A stretch of 62,186 nucleotides of DNA, the filler included, from Rhabdomonas costata (Eukaryota), in the NCBI GenBank assembly GCA_019059605.1. It is 32 parts of 32 records of this genome, joined end to end, with 100 filler letters (N's around TTAATTAATTAA, not from the genome) between each part and the next. Parts side by side here need not be neighbours in the genome. Positions count along the whole stretch, not along the records: positions 46,723 to 48,568 come from JAHMHO010008279.1; 31 more parts are not named here. One strand, 5' to 3'. The notes beneath the pieces were generated by a model. The model did not search any database. It worked only from the letters and a program-made list of their open reading frames with translations, and was not told the DNA's origin. A program made the position numbers and the translations under genes. Below are positions 1 to 62,186 of this stretch, piece after piece. Within the stretch, counting starts at the first letter, position 1, and each line of letters begins with the position of its first letter.

Positions 1-29
1 GTGGGGGTTTTCTCTTTTTCTTCTTCTTC

Positions 30-134
30 AGCTCCTCCAATCATCTCAAGATTCCTGTCAACAGTCTCCAGGAGCTTGCACACATTGACCCACAGCTGGG
101 TGTTTTCCTGAGCTCCCACGACCTCAGGGGTCAT
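30..134 (-). CDS. Probable exon of an unidentified protein
   Basis: Polypyrimidine tract plus CAG acceptor on the minus strand, then open frame MTPEVVGAQENTQLWVNVCKLLETVDRNLEMIGG running into the contig-end fold-back. No family recognised. Confidence 0.35.
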
Positions 135-1847
135 CTGGTTGAGGAAGGAGAAGTCGAAGAAGAAGAAAAAGAGAAAACCCCATTGGCCAAACCATATCTC
201 CTGCCCTTTACCACAGACCCAGTTCATGTCATCGAGTTCAGAGAAGGCAGAGCAGCAAAAAGTAGTGGTGGTTTGGTGGAAAATGGACTATGGCCTCTCA
301 GAAGAGGCTTGCGACAAAAAGCAAACTCTCGGAAAGACTGACAGCATAAAAAAGGCCCCCAGGCGTGCTTCCGCGTCGGTCTCGCCCACAACCAAATTAA
401 ATCAAAAATCCAATTTTCATTTTCAGGATACAGATGGAGTAACCGGTCTCCTTGCGTTTTTGCGTTGATTTCCGAGGAAAGAACCTGTGCGCCTGTGCAT
501 CCTTTACCAAAAGTCTGTTGCACCCGCCCAACACCCCCCGCATTTGAAAGCCACGCGCCTTCGCCAGGCTGGCCTGGGCCTTTGCCAGCAGGTCCGCCAC
601 GGATTTCGACCAATCCGTGGTGCTCCTTGGCAGCAGCCGGGCTGGGACTTGAGAGTGCTGGCCTGAAAGCAATCACCACAGCGATGGAAACGAAGAGCCG
701 ACAGACGGCAAACGAAAAGGCACTCCCAAAATAAAAAGTCAAAAGGGAATCACGAAAGGACGAAAGGAGTGGTCGTGATCGCAGTGCCATACCACTTTTT
801 GTTCTCTTTTCCACACGTACTTGGTCATTGGATGGTCATTGGATGACTCCCTCCAAGGCACCACCCTTCTTCTCCTCTCTCTCCCTTTGACATTCTGACA
901 TTCTTAATTCAATCTCTATTCTTCCGCAGAGACTTCTCAAGTTTCGTGGGCTTGCGGAAAGCAATATCTGTTCCGTGGTTCTGTTCCCTTTGTGAGCACA
1001 GGTCACAGCTGTGGTGCTGGTTTACGCCCTCATGAGGTTCTTCACAGAGAAAGTGAGGCTCACAGCTTTAGAGGTAGGTACAATTTGGAATAACTGTTAG
1101 ATGGCCGTGCATCCAACCCCAATTCATTCCCGCCGCAACCGTCAGTGCCCCATCCCCATTCCCCAGAAGTAGTGAGGAAGCCGTGAGTTCAAGTACCTGC
1201 GACTTGGTCCTTGACAGGGGGCTCGGCCCCAGAGCGACAACGGGCCGGGTGCCTGCTGTGGTGGTTGGGCAGCCCACTGAAGTAGTCATCTAGCTCAGCG
1301 ATATACTCATTGAGGATATCCCCGGTCAGTCCCTCCACGTAGCCCTGCGAGTCCTGAAGCATTGCGTATTCGGGCGCGAAATGGGGAAGCCTAGCTTTCT
1401 TGTGAAGCAGCTATTATGCGGTTGGCGCGGGCAAGGTGTCCGCTAAATGGAGGCTTTGACTTAGGAGTGTTCAACCCAACTGACGGGTCATTGGTCTCTC
1501 TGATATCGCTGGGTTAAGACATAGGTATGATGATCCCTGCCACAACTTTCCAGGACACGAGCAGGTCTTAGTGGTCTCCCTTGGGAGCTGCGCCCAACGT
1601 GGGCTTCGCAGCGCACCTTGAAAGTGGCGTGGACAAGACCGGTGACAAAGCGCCGGGAGTCCTGCGAGGGAACAAAATCCACGGACCACAGGAACTCCTC
1701 CGCCGTGCCCAGAGCCAATCTGGGGTTGCCCTGCCGCTCCGCGCTCTGCGTCCCACGCACAACCACGCAACGCAAAAACGGTGCCCATCCGAGCCAACAA
1801 TCACTTGAACAGTATTCTCTCATTGCTCCTTTTCCTGACCACACAAC

Positions 1848-1947
1848 NNNNNNNNNNNNNNNNNNNNNNNNNNNNNNNNNNNNNNNNNNNNTTAATTAAT
1901 TAANNNNNNNNNNNNNNNNNNNNNNNNNNNNNNNNNNNNNNNNNNNN
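1848..1947. other. Artificial contig spacer N44-TTAATTAATTAA-N44 (first of 31; others start at 3796, 5744, 7692, 9640, 11588, 13535, 15482, 17429, 19376, 21323, 23270, 25216, 27162, 29109, 31055, 33001, 34948, 36894, 38842, 40788, 42732, 44678, 46623, 48569, 50516, 52462, 54408, 56352, 58297, 60242)
   Basis: Identical 100-bp block every ~1.95 kb; TTAATTAATTAA gives stop codons in all six frames; contigs between spacers are 1844-1848 bp, consistent with a roughly size-sorted concatenated draft assembly. Confidence 0.99.
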
Positions 1948-2424
1948 GTGTGTGGGGTATTTATGGGATTGCATATAGGAAAAGACGTACGACCCTGGCA
2001 CAAACATGCCCTGCCTGGACTCCTGCCTCGTCGCCAAGGCCAACGCTTTGCAGAGAAAGGGACGAGCAGGTGTAATGGCATGCAGTGCAGTGACGAGTGA
2101 CTACGAACGATTGACTGACTGACGACAGATTATTGACTTTACTATCGCAGCATCAAGTCAATCTGCATCAGAAACCGGAGTGCGGCGGCGGTTCGTGGTT
2201 CTTTGGGAGTCGCCACATGCACTCTTTTGAACTGAGGGTAGATCGATCGGAATGATGGGCGCCAAGGTCCCCTACGGGTTCGGACGCTGTGGCATGTTTT
2301 CGAAGGCCACCTTCGAAGTCTCTCAAATTGACATTGCCATTGAGTTAGTCGCTGAAGCAGTTCATTCCATCTTTACTCATCAGCATATTGATTGCGCCTG
2401 TGTCTTATTTTTTGCTTGCAATAG

Positions 2425-3435
2425 GGCGGTGCCAGCACGGAGTCTGTGTACACCTGTTCTCGCGGGTGAAGTGGATGGAGTTGGATGATTACCAGCAGCC
2501 TGAGATCCTGCGCACCCCGCTGGAGGAGCTGTGTTTGCAGGTCAAGATGCTACAACTCGGTGCGTGTCCGTGTGTTTGTGTATATGGACGTCGTGGGCGT
2601 TGTTGGGTCGGGTTGTTGGGTTGGGAGAAGCAGCTTTCTAAGTTAGTCTTGTCTTTTTGTTTCGACCATTGGTTGCTCCATCACAGGCGGGATTCAAGAC
2701 TTCCTCAAGCATGCGATGCATCCTCCTCCGAAGTCCAGCGTGGATTTTGCGGTGGGCCTGCTGCAGGTCTTTGAGGAAGCCTCTTTTCCTGACCCAACTT
2801 TTTCCTAACCCAAACAATACTTCAACACTGGGCTCGGCTGGACCCTCCTCATAGGTAACATTTTCGTGATTCTCGGATTGGAGTGTTCCGCCACACTCAC
2901 TCACTCAATCACTCAATCGCATAAAATGGACTTTGGGGGGGGGGGAGTCTGAAAATATTCGCTGATTGTACTATGTCAATTTCGACCGTTTTGTAAACTG
3001 TTCTCTTTTTTGTTGTGTTATCAACCGCAATAATTACACTTATGCCACCACTTGTCGCAAAACCACAGAACCAAAGGAATATGGTTGTCATTAGTGAAAC
3101 AAGAACCTCTCAGAACAGCAAGTGATGGACTCTGTGGCGTGAGTATGCGTGGGTGGATGTGTGTGTGGGGGATATGTGTGTTGGTGTGGGTGTGTCATGT
3201 GTTTTTTGCGCCCAGGATATCCAGGCTCTGGACACCGAGCAGTGCCTGACCCACCTGGGCAAGCTATTGGCCTCGCTGCCGGTGCACCCCTTAGTGGGCA
3301 AGATGCTGGTTTTTGGCGCGATGTTTCGAGTACTGGACCCCATCGCCGTGATCGCGGCCTCGCTGTCCACGAAGTCCGTGTTCCTGCTGCCCTCGGACAA
3401 GCGCGGCAACGCCAACCAGGACCGCCGCGCCCTCG
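2425..3435 (+). CDS. DEAH-box RNA helicase (DHX36/DHX57-like), internal exons covering end of helicase C domain and HA2 domain
   Basis: Exons 2425-2559, 2687-2766, 3216-3435 with GT-AG introns in consistent phase give GRCQHGVCVHLFSRVKWMELDDYQQPEILRTPLEELCLQVKMLQLG-GIQDFLKHAMHPPPKSSVDFAVGLLQ-DIQALDTEQCLTHLGKLLASLPVHPLVGKMLVFGAMFRVLDPIAVIAASLS; PEILRTPLEELCLQ and LTxLGxxLAxLPVHP are hallmark motifs. Confidence 0.92.
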
Positions 3436-5878
3436 GTGCGTGCACACACACACACACACCCTCTGGATGGACTTCCGTGTTGTGGATGTGCTTGTGCGAG
3501 GTTGGGGATGAGAGCAATTCTTTCAGTGGCATGGCTTCTACCATTTTCCAAAGACGGCATGTTATAGCCATATGGCGTTGTGCAATCCGTGGGATGTACA
3601 CCGTTTCCAGCTCCCACGGATAGGAGCACGACACGAGCAGTTCGCACTGTGGTGCGAGTTTTTTGTGTGTACAGTGTAGAGTGAAGTTTTAGGATTAGGC
3701 TATGAAAATAATGGAGGACATTTCACACTGCAACAGCATAGGCAACAATCTAGAATTAAAATGCTATCGTTTTTTATGACGATCACACCACCCCCNNNNN
3801 NNNNNNNNNNNNNNNNNNNNNNNNNNNNNNNNNNNNNNNTTAATTAATTAANNNNNNNNNNNNNNNNNNNNNNNNNNNNNNNNNNNNNNNNNNNNAAATT
3901 TCCAGCGGACTTGAAAATCACAAAACACCTGGAACGGGGGACGGGGCCGAATCAGCAGAGCGCAGATGGCACAGATGGAATGAAAACATTTTTGTGTGGT
4001 GTTTCACAGTAACCATAACCCTGGGGCTTCGACATGGCAAATTCTTAATTCAGGTCAAGTGGTTCGAGTCCCAAAAACGAAGAAAAGCGTCACCTGCTGA
4101 GCATTCCGTCGACTTTGTTCTCAAGGACTTCGCTCTAGTTGCGATCCCGCCGTTCGCACTTGTGTGCGTTTGAGGGGGGAAAGAGGGGTGCTTTGTCTTT
4201 TTTTTTGTTCGTTTTTGTTCCTTTTGTTGGGGTTTGCATGTGGGTGGGTGGTTGCGGGCTTTCCGCTTGCAATGGATCTGATGGGCGCCCAGCCACACGA
4301 GAAGGTAATGTAAGGTAAGGTATATACATCTGTATGCGCTTGTGATTGTGCGCACCTGTCTCTCGTACTTTTTTCCTTCGGTTTCTTCGGAGAAGGGGGG
4401 TTTCCGTTTCTTTTCTTCCTTTCTTTCTTTTTCCATTGCCCTCTCTTCACTGACCACTTGACGTTTCACATGCCTTGCCTCCCACCACCCCCCGGCGGGC
4501 CCGCTTTAGCGCGGTGTCCCCTCCCCTTTTTCGTGCCGATTCGGGAAGTGCGCAGAGAGAGAGATGCAGGAGGACGCCCCCTCCACAGCGGTGGCGATGG
4601 GACTCGCTGCTGGCGAGAATGGTGCTCTCCAAAGGGCTCGTTGGTTGCTGTGCTGAGAACTGCCTTGTGCCGTGAAGCCCCCTTTTCCCCGTTCTTGGTG
4701 ATGTGGTTGCTTTGTAAGGTCTGTGATGGTGAAAGGTTTTTATGCGAGGGTTTTGAGGTTTGCTTCGCTGGTGTGAGCGATTGTCCCCGTGTTTACCGCA
4801 ATGTGCTTCCTGTGCCTACTTAAGTTGGTCACCGCGCAGTATCGGAAGAGTGTTTAGTGGAAACGCTGCGGTCTCCCATTCCGGAGATTCTTCTCGCGCT
4901 TGCCTTATGCTCTCTTTGGTGTTCTTGCGAGCGTCCCTTGTGTAGCTCGGCGGTTCTTCCCGGTTTGGTACCGCGCTGGCGTTGGTCGACCTCTGGTCCC
5001 CCCTCTTACCTTTTCTTTGTTGTGCTGCCCCACCAAGGTTTCGGTGGCCTAGACCTTTCCTCCAAAAAAATCAAAGAAGGAAATTCTTAATTTTTCTTGC
5101 GTCGCCTCTCCCAAAGACCTACGCTCACGCACGCACACTGCGCTCAACACATACTTTCTTTCCCTGAAAATGCAAGAAAAAAGCTGTGTGCGTCTCCAGT
5201 GCTGACTCCTTTTTCCTTTCACTGAGTAACTTCTTCTGTTTCAAAATGGAGGTTTAGGTGGGTTAATGAGCTGGACTCTGGGGAGAAGGAACCCATGAAC
5301 ATGAAACCCACCCAAAAGAGCCTGTTTCTGCTCGCGGAGATTTTTCAATTGCTTGAAGGATGGCAGATGCTGTAAGTTGCACCTCGCCATACGGGAAGGA
5401 GGAAGGTCCCAGGAAATATTTGTACGGAACCTGCTTCAGTTTCTACGTTTCTACGGCAAATGAAGGTCAGGGTTGGCCGTGGCTGACGTTGCGTAGCAAT
5501 CAATGGTGTTCGTGCTGCTGTGTTTGTGTCGCAGTCGTTTTTGTAGTTCCCCCGCGCACGTGCTCTCTCTCTCTCTTCTCTCACTTTTTCTTTCTCTTTT
5601 ATACGGTATTGCAATCCCACCCTCAATGTCCTCTGAGCTGCCCGCTGGAGCGACGACGACCTCTCAGCCCCACACAGGGGGCTACACGCGGCGCCGGCCC
5701 GCTCCCCTAACCCTACCCGTACCCTTCCCAGGGCCCACCACAANNNNNNNNNNNNNNNNNNNNNNNNNNNNNNNNNNNNNNNNNNNNTTAATTAATTAAN
5801 NNNNNNNNNNNNNNNNNNNNNNNNNNNNNNNNNNNNNNNNNNNGGGTTTGGGGACGAGGTGGGGGTGGGGGTTCATAC

Positions 5879-7424
5879 AGGCACAGCGCCGAGAATGCGT
5901 CCCAGTGCTTGATTTGGTGGTGATCCGAGGAAAGGATGCTCGCCCCGTCGACAGAGAAACATGCGGACAACACGGGCCCTGAATATGTATAAGTCCCCAC
6001 TGCAAAGAACAGCACACCATTGGTCCCAACTAAGTCGAGGGGACCAATGAGGAAAACAAGAGGATGCTCACCGTTCTCGTTCCAGCAAGAGCAGCTGGGC
6101 ATACCGCTAAACCGTTACTAACATCCCCCGCGCATCCAAGGCCCCACCTCCCGCCTGTAGCATGACAGAACAAACCAAAAGGGAAAAAAGCAGCCACTAG
6201 ACAGGTTTGCAGAGGTGGTAATTTTACATAATCAAAGGTGGTTCACTCTGTGATTTGGGATTCGAAAAGCAGAGTTTCGCGCACCTCCGTGCTCAGCAAA
6301 CGTGGTGACCTCGAGACCACTTTGGAGATCCCAAACCCTACAGACTTCGTCCTGGCACCCTGCAACGAAACCACACACCCATGCGGACAGAGAGAGGCAA
6401 TTCAATTCAATGCTGGAAAGACAAAAAAGAAAGCCGCTCTCATGCAAGAGGAAAAACCAGCACCCTTCCGAAATTGAAATGGCACAGTTCTCAGGGAAAT
6501 TCTACGAAGGGGGAAGCGAAAATCCTGACCCGCTTGGGTGGGTCACAACGGCAAATGAGGGGCAGGAAGTTTGGAGAAACAGTGATTTTGAGGGGATGGG
6601 AGAAGAAGACAAAGATCGTCTTTCTTGGTTTCAACAAGTTCTGCAAAAGTTCGCATATGCCTTTTGGAATCTGGTATACCAATGCGTGGACAGAAGTAAC
6701 CACTTCAGTCCAAAATGGTGGGGGTAGCAAAATTTTAAGCTGCTCTGAGATTTGAAACGAAACCTCCTGCAAGCTCAAATAGTAATCCGCAACACACCCG
6801 ATACAGCATGTCGGGCGTCAGGAGAAAAACAGCAGCCTGCGCGAAATGAACAGATTAAACCAGCGAGAAGGGGAGGCCCACTGCACATACAAAACACCCC
6901 GGGGCCCGCTTCGGCTTCGCCCTCACATCAACCAGCGAGAACCAAAAGATAAGGGGTAGAACCATTTGAAAAAACATCTTGGGTCTCTCGGCTAGCACAG
7001 GGGAAGCTTTTGGGGATTTGTATCGCCTGTTCAGAAAATTTTGCTTTCTCTTCCCTCCACTGTCCTTACCACACTCATGTCCTTCAATATCCCCTTCTTC
7101 ATTATTGTTATTGTTGTTGTTGTTGCTTTGCTCAGCTTCAAACCAAACGAGCACAGCTGATGAGCTTTTTTCTTTGATTTCTCGCAAAAAAACGATGAGC
7201 CATATTGTTTGAAGCGCAATCTCCACAGGATGATAGAAAATAGAGAGAGAAACAAACACAGGAGATAACGAACGTACAGGTCACGTGCATCTGATGTTCA
7301 AAGACATGAAGCTGGGAAGCAGTCACCACATCCCAAAGGACCATTGCCCCGTCCCGGGAGGAAGTTAGCATTCTCGACGCGTCCGGGTGCGACACGCACA
7401 CACAGGACACACAATCGCCATGTC
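5879..7424 (-). CDS. WD40-repeat protein, four internal exons
   Basis: Exons 7424-7278, 6836-6798 (39 nt), 6359-6285, 5978-5879 splice in frame: GHGDCVSCVCVSHPDASRMLTSSRDGAMVLWDVVTASQLHVFEHQMHVTCCCFSPDARHAVSGCQDEVCRVWDLQSGLEVTTFAEHGGPVLSACFSVDGASILSSDHHQIKHWD; about three GH..WD repeats. Confidence 0.9.
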
Positions 7425-7791
7425 CTGAGAAAAAAGTCAGAGCAGTGACGATGAGGAAGAGCAGCACCAGAGCAAACGTTCCCGAAGTTGAATCAGTACC
7501 AAATTTATAATGGGGCTCTCTGTTGCCTTGCGACTACATTCAGCACCGTATTTTTTCCAGAAGAAAACACAACGCCTTTATCTTCACGGTAGCCTTTGAT
7601 CCTTTGATCCTTTGAGTCTTGCGGAACCGAAATTACAGTACAAATAAGAAGGCGAGTTTCGTCCAGAAAGAAGAAGGGCGAACCACCCCACNNNNNNNNN
7701 NNNNNNNNNNNNNNNNNNNNNNNNNNNNNNNNNNNTTAATTAATTAANNNNNNNNNNNNNNNNNNNNNNNNNNNNNNNNNNNNNNNNNNNN

Positions 7792-8953
7792 CGGCGATCG
7801 CTGTGGCCACAACGTAGCCCTGCCTGCGGAACTCCGCGAACACGGTGTGGTTGCCCACCAGGTGCCGGTACGCCGCGCCTTGGTTGTGGGCCGAGCCCAC
7901 TCCGACCTGCGTGGAGGGATGGCGGGCGTTTTACCCCCTCCTCCCCTTCCCAGCACCCAATTGGGTGGGGTAAGTGTGACCTTCTTTTGTTTTGCTCTTA
8001 TGTGTGGACCGGGGACAGAAACCGACTGCGCCTGCCGCTCTTTCCTGTTGCTGTCAGGTGCAGGTTTGCTTCACTGAAGAAGTCTCCCTTTGTTTTCTTG
8101 TCTTCTCGGGCGTTTGCGTGTGAGGCAGCTTGAAACCAATCACACCTGCATAAGAGAGAAATCACCTCAAAAGGAAGCGCCTCAATACAGGGTCAAAACC
8201 ACTGAGTGCATGGTAGGGATCCCTTCTACTTCCCGACCTTGGTAAGCATTTCAAGGATCCCATATTGCCACCATCCACTCAATTGACATCTGGGGTGAGG
8301 GGTCATTCCTCACCTTGAATCAAGCGTCATCGGACCTGCGTTCGCCCACTCCCCAACAGCAAGAAGAAAACAAAGGGCAGAAATAAATCCAATTGACCCC
8401 AAAGGAGAGGCTGTAGCGGTTCAGAAAACCTTGTTTTTAAGTTTAAACAACTTACACTGTACCAGTCAACCAAACCAAAACCTACAATGAGCATTAGGGT
8501 TGGTGCTGCCACTACAGCTCTTGCTATGGCAAGGAGATGGGGTTGAGGTGTTGTTGCCGTTCGCTCTGCAGTTTTGAACAGCACTTAGCCTGTTGCGAAG
8601 CCATTGTGCAACCATGGCGACTTCCACAACCTGAGACAGCAGCAGGGCGAGGACGGAGGTGAAGGATGATGGGGAGGGGGCAATACCACGCGGAGCCCGC
8701 AGAAGTCCAGCACAACAAACCGGGGGTCCCCCCGCAGCTTTTCCAGGAGAGCAACCGTTGCGGGGAAGACGTTGGCGCGGCGGAAGTGAGTGGCGGAGAC
8801 GCTGTCCAGCAGCAGAGAAACCACGCTCCACCGCTGCTGCTGCTGCTGCGGAGAAGGAGGCGATGGGGAGGCCCCGCCCTCCTCCCCTGTGACGCGATTT
8901 TCGCCTTTGCTGGTACTGCGCATCGCGGCCCAGGCACCACCACGAGGGGATCC
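7792..8953 (-). CDS. DUF229-like (alkaline phosphatase/sulfatase superfamily) protein, partial
   Basis: Exons 8953-8687 and 7906-contig end: SVVSLLLDSVSATHFRRANVFPATVALLEKLRGDPRFVVLDFCGLRV|VGVGSAHNQGAAY resembles the DUF229 pattern hhhhDSxSxxxFxR..P.T...L...F.G...VG.NS.PN (recalled, not searched). Confidence 0.6.
7976..8145. repeat. Dispersed ~170-bp repeat, copy 1 (copy 2 at 49815-49964)
   Basis: Collinear shared blocks TGTGTGGACCGGGGAC, ACCGACTGCG, CGCTCTT, TGCAGGTTTG, CCCTTTGTTTTCTTGTCTTC, AATCACAC on two unrelated contigs. Confidence 0.85.
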
Positions 8954-11699
8954 CTATGAGGCGAGCAGTCCACCATAAGGCCACAGCAGGTTTTCATGAG
9001 GCGACCGGGTCTTCTACCAGTTCTTGGGTGCACCGCCGTTGGCGCGTTTAAACTTTTTCATGCTGGCAGATGGAAATCGCGAAGGCAACTTTGTATGGCC
9101 GTGGGTATTATGCTTACCAATGCGTTTAAAATTTCGGAACCGACCCCTGGCCGAGCGCACATCCATACCCACAAAAAAGTATACAACGGCATAAAAAAGT
9201 GGCTCAAAGAAAAACATTTAGTGTGAAATAAAACCCTTCACACACACACACACACACACCGTGGAGGATTGGAAGAGCTCGTCCCGGAGAAGAACTTGGG
9301 TGAGAAATGTCTGCTGTGAGCCGCATGACACCACCACACATTCATCCTGAAGCACCCGGTCGGAGATAGGGTGGACCTCCTGGCGCTTCAGGCAAGGCGT
9401 CCTGGCCAAAGGAAGAAACCTCTCCCAGGATCAGACCGATTATGCTTTTTTTCTGTGAACCTGATTTGGCGCTGTGCTTCTGTGCTTTGTATTTTTTGCT
9501 TTCTGCTGCGGAACAGCCTAAGCTTCATCAATTGTACTTTTGTTTGACGTTTCTTGTTTTCAAAAGAAACCTGGTTTTTGTGTAGTAATGTGCAGAAGAA
9601 AAAGTACAATTGATGAAGCTTAGGCTGTTCCACAACAAANNNNNNNNNNNNNNNNNNNNNNNNNNNNNNNNNNNNNNNNNNNNTTAATTAATTAANNNNN
9701 NNNNNNNNNNNNNNNNNNNNNNNNNNNNNNNNNNNNNNNGGGGTTATGGAGTGTGCATTGTGTGATTGGGTGGCCTCCCTTGCGCGTTCCTTTACCCTTC
9801 CTGGAGAGAATAAGGACCAACGGCATATATACACATCGCTCCCCACACTGAGCCGCACGCCCCAAAGTATGGGTTATGGGCGGAATGCTTTTTCGCTTTC
9901 CAGCTCGTTCCCCATGCGCAGGTGCTTGTAGCGTGCGACTGTTTTCGTGTTCGCGCTTACCACTTAAATAGAGCAGCACAGCTTCCCGCTGGTCCTTTTC
10001 CTCACCATACTTTTCTGGATTGCAGCTATAAAACCCCCTTACGTAGAAGTGCGCACCCTACTTTTCTTCCTGCTTCCAGGATCTGGGGTATAGTTTTTGA
10101 ATTCTTCGTGTGGGATGAATGTAATGATTGGTTCTCCACATTTTCGACCACCCCAAACGTAACCGTGCCCGTGTGTGTGTCACAACTTATGTGTCCACAG
10201 TCAGAGAGGGTCACCATTGTGCGCAAACAAGGTGTCAAGTGCTGAGCTTGCCATCCAGATCTCTTCCCCGGCTTGTCTTGTTTCCGGGTTAGTTGGAAGG
10301 GCACTTGCTAGACAGACTCGAACAAACAAACACAAGTGTCCCTGAGGCAAGGAAGAATTCGTGCGTATTATGTGTGTGCCCACGCGTGTCTGCCATTCCT
10401 TCCCCTTGCCCTTTTCTTGCCTTTCCTGTTGCTGTTGCCCTCTTCCCGTCCTTCCTTTGCACATTGCTGCGGTGGCACCTGCGGGTTTGGGGCAATGAGT
10501 AGCGCAAATGCCGAGAGGGTGTGAGGGAGAAAACCTGAGCTTCGGATCTCCTCGGCGTGTCCCGTGATGAACCCCCCACCTTTGGGATTTGGACCCACCG
10601 AAAAGCAGAGCAACACGGCCTCCCTCATTTCTTTACGAGAGTATCCCCACACCCACCCGCACACCCACCCACCACACGTGCACACACACATATTTCCAGC
10701 ATCCGTTATATATTTGGTTCTGATTTTGGGAAGAATGCAATGATTGGTTGTGGAGTGAGCGGTGCAAAACGTGGATCGCGGGAGCTTGTCAATGCTAGTT
10801 GCCACCTTTCGCTTCTCTCAGAGCGCGGCGTGTGGCCCGGAATCACCTGTGTCACTGTGCTGTACACCAACCCCGTACCCTGGACCCTTTCCCCACGGAA
10901 GTCCACCTCTTCCCGCTCACTGTTGATGGGCACTTTTCTTCTTTGCGGTGTGGTTTGTCCACCCAAGTGGTTCCTCGCACCACCACTGCATATTTCACAG
11001 AATAGAAAGGGATGAGTGAGTGAGAGGGGTGATTTTGTGATCAGGTCACCTATCACCTGCCACCCGACCCGGCGTCACCCTTGGCAAGAGCTTTGTGCGC
11101 GTCCTTTCCCGGGCTCCACCTCCTTCGCAGTGGCTCTGTGGCGAGGAATATATGCTTTAGGGAGGCCGTGCCATCTGGTGGTTATATTGGGACACACCGC
11201 TGTGTCCTGCCGCTTTTCTCCCCACCCACCTCACCCTCACCTCTGCCCAAACCGCATTCCCAGGAGTCGCAGGAAAGCAGATGACGCGGTGTTTTAGACT
11301 CCGTGCTCGTTCTCTTCTGTACTAGCTTGTCACTGGGCTCACTTTCTCCACTGTCTCCAAGGCAGGGTTTTCTGGCTTTTGCGTCCCATCCGCCGCCCCG
11401 CCGAAGAGTTCTCTCTATACTCGCTTGTCCTTTACTTGAGGCGGGCCCTCACTCTCCTTGTCTGTTTTTGCGACAGTCTGCCGTAGAAAAGTGCTTCTGC
11501 GTTCCTCTTTCTAGCCTCCATCACAGTCCATTTAGAAATCGACGATTCGCTGACCTTTATCTGCGGCACAACTCACCACCCCCCCCCNNNNNNNNNNNNN
11601 NNNNNNNNNNNNNNNNNNNNNNNNNNNNNNNTTAATTAATTAANNNNNNNNNNNNNNNNNNNNNNNNNNNNNNNNNNNNNNNNNNNNTCCCCATCACAG

Positions 11700-12588
11700 G
11701 AGGATTTCCAGCTGGGCTCGGTGACCAAGGAAATCGCGCAAAAGTTCCGCGAGCGGGGCAAGCTGCAGGCGCTGGTTCGCTCCGTGAACCGCACCAAGGG
11801 CAATGTGCGGGCGAAGCCCAAGCTGCAGAGCGTGGTGAGCCCCCCTCACTTTCTTTTGTCTTTTGGTTCGGAGACGTGTGCGAAAACCAATCACACTTCA
11901 GATGTTCATTCTTCCTTCAATTTGTTCTATTTCATTCTTCATCTTATCGTCAGCGTTGGGAAAAGAATTTTGGAACGCTGTCGCGTCACTGACACGTGGA
12001 TATCCACACGCGCATGTTCACACAGCAGGTGTTCTTGCAGCAGCATGGGTGATTATCGCAGCACAGCCAGCTTGCTCGCAAGAGGCTACCGAGAATGCCT
12101 CCACGTAGGCGCTCGGGGACGGGAGACAGACCTGAGACCTAAGCTGCTGGAGGCATCGGAAAGGCGGGTGAGAAGAGCAGAGCGGGATCCGTCCCTGCCA
12201 ATAACTACGCGCGAGCAAGAGACACGAGAAAAGTGCAGTGGCGGTGAGCCGGCACCCTCGCGGCACCCGTGTGAAAGGGAAGGTGAGCGCCCTCTCCGGC
12301 AACAAGCGTACGCGCCACACCTTTCCGCACTTCCACTTTGTTACTCCTTTCTCTTTGTGCTTGTGTCTTTTTCCATCACCTCTGTCACCCCTTCCTTCGT
12401 CACAAAAGGCCAACATTGCCCACATGAACCGTGCCGGCCTGGGCGGCAAACGTGGCCGCTCGGCGGATAAGCCCGCCTTTGCGGAGGACAGGCTGCGCGC
12501 CGCCAGCAGGATGTCCGCCCGCACGGCCTCCTTGAAGCGGGCACGCTCTGTCTCCGTGGATGCCCGCAAGGGCCTGAAGAACGTCCCG
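11700..12588 (+). CDS. Basic Lys/Arg-rich protein fragment, possibly C-terminal region of nucleolar GTPase NOG1/GTPBP4
   Basis: Exons 11700-11834 and 12409-12588 with GT-AG and strong GC3 bias: EDFQLGSVTKEIAQKFRERGKLQALVRSVNRTK...KRGRS...RARSVSVDARKGLKNVP. Exon status is solid; the NOG1 identity rests only on recalled resemblance (KRGRS, RxRSxS..GLxxV). Confidence 0.45.
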
Positions 12589-14573
12589 GTATCTGACCCG
12601 ACCCCTTCGTCTCTTTCTTCTCTGCCTTCTTTTCTCTTTCCTCTTTCCCCCTTCCCCTGCACCCATGTCTCAGACCGTTTCCTTCTCTCTTGGTTCCATG
12701 CCGTCCACCATGGTTGGGCAGACCTCGGGACAATACAGTTGTTGTTGCTGGCTCGTGCTGCGAGTTCCAATTCCGATTTGGATCGCGGATTGGCTCTTGT
12801 GTCTTTGGACAATATTCTCACTGAAATATGGAATTCTCCCTTTTCCCAGGTTCAGTATACTCACCCGCAGCCTGAAGGCGGAGAACGAGGCCCTCCACGC
12901 GCAGGTCCGGGCCAACCTGCCGTCCACCCTTTCCCCAGGTGTCCCTTGGGCGTTTGTTTTCCTATACGCTTGCTGACTCTTTCACCCTGAAGGTGCTCAA
13001 GTGCCCAAGTGATGTGTTGGTGCTGACAACTACTCATCTGAATATCCTTCCAGGTCAATCGTGGGGATGGGAAGGGGATGGGGGTTGAATGAGTGATGGT
13101 GGACTGCAGGGCTTTCCTGCACGAGTACGCTCTCTATGAGCTCTCAGTGAGGGTATGACGCACGGCGGAGATCAGTTCACGTAACCGCTTGAGAGGACCT
13201 TGTTGTTTGAGGGTTCTTGCGATTCTGGGATCAAGTGAACCTGGGTTCAGAGAGAAGCAGAGTATGGGACAATTTCTTGAGATCCTGCAGAGCTTGAGCT
13301 TTTTAGCCAGCTTTTTAGCCCAAGTCGACAGCGGGTACCAGGCGCCGGAGGCACATTTGCCACTCTGCCTGACGTGGTTCGCGGGGTCGGGGTAAATGTT
13401 CCTGGCAACCTTCCTACGCCTTTTCTGAAAGTTGGGGGTGGGGCTGCGGAAGTAGGTTCTGAGCCTGACGATGGTGGTGACTCTGGGGAGGAGGTGGAGG
13501 TCTTCTGTAGCGGCCGGGACTGGGACAAGGAGGGNNNNNNNNNNNNNNNNNNNNNNNNNNNNNNNNNNNNNNNNNNNNTTAATTAATTAANNNNNNNNNN
13601 NNNNNNNNNNNNNNNNNNNNNNNNNNNNNNNNNNGGGTTTTGGTACTTGTTTGTTGTTGTGCTGTCCCCCTTTGTTCACAGTTGGCTGGCTTTGTGTGGG
13701 TGCCTCTTGTCCCTCTGCGCTGCGAAAGGAAAGGAGGCAGAAATGAGCGCCTATGGTTTGAAGTCGGGTTAAGGGTTCCCGACTCAAATTGATGTTTAAG
13801 CGGGTTTTTAATGCTGGGGTTTGGCAAATGGATTCGACCCCTCTAAGTCAAGTGTTGCCCGCGTGAAGAATTAGCGAAAAATTAGCACCGACAAAATCAT
13901 TGTTGGTGAGTTAAGGTGGTTTTGAATGGTAAAAGCTCTAGAATTGTAAGTCCTGCCAGCTTTGTTGCTGCTTGCATGCTTGGAAACCCCATTTCCAGCC
14001 CTTTCCACGATACACATGTTTTCTGAATGTAAGGATGACTTTTGCCGTTTATTTTGCCTGTAAACCTTGACACCAGCCCTCGGCACCGGCATCACGTTCT
14101 GAAAAGCGCTCCAGTCAGGGAATGCACAAGTTACCCGTTTTCGTTTTGATAAATGTGACGGAATTAAAAGAAGAAATGAAACGCTACTCAATGCCGGTTT
14201 GACGGGTTGACAGCAAGGGTGACTTGACCTGGCGCTTTTCATGTATGTGAGGTGATTGCATTACTGCGTGATTTTGCGCGCTCAGTGCGTCCCTGGGGAG
14301 TACGTTTTGCCCGCATCCATCGCACTGTGAAGGGACGCGGGTGTGGAATTCTGCACAAGTTCAGAAAACACGGGAAGGTTATAAGTTCTCAATTTAGGGT
14401 TCATGGTGTAGTGGTTTCTTTCTCTGTGTGGGAAGAGGGCTTCTGGAATCGAATGTCCTGAGAAGGCGTTTATGCCCTCGTGCTATCGACTGCGAAAGCG
14501 TTCTTGTTCTGTGTTCTGCTGCTCGCTCCTCTTTTTCTGTGCCTCTCCAAACCAAATCATTGCCCTTTCCACG

Positions 14574-15337
14574 ATGGCGAAGAAGAGCAAAGCACCCTCT
14601 GCCTCTGGTGTACTGGAGACCCCGTCTGTGCATCTCCTCGTGTCTTTGTGCATATTGGCCGTGGTGCCACTGGACAAGAAGAGGCAACCAAGCCCCTGAC
14701 TGTGGTTTGCGGTCACTGCTCGTAGTCGGAGTTAAAAGTCAGCGTGTGAAAAGAGAAATCTGGCAATTAGAGCAGCGTTCCAAAACCCTCAGTCCGATGA
14801 AGTGTGAATGAGTCGCCTTGAATTTGGAGCTCGGACTGATTTAAGGATGGAAGCCGCGATAACGATTAATGAACAACTGCTGGCCTGGTCTGTTGCTGTT
14901 TTTGTATGCTCGTCTGGAATTGGAAGGAGCCAGATCTGGCTCTCCAATGCGTGTGCATTCTCCTGTACTGTGAGAGGTTTCTGGCTGTTTTGTATTGTTG
15001 CGCCCCCTTTTCTGTGCCTCAGATGTCAAGAAGGAGGACGTGAAGCCCAAGGGTTTGTGAGTGGATGTGCTTTTTGGCAGCTGGACTTTCTGCCCTTCAG
15101 TTTTTCATTCTACACAATACTGCCCGGAGACATGTTTTCCATGAGATTTTCGGAAAGGGGCTCCCGTCCGCCTGATTCCTATTTTCCCGTTTTGGGATAT
15201 GACGCAGATTATGTCGCCAGATCCTAGGCATTTCCTCCCCTGCCACGGACCCACCCATAGTTCCGTCCTCACCTCTCCGCGACGTTTCCCGCCCCACTCA
15301 GAGGCTGAGAAGAAGCCGAGCAAGAAGGCGCAGCCGG
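14574..15337 (+). CDS. N-terminus of a Lys-rich protein built from very short exons
   Basis: Exons 14574-14607, 15023-15052, 15302-15337, all followed by phase-1 GT donors; the second and third have pyrimidine tract plus CAG acceptors; they give MAKKSKAPSASDVKKEDVKPKEAEKKPSKKAQP. Confidence 0.65.
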
Positions 15338-17122
15338 GTGTGAATTGTTTTGTATTTTCGTTAATATTGCCTGACAACATCTTTGATGTGCGTGATTCCT
15401 TGTGTTTGAGTGGATGCAAGTCCATCCTAGACTCGGTCACTAAACTTTCTTTTCTTTTCTTTTCTTCTGTTTTCTTCCCTTNNNNNNNNNNNNNNNNNNN
15501 NNNNNNNNNNNNNNNNNNNNNNNNNTTAATTAATTAANNNNNNNNNNNNNNNNNNNNNNNNNNNNNNNNNNNNNNNNNNNNGTGTTGTGTGAAGGCAACG
15601 AGTTATGTAGTTGCAATGCTTGACGCTTAAGGGATAAATCGAGCTGCAACATCACAGAGACATCAAGAGAGAGAAGGTGTGTGTGTGTGTGTGTGAACCT
15701 CCAGCTCTCGCTGCCGCAGAAGAAGCACTTGGTGCATCTCTAGGGATCCCTGCGTGAGAAGGTGAAAAGGGGAGGAAGTATCCAAGGAAGCTCGGCACAA
15801 ACGAAACACCTCGCTAACCAGAAACACGAGCGAATGCCACAGGAGATCCTTTTGGTCTGGGGTCTGGAGCTGAGAGGATTTTGCCAAGCTGGCTTGGGCG
15901 GAACGGATTTTGGCGGTCTGGGGTGCAGGGAAACTATAGGACCCCCACACAAGCGCTATGAGGTTGTACCATCATTCAAAACGGTGCCCTAACCCCAAAA
16001 TTGTGGGCAACCACGTGGTAGTGAGAGTGGAGCGGTCCAACGACTGGTAGGAGGGTTGGGAGGCATAAAAAACGCACCTCGCCGCCAACACGGGTGCTGG
16101 GGAAGCTCAGGCTGTCACCGAACCGGGCAGGCCCCTCTGAAGAAAGCAAATGAAGAACACTCGTGCACATTCCTCCAGGCATCCACAGCTGCGTCAATGC
16201 AAAAAGTGGGGCTTAAGACGACAAAGGAAACGGCTGCGCTCCAGGCATGTCAATGCCGCCAATGAGGCTGGAAATGGACATCAAAGTGCTCTTTTGAGTG
16301 ATACGGACAGGGCGCGTCACACGCCGAACAAAAATAACGTTGACTGAATGATGAACGATGAAACACAGGAGATCCGTCCGAGCACCAACAGAAACTGATC
16401 AACCATAACATCTCAACACTACTTCACAGCGTGGATCTGTCCACACAAATAACAGCAAGAGCGTCCCAACCTGCGCCAGGCCAGGACATTCTCCACAACT
16501 GCTCCACAGTGAGAGGAGGTAAGGGTGGGATGCGGGAGGGATGCGAACAACCCTCACGACTCTCACACAGAAGCAATAAATAGCTCTGCAAGAACAGATA
16601 AGCCCCCCCAAAAAAAATCACTAATCTTTGCACCCAGAAGATTACCAATACAGGCTTATATAAACGGGATGCGGCTGCAGTTCTACAGGAGCGCCAATTG
16701 CTCCGTTGAAAAAGGTCGGACTTCAAAAGGATCATTTCATCAAAACTGCCACTGGAATTGGTTCGGTCGATTCGAATTTGACTTCAACCCTCCCGACCAC
16801 ATCAAACACTCACACCTTGTAAGATCTCGCTTCCCTTTCCAGTTGCAACGGATGCACCTGGTGAAAGCCCTCCCCTCACTTCCCTCTCTTCATTCACTTC
16901 ACGATATAGCTTCACAATCAAACCCAGATTAACTAACCATGTTCGTCCTCTGATGTGAGAGGACGGACACAACCGAACAAGCTCAGCCCACGCTTGCGAT
17001 TCGTCCCGGCAAAAACTGACCCCCGAGCAGCTCGCCGCACCGCTCCCAGCTACAGTTTGCCAGCTCCGGTTTGCGGGATGCCCCTGCGTTATCTGGCGGG
17101 GTGTCACAGAGCATAAAGTTGG

Positions 17123-17295
17123 TCACTCGTCCACGGAGTAGCCTTCCCCGCCTCCCCCCCGAGGAGGTCTGGGGAGCACCCCAACCAGGCTGAGCACCAG
17201 GTGCAGCCCAGTGCCCATGAGGTACCCCGGGAACTCCGCAGTGAACAGCTGCAGCAGAACCCACACGCAGGCCAGCACGCCAGTTCCGCTTAGGG
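17123..17295 (-). CDS. Probable last exon of an unidentified membrane protein
   Basis: TAG acceptor, GC3-rich hydrophobic frame LSGTGVLACVWVLLQLFTAEFPGYLMGTGLHLVLSLVGVLPRPPRGGGGEGYSVDE ending in a stop. Confidence 0.45.
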
Positions 17296-17643
17296 CTACG
17301 GACAATACTCTGCGAATCCCCCCAGAAAAACATACAAAAAGTGGCCGTAGAAGGAGTGCGTAGTGGAAAGCAGACCTTCAACGGTATCAGCTTATCGGAG
17401 GGGATGCTGGAGGGGAAGCCAACAAAACNNNNNNNNNNNNNNNNNNNNNNNNNNNNNNNNNNNNNNNNNNNNTTAATTAATTAANNNNNNNNNNNNNNNN
17501 NNNNNNNNNNNNNNNNNNNNNNNNNNNNTGGGTGTACGACCAAATATCGAAAATTGTGGTGCCGTGTTTTCTTTTCACTGCATGCTTTTCGTTTAACAAC
17601 GTTTTGACGGGATCCTCGGAGTGGTTGTGCACGGTACGCACAG

Positions 17644-18783
17644 GAGCGGACCCTAGTCAGACCCGTCGAGACTATGCCAGCCCCCCGCTGTTCATTGCCA
17701 GCCAGAACGGCCACACGCAAGTCGTCGAGCTACTTCTCCGCTGCGGTGTGCACCCATTACTATGTGTTCGTATGTATCTGTGTGCGATGAAGAATGCCCC
17801 GTGCTTGTTTGGATGTGGTGTAAGTGAACATGTCAAGTATGGGGGGTGTCAAGGTGTGCACCAATTTGTATAATGCGGTTGCGCTTGTGCGACACTGCTT
17901 CTTCCAAGTGCGATGAACCAAAGGAGGATGGAAATTCCTGGTCTTCGCCGTTGAACGAGACTCCAATCAATCATTCCCGCCGAGGGAATTTATTTCTCCA
18001 ATCTGAGGCACCTGCTGGCCCCCATGTTCCACAGGGGAAGACCTGGTTTGGGGTGGTTCCATAGCTGCCTTCAGCCTACCGCCTAAGCGAGACCAGCGTG
18101 GTAGACCATGAATATGGAATCGAGCCTGATTTCGGCGCCTGACAACATCCCGTTCCGGGGATCACCCTTTCTCACCCAACTCTGTCTACGTGTGTGTGTG
18201 TGTGTGTGCGTGTGTGCTTTGGAATCGGCTGGAATTAAGGCTCCGCTCGAGAGACTCTGCTGCTCGCTATTGCCGCGATTGCAGCTTTTGCAAACGTCGT
18301 TGCGTGCAACTTTTTGTTTTTGTCGGGGGGTCTCTGGCTCTGGCCCCAGCATCAAATAGATTTTACAAGGAGCACAACGAAGAACCTCAGGTGAAATGCA
18401 ACAGAAACGGATTGAAACTGGAAAAGGGGCGTGAGCGGGTACGAAGGAGGAAGGAGAGGGAATAGGGAGAGGGGAGAGGGTGGCTTGGAAAGTCGAAAAG
18501 AGTCACGCTGTTTCGATGAATTACGGTGTGGTTGGATGCAATGCAGAACGGAGCCCAAGCCTTCTGCCCGACACCGGAGTGGGCCGGAAGGCTCCTCGAA
18601 GTTTCAAGCCTAGCCGAGCTTTTCCCGCTGAACTGAATGGTGCCTCACTCCAGCTCAAAAATAAATCAGGGGCGAACCCCAACTTGGGCAAGGACAAGCG
18701 CGGTCTCAGTGGTGGGGCCCTTCCTCTGTGGAATGCTGCCGGAGAGGGCCACGTCCGCGTTTGCGAGCTGCTGCTCCGCGCCG
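17644..18783 (+). CDS. Ankyrin-repeat protein, two exons each encoding one repeat
   Basis: Exons 17644-17745 (GADPSQTRRDYASPPLFIASQNGHTQVVELLLRCG) and 18670-18783 (GANPNLGKDKRGLSGGALPLWNAAGEGHVRVCELLLRAG), both CAG..GTGTG bounded, phase 1. Confidence 0.92.
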
Positions 18784-20117
18784 GTGTGCTTTTTTGCATC
18801 TTCACCGTTTGCTCTCTGTCGCATTTCCGTTCTCGTGCATGCAGAAAAAGGTGATATTTGGGGATGTTGGGTCGTCGGATTGGATGAATTCCCTTTGTCA
18901 CCATCAGCTGGGTTTTTATGGGTTGAGTCGTAAGTGCATTACACCGTAAACTCAGAACTGCAGCACAACATATTATTGGGTTCAAACCCGATTTTTAAGC
19001 ACTCCTCTCCACAGGAAACCGGTCGCAGAGTCTTCAAGTCGCTTCAAAAACCAACAAAAACACGGAACCAATCCAAAAAAAATGCGCCTTCGGTGCATAA
19101 TCACTTAGCAGTGCTCCGTGTCTCACCGATTTTTCAGATCGCACTCCTGAAAACCTTTGTGTCTCATTTGTTGCCCTGTACCCTGACAGTGGCAGTTAAA
19201 TGGGGTAAATAGACTGAATGGAAAATCGTCACATACCATTTCCTGGGTGTCTCTTGGTTTCTGAGTTTCTGATGTCACTTACCTTTGATAGGACCATTGT
19301 TTAGGACCTGGGGCGGGATAAAATGGGCATAGCGTGACATATGCGCATTTTATCCCGCCCCAGGTCCAAAACAAANNNNNNNNNNNNNNNNNNNNNNNNN
19401 NNNNNNNNNNNNNNNNNNNTTAATTAATTAANNNNNNNNNNNNNNNNNNNNNNNNNNNNNNNNNNNNNNNNNNNNGGGGGTGTGACCGTGACCGAATATG
19501 AAGCTTGGGTTGACCCTGCGATGATGAAACAAAGTCTTTGACTACTGGTGAGGAAGCCGAAACCTATGCTGAGTCGTGTCACCAAGGGACATATGACCTA
19601 TACTGGCGTGCCCGAGTTGTTAGAGTAAATTGATGTCTTTTAAAGAATGGCTAGCTTCACTGGAGCCTGAACGAAAACAAACCACTGGGGAGGATATCGC
19701 TGATTCGATTGGTTGCTTGTTATTATGGCACTAGTCTGTGTGGTGTTTTAATGAGTCACCTTGACGAGCTGAAGAAACAAGCCATGAAAGTGGTTGGGTA
19801 TACCGATGGTGGTGACGAGTGACATGACGTCATAGTGATTGTTGGCGTTGATGACATTGATTATGGAATGAAACACTTTGGAGTTGATAATGATTGAAAA
19901 GACCTTCTTCCTATACCTACCTAGACTATAGCGCATACAAATCAGTTTGTTACTCGTGCGGCTTCATCGGGGGTTCATAGTTGACATCACAACAGGTTGT
20001 CATCAGAGAATGAATGTCATGACATTACACAAAAGTGCATCACATGAACATCTGGACATCAGAGAACAAGCACAGATACAGAAAGGTGGCTCGAGATGAA
20101 GGTGGAATAACACACAC

Positions 20118-20243
20118 CTTTGCAGGGTTTCGGTAGTCCGTGGCGTAGAGGTACAGCAGGGGCAAGCCAATCGCGTAGTCGGCAATGCAGGGCTGGGCGC
20201 CGCCAATGAAAGGCGTCTCCCGGAGGAAGAAGTCCGACAAGAC
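20118..20243 (-). CDS. Glutathione S-transferase C-terminal domain exon (theta-like)
   Basis: CAG/GTGTG-bounded 126-nt exon VLSDFFLRETPFIGGAQPCIADYAIGLPLLYLYATDYRNPAK; FLxxxPFIGGxxPxIAD is the GST N-capping box motif. Confidence 0.8.
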
Positions 20244-21886
20244 CTGGGGACCGCCATGTTGTAAAAGGAGAAGGCAGCGCTGGGTCCCTCTCTCTCACTC
20301 TCTCACTTTCTCTCTGCAAAGGTTGTTTGACTTCTGTTGCGCCGAACGGAGACAGCAGCACTAGCTGCTTAACGCCAAAATTGGCGATGCGCTCCACAGC
20401 TTGATGAGTGCCTTTCTTTAGCGCAGGATCCCCTCCAGAGGCCCCACCGAGGGTGAGAAGCTCACGGGGGAAGTGAAGAGGTTAGAAGTTAGAAGGCACT
20501 GCACCTCGAAGGAGAGTTGCCTGCAGGATGTCTTGTGCGTTGGGCTCTGTGAACCACTATTGCTGCGAGAACTGCACTTATACTCGTTTTCGTGGTTTCG
20601 TGTGCAGTTCGCTTTCCCCCTTGTTCCTCCCTCAACTTGAATTAACAGTTTTCCCCCACGGATGCACACAGCGAAAGCGGTAGCTACAGGTTCATCCGTT
20701 TCGCAAAACAATAAAAATGAAGCATATTGACACACCCCAGGACGAAGTAAGCAAGAGTAGCAGCGGCACATAGCAGAGGGTCGTGGCAGCATTTTCCGGT
20801 TTGCAGTATGGGAGCGGTGGCTCCAGGGCTACCGCATCCATCACAGACATTGCATTTAAATTGTTGAAGAAAAGGGTGTTGAAGAAAAGAGAACGTAGAG
20901 ATTTTGTATTGTATTATAAAGGTACCACAAACAATTTCCTGCAACTGGGTTGTTTGTTCCCGCCGAAGTCAAACTGTATCTGCGGTGCCGCAGCAGTACG
21001 GCTGCAAGGTATGCAGATGTCAAACAGTCTCATCCCTTCGCCAACGGTTCGATTTTGAACTGTGTTAGCCGCCCAAAGCTTGCTTTTGCTTTGCTTTGCT
21101 TTGCTTCTATCTGCTTTTCCATTGAGATTAGGCCACCGCTCGGGATAGGGGTTCCACGCTTCGTGCAGAAGGCATGATTTTGCTGGAGGTCTTTTCTGCC
21201 TCCAGGAAACTCTCTCCCGACTAAGAATCACCCCTATTCTGCTGAGCGGAGGTTCTCGTGAAACTTCAATGGTGCCTTAAACCGCGGTTCTAAGTAGGAT
21301 AGGGCTTCCGCGCACCAAAACCNNNNNNNNNNNNNNNNNNNNNNNNNNNNNNNNNNNNNNNNNNNNTTAATTAATTAANNNNNNNNNNNNNNNNNNNNNN
21401 NNNNNNNNNNNNNNNNNNNNNNACGCCTGATTTAGTGCACACTTTTGTAAGTTGTGACTTTTTGGGGTGACGCGGACAATATCTGGCATATCTGGCAGAC
21501 ACATATGATCTCGCAGCACAGCCCAGGTGAAAGGCAGACGTCATTCATTTTTGGATGTGGGCAGCAGGACAAAACCCCCCAAGACATCCGGTAATTCAGG
21601 AACGAGTGCATTTCAAAGTTGCGTGTTCAGGGGAAAGTGAGTGGGGGAGTGGCAATTAGCGCCTTTGTGTTTGTTTTGCAAACGGCTCAGGGCTCCATTC
21701 GATTCCCTTAGGGTTTGCTTTAGTTGGAAAGGAGCAAGAAAGAAACGAGAGAAAGACTGCACTTGTGCATTTACCAACAAAATTACCTATTCCCGGGAAG
21801 CAGGGTGCCCAAAGAGGAGCTGGCCATGTGCCGGAACCTTTCTTTCCATGCCTATCTGTAGGCGTGGGCGTGTGGATCGCACTCAC

Positions 21887-22899
21887 CGTGAGGTTGGAGC
21901 TTAGAGTGACTGACCGCAGCCCATCAATGATGGGCGCGGGCAGAGGGAAGGTCAGCACGCCGTAGCTGTTCACCAGCCGGGCGAAAGTCGCGCCTTGGGT
22001 GACCACGTTGAGCAGGGGGACATATGAGAGGGCAAAGGGGATGTCCGCTGTGGCCTGCGGGAAGACAGAAGGCTATCTACTCCCCGCCGATCCCTTCATT
22101 GGCAGAGGAGGCCTTCCACACCTGACCGCCGTCTGCACTAGCTGGGAATTTGCGCTCTTTGATGCGCCGTGAATGCTCACATTAAACCTCCCAAAAATCT
22201 CCTATATATGGCGATCTTGTTTACGATGGGCTACTATATCGGTGTGGGTTGCTCTCCTAACGTGAACTACTGTAAGATGCGTACAACATGCCAGAAAGTA
22301 GGAAAGATTTCGGCCACATCTCTGATCTAAAATGGTCTTTTTATAGGGCAGCGTTGCTGGTTAGGGGTTGGGATCTCGGCAGTCTGTTTGACAACCCCCA
22401 AGGGGTTCCGGCCGGAACTTGAAAGCGCCGTTGTCGCAAAAAGCAATTAAAGGGATGATCTACACCAACACGGGCAACCTCAGCGAGCGAGGTAGAACGA
22501 AATAACCCCTCACCACACAGTCAAAACTCACTTGCAAAAAAAGGATGATGATGCGCAGCAATGAATCCACTTTCCCTTGCGAAGGATCATATGTGGTGGG
22601 TTGAGGGGTGGCGGGAGGGATTCACTGGCCCCATTAGTAAGGCCTTGCCACACTTTTTGATGTGCCGGTTGACAAGAGCAGCTCCTTTTAAAAGCAGAGA
22701 TATATTCGAGTATGTATCTGTGTGGGAATTCGAGGGTCATTTGCACAGACCACACCGTGCCGCTCTGGTCTGTGTAAACGATGTTTGCAGAGGAGCGTGC
22801 GAAGCCCGAGCTGTTTGAAAAAGCCCCGAACTTCGCCTTCCAGGTCGCATTGAAGGAACAAAGTGCCGCAGTGAAAACCAGGGTGGAGCTCGAAAACCC
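21887..22899 (-). CDS. Unidentified Ser/Thr-rich, possibly extracellular protein, two exons
   Basis: Exons 22899-22756 and 22054-21887, CAG..GT bounded, phase 0, open and with several NxS/T sequons; no family recognised. Confidence 0.45.
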
Positions 22900-23370
22900 C
22901 TGTGTGGGAAAGATGGGATTCTTTTTCGAGTACAATACTTAGAGAAGGTTACAAAAGCATAAGGGCAAACTTGGAATCGGACGGTAAATGCTCTTTCTAT
23001 AAATTCTTTCGCCAAATTGATTTTCACGAAAATTCATATTCGCGCAAGTTCCCCCTTTGCACAAAAAAGACTTAATGTTTAGTTTCTTGTAACTTGTCGA
23101 CACAGTTGGGTATGCAGCCCAGGGGTTTGAGTCCAGCAGGTTCGCTTGAGCAGGTATTCTACTTTAGTCTGAAACGAACCCATGACTCATTAAAAACTCA
23201 TTAACGTGCAGTGCAGGAACGGAAGAGAATAAAACGCTTCTCAAACAGTAACTTATGCTCCACCAACCCNNNNNNNNNNNNNNNNNNNNNNNNNNNNNNN
23301 NNNNNNNNNNNNNTTAATTAATTAANNNNNNNNNNNNNNNNNNNNNNNNNNNNNNNNNNNNNNNNNNNNG

Positions 23371-23558
23371 TGTGGTGGGCTGAATGACATACTGAATTCG
23401 CGGGAGGCACTGTCACAAAGATTTCAGAATGATGCGCAACGAACGCAGAGCAGGTATATCTTAGAGCTGTGGTGGGCTGAATGACATACTGAATTCGCGG
23501 GAGGCACTGTCACAAAGATTTCAGAATGATGCGCAACGAACGCAGAGCAGGTATATCT
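23371..23558. repeat. Tandem duplication, 97-bp period, about two copies
   Basis: TGTGGTGGGCTGAATGACATACTG...GCAGGTATATCT at 23371 and again, identical, at 23468. Confidence 0.95.
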
Positions 23559-24079
23559 CGCAAAAAAAGAAACAGCATGAAGTTGAGAGAAGCAGAAGAA
23601 GGGAAGCGGGGCACCGTCGTGGGAAAGCAAAAGACACCTTTGCTATTCCATCTCGATTTCTTTCCGGCCTCCCCTTCTCACGAAAGTGTGCCTGCCCACC
23701 ACTTCCATTTTTGTGGACCAAGGGACTCACCAAAAAGGAATCTGGGGAGGCAGAACGCGAATTTCTGAGGGATGGGAGTGGGGGTGCGCGCGTGTGCGCC
23801 CTCGCAGACACAAACACAGCACGAGCCCAGAGTTCACGCAAACACACGGCTTTACAAAGGATCGTAGAAAGGCAGCTCAGAAGATGTCAAACTGAGGGGA
23901 GAATTCAGGTTTTGACATTCCCTGGATACGCCACAGCTGCGAGGTGGGCTTCACAAAGGAAAGCCCCACCCAACCACAATGCAGTCATCAGAAAGCCCCG
24001 CTGACACGGTCCCATCGGTGCCCGGTGCCCCAACCGCAGAGGGGGGGCGGTGTGGCACAGCGGCTTGGGAAGGCCTTCC

Positions 24080-25102
24080 TCACTTCTTGTCCTTGCTAAA
24101 CTTCTCGAGGTAGGCCTCGCCCATCATGTTGGCGACTAGGCCCTTGAGCGGCGCGACCTCCTCGCCGTCGATGAGGTCGAAGTCGTAGCAGAAGAGGTAG
24201 AAGTGCTTGAACGCGGTGTTCAGGTGGGTCTCCTCGCCAAGCTGCCGGATCATCGTGAAGTGGCTGTAGTAGATGTGCGCGTAGACCCGGAACAGCCTCC
24301 GGAAGATGTTCTTCACCGTGACCTGAAAGGAGAAGAACAGGCTCCCCTAAAACAAGGGTGCAGGAGTGGTATGTTTTCTCGCAAAGGTCAGCACGCTTTG
24401 GGATATGACCCAGAAGGAAACTCTCGTTACCGCGATTACAGGGAAGGAGGGCGTATTCTCAGCTTCGTAAGTGACCCTCCACGGGCGCTCTAGTTGTATT
24501 GCACACGCCACCTTGCAAGGAAGAGGTTTTCAGACCTACTCTAAATGAGGCGATACTTTGCAGTAAAAGTCTCCTGTGGAATTACTGTTGCATTGTTGTA
24601 TCCGAATAGCATGGTTGTTAGTCGTTGGGAACATGTCTCTTCTCTTGCTCTCCAGGCGAGCCACGGGCGTGGTACAGACAAGCGGGTGTTGCATGTGACA
24701 GCCGCAGTCTACCAAATCGGGAAACCCCATGTTGAACGTACAGAGGGGTATTGTTTTTTTTGGGACTCCTCGGCCCAAGCAGTTTCGCTAATCCAGAGCG
24801 CCGCGAATCGATCAACTCGTAAAAGCCAATGATGGGCACACTTCCGGCGGAGTGGCCGACCCTGTCTCGAAAGGTAGCACCCGGAAAGGCACCACCCACA
24901 TCGGGCGCCCGATGTGAGATTGCAGAACGCGGAGCGTTTCGCTCACGTTCGTGCGCGTAACAAAAAGCAGCAGGTCACGGGGGGGGGGTACCAAGAAGTC
25001 CTTCGGGAAAGGAGCGTCGTCCTCCGTGGGGAACTGAGACTCATCGTTGATGAGCGTCTCGATCCAGTTCATTAGGAGCTCGATGTACTGCGGCGCAGAC
25101 AC
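24080..25102 (-). CDS. MOB1: MOB kinase activator (Mob1/phocein family), last two exons
   Basis: Exons 25102-24992 and 24322-24080: [59 protein letters not shown]...[34 protein letters not shown]...KDKK*; diagnostic [10 protein letters not shown] and HLNTxFKHF. Confidence 0.96.
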
Positions 25103-25359
25103 CTTCGAGGAGAGGGAAGTTGGACGCAGAACTTCATCCAGCTTCATCATACAAACTGGCATCTTCCTTGAAGGAATGGAAACACCGGAAAATTCTCAAA
25201 ATTAAAAAACAACACNNNNNNNNNNNNNNNNNNNNNNNNNNNNNNNNNNNNNNNNNNNNTTAATTAATTAANNNNNNNNNNNNNNNNNNNNNNNNNNNNN
25301 NNNNNNNNNNNNNNNAAATCACACCTCCCAGCTGGGGGTGGTGGTGGGTTAAATTGCCT

Positions 25360-25432
25360 TAGACTTGGGTTCAGCGTGCCGTTTTTTCGAGGTTGAAGAC
25401 CGAGAAAAAAGGGGACGCTGAACCCAAGTCTA
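25360..25432. mobile_element. MITE-like hairpin element bounded by TA
   Basis: Perfect 18-bp inverted repeat TAGACTTGGGTTCAGCGT / ACGCTGAACCCAAGTCTA with imperfect inward extension; complementarity stops abruptly outside the TA dinucleotides. Confidence 0.55.
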
Positions 25433-28400
25433 TACACTACTCACTCGGTGTCAATTCAACAACATGTCCAGTACCGTCCGTCACCTGTTCTTTGGGGACG
25501 TCGTGTGTGTAAGGGAATTGTAATATCTCCCCCCCCCACCCATCAGAAAAATTTATGACGTGTGGAGTTTTATAACCTGGGGGGATTATAAATGTTATAA
25601 TTCTCTTTGGACCCAAACTAACCTTGTGCCAAAAGGAATTGCGTTTCTAGGAAGTAGCTTACGTCGTTGGGATAGACGCCAGGTCAGTCTCACTGTTAAA
25701 CCAACCAGATCTTACAGTTGCGTTCAGGATCAACTCAGCACAAACTCTAGGTGAATGGGAAGTATGGTGTCTCCATCCCTCTCCAGGGATATTGAACAGA
25801 CAAAAAGTAAATTTTGGGGAACGGTTGCCATGTTTATTCTCGCGTTTTTTGTTTGGCTTTGCTTTCAATCGCAATTGCTGCAAATTTGGGGAGTTTTATT
25901 GCTTGTTTGTGCTTATTGCTCCAAGCTCGAAGTGATTAAGGCCCTGGGGTGGGGTGGGGGGTGAGCTTCCTAGGGTTACGATGCGATGCCTATTCCCCTT
26001 TTACAGCCGTGTTTTTTTTTTCACTCTTTTTGATTTGGAGTCTTTGTGCTCTGATCCTCTTCTACGCTGTGCCGGATAGGTGGAGGTATGCCATCCCATC
26101 TATTCATCCACTCACACAAGTGTAGAATTCAAGATCAAAGGAAAAAAAGGGAAACTCTGCGATGCTGTTTACGGCAGGTAATGTCTGTTTTTGCTCGGTA
26201 TTAACGTCCACCAACGGTAAGGGGCACAGGTTATTCATTACCAGGCCATGTTTATCGCAAGAACGTCACCGAGCATCAATCGATAAACCATTCAGGACAC
26301 AAAAAAATGGCAGTGTGACTCACGAGGTCATTGTTCCGGCTGAAAGGGCAGAGGACTACTGCCCCAACGGAAAGGGATCTCTAAACCCGCTGACTGCGAT
26401 GTGCCAAACTGCAATATTGCATTTTCTTTTTGAGGAAACCTGTAAGAACGAAAATAAACCATCAACGGCGCAAGCACAGAAGAAATAGCAACTCTGCTGT
26501 TAAAACTTTTCGGCACTGACTGCAGAAATGTGTGATGTAGCCACGGAACTTCCGCCTCCCCATCAGTTCCACCCCATCACTCATTACATGATTTTGGCGA
26601 AGCAGAATATGGCGGCTGGTGAGGTGGGGGGGAATACCTGGCTGTGTTGGGCCACTAGTCCCGCCACGCGGGCCTGCGCCGAGTCCCGCACTACAGGAGA
26701 AGCGCAAAGTAAGGTAAAAGAGAAGGGCGGCAATTCGTGGAAACAATTGTATTTTTTTTTGGGAGGGAGCGCTTTGGGGACGTTTTGGCACTTTGGGGAG
26801 AGATTGAGAACAGCATTATCCGCTGCGCCCTTTCATACAGGCATTTTTAGATACTGCGTTCTGATGCATACTGCTTTTTTCTTCCGAGTCAGTCGCTAAG
26901 AATGCTGTTGTTACTGTTGCAACAGTTGTTTTAAAATATTGCAGCTGAGCATTAATTTAAGGGCGGTAGCCAGCCCGCTCGCAGCGGAAGCGGACGGCTG
27001 CACATCGTTTGTGTTCAAACAACGCATCTGTCTGGATTTCTTCACGCGCACATTTCCTGATGTGAGGTCTGTGTGTAGGAGGGGCGGTGAAATGCCATCA
27101 TCACAAACCGCAAGTGACCGCAAGTACCCGCAAGTGGCTCACCCCACCCCTCCCACACCACNNNNNNNNNNNNNNNNNNNNNNNNNNNNNNNNNNNNNNN
27201 NNNNNTTAATTAATTAANNNNNNNNNNNNNNNNNNNNNNNNNNNNNNNNNNNNNNNNNNNNGTTGTGGGGTACGATTTTTGGGGAAGGCTGGGATGCGGT
27301 TGTGGGCGCTTTTGCGGCAGTTGTGGTTGGGCTGTGGGATGTGAGGAGCTCTGTGATAAACTTAAACACTCGGGGAGGATTGGTGGACGGAGCTGTTTTG
27401 TCTGGAACTTGGTGTTGACTTTGAAATAGGTGGGGTTAAGGACCTGGCGCTGCTTCTCAGCCTGGGGACCATCGACTCAGCTTGGCCGGCGGGACTTCCG
27501 CCCCCGAGCCGCGCCTGGTGCAAGCTTGGGCGCGGATGATCACCAGGCCTTGATGAGCTTGCTTCTTCCAATGCTGATGCACCATTCACTGAACTCTGGA
27601 GGCCAAGTCACGCACATTTCTTGCCAAAAAAGTAAAGGATGGGGCAGTCTCTGGTTTCTCTTCCCCCTCTTAAAACTTGTTCTGTCTCCAATTCAAATCC
27701 AACTCTCCTTTATACCAAACTTACCTTTAACTTTTTTTTTTGATTATACTGAAGGATGGCTTTTAAAAAATGAGGATTGTAATTGGTAATATTGGTGCAA
27801 TGATTTGGAAGAAGTCAAAGGATGCAAAAATCTTTACTCCCCAACTAGGTAAAAATACACACACTTTATTGAACTTACCGTCCGTAACCCTCTGGAAAGC
27901 GCCTACCCAACAGCACGGTGTCCAGGCCGACAACATTTTGGTTTTCCGAACTTGGCTGAAACCATGCATCGCAATTTGCCGGTTTTGTCCAAGAAGGTGA
28001 ATCCGTTTGCTTTTACTTGAAACTTGGAATCGAACAGTATAGTTAGATGGTCCATGCCACCTTGTCTATGCAATTCCAAAGCTGGATGGAATGTAATGGG
28101 TAATGGTGAGACATGGCATGGTGGAACTCTCACCTTCCACGCGTGTGTCGCTTCTCACAGACAGCGTGGACTCGCGCAGAGGTTTCACGCAGGTGAGCCA
28201 AAACCTTCCAAAACTAATGCTTTCTTCCCGCATAAACAAGAGAGCAGCACGGGAACACAGAAGGGAAAACCGAAACCGGTGCGGGACGTGAGAGAGAAAG
28301 GAGTGTGAAGGGGGGGGGGGTCGTGGTTTGAAGCACCGGTGTATCAGCAAGGCTTGGGCGTAAGCGTCGGGCGGTGGGTCAGCGAAGCCTGTTTGTGGAC

Positions 28401-29210
28401 GTCACCCGAGGTGACCCGACGTTCTGGGCCCCAGGCTGGGACAGCACTCACTTTTCTGTGTGGCTTTGCTGATGCCCTCTGTCTTGCTCAAGCGCCGAGA
28501 GAACAAAGGGGCTGGGGACCCCTCTCGCAGATTTTCTTGTTCCGGTTCCTTAGAGAAGGAGGGAAACTCGGTATTGTGGTGCCGGGTTTGACAAAGCAGG
28601 GCGGCAGCTAGCAGCACAGTCTCGAGCTGTGAGACCCCCCTGCGAGCGTCGGACTTATACCCGCTGGTTCTATTCCGCGTTTCCAGCGCAAACCGAAACC
28701 AGCCAGAACTCGACCGGAAACCAGTGGAAACGAAGGCATGATTTTATTTTTGTGGCTAAGCCGAAGCAGGCCTGGGGTCTTTTGTTTATACAGCAGAAGA
28801 CTTGAAGGGGGCGAAGCACGGGTCCCCTGGGAAACCCACACATCATTTGCAGCGGGTTAGGGAGGCGGCACACGTGTCCCCGGGGATTCCAAGAAGCTTT
28901 TGCAAGGGGTTAGGTTGCGACACGCGTGTCTCCAGCTATGGGCAGGTGTTTTTCATTTTGTCCAGGATGTCTTGGGACGATAAGCCCAGCGTACCGTAGC
29001 TAATCCTCATAATACAAGTTCTGTCCGTGTTCTGTCCGTTGCAGTAGCAGGTTTCAGCCGGTAGCGGGTTTCGACCAGCGGGGATGAGACCGCCCCCCCC
29101 ACCCAAAANNNNNNNNNNNNNNNNNNNNNNNNNNNNNNNNNNNNNNNNNNNNTTAATTAATTAANNNNNNNNNNNNNNNNNNNNNNNNNNNNNNNNNNNN
29201 NNNNNNNNTG

Positions 29211-31054
29211 TGGGTTGGGCTGACATACATTGGGTTGTCCTCGTTGGCCCCGGGGAAAATCGAGGCGATTTGGGCAAATATGAGCCGCAATTATTACATC
29301 TCTGACGACTGGAGGGCAGAGTTCTACATCAGTCTTGCCTACCACGGTGTGGGTCTCTGCCGCGTGATCCCTCACTTATGCTCGAAGGCTGCAGTGTCAG
29401 ACCTGGAAAAGAGTTGTGGCTCAGGAACATACATGCACATTCAATGTGGATAGGGGAGGTCACTCCACTCAGCTCTTGTGGAACGGCAACATCCATTGCC
29501 CTTAAAAGATTAAAAGATCTAATATTGTAAACTCCAATCAATCAATCAATCAATCAAGAGTCCAGTGCCGGACATGGACCAGTCCAGCAGCCGTGAATAA
29601 TGGAGACTGTAAGAAGTGGAAGTATGCGGGGGATGGACGAGCAGGAGGAAAGCACAGAAGAATAGGAGCGCGGGGCTACGAGAAACAACAACACGCAACG
29701 CTGGGACGTGGGGGGGGGGCTCCTGAACAAAGAGAGGTGCAACGGGCAAACCAAACATCAATTGGTGGGAGGTGGGCCCGCAAATGAGGGGTGTGGAATG
29801 CGTAGGTATTCCCCACACGCGAATGATAGCGGCGGCACACTGCTGACGAACGCCGCTGCCTTCCTGTTCCTATTTCATTATCACCGCCTTATACTCCCTC
29901 TATCCTTTTTTTGCTTCAACCCAAGTTGACCGTCATTTCAAACCAGGCTGACTCTTTGACCTTCCATCGTCGTTGCAGAACGCTGACCTAGTAACTTTTA
30001 GCTTTTGTATCCCTTCGCCTTGGTTCCGCCGGTGCGTCGACTGCGGGTGTTTTCGACAGAATATCATGCAGCACCTCCCCATGGTCTCATCCGGTCCTTA
30101 AGCCTTCATGATTGATGTACGGGACTTGGGATACTTTTTAGGCTTCATCAGTGTGGCCCGTGAGTTCTACCTTATTCCGGAGATCCAGAAGTCTTACTGC
30201 GTGCTGGACTTCGCCGACCTGCGGGTGTGCAAGAACGAGCGCAAGCGGGCCGCTCGGTACCGCCTCGCCATCGACCACAACTTGGACGCCGTGCTGGGTG
30301 TGGCTTCGTTTGTGACGTTTTTACTCCCCATGGCGGTGCTCTCTTTTTTCAGCTTTAGCAGTGTGGTGGTTTTAGGGATTTATTGGGATTATGCCCCCAA
30401 AGCGGAGAGATTTGGCAGAAATGGGGCTGCAGCAGAAGTGTCACGATGACCTCAGATAAAATTCAATTTTTGAATGGGAAACCAGCTCCTCTGATTGCTG
30501 AAGCTTTTGATTTTGCATGATTGTGGGTCAGGGTCAGTAGGGAGTTGTTATATATCATGTCTGCAGTGCGCAGATACCAGAACGAGTGGAGTCCGCTGTC
30601 GCAGGTCAGTTTTGGAGTTTTAGTTCAGAAGAAGTGTTGAATGAAATGCTATTATTTTTTTGTGATAAACGTCATAATCAAATAAAATGTCTCTCATCTC
30701 CGTCCGTCACATTTCTTTTGCAATCTGTAATTTTTTTAATTCTATTTCGGCAGTCTAAACACCCAGGACGGTGCGCAGATTGGGGTGTGAACGGCCACCC
30801 ACACCCCTTTCTTGCCTCGCATCCCTGTTAATGGTGCAGAGAATTTCTGAGTTGCTCAGGGGAGCTGCTTTCAAACTCCTTTGGGACCCCCCCTTTTCGC
30901 AGTTTGTTTCCTTATTGGTTTGCAGAGGGAATAGCAGCGCGGCATAACAACTCCTGGGTGGTGCCCCGATATTGCGCCCTAGCGCGGGGCTTGCACGGGC
31001 GGGTGGTGCCCGTCACTTTGAGCTCTAGCTCCGCGCAGCGGCAAGCCAAAAAAA
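29211..31054 (+). CDS. Leucyl/phenylalanyl-tRNA-protein transferase (Aat/ATEL1)-like protein, three exons, partial
   Basis: Exons contig start-29346, 30142-30297, 30926-contig end splice in frame: NYYISDDWRAEFYISLAYHG-FISVAREFYLIPEIQKSYCVLDFADLRVCKNERKRAARYRLAIDHNLDAVLE-GIAARHNNSWVVPRY; matches the recalled pattern YxSDDWxxEFYxxLAxxGFI..LLPEIQ..Y.VLDF.NLHISK....Y.L.I..D...V...I...H..SW. Confidence 0.75.
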
Positions 31055-34000
31055 NNNNNNNNNNNNNNNNNNNNNNNNNNNNNNNNNNNNNNNNNNNNTT
31101 AATTAATTAANNNNNNNNNNNNNNNNNNNNNNNNNNNNNNNNNNNNNNNNNNNNACACAAGCGCAGCACCCGCACCCGCACCACCGACCGATGGATCAGA
31201 ATTTTCTTACTCAAATGGTTTCATTCTTTTAGAGCATGGAGCAGCAACAGATGGCAAATCACGATCTTACTCAGGAGCTGCTGCGCAGAGTGGTTGCTTG
31301 GCCCCCAACAGAATGTTCGCAGAGTGGAGGAGGGGCGCCAGCATCCACAGTCCCAGAAGTAGCCGGTGCGTTGCGAAAATTTGGTTGTGGTTTGGGAGAA
31401 CGGGTGGTTAATTATAGGTTAATCGGAGGGTCAGGATGGAAGTTGAGGATGGTTGGGTTGCAATTGCGGACCGGATTTGGTGGGTTTCGAGGAGTTGGTG
31501 TCTTGCCGCGGCGGAGGAGTAGAAGTGGAGGATTTAGGACGTGGGGTTTCAGGATCGGTAGTGAGGTGGGAATTCTCGCTTCGGTGTTTGCTGCTGTGTT
31601 CGGGTTCATGGCGATGTCGTGATGTGGAAGAATGAGCGTGGTTTTAGTACCACGGATGTTAGCTGAGGTTGTAACCGTACGTGAAAGTATGGTTCTTCTA
31701 TCACCAGCCCCACACTGAAGGCATCCAAGCGTTTTTTAACAGGCAAAAAATTGTGAGAGAGGAATCCCAGCCGAATGGAAAACAAACCTACAGTAACCTG
31801 CAGTAAAAAAAGAAAGAAGAAAGAAGAAAGAAGAAGAAAATAGAAAAAAGAAGAAACCAGCAGTAAGGTACTGAAACCTACCACGGTACAAGATGCCTAG
31901 CGTAAGATGTATGTCTATTTTGCAGCTATCCATCACCCACTAAGCCCTGGGTCACAGCAGCATTTGAGCATCCCTTACTTACTTTGCGGTAGGGTTATGC
32001 ATGCCTCTTGTTGGTTTTGTTGCCTTGTGGTTGGATTGGTGGCAATTATGCAGGTTTCAGCAGCGTATTGATACCTCTATACCCAAAGGCATTGTGTGTA
32101 GGTGGTTTAATGGCATCAGATCACCGGAGTCGTTACCTAGCATCAACATGCATGGTAGCCAATCAAACGGCATAAGCACCGTTACGTTTCTCCATTCACG
32201 CAAACCGCCATGACCAGTACCTTCCTCCACCGCAATAAGGACGCTTAATTAAGCACCACCACAGTTACCTATACGTGTTGCTTCGGTTGTTCAACCACCA
32301 TAGATCGGTACCATAGTGGCTTCATTACATCTGTACACTGTATGGTTATAGACTGAGGATAGACTGAGAATGCATGTATGCTAATATGTAATAATATATT
32401 ATATTGTATGCTAATACACTTGACCAACCACTGCTATAACTTTTGCCACACATACGCATATACCACTATTTCTTATGTGGGGTGTATTGATGTATGTGGG
32501 GTAGTTGACAGGTGTGTTATCATCAACGAGCATAACATACGTCACTGGTTAGTTGTTACATGCGTATATGCTAAGCTTGTACTAATCTAATGATTCCATC
32601 ATCCATGTTCATGTGAGACTGTGATTGGACGCCAGAATACCTGAGGCTCCTGGCATTGCCGCATTACATGGTTACGCAGCAAGCCCAGGCCACAGGCAGC
32701 AACATCTGGCTCACTAACATGGATTGAGTATACTAGGTGTGTATACACGTACTACTTCGCATATATATACTTGTCATATGTGGAGCTGTGTGTCCATCCA
32801 GAAAGAAGACGAGCAAAATAGAACCAGTCAATAATGGAAGTGTCCAGCCTTAATGTATGACATCACAGAACCCCATCTATCTCCGCGCAGGTTAGCACGT
32901 TAGATGATGCTGATGGACGCCTCCACGAGCATTCCACCATGTCTTGAGGCGGCCACACTATCACCCGATAGTGTTGGTGTACGGTTCCACCACGGACCCT
33001 NNNNNNNNNNNNNNNNNNNNNNNNNNNNNNNNNNNNNNNNNNNNTTAATTAATTAANNNNNNNNNNNNNNNNNNNNNNNNNNNNNNNNNNNNNNNNNNNN
33101 GGGTTTGGGGAAAGCACCAGGGAACAAGGAAGTTGAAAAGAAAAGCGAGGTACAGTGGACGTTACACGGTTGACAGGGGAAAAGCCAAAGATACAGAAGG
33201 TAATGGCAGATTCTGGGATTGAGGGAAAACAAAGAAAGGTTCACCCCGTGCCTCGGTCTCGGGTGACGGAGCGGACCCCGGACCCGAAGGCTCCCAATGG
33301 TTCACAAGGCTCTGAACTTTTGAGTCCAGCTGCTCACTGGCAACCAGCAGGAAGGAAACTATACGAACAGTTGAAAAAGGTAAATTGGGTGAAAACAAGC
33401 TTATTTCCCAGTTGCATAGCCAAATCTCAATGAGGATGGCCACGGAGTTCAAAGGGTGGCCACACAGCCAAACGTCAGCCGTTTCTTTTTGAAACGAAAG
33501 GCATCCAAGGGCACTGCCCAAGCAGGCCTGGGTTCTTTTTCTTAAACACAGCGGGTCGTTCAAAACACTGTGTGGCCCTTTCACCCTCGACCGCTATGCG
33601 CGCCACTTGACACTGGGCGTCATAACGTAAGGTTAATAACGGCGTAACAGGGCTTATCTTGTAAAAAGCGTAGAAAAAATCCCATGAAAGAGATTTCAAG
33701 TGCTTAGCCTGCGTTGGAGGGGGATGACACCTTTTGATGACCGGACCAACTAACCAACCAACCATCGAGCAACCAAACAACCGATGGACAAGCAAAGGAC
33801 CCGCCAGGAGCCTTAATTAGGACTGAGTCAGAGTGCACGACAATTCCCTGGCGAGACTACGAAGAATGGAAAACCTCCCCACCACCTCGTCACACAATGT
33901 CACACAATGGAAGCTCCACTAGAACCACTGGCCACGGTGCATCCGTCGCATTAAGAGGCATCAGGAGTTGGGGATAGAGGGCGGAATTGCAAAGAAACCC

Positions 34001-34646
34001 ACCCGCACGGGAAACAGCGGATGAACACCAACAGCAGATGGAGCACAATTCTCATGACCACGGTCTTGACAAAAGAGATAAAACGCTGGAGAGGACTAGA
34101 AATGCAGACTGCAGTCTGGGCAGACCACAAAAACAAGAAGTAACGCGAATACCTTGCAGGAGAAACGAGAACAGGGCTCAGGGTCACCCCATGCAAAGTG
34201 CGCGTCAAGCCTTCACACGGCAGGAGTGCAGGAAGCGGGGGGGGGGGGGCACGGTAAAGCTCTGAGTGGTGAGAAGAGGATGACCTGAGGACCCCTGTAA
34301 GTTATTGTCAATCGGGTTTTTCCCAGGACATAATACCTGTTGGTTTGTCAGCCGGTTTATTTATCAATCTGTCCTTTCATTGTATGCGCTGGTTTGGCGT
34401 TCTGGGATCAATTTGTGCATTGAATTTGCTTCGTTTGGGTTCACGGGTGGGAACCGGTGTGAGGGAGAAAGGATCGGCCGCGCAGCGTTTCGGGAGGCCA
34501 ACTGTAGCCCGCTTTGGTTTGCCCTCACCGGCGGTTTCATTTTTTTGACCAGCAACGATTGTGAGTGCGCAGTGGATCAAATGCGGTGAGGCGTTGGAGA
34601 TCTGCGGTGTGTGGCCCACTTCCTTGCGTTTTCTGTGGCACTGCAG

Positions 34647-34799
34647 GACTTCAGCAAGATGGAAGCGGACAAGCTGGAGCTGGAGATTATCCCGTACAGC
34701 CCAAGGCACTGCGTGGAGCAGGCCGCAGCCGTAGTCCAAATCAAGGCGGAGGCGAAGGGCCTGGAGCTTGTGGTCTGCGTTATGGCCAACGTGCCCAAG
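34647..34799 (+). CDS. Sensor histidine kinase exon (end of HisKA and start of HATPase region, hybrid-kinase type)
   Basis: CAG..GT bounded exon DFSKMEADKLELEIIPYSPRHCVEQAAAVVQIKAEAKGLELVVCVMANVPK matches DFSKIEAGKLELE...A..KGLEL.....VP. Confidence 0.88.
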
Positions 34800-35372
34800 G
34801 TTCAATGGAGTGGTGCATTTTTTGTGGGCGAGGGTCGTGAGTAATAGTGCGTATACCGCTTCCATGCGATCCATGCGATCACGGAACCCTGTTTGGTACC
34901 GTTAGGTTCCGTTAGGTCCGTTCCCAAGTTTTTGCGTAACTGAGTAGNNNNNNNNNNNNNNNNNNNNNNNNNNNNNNNNNNNNNNNNNNNNTTAATTAAT
35001 TAANNNNNNNNNNNNNNNNNNNNNNNNNNNNNNNNNNNNNNNNNNNNTTTTTTTGGTTCACTGTGGTCTTTTGACAGCTGCCGTGCTACCGGCAGCTGTG
35101 TGGCTGCTCAAGATTGACTGCTTTGCGTGTGTGTATGTGGGTACATGTGTGGTTTACATGTGTGTGGGTTCGTGTGAAGGAGGTAGCGGGTATCGCTAAG
35201 GGCTTCGCCTTGGGGTTTTAATTATCCTGTGATCGCCCCCTCCTTGTCGATAGATTGGATGGGCCAGAGTTGCAGCAACAAAGTTTTCCACTGCTGCTAG
35301 AAATTATTTCTCCATCCCGACGCCAGCAGAGTTTCCTTGTGTCTTTCCTTTTCCTTTTCCTGCCTCCCACAG

Positions 35373-36893
35373 GCATGCATCGCGCTGAACATTGTGGTGA
35401 TGGCGATGGCCTACTATGGGATGTCCGACGGGATGAAGAACGGGCTGGACCTCGCAAACACCGCGTTCACCTGCCTCTTTGGGGTGGAGGTGGTGGTGCG
35501 GCTGCTCTCTCAGGGCCCGCGGCACTACCTCACCAGTCCCAACAACCTCTTCGACCTCACCATTGTGATCATGGGGGTGCTGGACGACTTCGTGCTGTCG
35601 AGCGCGTCGGGGATCTCCGCGCTGCGGGCCTTCCGCGCGATGCGCGCGCTGCGGGTGCTGAAGCTTGGCAAGAACATGAGCCAGCTGCGGCGGCTGTTCC
35701 GAGTGCTGAAGACCACCCTACCCCTGGTGCGGGCCTTCGCGGTGATCTGGCTGATCGTCGTGGTGGTGTTCTGCCTGGTGGGAATGCAGCTGTTCAGCGG
35801 GAAGATGGACTTCGAGGACACTGAGAACTACTGCGATGGGTTCTGCGAGAAGCCCCGGGCACACTTTGACAATCTGGGCTGGGCCTTCCTCACGGTGTTT
35901 CAAATGTGCACCATCGAGAACTGGTGCGTTTCCTTGTCTCTTGTTTTTGCATACTTCTGCTCCAGTTCTGGTGTGAGGCATCCGAATTGTTGTTTGTGGC
36001 ATAATTTCTCACGAAACTCCAGTTAGCTCCATACCCACGGAAACGTTGTCATGAACGACACTTCCGACTCTTGGGCAGCAGTGCTAACCGTTCCGTAGGA
36101 TGCCAAAGTATATAAGTGCAGTGAGAGCGGAGTGTGGTGCACCACAAAGCACGACAATCAAAGTGGGACTATGCGCCGAGAGGGGAGATGGGCGTGGGAC
36201 ATGGGTAACCGCTAACAGTGGTTGCGTTGGTGATCTCCAAGTGAGTGCTTTTCCATGACGCTGCTTTCTTTCCCTCAGGAACGACGTTGAGGTGTGCGCG
36301 CATGCCCTGATGGGAGGTGGCGCTGCGCTCTGTTGTTGCTGGTACAGCTGGTATTTGAGAGCTTGCCTTCCGTGGGCAAGGTGAACTGCGGCTTGGGGTT
36401 AGGGTTAGGGTTAGGACTACTTAGTGACGTGGTGGCGTGCAAATGCACTGAGAGAGTGATGTGATCGCGTGTTGGCGGTGACTTAACGTCAGTGTCAGGA
36501 TTTGCAACTTGCAACCATGTGTGGTGGTAAATTCTCTATCCTTTTCTGTCGTTTGCTTGCCTATTCAAGGCCTCCTTTTGGTTCGTCCCCCGATCTCTTT
36601 GACACCACAGTATAGCATGGTGGTCAGCCGAGGCCTTCCCGCTGCGCTGTTTTCCGTGGTTATTGTCGTCCTGGGTGGGTACGTCCTCTCGCAAATGCTG
36701 CTGGCCATTATCGTCAGCGGGTTTCAAGAGGAGCTCAAGAACGAGACCCAAAAGGCCCAGCGCAAGGTCGCGCTGAGTGGGTGGGTGCTGAGCAAAATGA
36801 AGCTGTCGAAATCCTCCGCCAAGTCCCTGCGAAGTGGGGGCGGCGCCCCCAACTCCGTGGCGTTTGCCCAGCAGGCCCTCAACCACACAAAAC
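35373..36893 (+). CDS. Voltage-gated Ca2+/Na+ channel alpha subunit, one S1-S6 repeat (repeat II-like)
   Basis: Exons 35373-35923, 36279-36291, 36611-contig end: S1 CIALNIVVMAM, S3 NLFDLTIVI, S4 SALRAFRAMRALRVLKLGK, S5 FCLVGMQLFSGK, pore RAHFDNLGWAFLTVFQMCTIENWNDVEY, S6 VLGGYVLSQMLLAIIVSGF. Confidence 0.93.
36393..36415 (+). repeat. Short interstitial telomere-type repeat (TTAGGG)n in an intron
   Basis: TTGGGG-TTAGGG-TTAGGG-TTAGG. Confidence 0.6.
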
Positions 36894-39239
36894 NNNNNNN
36901 NNNNNNNNNNNNNNNNNNNNNNNNNNNNNNNNNNNNNTTAATTAATTAANNNNNNNNNNNNNNNNNNNNNNNNNNNNNNNNNNNNNNNNNNNNGGGGGGG
37001 TTGGGTGAGATGGGATTGGACGGAATGGTAAATGAGAGATCGGACAGCTTTTCAGGGAAAGGCATGCGCAGCTCGTTCGATCTCTCATTTACCATTCCGT
37101 CCAATCCCATCTCACCCAATCCCCTTCCAAATTCCATCCCATCCCATGCCATCTGGAATCCCAGCCATCCGTAGAAATCCGAGGTTCAAGGTGGGCGGAC
37201 AAGGACACGGAAGTTACTTATTTGGAGGGGGGATGCCATATAGTGGCTGAGTTTATGGACCATGAGTGTACGGATTTCCGAACAGGCTCTTTTTCACTAC
37301 AAGGAGGTTCAGCCCTGGGTGGAACCCTCCCGGCCAAGGTACACCAGGGTGACCCTGTCCAGGCCCAGAGGGAACTTCGCCTCCACCTGTTTGTGAGGTA
37401 AAGAGCCGAGGAGTGACACCTCCAATACCCTTCTCTCCTAACGAGACTTGCCCCATGGACGGACTCGAGATTTCAGTAGTGTGCGTGCATGCGTGCGTGT
37501 TTACGTTGGGCGCATTGCGCGCTGGCTGTTGCCTGGTTGCCTGATTGCCTGGTTGGTTGGTTGCCTGTGATCACTGTGGACTGACTGGCGCACGCGCTGT
37601 TGGCCACGGGTGCTCGAGAGAGGTGCCGCTGGAGCGAACGGTGCCGTGGGGAACCAGCTCACCGCCGAACGTTCCACATTCGGTAACTCCCTTCTGCCCC
37701 ACGGGTCCCGGGCCATTGTCGTGCGGCTGCTCTTTTCCAGCGGCTGCCTGCATTGTTCCATTGCTGCTCAGGTCTCTGCGACTCCACACTCCAACCGTGG
37801 GGGCTGAGGCCTTTTTTCCCCGTGGGTACGACCCTTGGAGCTTTTCTTTCGGATGGGTTGAAGGGTAGCCCCGGTATCTACAGGCGTTGCCGTGCCACTT
37901 CGCCTGGGGATCGGGAATTGATTTGCCCAATTCCCGGTGGGATTTTTCCTTTGCCATCCCTCAAGTGCAGTTGCTTGGCACCAGTGGCGATCATGTTAAG
38001 CAAAAGCAAAGCACCGGCAACCCTTTGATGAACGCATGGGGCCGCGGAGCGCACCGGTGATCCTTAAAACTTGCCACGAGTGACCTGAAATCAATGAGAA
38101 ACGTGCACCAACCACAAACCAAATGCTTGACTTCAGACGGGTATCTCTGGTGTCCAGGACCCCCACCTTCCGAACACAAGCACTGCTGCCGAAAAGCTGC
38201 TTTTGGTGCGGATAAGCTATCCAACGGAGGTGGTGACTCCAGGGGGATGTCGCGGCGCTGGTGAGAACCTTCTCCTTCAGTACCTCCTGGGCGTGTTTAA
38301 TTCCCATGTCCCATCGCCATCACAGCTTGTTCGGCAAAAGTAACCAAGATCTGTTCTGTAGAGATCACCCTAAGGGCTATTCCTTGTTTTCTCCTTTCAA
38401 CCCCCAAGAGTGAGTGAGTGACCGAGACTACCAACAGTCCTCCCGTTTATGGCGCACAAGGTGGTGAACGCACAAGAAAACTGCACAGCCCGCCTGGACC
38501 CTGTGGAAGCCGACCCACGGCAGCCCAGTCCCCCCGTATCCGCTTCCGCATGCGACCACCACACTGTTACTTACTTGTGTCTCCTACGACTTTAACTGGG
38601 CGTATTTAGGGCAAAATTCAAACCCACCCGTCAGCACAGTTTAACGTTTGGCCACAGACTCCAGCCCGTGCCACAATCTTTAGAGTGCGTTTTCTATAGT
38701 GCACACACCCCACCTCGGCAAATAGCAAGCGAATTCACCTTTTTGGAGCATCAGCACAAGAACAACAAATCTTCACAAACGCAAAACCAAATGAAACTCA
38801 CGAACACGCAGACGCACGCACGCGGACCTCCTTCACTCGGANNNNNNNNNNNNNNNNNNNNNNNNNNNNNNNNNNNNNNNNNNNNTTAATTAATTAANNN
38901 NNNNNNNNNNNNNNNNNNNNNNNNNNNNNNNNNNNNNNNNNGGTGGGGGGTGTGGTTTTCCATTTGTAATGGCCCTTTTTCTACCTGGTTTGACTTTGAG
39001 TCACACTTTTGCTGCTGCAATTTATGCCGCTTTGAAAACTGCGCTGGCCCCTTAAACCTCTATTCTCTTGAGGACAACGGCGTTCAGCCCATCTTCCCAT
39101 CTTCCGCTGAGTGCTCCCCTGTGAATGCCTTAACAACCGCTTTGCCAAGAGGTAAACTGAGAGTTGTCGATAGGCCCGGGACCGGCTTCATCTTCTACAG
39201 ATGCTGGACACCCCCGGCATTGCCCTGTTGATCAGTTTG

Positions 39240-39975
39240 GCATCTCGAGTTTATTTTTTTCTTCTTCGGATTGTTCAGACCTGGCGAATGTTGGATGACA
39301 TCTCTGACGAGCGTGAGCTGGTTTCCAATATTCTATATCATTGCTATTTTCTATTTCTGCACCTTTGCTGGAATTGCTTTGATGGCGGCCTTGTTTTGAT
39401 TGCAACTTGTGGCTGTAGGACGAAACACAATCCACTTACCTCCAAAGTGCACCTTTGGCTCAGCCCTGACAGGACGCTGTTTACGACTCAATATCTCTGC
39501 CTTCGGTCTTCGGGACTCACCGGGCGAAGGAGACCTGGGATCGAGTTCAGAGGTGTACGCACCATGTGGTGTTCTCCAAACACCGAAGTACATCGGTGCC
39601 AGCTGTAACTATCCTGCTCCAAACATATGGAAGCGCGCCCACTGACCGTTTCCAACCACTCTGCCAGTGGCCAGACTGCCTCTCGACGGAACACATCCAG
39701 AATAATTTACCGTCGCATCCACCATCTTCCAAGAACACTTGATTTTTTGGTAGAGCCTTGTGCTCAAACACCCATCCAGATGATTCCTCAGCTGCGGCAG
39801 GAAAGATAGAGACCATCGGAGAGCGGTGAGCCGAGTGTCGGCGGAGAGGTGTGAGCCAGTACTTGAGGCAGCTGAAATGTATTGACAATAGGGCAAAAAC
39901 TGTTTGCATTTCTTGAACATTCCAATGCGTGTCATTTGATGCGAAATATTTGAAAACTGATTTGGTGGCCTTCAC
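39240..39975 (-). pseudogene. Possible decayed hAT-family transposase
   Basis: Across frameshifts, in the expected order: ATKSVFKYF, LSADTRLTALRWSLSFLPQL (cf. L..xTRW.S...L), SELDPR (cf. LLDPR), DIEYWK...HPTFAR (cf. WWK...FP.LA). Intronless and degenerate; weak recognition only. Confidence 0.3.
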
Positions 39976-41645
39976 GACGTCCGAAGCAGAGAAGCACAGA
40001 GCTAGAGAGCTTCACAGTTGCACTCGCATCGTCAGAATCGGAGATCTTGCACGGGTACGACACAGGAAGTGAAAGGGCAACTTCAGCGGCGGGAGCCGCG
40101 GACAAGTCCAGAAATCAGGAAGGCGGCGCGCCGCGCCGCGAGCTGGAAGACGCAAGTGACATCGACAACAAGCGGAATGAATCTGCTGCTGTGCTGTTGA
40201 GAGAACTTGGGCTGTGCACCTGGGTCCTCCACTTTGCTTTGTTCTTCCAGGGCGCTGTTACTGTCACATTTAGGGACATAAGGGAAGTGAAGAGAAACCA
40301 GGGAAGGGTTGAGGAGGGAAGAAGGTTGAAAAGAAAGAGTGGCAGGAGTCTTGTGCACACAGGCTTCATTTTTTATAAAATGGTGGCGAAGCGCCCCTTC
40401 CTCTTTTGCTCTGTCCCTCCATTGTTATTCTTCGCTCATCTTTCTGTCGTGAGCCCCTCCTATTCCATGGGAGTGTGTGTGATCTTGAGTTAAAAAAGCA
40501 AAGACGACAGGCAGTGGACCAAAAGGCACGAGGCCTTGACACGAACCACCACACAACTTCACCACCCCGACAACTCCCACACGTCGAGCCCTCCTCCCTT
40601 GAGAACCGTCTGAGAAAAGTTCTGCAAAGGACCCCAGGCCTGCTTCGGCTTCGCCCTCTACAAATGTTCCTTAATCAGTTGACAAAGCAGCCTCAGAAGA
40701 AAATTATTTGAATTAAATTCAAACAGTGGCATGCTCTGGTAATGGGAGCCAGAAGCGGGCAAATGGTAGCGAAGTGTGTGTTTGTGGNNNNNNNNNNNNN
40801 NNNNNNNNNNNNNNNNNNNNNNNNNNNNNNNTTAATTAATTAANNNNNNNNNNNNNNNNNNNNNNNNNNNNNNNNNNNNNNNNNNNNGTTGGTGTGTTCT
40901 TGGAATGTTGTATGTTTGCATGTCCCGCGTTCATGATTTGTCACCGCCTTGCCTCGTTTTGCGCTGTGCTTTTTCTTTCTCAACGCACTTGTGTACCGCG
41001 GTGCCTGTGAATATTCTGGCTTATAAGAGGGAAGGAGGGGGACAAAATCCCTGTGTCAATGTTGGTCTGTCAGCCTTCTGCAATTGCAGGAGCAGAGGGT
41101 TCTGGCGCAGTGGAGGAGGAATGCAGAAATCCTGCTGGGGCCTGCCTCACTCACGTGCTATTTTGAAATCTTGGGGCTGTGTGATGATTCCGCACCGAGT
41201 GAGCGGCAACCAACTTTCAGGAAGTCGCTTGTCATTGCCATTCAATGCAACTGCAATACAAGAGCCCATACCGGCAGACAAGTATACGTATGTTTCAACC
41301 ACACATACGACCTGACAGGAAGGTACTCCCTGAAATAAGACCCATTTGACACGCCTCGTTTTGCATAGAGTCGGTCCAGTCCTAATTTCGACGACGCTTC
41401 CCACAAAAACCGATGACACTGCAACGATCTCAAGCGATCCCATTGTCTTCTCCGCCGCGACTCACACCCACGGTCACCATCACAGCTTGGGAGGAGTTTA
41501 ACCCCCCCACACACCAAAGCCACTTTTCTCTTCGTCCTTTCGCGGAAGGGTTGGCCTTGCCCCCCCCACCTCACTCCAATAATACGGGAACCGACACAAA
41601 CATACACGCGTACACAAACGCAGTACGCACCCTTCCCCTGCCGCA

Positions 41646-42427
41646 ATGCTGCCTCGGCTGCACCTCTTTGAGATCCTCGACCTTCCGCAGTGCCCGGAGG
41701 CCTTCCGCCACCACGTCACCGCCACTCTGACAGAGATGTGGCAGGTTCTCGGCGCCCCTCCTCCTCCTGTGTCTCCCCGTTGCTGCTGTACCGCTGGGCC
41801 TCTCTGGGGGAAGTCAGCAAGCCAGCCTATCACAGGAAGAGTCGATGAAGAGCTTTTTGCTTTTTGCAGACTCCTCTGAGCTCTCTGCGTTGATCCAGGA
41901 GCGCTTCCTGTGCACTTCGTGAGCTGCACGAGCGGAGCTGCTGTCTTTTTTGCAGCCCTCAAATGCATCCCTCCTAGCGATGCGCAGACTCACGTTATCG
42001 CCCATCTCGTCCCTCTTGCGGTCCCTCTTGGTTTGCCTTGAATCTGCTCTGCCTCCAGAATTTCGTCGTCTCCATCGTAGGATGAACGTGGCGGGGAAAT
42101 GCCCTGTTGGAAAACAGGCAACATATCACACGCACCACGTCACACCAGTCCTGCAGATAAGTGTGTCTCTTCGTAACTGACTGTATTGCATCGAGCATCA
42201 ACCTGAGCTGCGCCCAAATAAAGGTGCTGCGGTACCACAACCAGCTGACCCCAATGCTGGAGGCTGTGGTGAGGCAAACGGGCTCCCGAGTCATCGTGGA
42301 CCTGGCCTCGGGCTCAGGGGGTCCACTGCCGGCGATCCAGCGCAGCCTGGCGCAGCGGGGGCTTCCGGTGAAAGTCATCCTAACGGACCTGGTGCCCGAC
42401 CTGGTGGCATATGAGTGGGAGAAGAAG
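41646..42427 (+). CDS. Class I SAM-dependent methyltransferase-like protein, first two exons
   Basis: Exons 41646-41744 and 42224-42427: MLPRLHLFEILDLPQCPEAFRHHVTATLTEMWQ|VLRYHNQLTPMLEAVVRQTGSRVIVDLASGSGGPLPAIQRSLAQRGLPVKVILTDLVP; motif I VDLxSGxGG and post-I LTD. Confidence 0.82.
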
Positions 42428-43111
42428 GTGTGCTGGTTGCCTATGGTCCTGGATCTTCGTCCAATCCAAGAAGGTCCAGTTTCGTGCGTGGGGTGACAAC
42501 CTGGAAACAACTCTAAGGCAGAGAGAGGACGAAGTGTCAAGCAAATAATCAAGTAGCGGTCGATTCGAGCATCCTGGTGCGGTTCTTTGGAGAAGACTTC
42601 CCGGTAGCTTGGCTTTGCTGAATGATAAGAGCGGGGGAGAGCTCTCAAACATGATTTCTGTTGTATCATATCACATCATGTGACGATATGACTAGTGGCA
42701 GTTCATGGTAAGGGTAGCGGGACATACACAANNNNNNNNNNNNNNNNNNNNNNNNNNNNNNNNNNNNNNNNNNNNTTAATTAATTAANNNNNNNNNNNNN
42801 NNNNNNNNNNNNNNNNNNNNNNNNNNNNNNNGGGGTTGTGGGAAATTCACGGCCTGGACAAGCAGAGTACAATCAGGTACATGGAAGGGATGAGGAAAGG
42901 GTTGTGGAGAGGTTGCGCGAAAGTGCGCAAGCAGAGATGATAGCAAACAAAAGTCAGGACAAGCAATCTCAGTCCGCAGGAAACAGAAACAGTGAATGGT
43001 GCACGAAGGGCCGGCCAAGACTCGGAAGAAAGGAGGGAGGAGGGGGAACGAAGGCATGCGCAGCGTGGGCGCAATAATGCCGTCGATTGACCTGGCAGCC
43101 CTCCTTGTCCT

Positions 43112-43934
43112 TTACACCAATGGGTACGAGCTGTCCGAGAGGATGCCGCAGGTCCCGCAAACCGTGATGTTGCCCACATCCCCATCGCACGCCGAGCCGT
43201 CCTTGGGGCGGATGTCCAGGCCACAACGTTTCTGCTCATGGAGGGTGCGGCGAAGGCGGATGTAGCCCTGCTCGCCCCATTTTGGGCTCCAACTGACACA
43301 AGAAAAAGGAAAGGTGATACATTGGGTGTTTTGGAAGGTGAAGAAGAACGGATTCTACAATGCGTCACTGAGAAAACCGGCTAAATGGAAAAAAGAAGGA
43401 CCGATGAAAAAGAAGATGTACGTGTTCACAAACCAGCCAACTTCGATGATACCCCAGCTAGGGACTCCAGGACAAATTTGCTGTGGAAAAAGAGCAAACG
43501 TGTAGCGTTAAACCTGTTGCGGACAATCCAGTAGGCGCCATCCTTGAAGTCAAACCCACAGCCCACCAGCTGAACCTGTTCAGAGAAAATCCGCGGAGTT
43601 GTGCACACGGGTATTGAAAGAGTAATGTGCCTTGGGCCTAGTCGCATCACCGTCAACCAGAATGGGTAAGGATACCTGCTCCTGGAATGCAACTTGCTAC
43701 GATCATCACTGCATACCGCATGGTTGATGATCGGGTTGACTTGGTCGCAGCCATCGAAGACCCCATCCTCGTAAAGGTGCCAGTTCGAGGCATCCACAGA
43801 GATCGAGATCGGCCCAACCTCCACAAGGGCCTTCAGCAGCGGCTTCACTTTGTTGGTGGGCAGGCGGACCACCCCAGAGACGGTCGCCACGACTTTAGTG
43901 GAAGTGTTGACGAAGTGGCATGCCTCGTTAACGC
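43112..43934 (-). CDS. Papain-family (C1A) cysteine peptidase, last three exons
   Basis: Exons 43934-43717, 43575-43514, 43292-43112: GPISISVDASNWHLYEDGVFDGC...INHA|VQLVGCG...YWIVRNS|WSPKWGEQGYIRLRR...CGILSDSSYPLV*; catalytic His and Asn motifs present. Confidence 0.95.
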
Positions 43935-44854
43935 CTGCCGACAAGATGAGATTCAAGAGTTGCATCTGGTAGAACAGAGCTTCGACCACCGTCCGATCAA
44001 ACCCCCCTGCGAAGGCTTTCCGCACGTTACGACACCTGCAGCTTCGGAAAAGACGCCACTAAACTTCCCAATGGGCCCGTCATAGCACATATATAAGCAC
44101 ATACTTTTTTTTACCACCCGCCTTTTCTTGCCTGAGGCTCCTGCCGCTTTTTCGAGTTTTTAGGGCCTTGCTGCAAAAAATCGCTGCGCGCCAGTCATTA
44201 CACCCTTGGCCAGTATCTGCATGCTTGAGGATGGGCTGCCCGTCTTGAAAACTTTTCCTGCCTCTTGGAATTTTTTTTCGCGCAGCGGTGTGGCTGGGGT
44301 GCACCCCAATGCCCGGAATAACCAAAGGTTCGTGTGTTGTGCATGGTGAAGAGAAGCCACGAACACAAACAAAAACTGGTTTTTGCTAGGTTAATTATAA
44401 ATGGCCAGGTAAAATATGCCAGCACCCTTGAAGTGACTTTATTTCTATCCGACCTAGACGATTGTTTTTGCTTTAAACCTGAAAATTATGCTGGCTATGG
44501 GCGGACAAGTAGGATAGCATTAATTTAGCGTGAAGGCCAGGTCCGCGCCGCAGCAGGAGCGAGCGACTGGGGGCGGGGACGTGACCTTGGGAGCCTTTGA
44601 ACTTTTTCCAAACATACGCCCATAGTAAAAATTGTTGCCGGTGGTACTGGACCAAACCCCCCAACCACACCCAACACNNNNNNNNNNNNNNNNNNNNNNN
44701 NNNNNNNNNNNNNNNNNNNNNTTAATTAATTAANNNNNNNNNNNNNNNNNNNNNNNNNNNNNNNNNNNNNNNNNNNNTGTGTTGGGTTGTTGGGGGAGGT
44801 AAGTAATTGGGAAAAGGGGTTACGTGCGGATGGGTGGATGGGTGGAGGGCTAAC

Positions 44855-45664
44855 CTGCATCACCATGTGGAAGAGCGCCTTGGTCGGGTGAGTCATGTAC
44901 ACGGGCCCCTTGTACTTAGTGTGCTGGGTGAAGTACGGTGTCGCCCCGCAGTGGTCCAGGTGGAAGTGCGTGACTAGAAGGAGGTCGATGGACTCCTGTT
45001 GGTACGGGTGAGAAGCACAGTGTAGAATCCAACCCTCATATGGTCACCACACACCGGGGCACACACAGATGCAATTAACAAAGGAGCAGAAACCACTTCA
45101 CCCAATCATCGGCGGCATGGCAAGCCCTTGGGGGGCAGGTGTGGGGAGCAACGGCAAATTATTCGCTTTGCGACATGGTTTGCCACATGACAAACATCAA
45201 CCGTAACATAATCTTCAATGCATTGCATCCCCACACAGTCCAGCATGCATTTACAACGGAAACGGAAATATGACCACCACTCCGGGGGTTCCAGAAAATC
45301 CGTCAAGCAGTGACTTCACTGCACCGTTGTCACACTCCAGTGCACACAGCGCAGCACTTTTCAGGGGATGAAGGGCCAACTGAGGGTCACCCCTTTCCTC
45401 TTTTTTCCGAGCAGCCCGCTGTGCACAAGGTACCGGGTCGATGTCGTCAAAGTAGGGCAAGGAGTCGAAGCCGGAGTGGGCGGGGTGCACCCCGCAGTCG
45501 AACATCACGGCCTTGCCCTTGTACCGCACCACCACGCAGCTGCGGCCCACCTCCTGCCCGCTGCCCAAGGGAATCACCTCCAGAAGCTCCTGCGGGGGGA
45601 CGGCCCCACCGGCGGTCCCCCCAGCTCCCCTCTCCGGGGCTGCCCCCAGCACATGCACGGACAT
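44855..45664 (-). CDS. CPSF3: Cleavage and polyadenylation specificity factor 73 kDa endonuclease, first two exons
   Basis: Exons 45664-45434 and 44995-44855: IPLGSGQEVGRSCVVVRYKGKAVMFDCGVHPAHSGFDSLPYFDDIDP|ESIDLLLVTHFHLDHCGATPYFTQHTKYKGPVYMTHPTKA; metallo-beta-lactamase HxHxDH motif; SLPYFD/IDLLL favours CPSF3 over INTS11. Confidence 0.93.
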
Positions 45665-45688
45665 CTCCGCGGCGTATGCTCAACGTAG

Positions 45689-45747
45689 CTGGCTGGGAGG
45701 GCGAGCGTTGTGTGGGAAGAAGAAAAACGAAAAAAAAAAAACGGGGG
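45689..45747 (-). promoter_or_regulatory. Polypyrimidine tract plus AG just upstream of the CPSF3 start codon; candidate spliced-leader trans-splice acceptor or 5' UTR intron acceptor
   Basis: Minus strand CCCCCGTTTTTTTTTTTCGTTTTTTCTTCTTCCC...CTCCCAGCCAG, ending about 25 nt before the ATG. Confidence 0.55.
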
Positions 45748-47055
45748 CAGGCTGTCTCCCAAAAAGGTGAGGAAAAAAGACGGATCGCGAACACGGTTTC
45801 TGGACACATATGCTCGAATTCTTGAGGAAAGAGCAGAAAAGATTGGGTTGCCTTTTTACAGTCAGTTCTTGTTGCAAGCTCACCTAATCTGTTCAAAGTC
45901 TAAGCCACCAGTTCACAACGTGAATCACCAAGCCACTGGTTTTGCAGGCTTTCCCGAAAAGCGGGGAAAGAGTGCAGAAGAGGCACCCCAAGGAGTGGGC
46001 TTCAAGGACGGGGGGGCATCATCTTCCGGTGTTCTTCTGGTGGCGGGCTAGTGTATTTTTTCTGGGAGGGGGCCGCCATCGTCCCCGCCTCAGCAGCCCT
46101 ACCTCCGGCCCTTAACTAATCCAATCCTTGTTGTTGGCAAAGTGCAGCAAGGAATAAGTTCTTTTCACGCATACGTACCGATGTAAAAGGCAACAGAAAT
46201 GTACTACACCACCCCATGACCGTATTACACCGTTATTATACAGTGTAACAGGGGTAGATTTTAATACTCTGTGGCGATAAATGGCATGCACACCTGCGTC
46301 TAGGTTGGCCGGGCCCACGTGGTTTAGTTGTGTCCTTCGTCGTCGCTACGTCGTCGCTACGTTTTACACCGTATAACAGCACCAGACCGTACAACCGCGT
46401 TATACGGTATACGGCGTCATACCCTTCGACGCCCCCCCCCCCAATAGCCCGACCGTTCCGGTGGTGTGCATTGTGTCGCACTTAAAAGAAACCTACTGTC
46501 GCTAACCAACGCATGTTACCGGATTTTTCACTCGATCGACATCCCAACTAATGTCGTCGTTACCACCATCGTTACCACTGGTTTCCATTGAATTCCCAAC
46601 AACACCAAACTCACCCAATACANNNNNNNNNNNNNNNNNNNNNNNNNNNNNNNNNNNNNNNNNNNNTTAATTAATTAANNNNNNNNNNNNNNNNNNNNNN
46701 NNNNNNNNNNNNNNNNNNNNNNGGGGGAAGTGGGGCCCACTATCCCCCCTCGGTTGCGGGACTCCTCAGCGTTAATTGGGTTAAGTTGGTAGAAACTAGC
46801 ATTTCAGAGAGGGGCCTCTCAGTAACTAACTTACTCCTGGGATTCTCAGGGACTAAATCAGGGCTGCACCGCCATCGGGTGCGATCCACCGCGATACCGC
46901 GATTTGGCCTCACCAGTTTCTCCTATTGTGCGTTTAAACAGTTTTTCGCATTTGAGCCTCCTGGTTCGCTTGACATTTCAGCGTTGCTGCCAATGTCAAT
47001 ACTCAAGCACCTCGGTTGCTTTCAGACACTGGTTTCTTTTTTTTCTGGTTCGGAA

Positions 47056-47363
47056 ATGGCTGGCTCCAGCGAGGAAGCCTACTTGAAAGAAGCAATGGTC
47101 TCAGAGCTGTTCGAGGAGATGCGAGGTGCACTTCTCAAGGAGCGTCCGCAGAACCCCAGCACGTTCCTGCACTCCTGGCTGGAAAAGAAGGAAAGCCCCT
47201 TTGAGGGTTCCGCCATTTTCGAACCTGCTCCCGCACCGATGCGAAGGCTGGGCTCCTTTTTGACAGCAATTCATTCGCATAATCAGAGCTTGGTCCGTCG
47301 TTGTTTGCTGATTGGGTGTGGCGCAGTTGGGATGGCTTGCGCTTACAGCAGCAGCATCGAAGG
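47056..47363 (+). CDS. First exon(s) of an RIIa/Dpy-30-like docking domain plus L-lactate dehydrogenase-like fusion
   Basis: MAGSSEEAYLKEAMVSELFEEMRGALLKERPQNPSTFLHSWLEKK (YL....V..L.......LL.ERP..P..FL...L) followed by RCLLIGCGAVGMACAYS (LDH GxGAVGMACA). A possible in-frame 60-nt intron at 47207-47266 would not break the fusion. Confidence 0.72.
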
Positions 47364-47769
47364 GTTTTGCTACGGCTTCGCTTTCTTTTTTCGCAATTAG
47401 TGACAGACAGAAAATCTTCAATTGCAGACGGCCAGGGGTGAAACGACTGGCGGTGGTGGGTCCCTCAAGCAAGCAAGCATTGTGCATTGCACAGATTTTT
47501 CAAGTAAAGCGCATCAAAGAACAACCATCCCTCCTTGCGCGCGCGTTTGAGTGGAAACTCGAGAGTAACCACCACTCTAAAAAAAAAAAAGAAAAGGAGA
47601 GAAATTCGGCTTGGTCGTGAAACTCGCCCATCCTGTCTAAGCACCTAGGATCTTGGACCGCTCCCCAAGACATCCAGGACCAGCAAAAACTGGCCATTAG
47701 TGTGGGGATGGCAGAGGTCACCTAACCCTGTTTCTAAGATAACGTTAGGAGGGGTCCTAACATCGACAC

Positions 47770-47995
47770 CTTCCTTGTTCTGTGTGACCCACGTGGTTCC
47801 TCTCTGAGGGCTCAGCAGGAAGTGAGACACCCCTGGGGTGCACAGCGCGACCTGGTGCGCCCCCAAAACCCCCAGGCCCAGGGAAAGCGGACGCAGGGCC
47901 TGAAGCCCACCCGCCACCCGCAGGCACACCAGCAGCACGGGCATTGTGGCCAAGGTGAAGAAGAAGTTCCAGTGCACCCCATACTCACTGTGGAC
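47770..47995 (-). CDS. GWT1: GPI inositol acyltransferase GWT1/PIG-W, internal exon
   Basis: CAG..GT bounded exon VHSEYGVHWNFFFTLATMP...FLLSPQRGTTWVTQNKEG; EYGVHWNFFFTL and N[RK]EG are diagnostic. Confidence 0.93.
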
Positions 47996-49814
47996 CTGCA
48001 CGGCATTGGGACATTATCCAGGTTGTCGGGAAGTCCTAAGGCCTTTGGAGATATCGACCGAAGGTGGAGGGTGGTTTTCGATATTTAACTTCATTTATAC
48101 TGCAAATTGGACACCGACCGGAAGGGAAACGGTAACAGCTTCGGGAAACTTTCGTAAAAAGACCGACTCCTCCCTCAGGGAATATCAGGTTGCTTTCTGT
48201 GGTGAAGAACAAACAACACCCCAGCACATCAATATTCACAACACTTTTGTCTTGGTATATTTCGCAGGTCTCAAAGTCTGTTGGAGTCCCACATATTCCT
48301 TCACTTTCCCTCCGTTTTTGTAGCAACCCGGAAGGCAAGACAGAGCACAACAGCACAGCACCACGAGATGCAATGGGCGGGAAGGCGTTCAACAACGGCG
48401 CAAGACAAGCACGCAATCAAAACCCAAAGCCCAATCCAGGAAGACAAAAACATGCAACAGGTTGTCCTCCCGAAATCAGCAAAGAAAAAAGTCCCTTAAA
48501 CACAAAAGCAATGGGGTGGACATGGGTATGCCTCGGGGTAGCCCAGCCGCTTCAGTGACACCAACACANNNNNNNNNNNNNNNNNNNNNNNNNNNNNNNN
48601 NNNNNNNNNNNNTTAATTAATTAANNNNNNNNNNNNNNNNNNNNNNNNNNNNNNNNNNNNNNNNNNNNTTTTGGGTGGGAGGAGGGTGGGGGTGGGGCAG
48701 TTCTGAATAAAGCATCGCCCAGCCCACCTGCTCCAGCTGCGCCGCGGACTGGCAGCTTAACATCTAAACTAATAGGATGCCTTTTGTCAGGTCAGAAAAA
48801 AAGACAGGAACGGACCATGCTTCTTCCTGCAGCCACACGGTTGCCTCCCCTTATGGAAAGGCGGGACTGCTGCGAGGACGAGCCCTGCGAAAGAACAACC
48901 GAATGGCCAGAGTGTGGGTGGGATTAGTGTGGTCACCACCGTTAACCACCAACAGCGCGGTGGAAAAGAAGAACCCCGTGTTTCAAGAATTGGTTTTCTG
49001 CTGACCTGTCGATTCTGGATCTAAATCCTTCCTTTTCGGGTTGCAACTTCTAAGAATGGGTGTGCCATTGCAAAGCATTTGACTTGGGACACAGAGAAGA
49101 AGAATGGATGGAACCAGACGCGAACTGGGCTCGTAGGACGGGGAAGCGCCAATCACCTGGTGATGAAGGTGAGGAATATTTGCTGAACTGCGGTTTAGAT
49201 ATTTAGAAGAGCGCTGTAACAGAAGTAATTTTCCGAGTTTGCCTGCTCTTTGTGTTTGTTGTCTCTTCTTCTGTTCTCTCTTCTTTATGAAACACGTTGG
49301 ACGTTGAAAACACGTGAAGGACGCAGACACCGTAACTTATTTGACTCCAGGATTTTCACAGTCCTTTTCTCCCTCTTTTTTCCTGTGATGAAAGGAAGAG
49401 TAACCTTCACAAATTGAGGAAGGGCACGGAGAGGGGCACACCGCCATCCCCATAGACTGAGAGAGCTGGACCCCTTTATCTTCTTGGTCCACCGTTCTAT
49501 CATTGTTCACCACCCGCAACTGCAAATCTGCAAAAAGAAAACGAATGATGCCAAGGCTAAGAAGGTACATCACCATGTCAACCACCCGGAACCTCACAAT
49601 CGAACAAAAAATGCAAAATATTTCAGAAGCAAAAAGGATTGTTGGTATTCAAATGTTGAACACACTCATGCAAAAGCATACCAAACCCGGAATCGCAGCG
49701 ACTACTTCACAGGCCGTTGCGAACCCACAGTGGCTGCAGGTGTGTGCGAGCTGCAGATATGACCGTCGAACTCGTTGGGAGTGGTCTTCAGTGAGGAGGT
49801 TGGGCAGGAAAGGA

Positions 49815-49964
49815 GTGACCACATTTTTATGGTTCTTGTGTGGACCGGGGACTGACACCGACTGCGTATGACGCTCTTCACTCTGCAGGTTTGTTTTCCC
49901 GAAGAAACCCCTTTGTTTTCTTGTCTTCGTGCGCGTGAGTGTGGAAACGCGAAGACAATCACAC
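49815..49964. repeat. Dispersed repeat, copy 2 (copy 1 at 7976-8145)
   Basis: Same collinear blocks as copy 1, same orientation on the + strand. Confidence 0.85.
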
Positions 49965-50239
49965 AATTGCACACATGCACAAGGGAATCTTTTTCGCCGA
50001 TTCTTTTTGGGGGGTTCACTGGATAGGAGGGGGGTGGGGTGCTGTCCGGCATCGAAAAACGCTGAAGGCGTGGTTTCGTGGAGGTCTTTTCTGCCTCCAG
50101 AGGGACTTCAAAGCTCTCTCTCATACATTCACACATTTCAGAAAGGGTGCGTTGACATTGGTGAACGAAAAGGGAGACAAGAACGTTGCAGAGAAGGCGC
50201 GAAAAAATAATCGGAAGAAAGGAAGAGAAAAGCAACCAG

Positions 50240-50360
50240 AGATCGTGGAAATGTAGTGGTTCACTTGATCCGCGCGATCCTTCAAGGCGTTTTCCAGATC
50301 CTCAATCCGCCGGTCCCTTTCCTGCAGCCCGCGCTCATACTCTCGGTTTTCCATTTTGAC
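50240..50360 (-). CDS. Probable coiled-coil protein exon, boundaries approximate
   Basis: MENREYERGLQERDRRIEDLENALKDRADQVNHYISTISG with heptad-like pattern, followed by GT and a pyrimidine-rich intron-like tract. Confidence 0.4.
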
Positions 50361-50757
50361 TCTGACTCGCACTCACACGTGTACAAAAAAGGGGGCGCGA
50401 ATGCCCTTCCAGCTTCTTGGGTCAAACCAACCAAACACCACCGGTTCCGTACAGCTCCACGATGCCAAAAGAAAGGCACCGGTAACAAAATAAAACACCC
50501 TTCTTCAAAACAACANNNNNNNNNNNNNNNNNNNNNNNNNNNNNNNNNNNNNNNNNNNNTTAATTAATTAANNNNNNNNNNNNNNNNNNNNNNNNNNNNN
50601 NNNNNNNNNNNNNNNGGGGTGGGGGGTGGCAGGAGGTCAATACAACAGCGGAAGTTCCGCCGTCGCATGAGACAATGTGCGTAGCTACGTATCGTGGCTA
50701 CATTGGCAAGACGTTTGGGACGAGACGGTAAGAAAGTAAGTCAAGAAAAGTCACAAC

Positions 50758-52380
50758 CGCTTGTCCACGGAGCAGTAGAACTTCGTTTCCTCAGTCACCG
50801 CGTTGGTTTCGCCGGTGCTGCCTCCCGAACCGCTCTGAAGCCCGCTGAGCTGCTGCAGCATCGCGTGCCCCAGGGCCGCTGCGCGGTCGGTGTGCGCGAT
50901 GAACGCGAACCCCTCTGCGGGCTTGTCCTTGACCAGAAGCTGCACAACAGAAAGCTCCACAGGGGAGGAGCCAATCCCGATAGGCTCGTAGCTGATCGAA
51001 GCCAGGCCTATATTTGCGTGTATGACACACTGGTTGGGTTGTTAGCTGCCTGGGCGTGATTTGAAGTAAGGTGGCGTCAAGTCTCTCGCGCAAGCAGCGG
51101 TGTCGAACAAAAGGCAAGTGCATCACCAAACATGGCAGAGAATCCATCTGGATGGCGCCGAGGCGCAATCCGGCTAAATAACCTCTACTTGGGACACGAG
51201 CATCGCTAACTAACACCCTGCGAGACCAAATAACCTCTCCTCGCAACATGCCCATCATACCGCCACACAACAGATCCTACAATCTTGAAAGCAATAGGCG
51301 GCACAAGGCACTGGGAGGAGCTCGTCACAGGGTCAACTACAGACCCGCTGGCGGCGACGGTTCTCCGGAGAGGGTATGGCCGTAACCTAGTGGCTAGGTC
51401 GCCCAGGTAACCTAGTCACATCCTGGACACAGACAAAAAAATTCTTGTTCTTACCCACCTGAACAAAGGTCATTTTGCACCTTCCTTCTGCAAACCGTTG
51501 TCAGAGAGAGAGAAATGTAAAACCTTGTAACAACAGAATGGAAAGGAATTTTATTACCCATCAGCCCCACACAACTCTGCAAAGTGAACCTGAGGTGCTC
51601 CTTGCAAGCTGATCCACGAAGGACACTTGCAACTCAGCCAGAGGCAGCTCCATCGTCAGCTGCACACGGCGCTTCCCCACAGGTTCGGTGTGAACCACCG
51701 CACCGCGGTGCTCCGAGCACATCGCACTGACGATGTTGGCGTGCTCCAAAGGGGCCATCACAGTAGCCCGGGCCATAGTCTCGAAATACTTCACTGCCCC
51801 AGAGGCCTGTGGAATCCTTTTCAGGGAAGGAGAATCCGAAAACAATCAAGCCTCAGAGTTGCGAATACGCAGCACCAAAAATGGAGAAGAGTGGACGAGG
51901 GCGAAGGAGAGCCGAGCACGCTGGAAAACGTCGGCGAGGAAAGTTGGCGTGGAGGCTGGAGAAAAAAGGAGACAGACTGTTCTAGAGACTTCCCCGCAGA
52001 AGGATAAAAACACTTCACCATTTTGAACAAATCTCATTTTTCGAATCTCGCACCCCCCAATTTTCACATACCCACTCCCCCACCACCAAAATAAAACAGG
52101 AACTGGGCTAAAAGTCAGGACTCACCTGAACTCACCATTGAGCTGAATTTGACCCACCTGACGGGAGTAGTACAACTCCCGGGAGCCGTTTACGGACAGG
52201 TTGCAGCAAGATGAGACCATAAGGCGACTGAGTTCGCCAGTGGATAGCCATGCCCAAGGAGGAGGTCTGCGCGCTGCCACACCACTCTGACGAGGTGGCG
52301 AGGTCCTTGATGGTCCCATTCCGGAGCTCAACCCGGACAGGGGTAGCCGCTGGGGTGACCAAAACGCCTTGGCCCCCCAG
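50758..52380 (-). CDS. Divergent LepA/GUF1 (EF4)-like translation factor, three internal exons
   Basis: Exons 52380-52283, 51816-51590, 51007-50758: VLVTPAATPVRVELRNG...KYFETMARATVMAPLEHANIVSAMCSEHRG...RVQLTMELPLAELQVSFVDQLARSTSG|LASISYE...VQLLVKDKPAEGFAFIAHTDRAAALGHAMLQQL aligns by eye to EP...ATI..P.EY...C..RRG...LPL.E....F.D.LKS..SGYAS.DYE...H...A...G. Confidence 0.8.
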
Positions 52381-53649
52381 CTGTGCCCGCACGAGCGCGC
52401 AGCAGAAGTCCTTCAGCGGCTACCCCTGTCCGGGTTGAGCTCCGGAATGGGACCAACAAACNNNNNNNNNNNNNNNNNNNNNNNNNNNNNNNNNNNNNNN
52501 NNNNNTTAATTAATTAANNNNNNNNNNNNNNNNNNNNNNNNNNNNNNNNNNNNNNNNNNNNTGTGTTGTGTGTTTGGTGTGGGGGTGGGCAGGGGGCAGT
52601 GGTGTTGGCAAGGCAGATATCGGCAGATATGCCAGGGCCAAAAGTTGCACAGGAAGACGAGTATGTTAACCAGAGTGGGTGCTCTTCCCACTCGGAATGC
52701 GAGGGACGAGTCCAGAACACTTCCCTCCCATTTCAAGTTCTGGCTTGGGCAAAATGCGCTCTGCCTTCTAAAGCAATACCAGTGAGGTGCAACACACAAG
52801 TGAATCAAAATGATACGCTACCAACTTCCGCCCCATCTATTCCGCAGAAGCGTGAAAGAGATGAAACCAAAGCGCCCCTCCCTCAGCTCGAACAAAATAC
52901 TTCCAGCCAATGCCACGAACCCAAACTGCTCTGCAACACACTTGCCTCAGCCCCACCTCCCGAGCAAATTGAGAGAAAAAACTGTACACCTACACCTACA
53001 TCCACGAGGGTACCGTAAGTGTACCCATGGGTAACTTCCATTGCATCACCTCGCGCGGGGCTTGAGATGATTACCCATCCATTTACAAACACCTTATTTC
53101 GTCTCGTGCCCATCCTGTGTCACCAGTACAAAACAGACCCACATGTCCCCCCCTCCCAAGGCAAGAACCTCATAAACTCCCTGCAACCCAAAAGGAATGG
53201 TCCAAAACAAAGCACATGACTGTGTACAGCATCGCTCATAACGTAAAACATTTCGGCACATCAACGCGCATCAACGCCACCGCAAAGGCGTCTTAGCAGC
53301 AGAAAACAGTATATTCACATGCAAAGAAAACAGCGCAGCAGTTGCTGGGCTGAGCACTGAGAAAATCCTCACGGCGCGGTGTCAGCTCCTGCTGAGCTTC
53401 GCGCAGCTGGCCGTTGCGTCTGTGTCAGTGACGTGCGGGTGAAGGGGAGTCTGAGCGTCCGCCAGGACACTGAGTGAGCATTTTCATTCTGCGTTGCGTA
53501 GGGGTTGGTCTGAGATGTTTTTCTTACAGCCTACACCAAAGTAAACAGCAGGTTTGAGAGAGGAAAACAAAGGAAACTCGGGACTATTTTTTTGGTCTTT
53601 GAAAACGGTTGCAATGAAACATTAAAACATGAACCACCATGAACGCTGC

Positions 53650-54332
53650 CTACGGGGCTGTCTCCGCACCGGTCGAGCCCCCACCCGTCCCCGGGGTGCT
53701 GCTCAGCAGCTGCAGCCGCAGCGGGGCCATCAGGCCCCACTTCGGGTGCACCATTCGCGCCCACTCCGCGGCGTTGTCGCGGTACCACACCGCGGCGCTG
53801 TCCGTGGGGTGGGCCGCCAGGTGGGCCTCGAAGTGAGTGAGGGCGGTTTCCGCACTTTCCGTGGCCCCTTCCGGGCACACCGACAGGGCCTTCACCCCGA
53901 GCTCGAACTGGACGTACTGGGCGCGCTCGTTCTCCTAAGCGGAGGAGGGTGCACGTTTTCAGTCTGGCGCGCAAGAGAAACCCTCCATGAGTCATGTAAG
54001 TAATACACTCGGTCCTTGATTAAAATTCGCTGCACTCTTCTGTCTTGGGCTCACCAACAATGGCCACAGCATTCGTCGTGGCCGTGGCCATATGGCTGCT
54101 GGCGTGCGATGTGAAACGTCGAGCGGGGAAATGAAGTCGGAAGGGAGACGACACAGTCCAAGCAAGCCACCTTCTCCTTCAGCTGGTACATCCACTCATC
54201 GTCCGCCTGCTCCGGACCCGCAATGGCCTCGTAGGCCTTCTCCGCCTTGCCCTCGCCCAGGGGCAGCACAAAGGCTAGCCGGCACTGCACGCTGATGTTG
54301 ATCTGGGAGTAGATCATGTGGTCCACCAGGAC
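53650..54332 (-). CDS. C-terminal region of a probable class III adenylate/guanylate cyclase
   Basis: Exons 54332-54171 and 53934-53650 (stop): VLVDHMIYSQINISVQCRLAFVL...AYEAI...DDEWMYQLKEK|ENERAQY...FEAHLAAHPTDSAA; DEWMY[QE]L followed by a TPR-like tail is recalled from discoban cyclases. Catalytic core not in the contig. Confidence 0.55.
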
Positions 54333-55041
54333 CTGCAGTGGGAGCAACAGCACAGGATGCGAACGAACGAAACGAACGAGTCCTTGAAGTACTTGAGCAA
54401 CCCAACANNNNNNNNNNNNNNNNNNNNNNNNNNNNNNNNNNNNNNNNNNNNTTAATTAATTAANNNNNNNNNNNNNNNNNNNNNNNNNNNNNNNNNNNNN
54501 NNNNNNNCTCTGGGCCCGCCACCACGATGCCGTGTCCGTCTCCATCGGCGCGCGCAACCAATAACAAACCCCCGCACACAACCCAACAAGAGACGACCGC
54601 TTCAACGGTTGGTGTCACCAGATTGCAAAGGCTGCAGCGGAAATGGTGCAGCGGATGCCAAAAAGAGTCTGCGGCCGTGGGAAACGGCGCGGGTACTAGC
54701 TGTAATATCTGCTGTTGGTGGTGGTGGTCTGCAATGGTCAACAAACGTCAACCATGCTCACCTGTGGTGATGGCGGCATGTCTGCACTGCGTTCCCATCT
54801 GCGACCCGCGTCCTCCACCAGGGAGAAGCCGATAATCCTCTTAGTGATCATTTTAATACCAGTTACCAAATCTAATCATAATCACCAGAGAATTGGGTAT
54901 ACCGTGGAACCGTGGAATACCGAGAGACTGTTTATTGTGGATGAGCGGATGGGGGTGAAGGGGCCAGGCTACCAGAGTCATTAGCTGATTTCTCATCTCA
55001 CTGATCCGCTTACGGTGACGGTTGTGGTGAGCGGAGGTCGG

Positions 55042-55617
55042 TTATCGGTGCTTCGTCATCTTCCCCGGACACCTCTCGGAGAGCTTTGGCATGGGCTGGG
55101 CAAACCGTATCCTGTGCACCGCCGGACACTCCGCAACCATCATCCCATGGTGGTACACCAGAAACCGGGTGGTGGTGGAGTGGCGATGCGGCCGCCACAG
55201 AGTGTGTCCGGAGGTGAGGTCTGCGACCTGAAACACCCCGGGGGCCTGGAACCCACATAGCTTGGCATGGGGGTGGCCCTTGCACAGTGGGCACAAGGGT
55301 CGGGCAGCCGGGGCGAGGTGGAACCACCGTGTTAGGCAGGCCTGGCAGAAGCCATGGTAGCACGGGAGAAGGAAGGTGTCCACTTGGGCGTGGAGACAAA
55401 TGCAGCACTCCCCGAAGGGAAGGGAGGGGGCAGAGGCCGGAGGAGGGGAGGACGAGGATGGCTCTGGAGGCCCTTCCTCCGGAGTGACAGAGGTGGCTGT
55501 TGAGGAGACGGTGAGAGCGCTCCGAATGGAAGTGGACGTGCTGGTGGAGCTCACGGAGTGGGCGTCCCAGTCGAGCTCACTATCGCTGGCGACGGTGATC
55601 ACCTCGGAGGACGACAT
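55042..55617 (-). CDS. Intronless C3HC4 RING-finger protein with N-terminal SIM-like motif
   Basis: 191-aa ORF MSSSEVITVASDSELD...CCICLHAQVDTFLLPCYHGFCQACLTRW...CPLCK; complete RING-HC ligand set. Confidence 0.85.
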   Translation of the reverse strand: MSSSEVITVASDSELDWDAHSVSSTSTSTSIRSALTVSSTATSVTPEEGPPEPSSSSPPPASAPSLPFGECCICLHAQVDTFLLPCYHGFCQACLTRWFHLAPAARPLCPLCKGHPHAKLCGFQAPGVFQVADLTSGHTLWRPHRHSTTTRFLVYHHGMMVAECPAVHRIRFAQPMPKLSERCPGKMTKHR

Positions 55618-56536
55618 TCTTTTGGTGGGTGTGCTCAGCGGTTGGGGATGGGAAGGGGACGCCACCACCAATGACTAACGTAGAAGAGAACAGGCCCTTG
55701 TAAAAAAGAAGTAGAAAAACAGAGAGCATATCAGCTGACACGATGGGTGCCTCAACCCAACCCAGCCTTGACCTTGAACAGAATATTCTTTTCCGAAAAC
55801 TCGTCAGCACATTTGAACCTTTCATTCTCGCGCAACTAGCCAGGAAGTGGAAAGAGTTCAGCATGAATAACCATCCCAGAAAGGACTTGAATTGGGCATC
55901 TCAATTTCCGCCAGCCGGTATTCCCGTCGGTTCCTAGGCATCTCCGCCCAACATCTTCTTTGGCTTTGGTGGGCGTAATCAGACCCTTGATATGAAGCCC
56001 TCCCAGAAGAAAGAGGGGTAAACAAGATCTCAACGCACGGCAACAAACCCGACTGGGTACCCCCCTCTTAGCTTCGAAGACTTCACGCAATACTCAGGAG
56101 GACAGGAGCGACTCCCTTCGGCAACAACACACAACAACTGCAGCAACGGCGAGTGGTGAATGCACTGCTATTCACAGAAGATCGAAGAGCGTGAATGAGA
56201 GGGGGGGCACAAAACGGAAACGCAACCAGAGGAGCGGGATGAGCTCCCGCGACGGGTCACCAAAAATAGGGTGCGCGCAGGCACATACCCACACACAGCA
56301 ACACAAACAAGAGAACGCGGCGCAACAATGCCTCCTCCTCACCACCAACCCNNNNNNNNNNNNNNNNNNNNNNNNNNNNNNNNNNNNNNNNNNNNTTAAT
56401 TAATTAANNNNNNNNNNNNNNNNNNNNNNNNNNNNNNNNNNNNNNNNNNNNAAGGTGGCGTGGACTGGGGGCGCAAAGGTTTTGCGGTTTGAGGAGGCTG
56501 GTCGGTGGTTAACGTGGTGCGACTAGTTGGGTAGGT

Positions 56537-58296
56537 TCACTCAGACGGTGCTTGAAGGTGAGGGGTCGTCTGGTTGATGGATACGTAGCTGGAGATCTGT
56601 GACATTGCAGTATTCAGCGATTGTATGTGCCAATTGAAGAAGTAAACGCGCTTAAGCTGACAATCATGATTTGGTGAGCACTCTAATCCAGCGGAAAGAT
56701 AAAAAGACGGGCAGGCTTGTGAGAAGTAGATGGACTGGACGTGAGCTGCCGCTTGGATTTTGAGCTCAGCGCGATGGCAGCGAAGCGGATTGCAGAGTTG
56801 ATGCATGTGAAATTCAGATCCAAAGTGTGGGGTGGTGATAATGGCCGTCGCGTCGTTGGAGAGATAATTAATGTGATTGGTAAATGTTTGTGGTTTTTGA
56901 GGGAAATTATTAGGGTTAAATGTGCGGAGAGTATAAATACTTGTATTGAAAATGTGTGCAAGAAGTGTCCCCACAATGGAGTCGGTAATGAGCTCAATTT
57001 TGAGGAGCCCGTCAAAAACGCGAAACAGAAAGTTGGCAAGGCCATGTTTACATATGAATTCGCACTGGTGCCAGATGCCAGTACGGAAGATGGTTTCAAT
57101 GAGGTCAGCTAAAGGATGGAATATCAATGGTAGTAAGGCGGATCGTGTCTCAAATGTAAACAAGTTGGTGAGCAATAGAAATGCGCATAAATCATAGACG
57201 TATGTAGGGCAAGTGAGACGAAAGATCCAAAGGATGCGGTTAGTTTCGATTTGGCAAAAGGTGGAGTATCTTTTGGGACTAGCGTTGCCAAGATGCCAAA
57301 TGTGCCACTGCAAATGAGAGAATGTGCTTGGCTCGACTGGTTTAAGGAAGGTGTCGTTGCGCTGAAGGTGGTTCAATGCGGAAGTAATGACTTAGTGTGA
57401 ACCAAGGCAAGAGTAGTCCATGGAGAGGAGACGGTTCAGAATGCCTTCTATGATGTTGACGTGGTTTGTATAGTGGGAGAAGCAAGGGATGAGATCGGCT
57501 TCGAAAGATATTGTTCCCTGTCATAGGTTTTGATGTCAATCCGACTCGTTTCGAAGCTGCGCGTCGAGCGCTTGTGGAATCGAGTTGTGTCTCAATGGTG
57601 AGGTGATGAATGTATGAGGTATGGTACACGGTAGAGTACTTCTGATTCAGCAATTAGTACGGCTTGTGGATCGCCATGTAGCACATGTACGTGTTCCACA
57701 GATGTGGGAGGCATAACCACGGAGGTAGAGTGCTCCACAACTGGAGTCAAACTATCTCCCACTGAATTTGAATAAAGTGGTATGGATGCGGAAGAGTGGG
57801 CTGTGCAATAGGACGTCTAAATGTACCATCAAACTGGAAGTCAAGCGACGATGTACGGAAATGATGTGGAGGGGATGGGAGCGCGACGGACGGCGCCGTC
57901 TTACCGGAGTGGGTGGTTATCAGACTCACTGTCTGAGGAGGGGGGTTGCGGTGGATGTGGACCAGTGGCAGATCCGCTGAAGGTAAACACACTTTGATAA
58001 TGTGATTGTTAATGTAGAGTGACACTGAGATCGACTCGGGAATCTGGTGGTTGTGGTGGTTCACCGTATACAATGTCGACGTCGTATTCGAGGGATCGGT
58101 TTTGCAAACTTGGTATGTGATAAGCTGGCTCGTGTTAAAGACAGGACTAACAGCTACGGGAAGTTTTTGTATGATGTTCATCCCCATAGAAGTGCAACTA
58201 ACAACCTTCTGGATGGAAAATGGTCCTTTGATTTCGGTGACATGGAATTCCGATGGCCGAAGGTTCGTTTGTGCTTGCTTTGAAAAACCAAAACCC
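56537..58296 (-). pseudogene. Long intronless decayed ORF of unknown family (transposon or virus-like)
   Basis: Successive open segments on one strand (58187-57747, 57653-57342, 57376-56537) cover most of the contig, separated by few stops or frameshifts; A/C-rich coding strand and low GC3, unlike host exons. Confidence 0.45.
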
Positions 58297-58401
58297 NNNN
58301 NNNNNNNNNNNNNNNNNNNNNNNNNNNNNNNNNNNNNNNNTTAATTAATTAANNNNNNNNNNNNNNNNNNNNNNNNNNNNNNNNNNNNNNNNNNNNGGGG
58401 T

Positions 58402-59130
58402 TTGGTGATAAAGCACGGGCTGCTTGCGGTTGTGATGGCCTCCCTGCCGTACTCCGATGATGACTGGAAGGGCGCGGTGCTGGTGCTGGTGTTCAACGTT
58501 TTCTGGTTATTGGTAATGCCGCGCAGTTCTTACCTTGACATTGGCACCCTCGTGGTGTCTAACGTGATGCTGAGCCTGTTCGCGAAGAAGATTTGCACAG
58601 AGGTACATGCCACCTGTCTCTGGGCTGCTTTTGCAGACGCAAGAATAGCGTTATTCCGTCATGGGCGGCTGTGTCCTTGTTTGTGCCCCGCCCTGCAAAG
58701 TCAATGCATTGACATCGTAACGGTTCCGTAGCAACCACGCAGCCACGCCTGCCCTTCTGGTGGATCATCCTGGTTTTATTTCTGCGGCCATCCAATTCCA
58801 ATTATCTCTTACCACAGTCCCCTAATAACAATGACAACAATTGGTCCGGGCTGCCCGTTGTTTCAGTTTCACCTGGTGCCTGGGCTGCTGCCGCCCGAGC
58901 GGTGGGCTATTCTTCTGGGCAGTAACGCCCTTGTCGGGGTGATCTTCTGGGCTTGGCTGATCCGCAAGGCTGGAAAAGAGGACCGAGAGACGTGGTGGAA
59001 TATCCTTAGCGTGGTCCTGCTGGTGCTCACCCTGGCGATTCTCATCGCCTTTGATGTCATAACCATCTACCACGTAATGTACAGCTTGGGCCGGATCAAG
59101 AGCCTTCTGCTCACGGGAAGCATGACGTAA
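58402..59130 (+). CDS. Multi-pass membrane protein, last two exons, family unknown
   Basis: Exons contig start-58602 and 58867-59130 (stop), GT-AG phase 0, about five hydrophobic segments. Confidence 0.7.
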
Positions 59131-59990
59131 GCCCCCAAAACCCGCAGTGTTGCTAAACTTCTTTCGGAGCGAACGTGTGGATTTGCTTCTGTGCGTCTTC
59201 TGCCCAAATGGAACGTGTTTGACCATGCACAGCTACCCTGACTTAGTGTCTCTCGGTTTGTGACAATTTCGGTCCGCGTTGGGGCTGAGTGGGGAGCATG
59301 CAGCAGTTTCACTGACGGAGTAAGTCGCAATGCTGGGTGCGGGTTTCAGGGGGCGGGTGCACGGGGACTCACCCCGGTCAAATGTACATTATTGTTTGTG
59401 GTCCTGATGCAGTGCGGCCCAAAACATACGCGATGTTGGCGCTACGTTGCAGTGCACACCCCTTAAGGGCACTAACGCACTTTACCGCAGTTTACTGCAA
59501 GTTAGCTTCATTTTATTGTAAGTCAAATTTTTGGAAAGGCTGGTTCCGCGTCCACTCCTCCAGCCAGCCCCCAGCCCCCAGCGCACAAAGCGTCGATTAA
59601 GCTGCCGGGCTGAAGTAGTTTTCGAGGATTTTGTGTGTGGAAATGGATTGGGCAGCTTGGGCAGGAGGACGCAATACAAGGCTTTGCTACGTTAGCCTTT
59701 CTGTGGGGAGCTGGCGCCATTTACTTCCCCTTTAAGCCACACAGCCGCGCCACCTCGTCAAAAGGGATCCACGCTTTGCAAGACCCGCTGCCCGTCCTGT
59801 TCTCTAAGCTTACCACTCCATTTCTTTTCAAGATGCGCTACAGTCCGCCCCCGCCAAAACGAGTTCACAAGAATCAGGCGCTCGGAGAGTCGCATGTGTG
59901 TGCTTTTGCTTGCGCCGGGCTCGCCTTGACATTTTTCTATTTTTTCTTGATTCGATAGCGCTTGTTTTATTTGTTTATTTGTTTTCACCG

Positions 59991-60225
59991 ATGGCAATGT
60001 CCAACAAGGAGGCCGAGGCCAACTCCAGGGTATCACCCGTCTACCCGGCCCACCAAAACCCCAGAAATCAGCCGGTGTACCCGGCCCAAGGCAATGGTAG
60101 AAACCAGCCTGGGTTCCCCGCTCCAGGCGATGCAAGAATTCAGCCGGTGAATCCGGCTGCGAAGGCCCCGGGTGAAGACGAGCTCCTGGAGTTGGCCTCG
60201 GCCTCCTTGTTGGACATTGCCATCG
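59991..60225 (+). CDS. First exon of a protein with four 12-aa Pro-rich repeats
   Basis: ATG after a T-rich tract and AG; RVSPVYPAHQNP-RNQPVYPAQGNG-RNQPGFPAPGDA-RIQPVNPAAKAP; GT donor at 60226. Confidence 0.65.
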
Positions 60226-60566
60226 GTGAAAACAAACCCACNNNNNNNNNNNNNNNNNNNNNNNNNNNNNNNNNNNNNNNNNNNNTTAATTAATTAANNN
60301 NNNNNNNNNNNNNNNNNNNNNNNNNNNNNNNNNNNNNNNNNTGTGGTGAATAAGCATTTATGCGGGCGAGTCAGGACAATGCAAAAGATTATTTCATCCA
60401 TTGCACTAAACAGCGATTACATTGAGTTACCTTGACTTCTTATCCTCTGTCTACCGAAATGTCATTAAGAGTAGATGCAAGGCAGCGAGCGTTTCGCTGT
60501 CTTTGCTGTGGCCCGTGTGCGGCTCTCCCCCTTTCCACTCACTCACTGTCTCTCTCTCCATCACAG

Positions 60567-62186
60567 GAGGCATGGCGACGTTGGTTGGGACGGCTCCAAA
60601 CCTGATGCTGAGTTACATTCTCTCAGTGAATTTTCCTGAGGCCCCTCCCCTCTCCTTCTTTGACTGGTTCCGGTTTGGGCTGCCCTTTTCGCTGGTCTTC
60701 TTCTTCGCCACCTACGGCCTGCTGTTGTCAAGGTGCTGGAAATATTTTTTCGGGGGGGCGTATCGGTTTGTAGCTTTTGAATTTTCCAGTATTTTTCAAA
60801 ATCGATGCTAGATGGCATCCCCGCACAAACGAGGTGCCAATCGTTCTGGTGGGCAACGGCAAGTTTTCAGGAACACAACCGTTGAATGGTTATCAGAGCT
60901 GCCACGAAGTTTCATGGCAGGACTCGGAAATCAAAACCTGCTTCTTTGCCCTTGCAGAGCCTCTCCGGAGTGGAAGCGGATTTCTTGCTCGGACTGTCCG
61001 CGGAAGTGAACATCTGTTGAAAAAGACGTGCCGTCGGGTGTGGTGAGAGGAAAATTCTGCCATTGGACCATTAGTCTCTGATGTACTCCACACGCGCTGG
61101 TCCGGTCTGCTGCTTCCTGCCGCCCTCACTGTCTAGAGCACGTCACGGTTCCCCCATGGACATCCTTCGCCAGAGCCTCCGCCGGAGCCGTCTGGCTCCT
61201 GCTGGGGCCTCGCGTCCCCGCATTGACAGCCAAGCCCCCTCTACTGAGCCAGCGGTTTCCCCTCCCGAGTGTGCTGGAGTGGCCTCGGGGCCGTGCCTAC
61301 CTGCAGAGGGGGTGCCAGAAGCTTTGGGTGAAGGGGTGACCCGTTGCTCCACTGCGGGGCTGAATCGGAGCCTGCGGCAGCAGTACACGGAGCTGGGACC
61401 GATGTCCCGAGAGGAACGCGTGGTGCTGGGCGCTCTGGTCACTTTGGCCGTGCTGTGGGTGAGCCGCGTGGGTCTGGGTGTGCCTGCGTGTCTGCTCGAG
61501 ACCTCTGAGAGACTGCGAAGTCTTCACTCGATTCCGTGTCCCAAATCCGTGCTTTCAAATCTGTGTTTCCTTTATGCCGGACGTCCTTATCTCCAACTCC
61601 ACCCAGAATCGAGGACGTAAGCCCAACGCTTTGATCAGTATCTCTGCAAACTGTGCTTCTTCTTTGGCTGCTGCGCAGGTCCCATCCCCGGGTGGTCCCA
61701 GGCGCTGCCCTCGGACTTGCGCGTTTCCGTGGATGACGCCACCGTTGCCATAGCGGTCGTGATGCCGTTGTTCTTCTGGCCACGCTCCCGCACTCACCCG
61801 AAGCCGAGCCCCGCCCCAGCCCAATCAGACACCACCAACACCTTGGCTGGGACATTTTCTGGCCCCGCATCTGCCGCGCTCACCGCACCCGTAATGGCCG
61901 ACTTGCCCACCACTCCTTCCCCGCCAGTTCAGCCCGAGGAGCCATGCGATGAGGACGACGGCGGAGAGACTGGCCAGGACGCCCCCGTGGGCCCTGAGGG
62001 GCCCCCAGTGCCGGCCACGATGGTGGTGCCGTTGCTGCGATCCCGACACTCATTCAACTCTCCGGAGGATGCAGTGGCCGAGGCTCCCGAGCCCATGGCT
62101 CCGGAACCAGCACCTCCGGAAGTCGAGCCTTTGGAGGAATTTCACTCGCAAACTGCTTCCCAGCGGACGGGCCTGGTGTGCACCTT
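60567..62186 (+). CDS. SLC13/DASS family di/tricarboxylate or sulfate transporter, three internal exons
   Basis: Exons 60567-60732, 61137-61477, 61679-end: GGMATLVGTAPNL...FPEAPPLSFFDWFRFGLP; LRQQYTELGPMSREERVV...LWVSR; IPGWS...DDATVAIAVVMPLFFWP, all typical SLC13 motifs. Confidence 0.92.

Follow-up and report, generated by a model that had tools for sequence, protein, structure and literature searches.

A putative Dpy-30-type docking domain joined to the start of an L-lactate dehydrogenase in a first coding exon of Rhabdomonas costata

Dpy-30/RIIa domains are a general eukaryotic plug that fixes enzymes to scaffolds, above all in cilia, and their partners are amphipathic helices, for example the SDI of Ash2L/Bre2, the AH-D of RSP3 and those of AKAPs. 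To our knowledge, the enzymes equipped with this plug either handle nucleotides (PKA, adenylate kinases and the nucleoside-diphosphate kinase NDK) or catalyse one glycolytic step (enolase). In a narrow compartment, glycolysis stalls if NAD+ is not regenerated on the spot. In mammalian sperm flagella the lactate dehydrogenases (LDHs) LDHC and LDHA are scaffold-bound at the fibrous sheath, where they are bound non-covalently, the LDH polypeptide itself not being known to contain a docking domain. In passages of PMC3494852, an amphipathic helix of RSP3 serves as the anchor to which the Dpy-30 domain of RSP23 tethers its NDK. Passages of PMC8339350 describe dimerisation/docking (D/D) domains on AK5, AK8 and, outside animals, enolase, and its authors link D/D proteins to motile cilia; the words 'lactate' and 'dehydrogenase' do not occur in the main text of that paper. 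In passages of PMC10583557, cluster II LDHs are reported to possess an N-terminal extension, 20-40 aa long, by which they touch the neighbouring subunit. The same passages name this extension, together with Cys35, as a mark of cluster II/cyanobacterial LDHs and report that it influences the fold, the compactness and the dynamics of the allosteric core.

The exon described here was found in a window of 62,186 nucleotides of Rhabdomonas costata DNA (the whole stretch analysed, filler included), made of 33 pieces of about 1,845-1,848 bp and 32 linkers consisting of 44 N, TTAATTAATTAA and another 44 N. The contig that holds the exon occupies positions 46723-48568 of the window (1,846 bp). The exon itself, at 47056-47363 on the + strand, comprises 102 full codons and 2 bases (phase 2), and its reading frame is open throughout from the ATG at 47056. 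We set the start at this ATG; an in-frame ATG at 46993 is an alternative that would lengthen the protein by 21 aa. In the alignment with the homologue P0002 (a 386-aa protein from elsewhere) the Met of P0002 stands about 4 residues upstream of ATG 47056. One + strand frame encodes both YLKEAMVSELFEEMRGALLKERPQNPSTFLHSWLE (aa 9-43) and IGCGAVGMACAYS (aa 86-98). The sequence-only reading had placed a Dpy-30-like motif and the LDH glycine-loop motif in one frame at a distance of about 30 codons; the common frame was confirmed on the + strand, and the spacing was corrected to 42 codons. The features of the locus are the following.

47056-47363, + strand: first coding exon (exon 1) of the putative Dpy-30-LDH gene, an open frame collinear with P0002 aa 8-111
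47074-47190, + strand: Dpy-30-type D/D domain, aa 7-45, predicted helix-loop-helix (Pfam, PDB and AF2)
47191-47295, + strand: aa 46-80, linker and putative counterpart to the N-terminal arm found in cluster II LDHs
47296-47363, + strand: start of the LDH Rossmann fold, with strand beta-A, the glycine-rich loop G-C-G-A-V-G and then M-A-C
47364-47365, + strand: GT splice donor closing exon 1, at which the similarity to P0002 stops

Exon 1 aa 4-103 is collinear with P0002, 53 of 106 positions being identical (pairwise E 5e-31). In a search of 5.8 billion proteins P0002 was the sole match among 70 candidates (E 1e-17, 50% identity, 97% of the query), and it was recovered with E 3.2e-18 in an exhaustive HMMER search of 1.84 billion representatives. 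Judged by these comparisons of sequence, the match is far beyond chance. P0002 carries a complete LDH (Pfam Ldh_1_N, 1.7e-43; Ldh_1_C, 1.1e-29). Its Ldh_1_N match extends over aa 92-227, corresponding to profile positions 4-141, and the Rossmann start of exon 1 coincides with the start of this match. The D/D domains of the two proteins are identical at 19 of 39 residues. The linker/arm (aa 46-80) is the least conserved part of exon 1 (13/35 identical, with a gap), and the Rossmann start shows 19 identities in 22 residues, including an identical run of 18 residues, RRCLLIGCGAVGMACAYS, which holds the glycine loop. The glycine-rich NAD-binding loop GxGxxG that follows beta-A is present in exon 1 as G87-C-G-A-V-G92. 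The codon of Gly103 is split GG/GT at the donor, and it is at Gly103 that the similarity to P0002 ends; past the donor, the frame of exon 1 gives 11 unrelated residues and then a stop at 47398-47400.

Among solved structures, the best relative of P0002 is the LDH of Cyanobacterium aponinum, 8ab2 (1.4e-93; the next 1.3e-78). The alignment of P0002 with 8ab2 shows the beta-B Asp, the AQKPGETR loop, DSARFR and IIGEHGD, which we take to be the cofactor, substrate and catalytic residues of P0002, and the GEAMDLQHG motif is also kept in P0002. The residues of the LDH catalytic body are presumably the beta-B Asp, substrate Gln102, Arg109, Asp168, Arg171 and His195, and the corresponding P0002 motifs were aligned to 8ab2. 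A single-sequence AF2 model of P0002 was unusable (pLDDT 39.6). Because P0002 matches the whole of exon 1 and continues into a complete LDH, the Dpy-30-LDH architecture appears to be real. The proposal that a docking domain is fused N-terminally to an LDH was thereby upheld, full Ldh_1_N and Ldh_1_C domains lying behind the exon 1 homology in P0002. The membership of the window's own gene in the LDH family is putative and derives entirely from the homology of exon 1. In the 114-aa read-through translation of exon 1, Ldh_1_N gave no Pfam match at E ≤ 10; since exon 1 encodes only about 22 residues of this domain, the missing match reflects length and not divergence.

The docking domain was examined with sequence profiles, solved structures and predicted folds. 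Pfam Dpy-30 (PF05186, RIIa clan) matched aa 7-45 in the first 50 aa with 21.0 bits (E 2.7e-4) and the 114-aa read-through translation with 18.5 bits, the gathering cut-off being 22, and Pfam RIIa scored 14.5 bits on the exon 1 N-terminus. For P0002, whether taken whole or as aa 1-55, Dpy-30 was unlisted at E ≤ 10. A search of PDB sequences with the exon 1 N-terminus retrieved human DPY30 3g36 (E 4.3e-4), and all 13 matches at E ≤ 10 were of the D/D type, 12 of them by name, with 6chg_E as the thirteenth. Nine were human DPY30 sequences (E 4.3e-4 to 3.9e-3); also matched were the axonemal radial spoke protein FAP385 (E 0.0096), central-pair DPY30 (0.15) and PKA RI-alpha (0.6). The two-sequence N-terminal profile of exon 1 and P0002 found DPY30 in the PDB with E 2.5e-4. 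In addition, the exhaustive search tied exon 1 to P0004 (E 1.9e-6) and to P0005 (E 8.3e-4), the latter standing above the Pfam cut-offs for both RIIa (34.5 bits) and Dpy-30 (33.3 bits).

The AF2 model of the first 50 aa consisted of helices 3-29 and 34-44 in a helix-loop-helix arrangement (mean pLDDT 85.6). When this model was submitted to Foldseek, PKA, DPY30 and axonemal D/D chains made up nearly all of the top ranks, none of the 58 matches reaching E ≤ 0.001 (best E 0.66). A symmetric homodimer formed through residues 6-46 was predicted with a score of 0.32, which is exactly at the mark, the best of 3 controls scoring 0.00. Among proteins solved as pairs of one chain, 21 of 30 attained this mark, compared with 0 of 23 among those solved as single chains; the respective figures for eukaryotes were 17 of 29 and 0 of 30. 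The runs shared at least 96% of their contacts, with pLDDT at 72 or above. As solved DPY30 dimers exist, the homodimer pass may reflect structures already known to the predictor and shows likeness only. The sequence-only reading had taken the N-terminus for a Dpy-30/RIIa-clan docking-type domain and had suggested as checks a comparison with the Dpy-30, RIIa and Ldh_1_N profiles and a prediction of the dimer. The domain type was supported by the Dpy-30 and DPY30 E values, the pLDDT of the model and the predicted symmetric homodimer; in the profile comparison Dpy-30 stood 1 bit below its cut-off, RIIa scored lower still and Ldh_1_N was unmatched in exon 1. Taken together, the docking-domain call for exon 1 is consistent but weak.

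We also considered what follows exon 1 in the contig. With P0002 as the query, tblastn found only exon 1, both in the whole window (next best E 0.12) and in the contig at E ≤ 1000, and of the 1,562 six-frame ORFs (25 aa or longer) searched with phmmer --max, a single one matched (next best E 1.4). By these searches, neither the 1.2 kb of contig left after exon 1, up to its end at 48568, nor any other part of the window contains an LDH body, and the catalytic LDH residues are likewise encoded nowhere in the window. The initial proposal had continued the gene into a second exon at 47428-47503, in which the conserved beta-B Asp would be replaced by Gly, so that the product would be a docked LDH-like pseudoenzyme or an enzyme with changed cofactor preference. 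Such an exon would be preceded by a 64-nt intron with canonical GT..AG ends, it has a compatible phase and is followed by a GT donor at 47504, and its 25 residues, when aligned by eye and ungapped with the beta-B region of P0002, give 3 identities. However, BLASTP of the spliced product against P0002 ended at residue 103, exactly at the donor, 47 of the 87 downstream AGs open a frame of 26 or more codons in the matching phase, and no relevant Pfam match was obtained. Moreover, in a functional gene one would hardly expect the LDH signal to fade almost completely directly behind a run of 18 identical residues, and P0002 keeps the Asp (aligned to 8ab2) as well as GEAMDLQHG. These comparisons lead us to conclude that the gene almost certainly does not include 47428-47503 as an exon, and the altered cofactor use or pseudoenzyme, which depends on this exon, is hardly credible. 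Of the span 47056-47503 that had originally been noted, the exon at 47056-47363 (+) was retained as real, and the 64-nt stretch at 47364-47427 and the speculative exon behind it were dropped.

The opposite strand carries, at 47995-47770, a well-formed exon that is internal to a GWT1/PIG-W-like gene (Pfam E 2.6e-18). Because this antisense exon lies 406 nt downstream of exon 1, the LDH and GWT1 genes would have to be interleaved. This arrangement, together with the lack of an LDH body in the contig and in the window, could also be explained if exon 1 were an orphan, at a locus from which no LDH is made. In that case a Dpy-30-LDH gene would have left a shortened duplicate or a decaying remnant inside an intron of the antisense GWT1 gene, for instance through the copying of a transcript that had ended too early. 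The codon usage points in the same direction: GC3 of exon 1 is 0.63, the lowest among the 10 recognisable exons of the window (0.67-0.89 in the other nine), and in its linker and Rossmann half GC3 is 0.54, which is near the non-coding level. An A-rich run is also present at 47579-47595, 215 nt past exon 1. However, nothing interrupts the frame between the ATG and the GT donor, and the donor falls where the homology ends. In the Rossmann start, 19 of 22 residues agree with P0002, although the overall identity to this homologue is only 50%, and this contrast suggests that selection has continued. The idea of a retrocopy, marked by the A-run and flanking repeats, was rejected: the only flanking direct repeat, of 11 nt (10/11 identical, at 47005 and 47639), does not adjoin the A-run and is at chance level, about 5 such pairs being expected by chance in 1 kb according to our hand arithmetic. 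In addition, the GWT1 exon is flanked on its two sides by at least 0.55 kb and 0.9 kb of contig containing no other recognisable piece of GWT1. Long introns are thus normal here, and the absence of an exon 2 within 1.2 kb is weak evidence. On this balance we regard a decayed or truncated copy as fairly unlikely. The search for tandem repeats in the contig returned two trivial rows, and Rfam at gathering scores gave 0 matches in the whole window.

A chimeric mis-assembly, in which a 5' exon of an LDH gene was joined to an unrelated GWT1 fragment, would leave the exon real and make the gene order meaningless. The very short pieces of about 1.85 kb that make up the window resemble the leftovers of a fragmented assembly, and the convergent, interleaved arrangement is unusual. 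Nevertheless, except for the short A-run, the region 47364-47769 contains no evident repeat or low-complexity junction, and we hold such a joining error to be very unlikely.

Our preferred reading, to which we assign a probability of roughly 0.6, is that 47056-47363 is exon 1 of a spliced gene whose product would be a canonical cluster II L-LDH with an N-terminal Dpy-30 domain that would serve for docking to a scaffold. For this gene we observed the order of the domains, a full-length homologue with a complete LDH body and an exon end at a GT donor; the remaining LDH exons would lie outside the 1,846-bp contig. The fusion seems to be rare: among the 1.84 billion representatives the exhaustive search gave 4 matches, and P0002 alone of these was fused, making it the one other case. 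In word-based searches, P0002 aa 1-112 found only itself among 104 candidates, and in a search restricted to near lengths neither of 2 candidates matched. The fusion was absent from the 74 pattern matches in bacterial and archaeal genome contigs, one of which was a distant LDH/MDH-like relative (29% identity, residues 264-380), and the ESM Atlas gave no usable match. The impression that the architecture is undescribed also persisted, since we found no published account of a Dpy-30/RIIa-LDH fusion, as judged mainly by titles and the beginnings of abstracts.

In the mechanism that we propose, a Dpy-30-type domain of about 40 residues would be joined by a linker of about 35 residues to the Rossmann fold. 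Two N-terminal domains would form the X-type four-helix bundle known from Dpy-30/RIIa domains, and since the domains would pair two by two, an LDH tetramer would carry two bundles, each offering a groove for the amphipathic helix of a scaffold protein. The fusion probably tethers the LDH to a scaffold. By analogy with Dpy-30/RIIa-tagged kinases and enolase we infer a flagellar or other scaffold anchoring, by which the LDH would be concentrated at the scaffold and NAD+ regenerated from NADH beside local glycolytic ATP production. The likeliest scaffold would be an axonemal one, similar to those onto which Dpy-30-tagged nucleoside-diphosphate and adenylate kinases dock. A bolder proposal is that the gene represents a rare, lineage-restricted family of L-LDHs with a Dpy-30 domain of their own and two D/D bundles per tetramer, which dock to RSP3/AKAP-type axonemal helices; this we consider possible, though on the unlikely side. 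If it is true, the enzyme would supply the NAD+-recycling step of a flagellum-resident glycolytic module beside D/D-tagged enolase, adenylate kinase and NDK, and would be the first known case of a redox enzyme with AKAP-type anchoring. An LDH bearing such a plug would extend the docking principle to redox balance and, if anchored, would illustrate the way in which a flagellum or some other scaffolded site secures its NAD+ supply. The value of the window itself is smaller, as it holds a first exon only, at a locus that may be interleaved with another gene or incomplete.

When exon 1 is compared with cluster II LDHs by the marks given in passages of PMC10583557, and not by a tree, the Cys of G-M-A-C is present and the extension before the LDH fold amounts to about 82 aa (88 aa in P0002). 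This Cys is shared with the C. aponinum enzyme (8ab2/8ab3), 8ab2 being the closest solved relative of P0002. In contrast, the described cluster II extensions have 20-40 aa and, in those passages, no folded domain is reported for them, whereas the first half of the exon 1 extension is a predicted D/D domain. Given a whole gene, this domain could alternatively link LDH tetramers or clamp the N-terminal arms, and thereby alter the oligomeric state or allostery. The D/D domain is predicted to self-pair, the cluster II extension touches the neighbouring subunit and affects the allosteric core (passages of PMC10583557), and P0002 shares the positions R173, H188 and Y190 (ARFR, HAYIIGEH) with the FBP-activated C. 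aponinum enzyme. However, according to passages of PMC3494852 and PMC8339350, characterised Dpy-30/RIIa domains pair so that a helix of another protein can be bound, and a role in assembly is compatible with docking, the two not being mutually exclusive; as the explanation of the fusion we find it unlikely. In any case, the gene offers a clean case for asking how a long N-terminal extension affects LDH assembly and allostery.

The proposed docked LDH resembles DPY30 and the axonemal Dpy-30 proteins (RSP2, RSP23/NDK5, FAP385 and central-pair DPY30) in its helix-loop-helix of about 40 residues and in the pattern YL...V..L...L....RP.NP..FL..(Y/W)L, and it is to these proteins that its best PDB sequence matches and its predicted symmetric homodimer also relate it. 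Unlike them, it has its domain at the N-terminus with an LDH as the cargo, and the domain lies 1 bit under the Pfam cut-off in exon 1 and is not recognised by Pfam in P0002. With LDHC and LDHA of sperm it shares the idea of a lactate fermentation that recycles NAD+ beside flagellar glycolysis. RSP23 provides, in the passages of PMC3494852, the precedent of the same kind of domain tethering a metabolic enzyme, in that case NDK. AK5, AK8 and non-metazoan enolase are alike in bearing a small D/D module on a soluble nucleotide or glycolytic enzyme; the passages of PMC8339350 class their D/D domains as RI-like (R1D2), whereas the domain of exon 1 is Dpy-30-like.

When 5.8 billion proteins were searched by word index, with only longer proteins admitted, 70 candidates emerged, and among them the product of exon 1 (47056-47363, plus strand; the first coding exon of the Dpy-30-LDH gene) had a single match, the 386-aa protein P0002 (E 1e-17, 50% identity, 97% of the exon). 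Pairwise BLASTP gave 53 identical positions out of 106 (E 5e-31), collinear over aa 4-103. By Pfam, P0002 carries a full Ldh_1_N (1.7e-43, aa 92-227) followed by Ldh_1_C (1.1e-29, aa 230-383). This bears out the proposal, made in the sequence-only reading, of a docking-type domain fused N-terminally to an LDH. P0002 establishes the order of dimerisation/docking (D/D) domain, linker and LDH and shows that a complete enzyme arranged in this way exists; on this sequence comparison, the fusion is real and conserved. The conservation was uneven, and the start of the Rossmann fold included an identical run of 18 residues.

Identity between exon 1 and P0002
Docking domain: 19/39
Linker: 13/35
Start of Rossmann fold: 19/22

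When aligned with its closest solved relative, LDH 8ab2 (1.4e-93; next best 1.3e-78), P0002 retained the motifs FDELIMND (with the beta-B Asp), AQKPGETR, DSARFR and IIGEHGD. These motifs mark the positions at which LDHs bind cofactor and substrate and carry out catalysis, which makes P0002 an apparently active L-LDH. The source organism of 8ab2 is Cyanobacterium aponinum, and passages of the same article describe eukaryotic LDHs of 'cluster II', together with related cyanobacterial enzymes, as marked by a long N-terminal extension and by the Cys of a G-M-A-C motif (PMC10583557).

The plus-strand frame reads from the ATG at 47056 through 114 residues to a stop. Both strings from which the fusion had been proposed lie in this frame (aa 9-43 and aa 86-98), although they are 42 codons apart and not about 30 as claimed. 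Starting at an alternative in-frame ATG (46993) would lengthen the product by 21 residues; since P0002 begins about 4 residues ahead of the 47056 Met in the alignment, the latter appears the more economical start and was preferred. The similarity to P0002 ends at Gly103, with the GT at 47364 interrupting the codon of this residue; past this point the read-through frame holds 11 unrelated residues before the stop.

A next exon had been suggested at 47428-47503, replacing the conserved Asp with Gly and hinting at a pseudoenzyme. Its phase is compatible with exon 1, and AG and GT stand at its ends. However, splicing it in added nothing to the P0002 alignment, Pfam gave no relevant match, and 47 of the 87 downstream AG dinucleotides open an in-phase frame that runs for 26 codons or more. 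It is not credible that one functional gene would follow the 18-residue identical stretch with an exon nearly devoid of LDH signal, and the Asp-to-Gly idea is therefore without basis; in P0002, the one full-length relative, the Asp is retained. The proposal was confirmed in part: the fusion stood, and its pseudoenzyme extension was rejected.

Neither the contig nor the other pieces of the window yielded further LDH-like coding sequence; the window contains only the first exon of this gene, in an awkward genomic setting. In the window, 33 pieces, each about 1,845-1,848 bp long, are joined by 32 identical artificial linkers of 100 nt (44 N, TTAATTAATTAA, 44 N); adjoining pieces are therefore not neighbours in the genome. 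The piece bearing exon 1 spans 46723-48568 (1,846 bp), and the window contains no part of this gene beyond those ends. The G+C content is about 50% throughout, and Pfam recognised single exons of eukaryotic genes on several pieces, which implies that the source is a fragmented assembly of an intron-containing eukaryote.

Single-exon fragments in the window
3126-3623, plus strand: DEAH-helicase HA2 ratchet domain (Pfam 3e-09)
17529-17873, plus strand: ankyrin repeat (Pfam 1.2e-04)
43426-44058, minus strand: papain-family protease (Peptidase_C1 1.2e-09)
55042-55674, minus strand: RING finger (Pfam 5.5e-08)
60410-60811, plus strand: CitMHS-like transporter (below cut-off: 8.8e-07, 28.8 vs 31.9 bits)

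A large voltage-gated cation channel exon lies at 35301-36026 on the plus strand (Pfam Ion_trans 6.2e-39, GC3 0.89). The minus-strand frame at 45251-45679, which by eye resembles the N-terminus of a CPSF73-type metallo-beta-lactamase nuclease, matched nothing in Pfam at E<=0.01.

On the minus strand, 406 nt past the LDH exon, a gene resembling GWT1/PIG-W (GPI inositol acyltransferase) contributes a clean internal exon (47995-47770), bordered by a CAG acceptor and a GT donor; PF06423 matches it from profile position 211 to 280 of 437 with 66.6 bits (E 2.6e-18). The contig has 26 other minus-strand frames of 22 aa or more, none with a GWT1 match. The two exons converge, and each would have to sit in an intron of the other gene. 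It is possible that the two genes are truly interleaved on opposite strands, that the contig is chimeric or that the LDH exon is an orphan fragment. With a GC3 of 0.63, the LDH exon is the lowest among the ten recognisable exons of the window (others 0.67-0.89), a value consistent with weak expression or with relaxed constraint. The frame is intact, the donor falls exactly where homology ends and the start of the Rossmann fold is very highly conserved, all of which speaks for a probably live exon. An A-rich run (12 A, then GAAAA) at 47579-47595, 215 nt 3' of the LDH exon, reads on the minus strand as a pyrimidine tract followed by AG, a possible acceptor.

Several lines of evidence, individually weak and mutually agreeing, bear on the N-terminal domain. 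Pfam scored its first 50 residues at 21.0 bits for Dpy-30 (E 2.7e-4; cut-off 22) and 14.5 bits for RIIa, and the longer translation of the exon 1 frame at 18.5 bits for Dpy-30. When the PDB was searched by phmmer with the N-terminus, all 13 sequences at E<=10 were of D/D type.

PDB phmmer matches of the N-terminus
Nine human DPY30 sequences: E 4.3e-4 to 3.9e-3
Radial-spoke FAP385: E 0.0096
Central-pair DPY30: E 0.15
PKA RI-alpha: E 0.6
Yeast COMPASS chain, presumably a Dpy-30 homologue: E<=10

A two-sequence profile of the exon 1 and P0002 N-termini reached DPY30 at 2.5e-4, and an exhaustive HMMER search of 1.84 billion representatives linked exon 1 to P0004 (1.9e-6) and P0005 (8.3e-4), short proteins built of two D/D-like units, the latter above the Pfam cut-offs for RIIa and Dpy-30. 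Against a Dpy-30-type assignment, Pfam recognised neither domain at the N-terminus of P0002, whether the protein was searched whole or that part alone. AlphaFold2 with the two-sequence alignment confidently predicted helices at 3-29 and 34-44 (pLDDT 85.6), for which Foldseek against the PDB placed almost exclusively PKA, DPY30 and axonemal D/D chains in the top ranks, although no match was significant (best E 0.66; 0 of 58 at E<=0.001). The predicted homodimer of the 50 residues scored 0.32, exactly at the mark, against 0.00 for the best of 3 controls, a pass that may reflect likeness only because DPY30 dimers are already solved. Among proteins solved as one-chain pairs, 21 of 30 reached that mark, compared with 0 of 23 solved as single chains; in eukaryotes, 17 of 29 pairs and 0 of 30 single chains did. 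Contacts were at least 96% common between runs, with pLDDT of at least 72 and a symmetric interface via residues 6-46. We concluded that the domain probably belongs to the RIIa clan as a divergent Dpy-30-type domain.

Foldseek ranks 17, 34 and 42 for the 50-aa model were parts of Leishmania donovani glucose-6-phosphate dehydrogenase chains (9vp7, 7zhy, 7zhv; non-significant, E 2.5-6.4). P0003 (776 aa), also matched in the exhaustive search, has a hydrophobic N-terminus and about 8 tandem repeats of about 65 aa, each containing an 'RP/SPxNPxxWLxxWL' unit that resembles Dpy-30 (51.6 bits for Pfam Dpy-30, 5 stretches), an unusual repeated use of the motif.

Judging from their families, Dpy-30/RIIa domains would associate in pairs as a four-helix bundle, with the amphipathic helix of a scaffold lying in its groove, and an LDH tetramer with four D/D N-termini would form two such bundles. 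Held in this way, the tetramer could regenerate NAD+ beside local glycolysis, and by analogy such an anchoring function is plausible. Passages of PMC3494852 describe this kind of binding in the Chlamydomonas radial spoke, where the partners of RSP3 are the Dpy-30 domains of RSP2 and of RSP23, which carries an NDK. Parts of PMC8339350 place D/D domains on the adenylate kinases AK5 and AK8 and, outside animals, on enolase, and its authors tie the superfamily to motile cilia. By precedent, an axonemal scaffold would be most likely; docking elsewhere, e.g., on an Ash2L-type helix of COMPASS, is also possible. Alternatively, the paired N-termini could help to assemble the tetramer or affect its allostery. 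Such regulation by the extension is a credible competing reading, since at the positions aligned with R173, H188 and Y190 P0002 has the same residues as the FBP-activated cyanobacterial enzyme described in passages of PMC10583557.

The fusion is rare: the exhaustive HMMER search contained exactly one other protein with it, P0002, and no further case came from the word-based searches, from scanning bacterial and archaeal genomes or from the ESM Atlas. Full-text literature searches returned no description of a Dpy-30-LDH fusion, and in the main text of the D/D superfamily paper (PMC8339350), 'lactate' and 'dehydrogenase' are absent. The LDHs of PMC10583557 differ in having N-terminal extensions of only 20-40 aa, as described in passages of that article. 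Dpy-30-LDH is not a new kind of system but combines a known principle, the D/D-tagged metabolic enzyme, with a new cargo, LDH.
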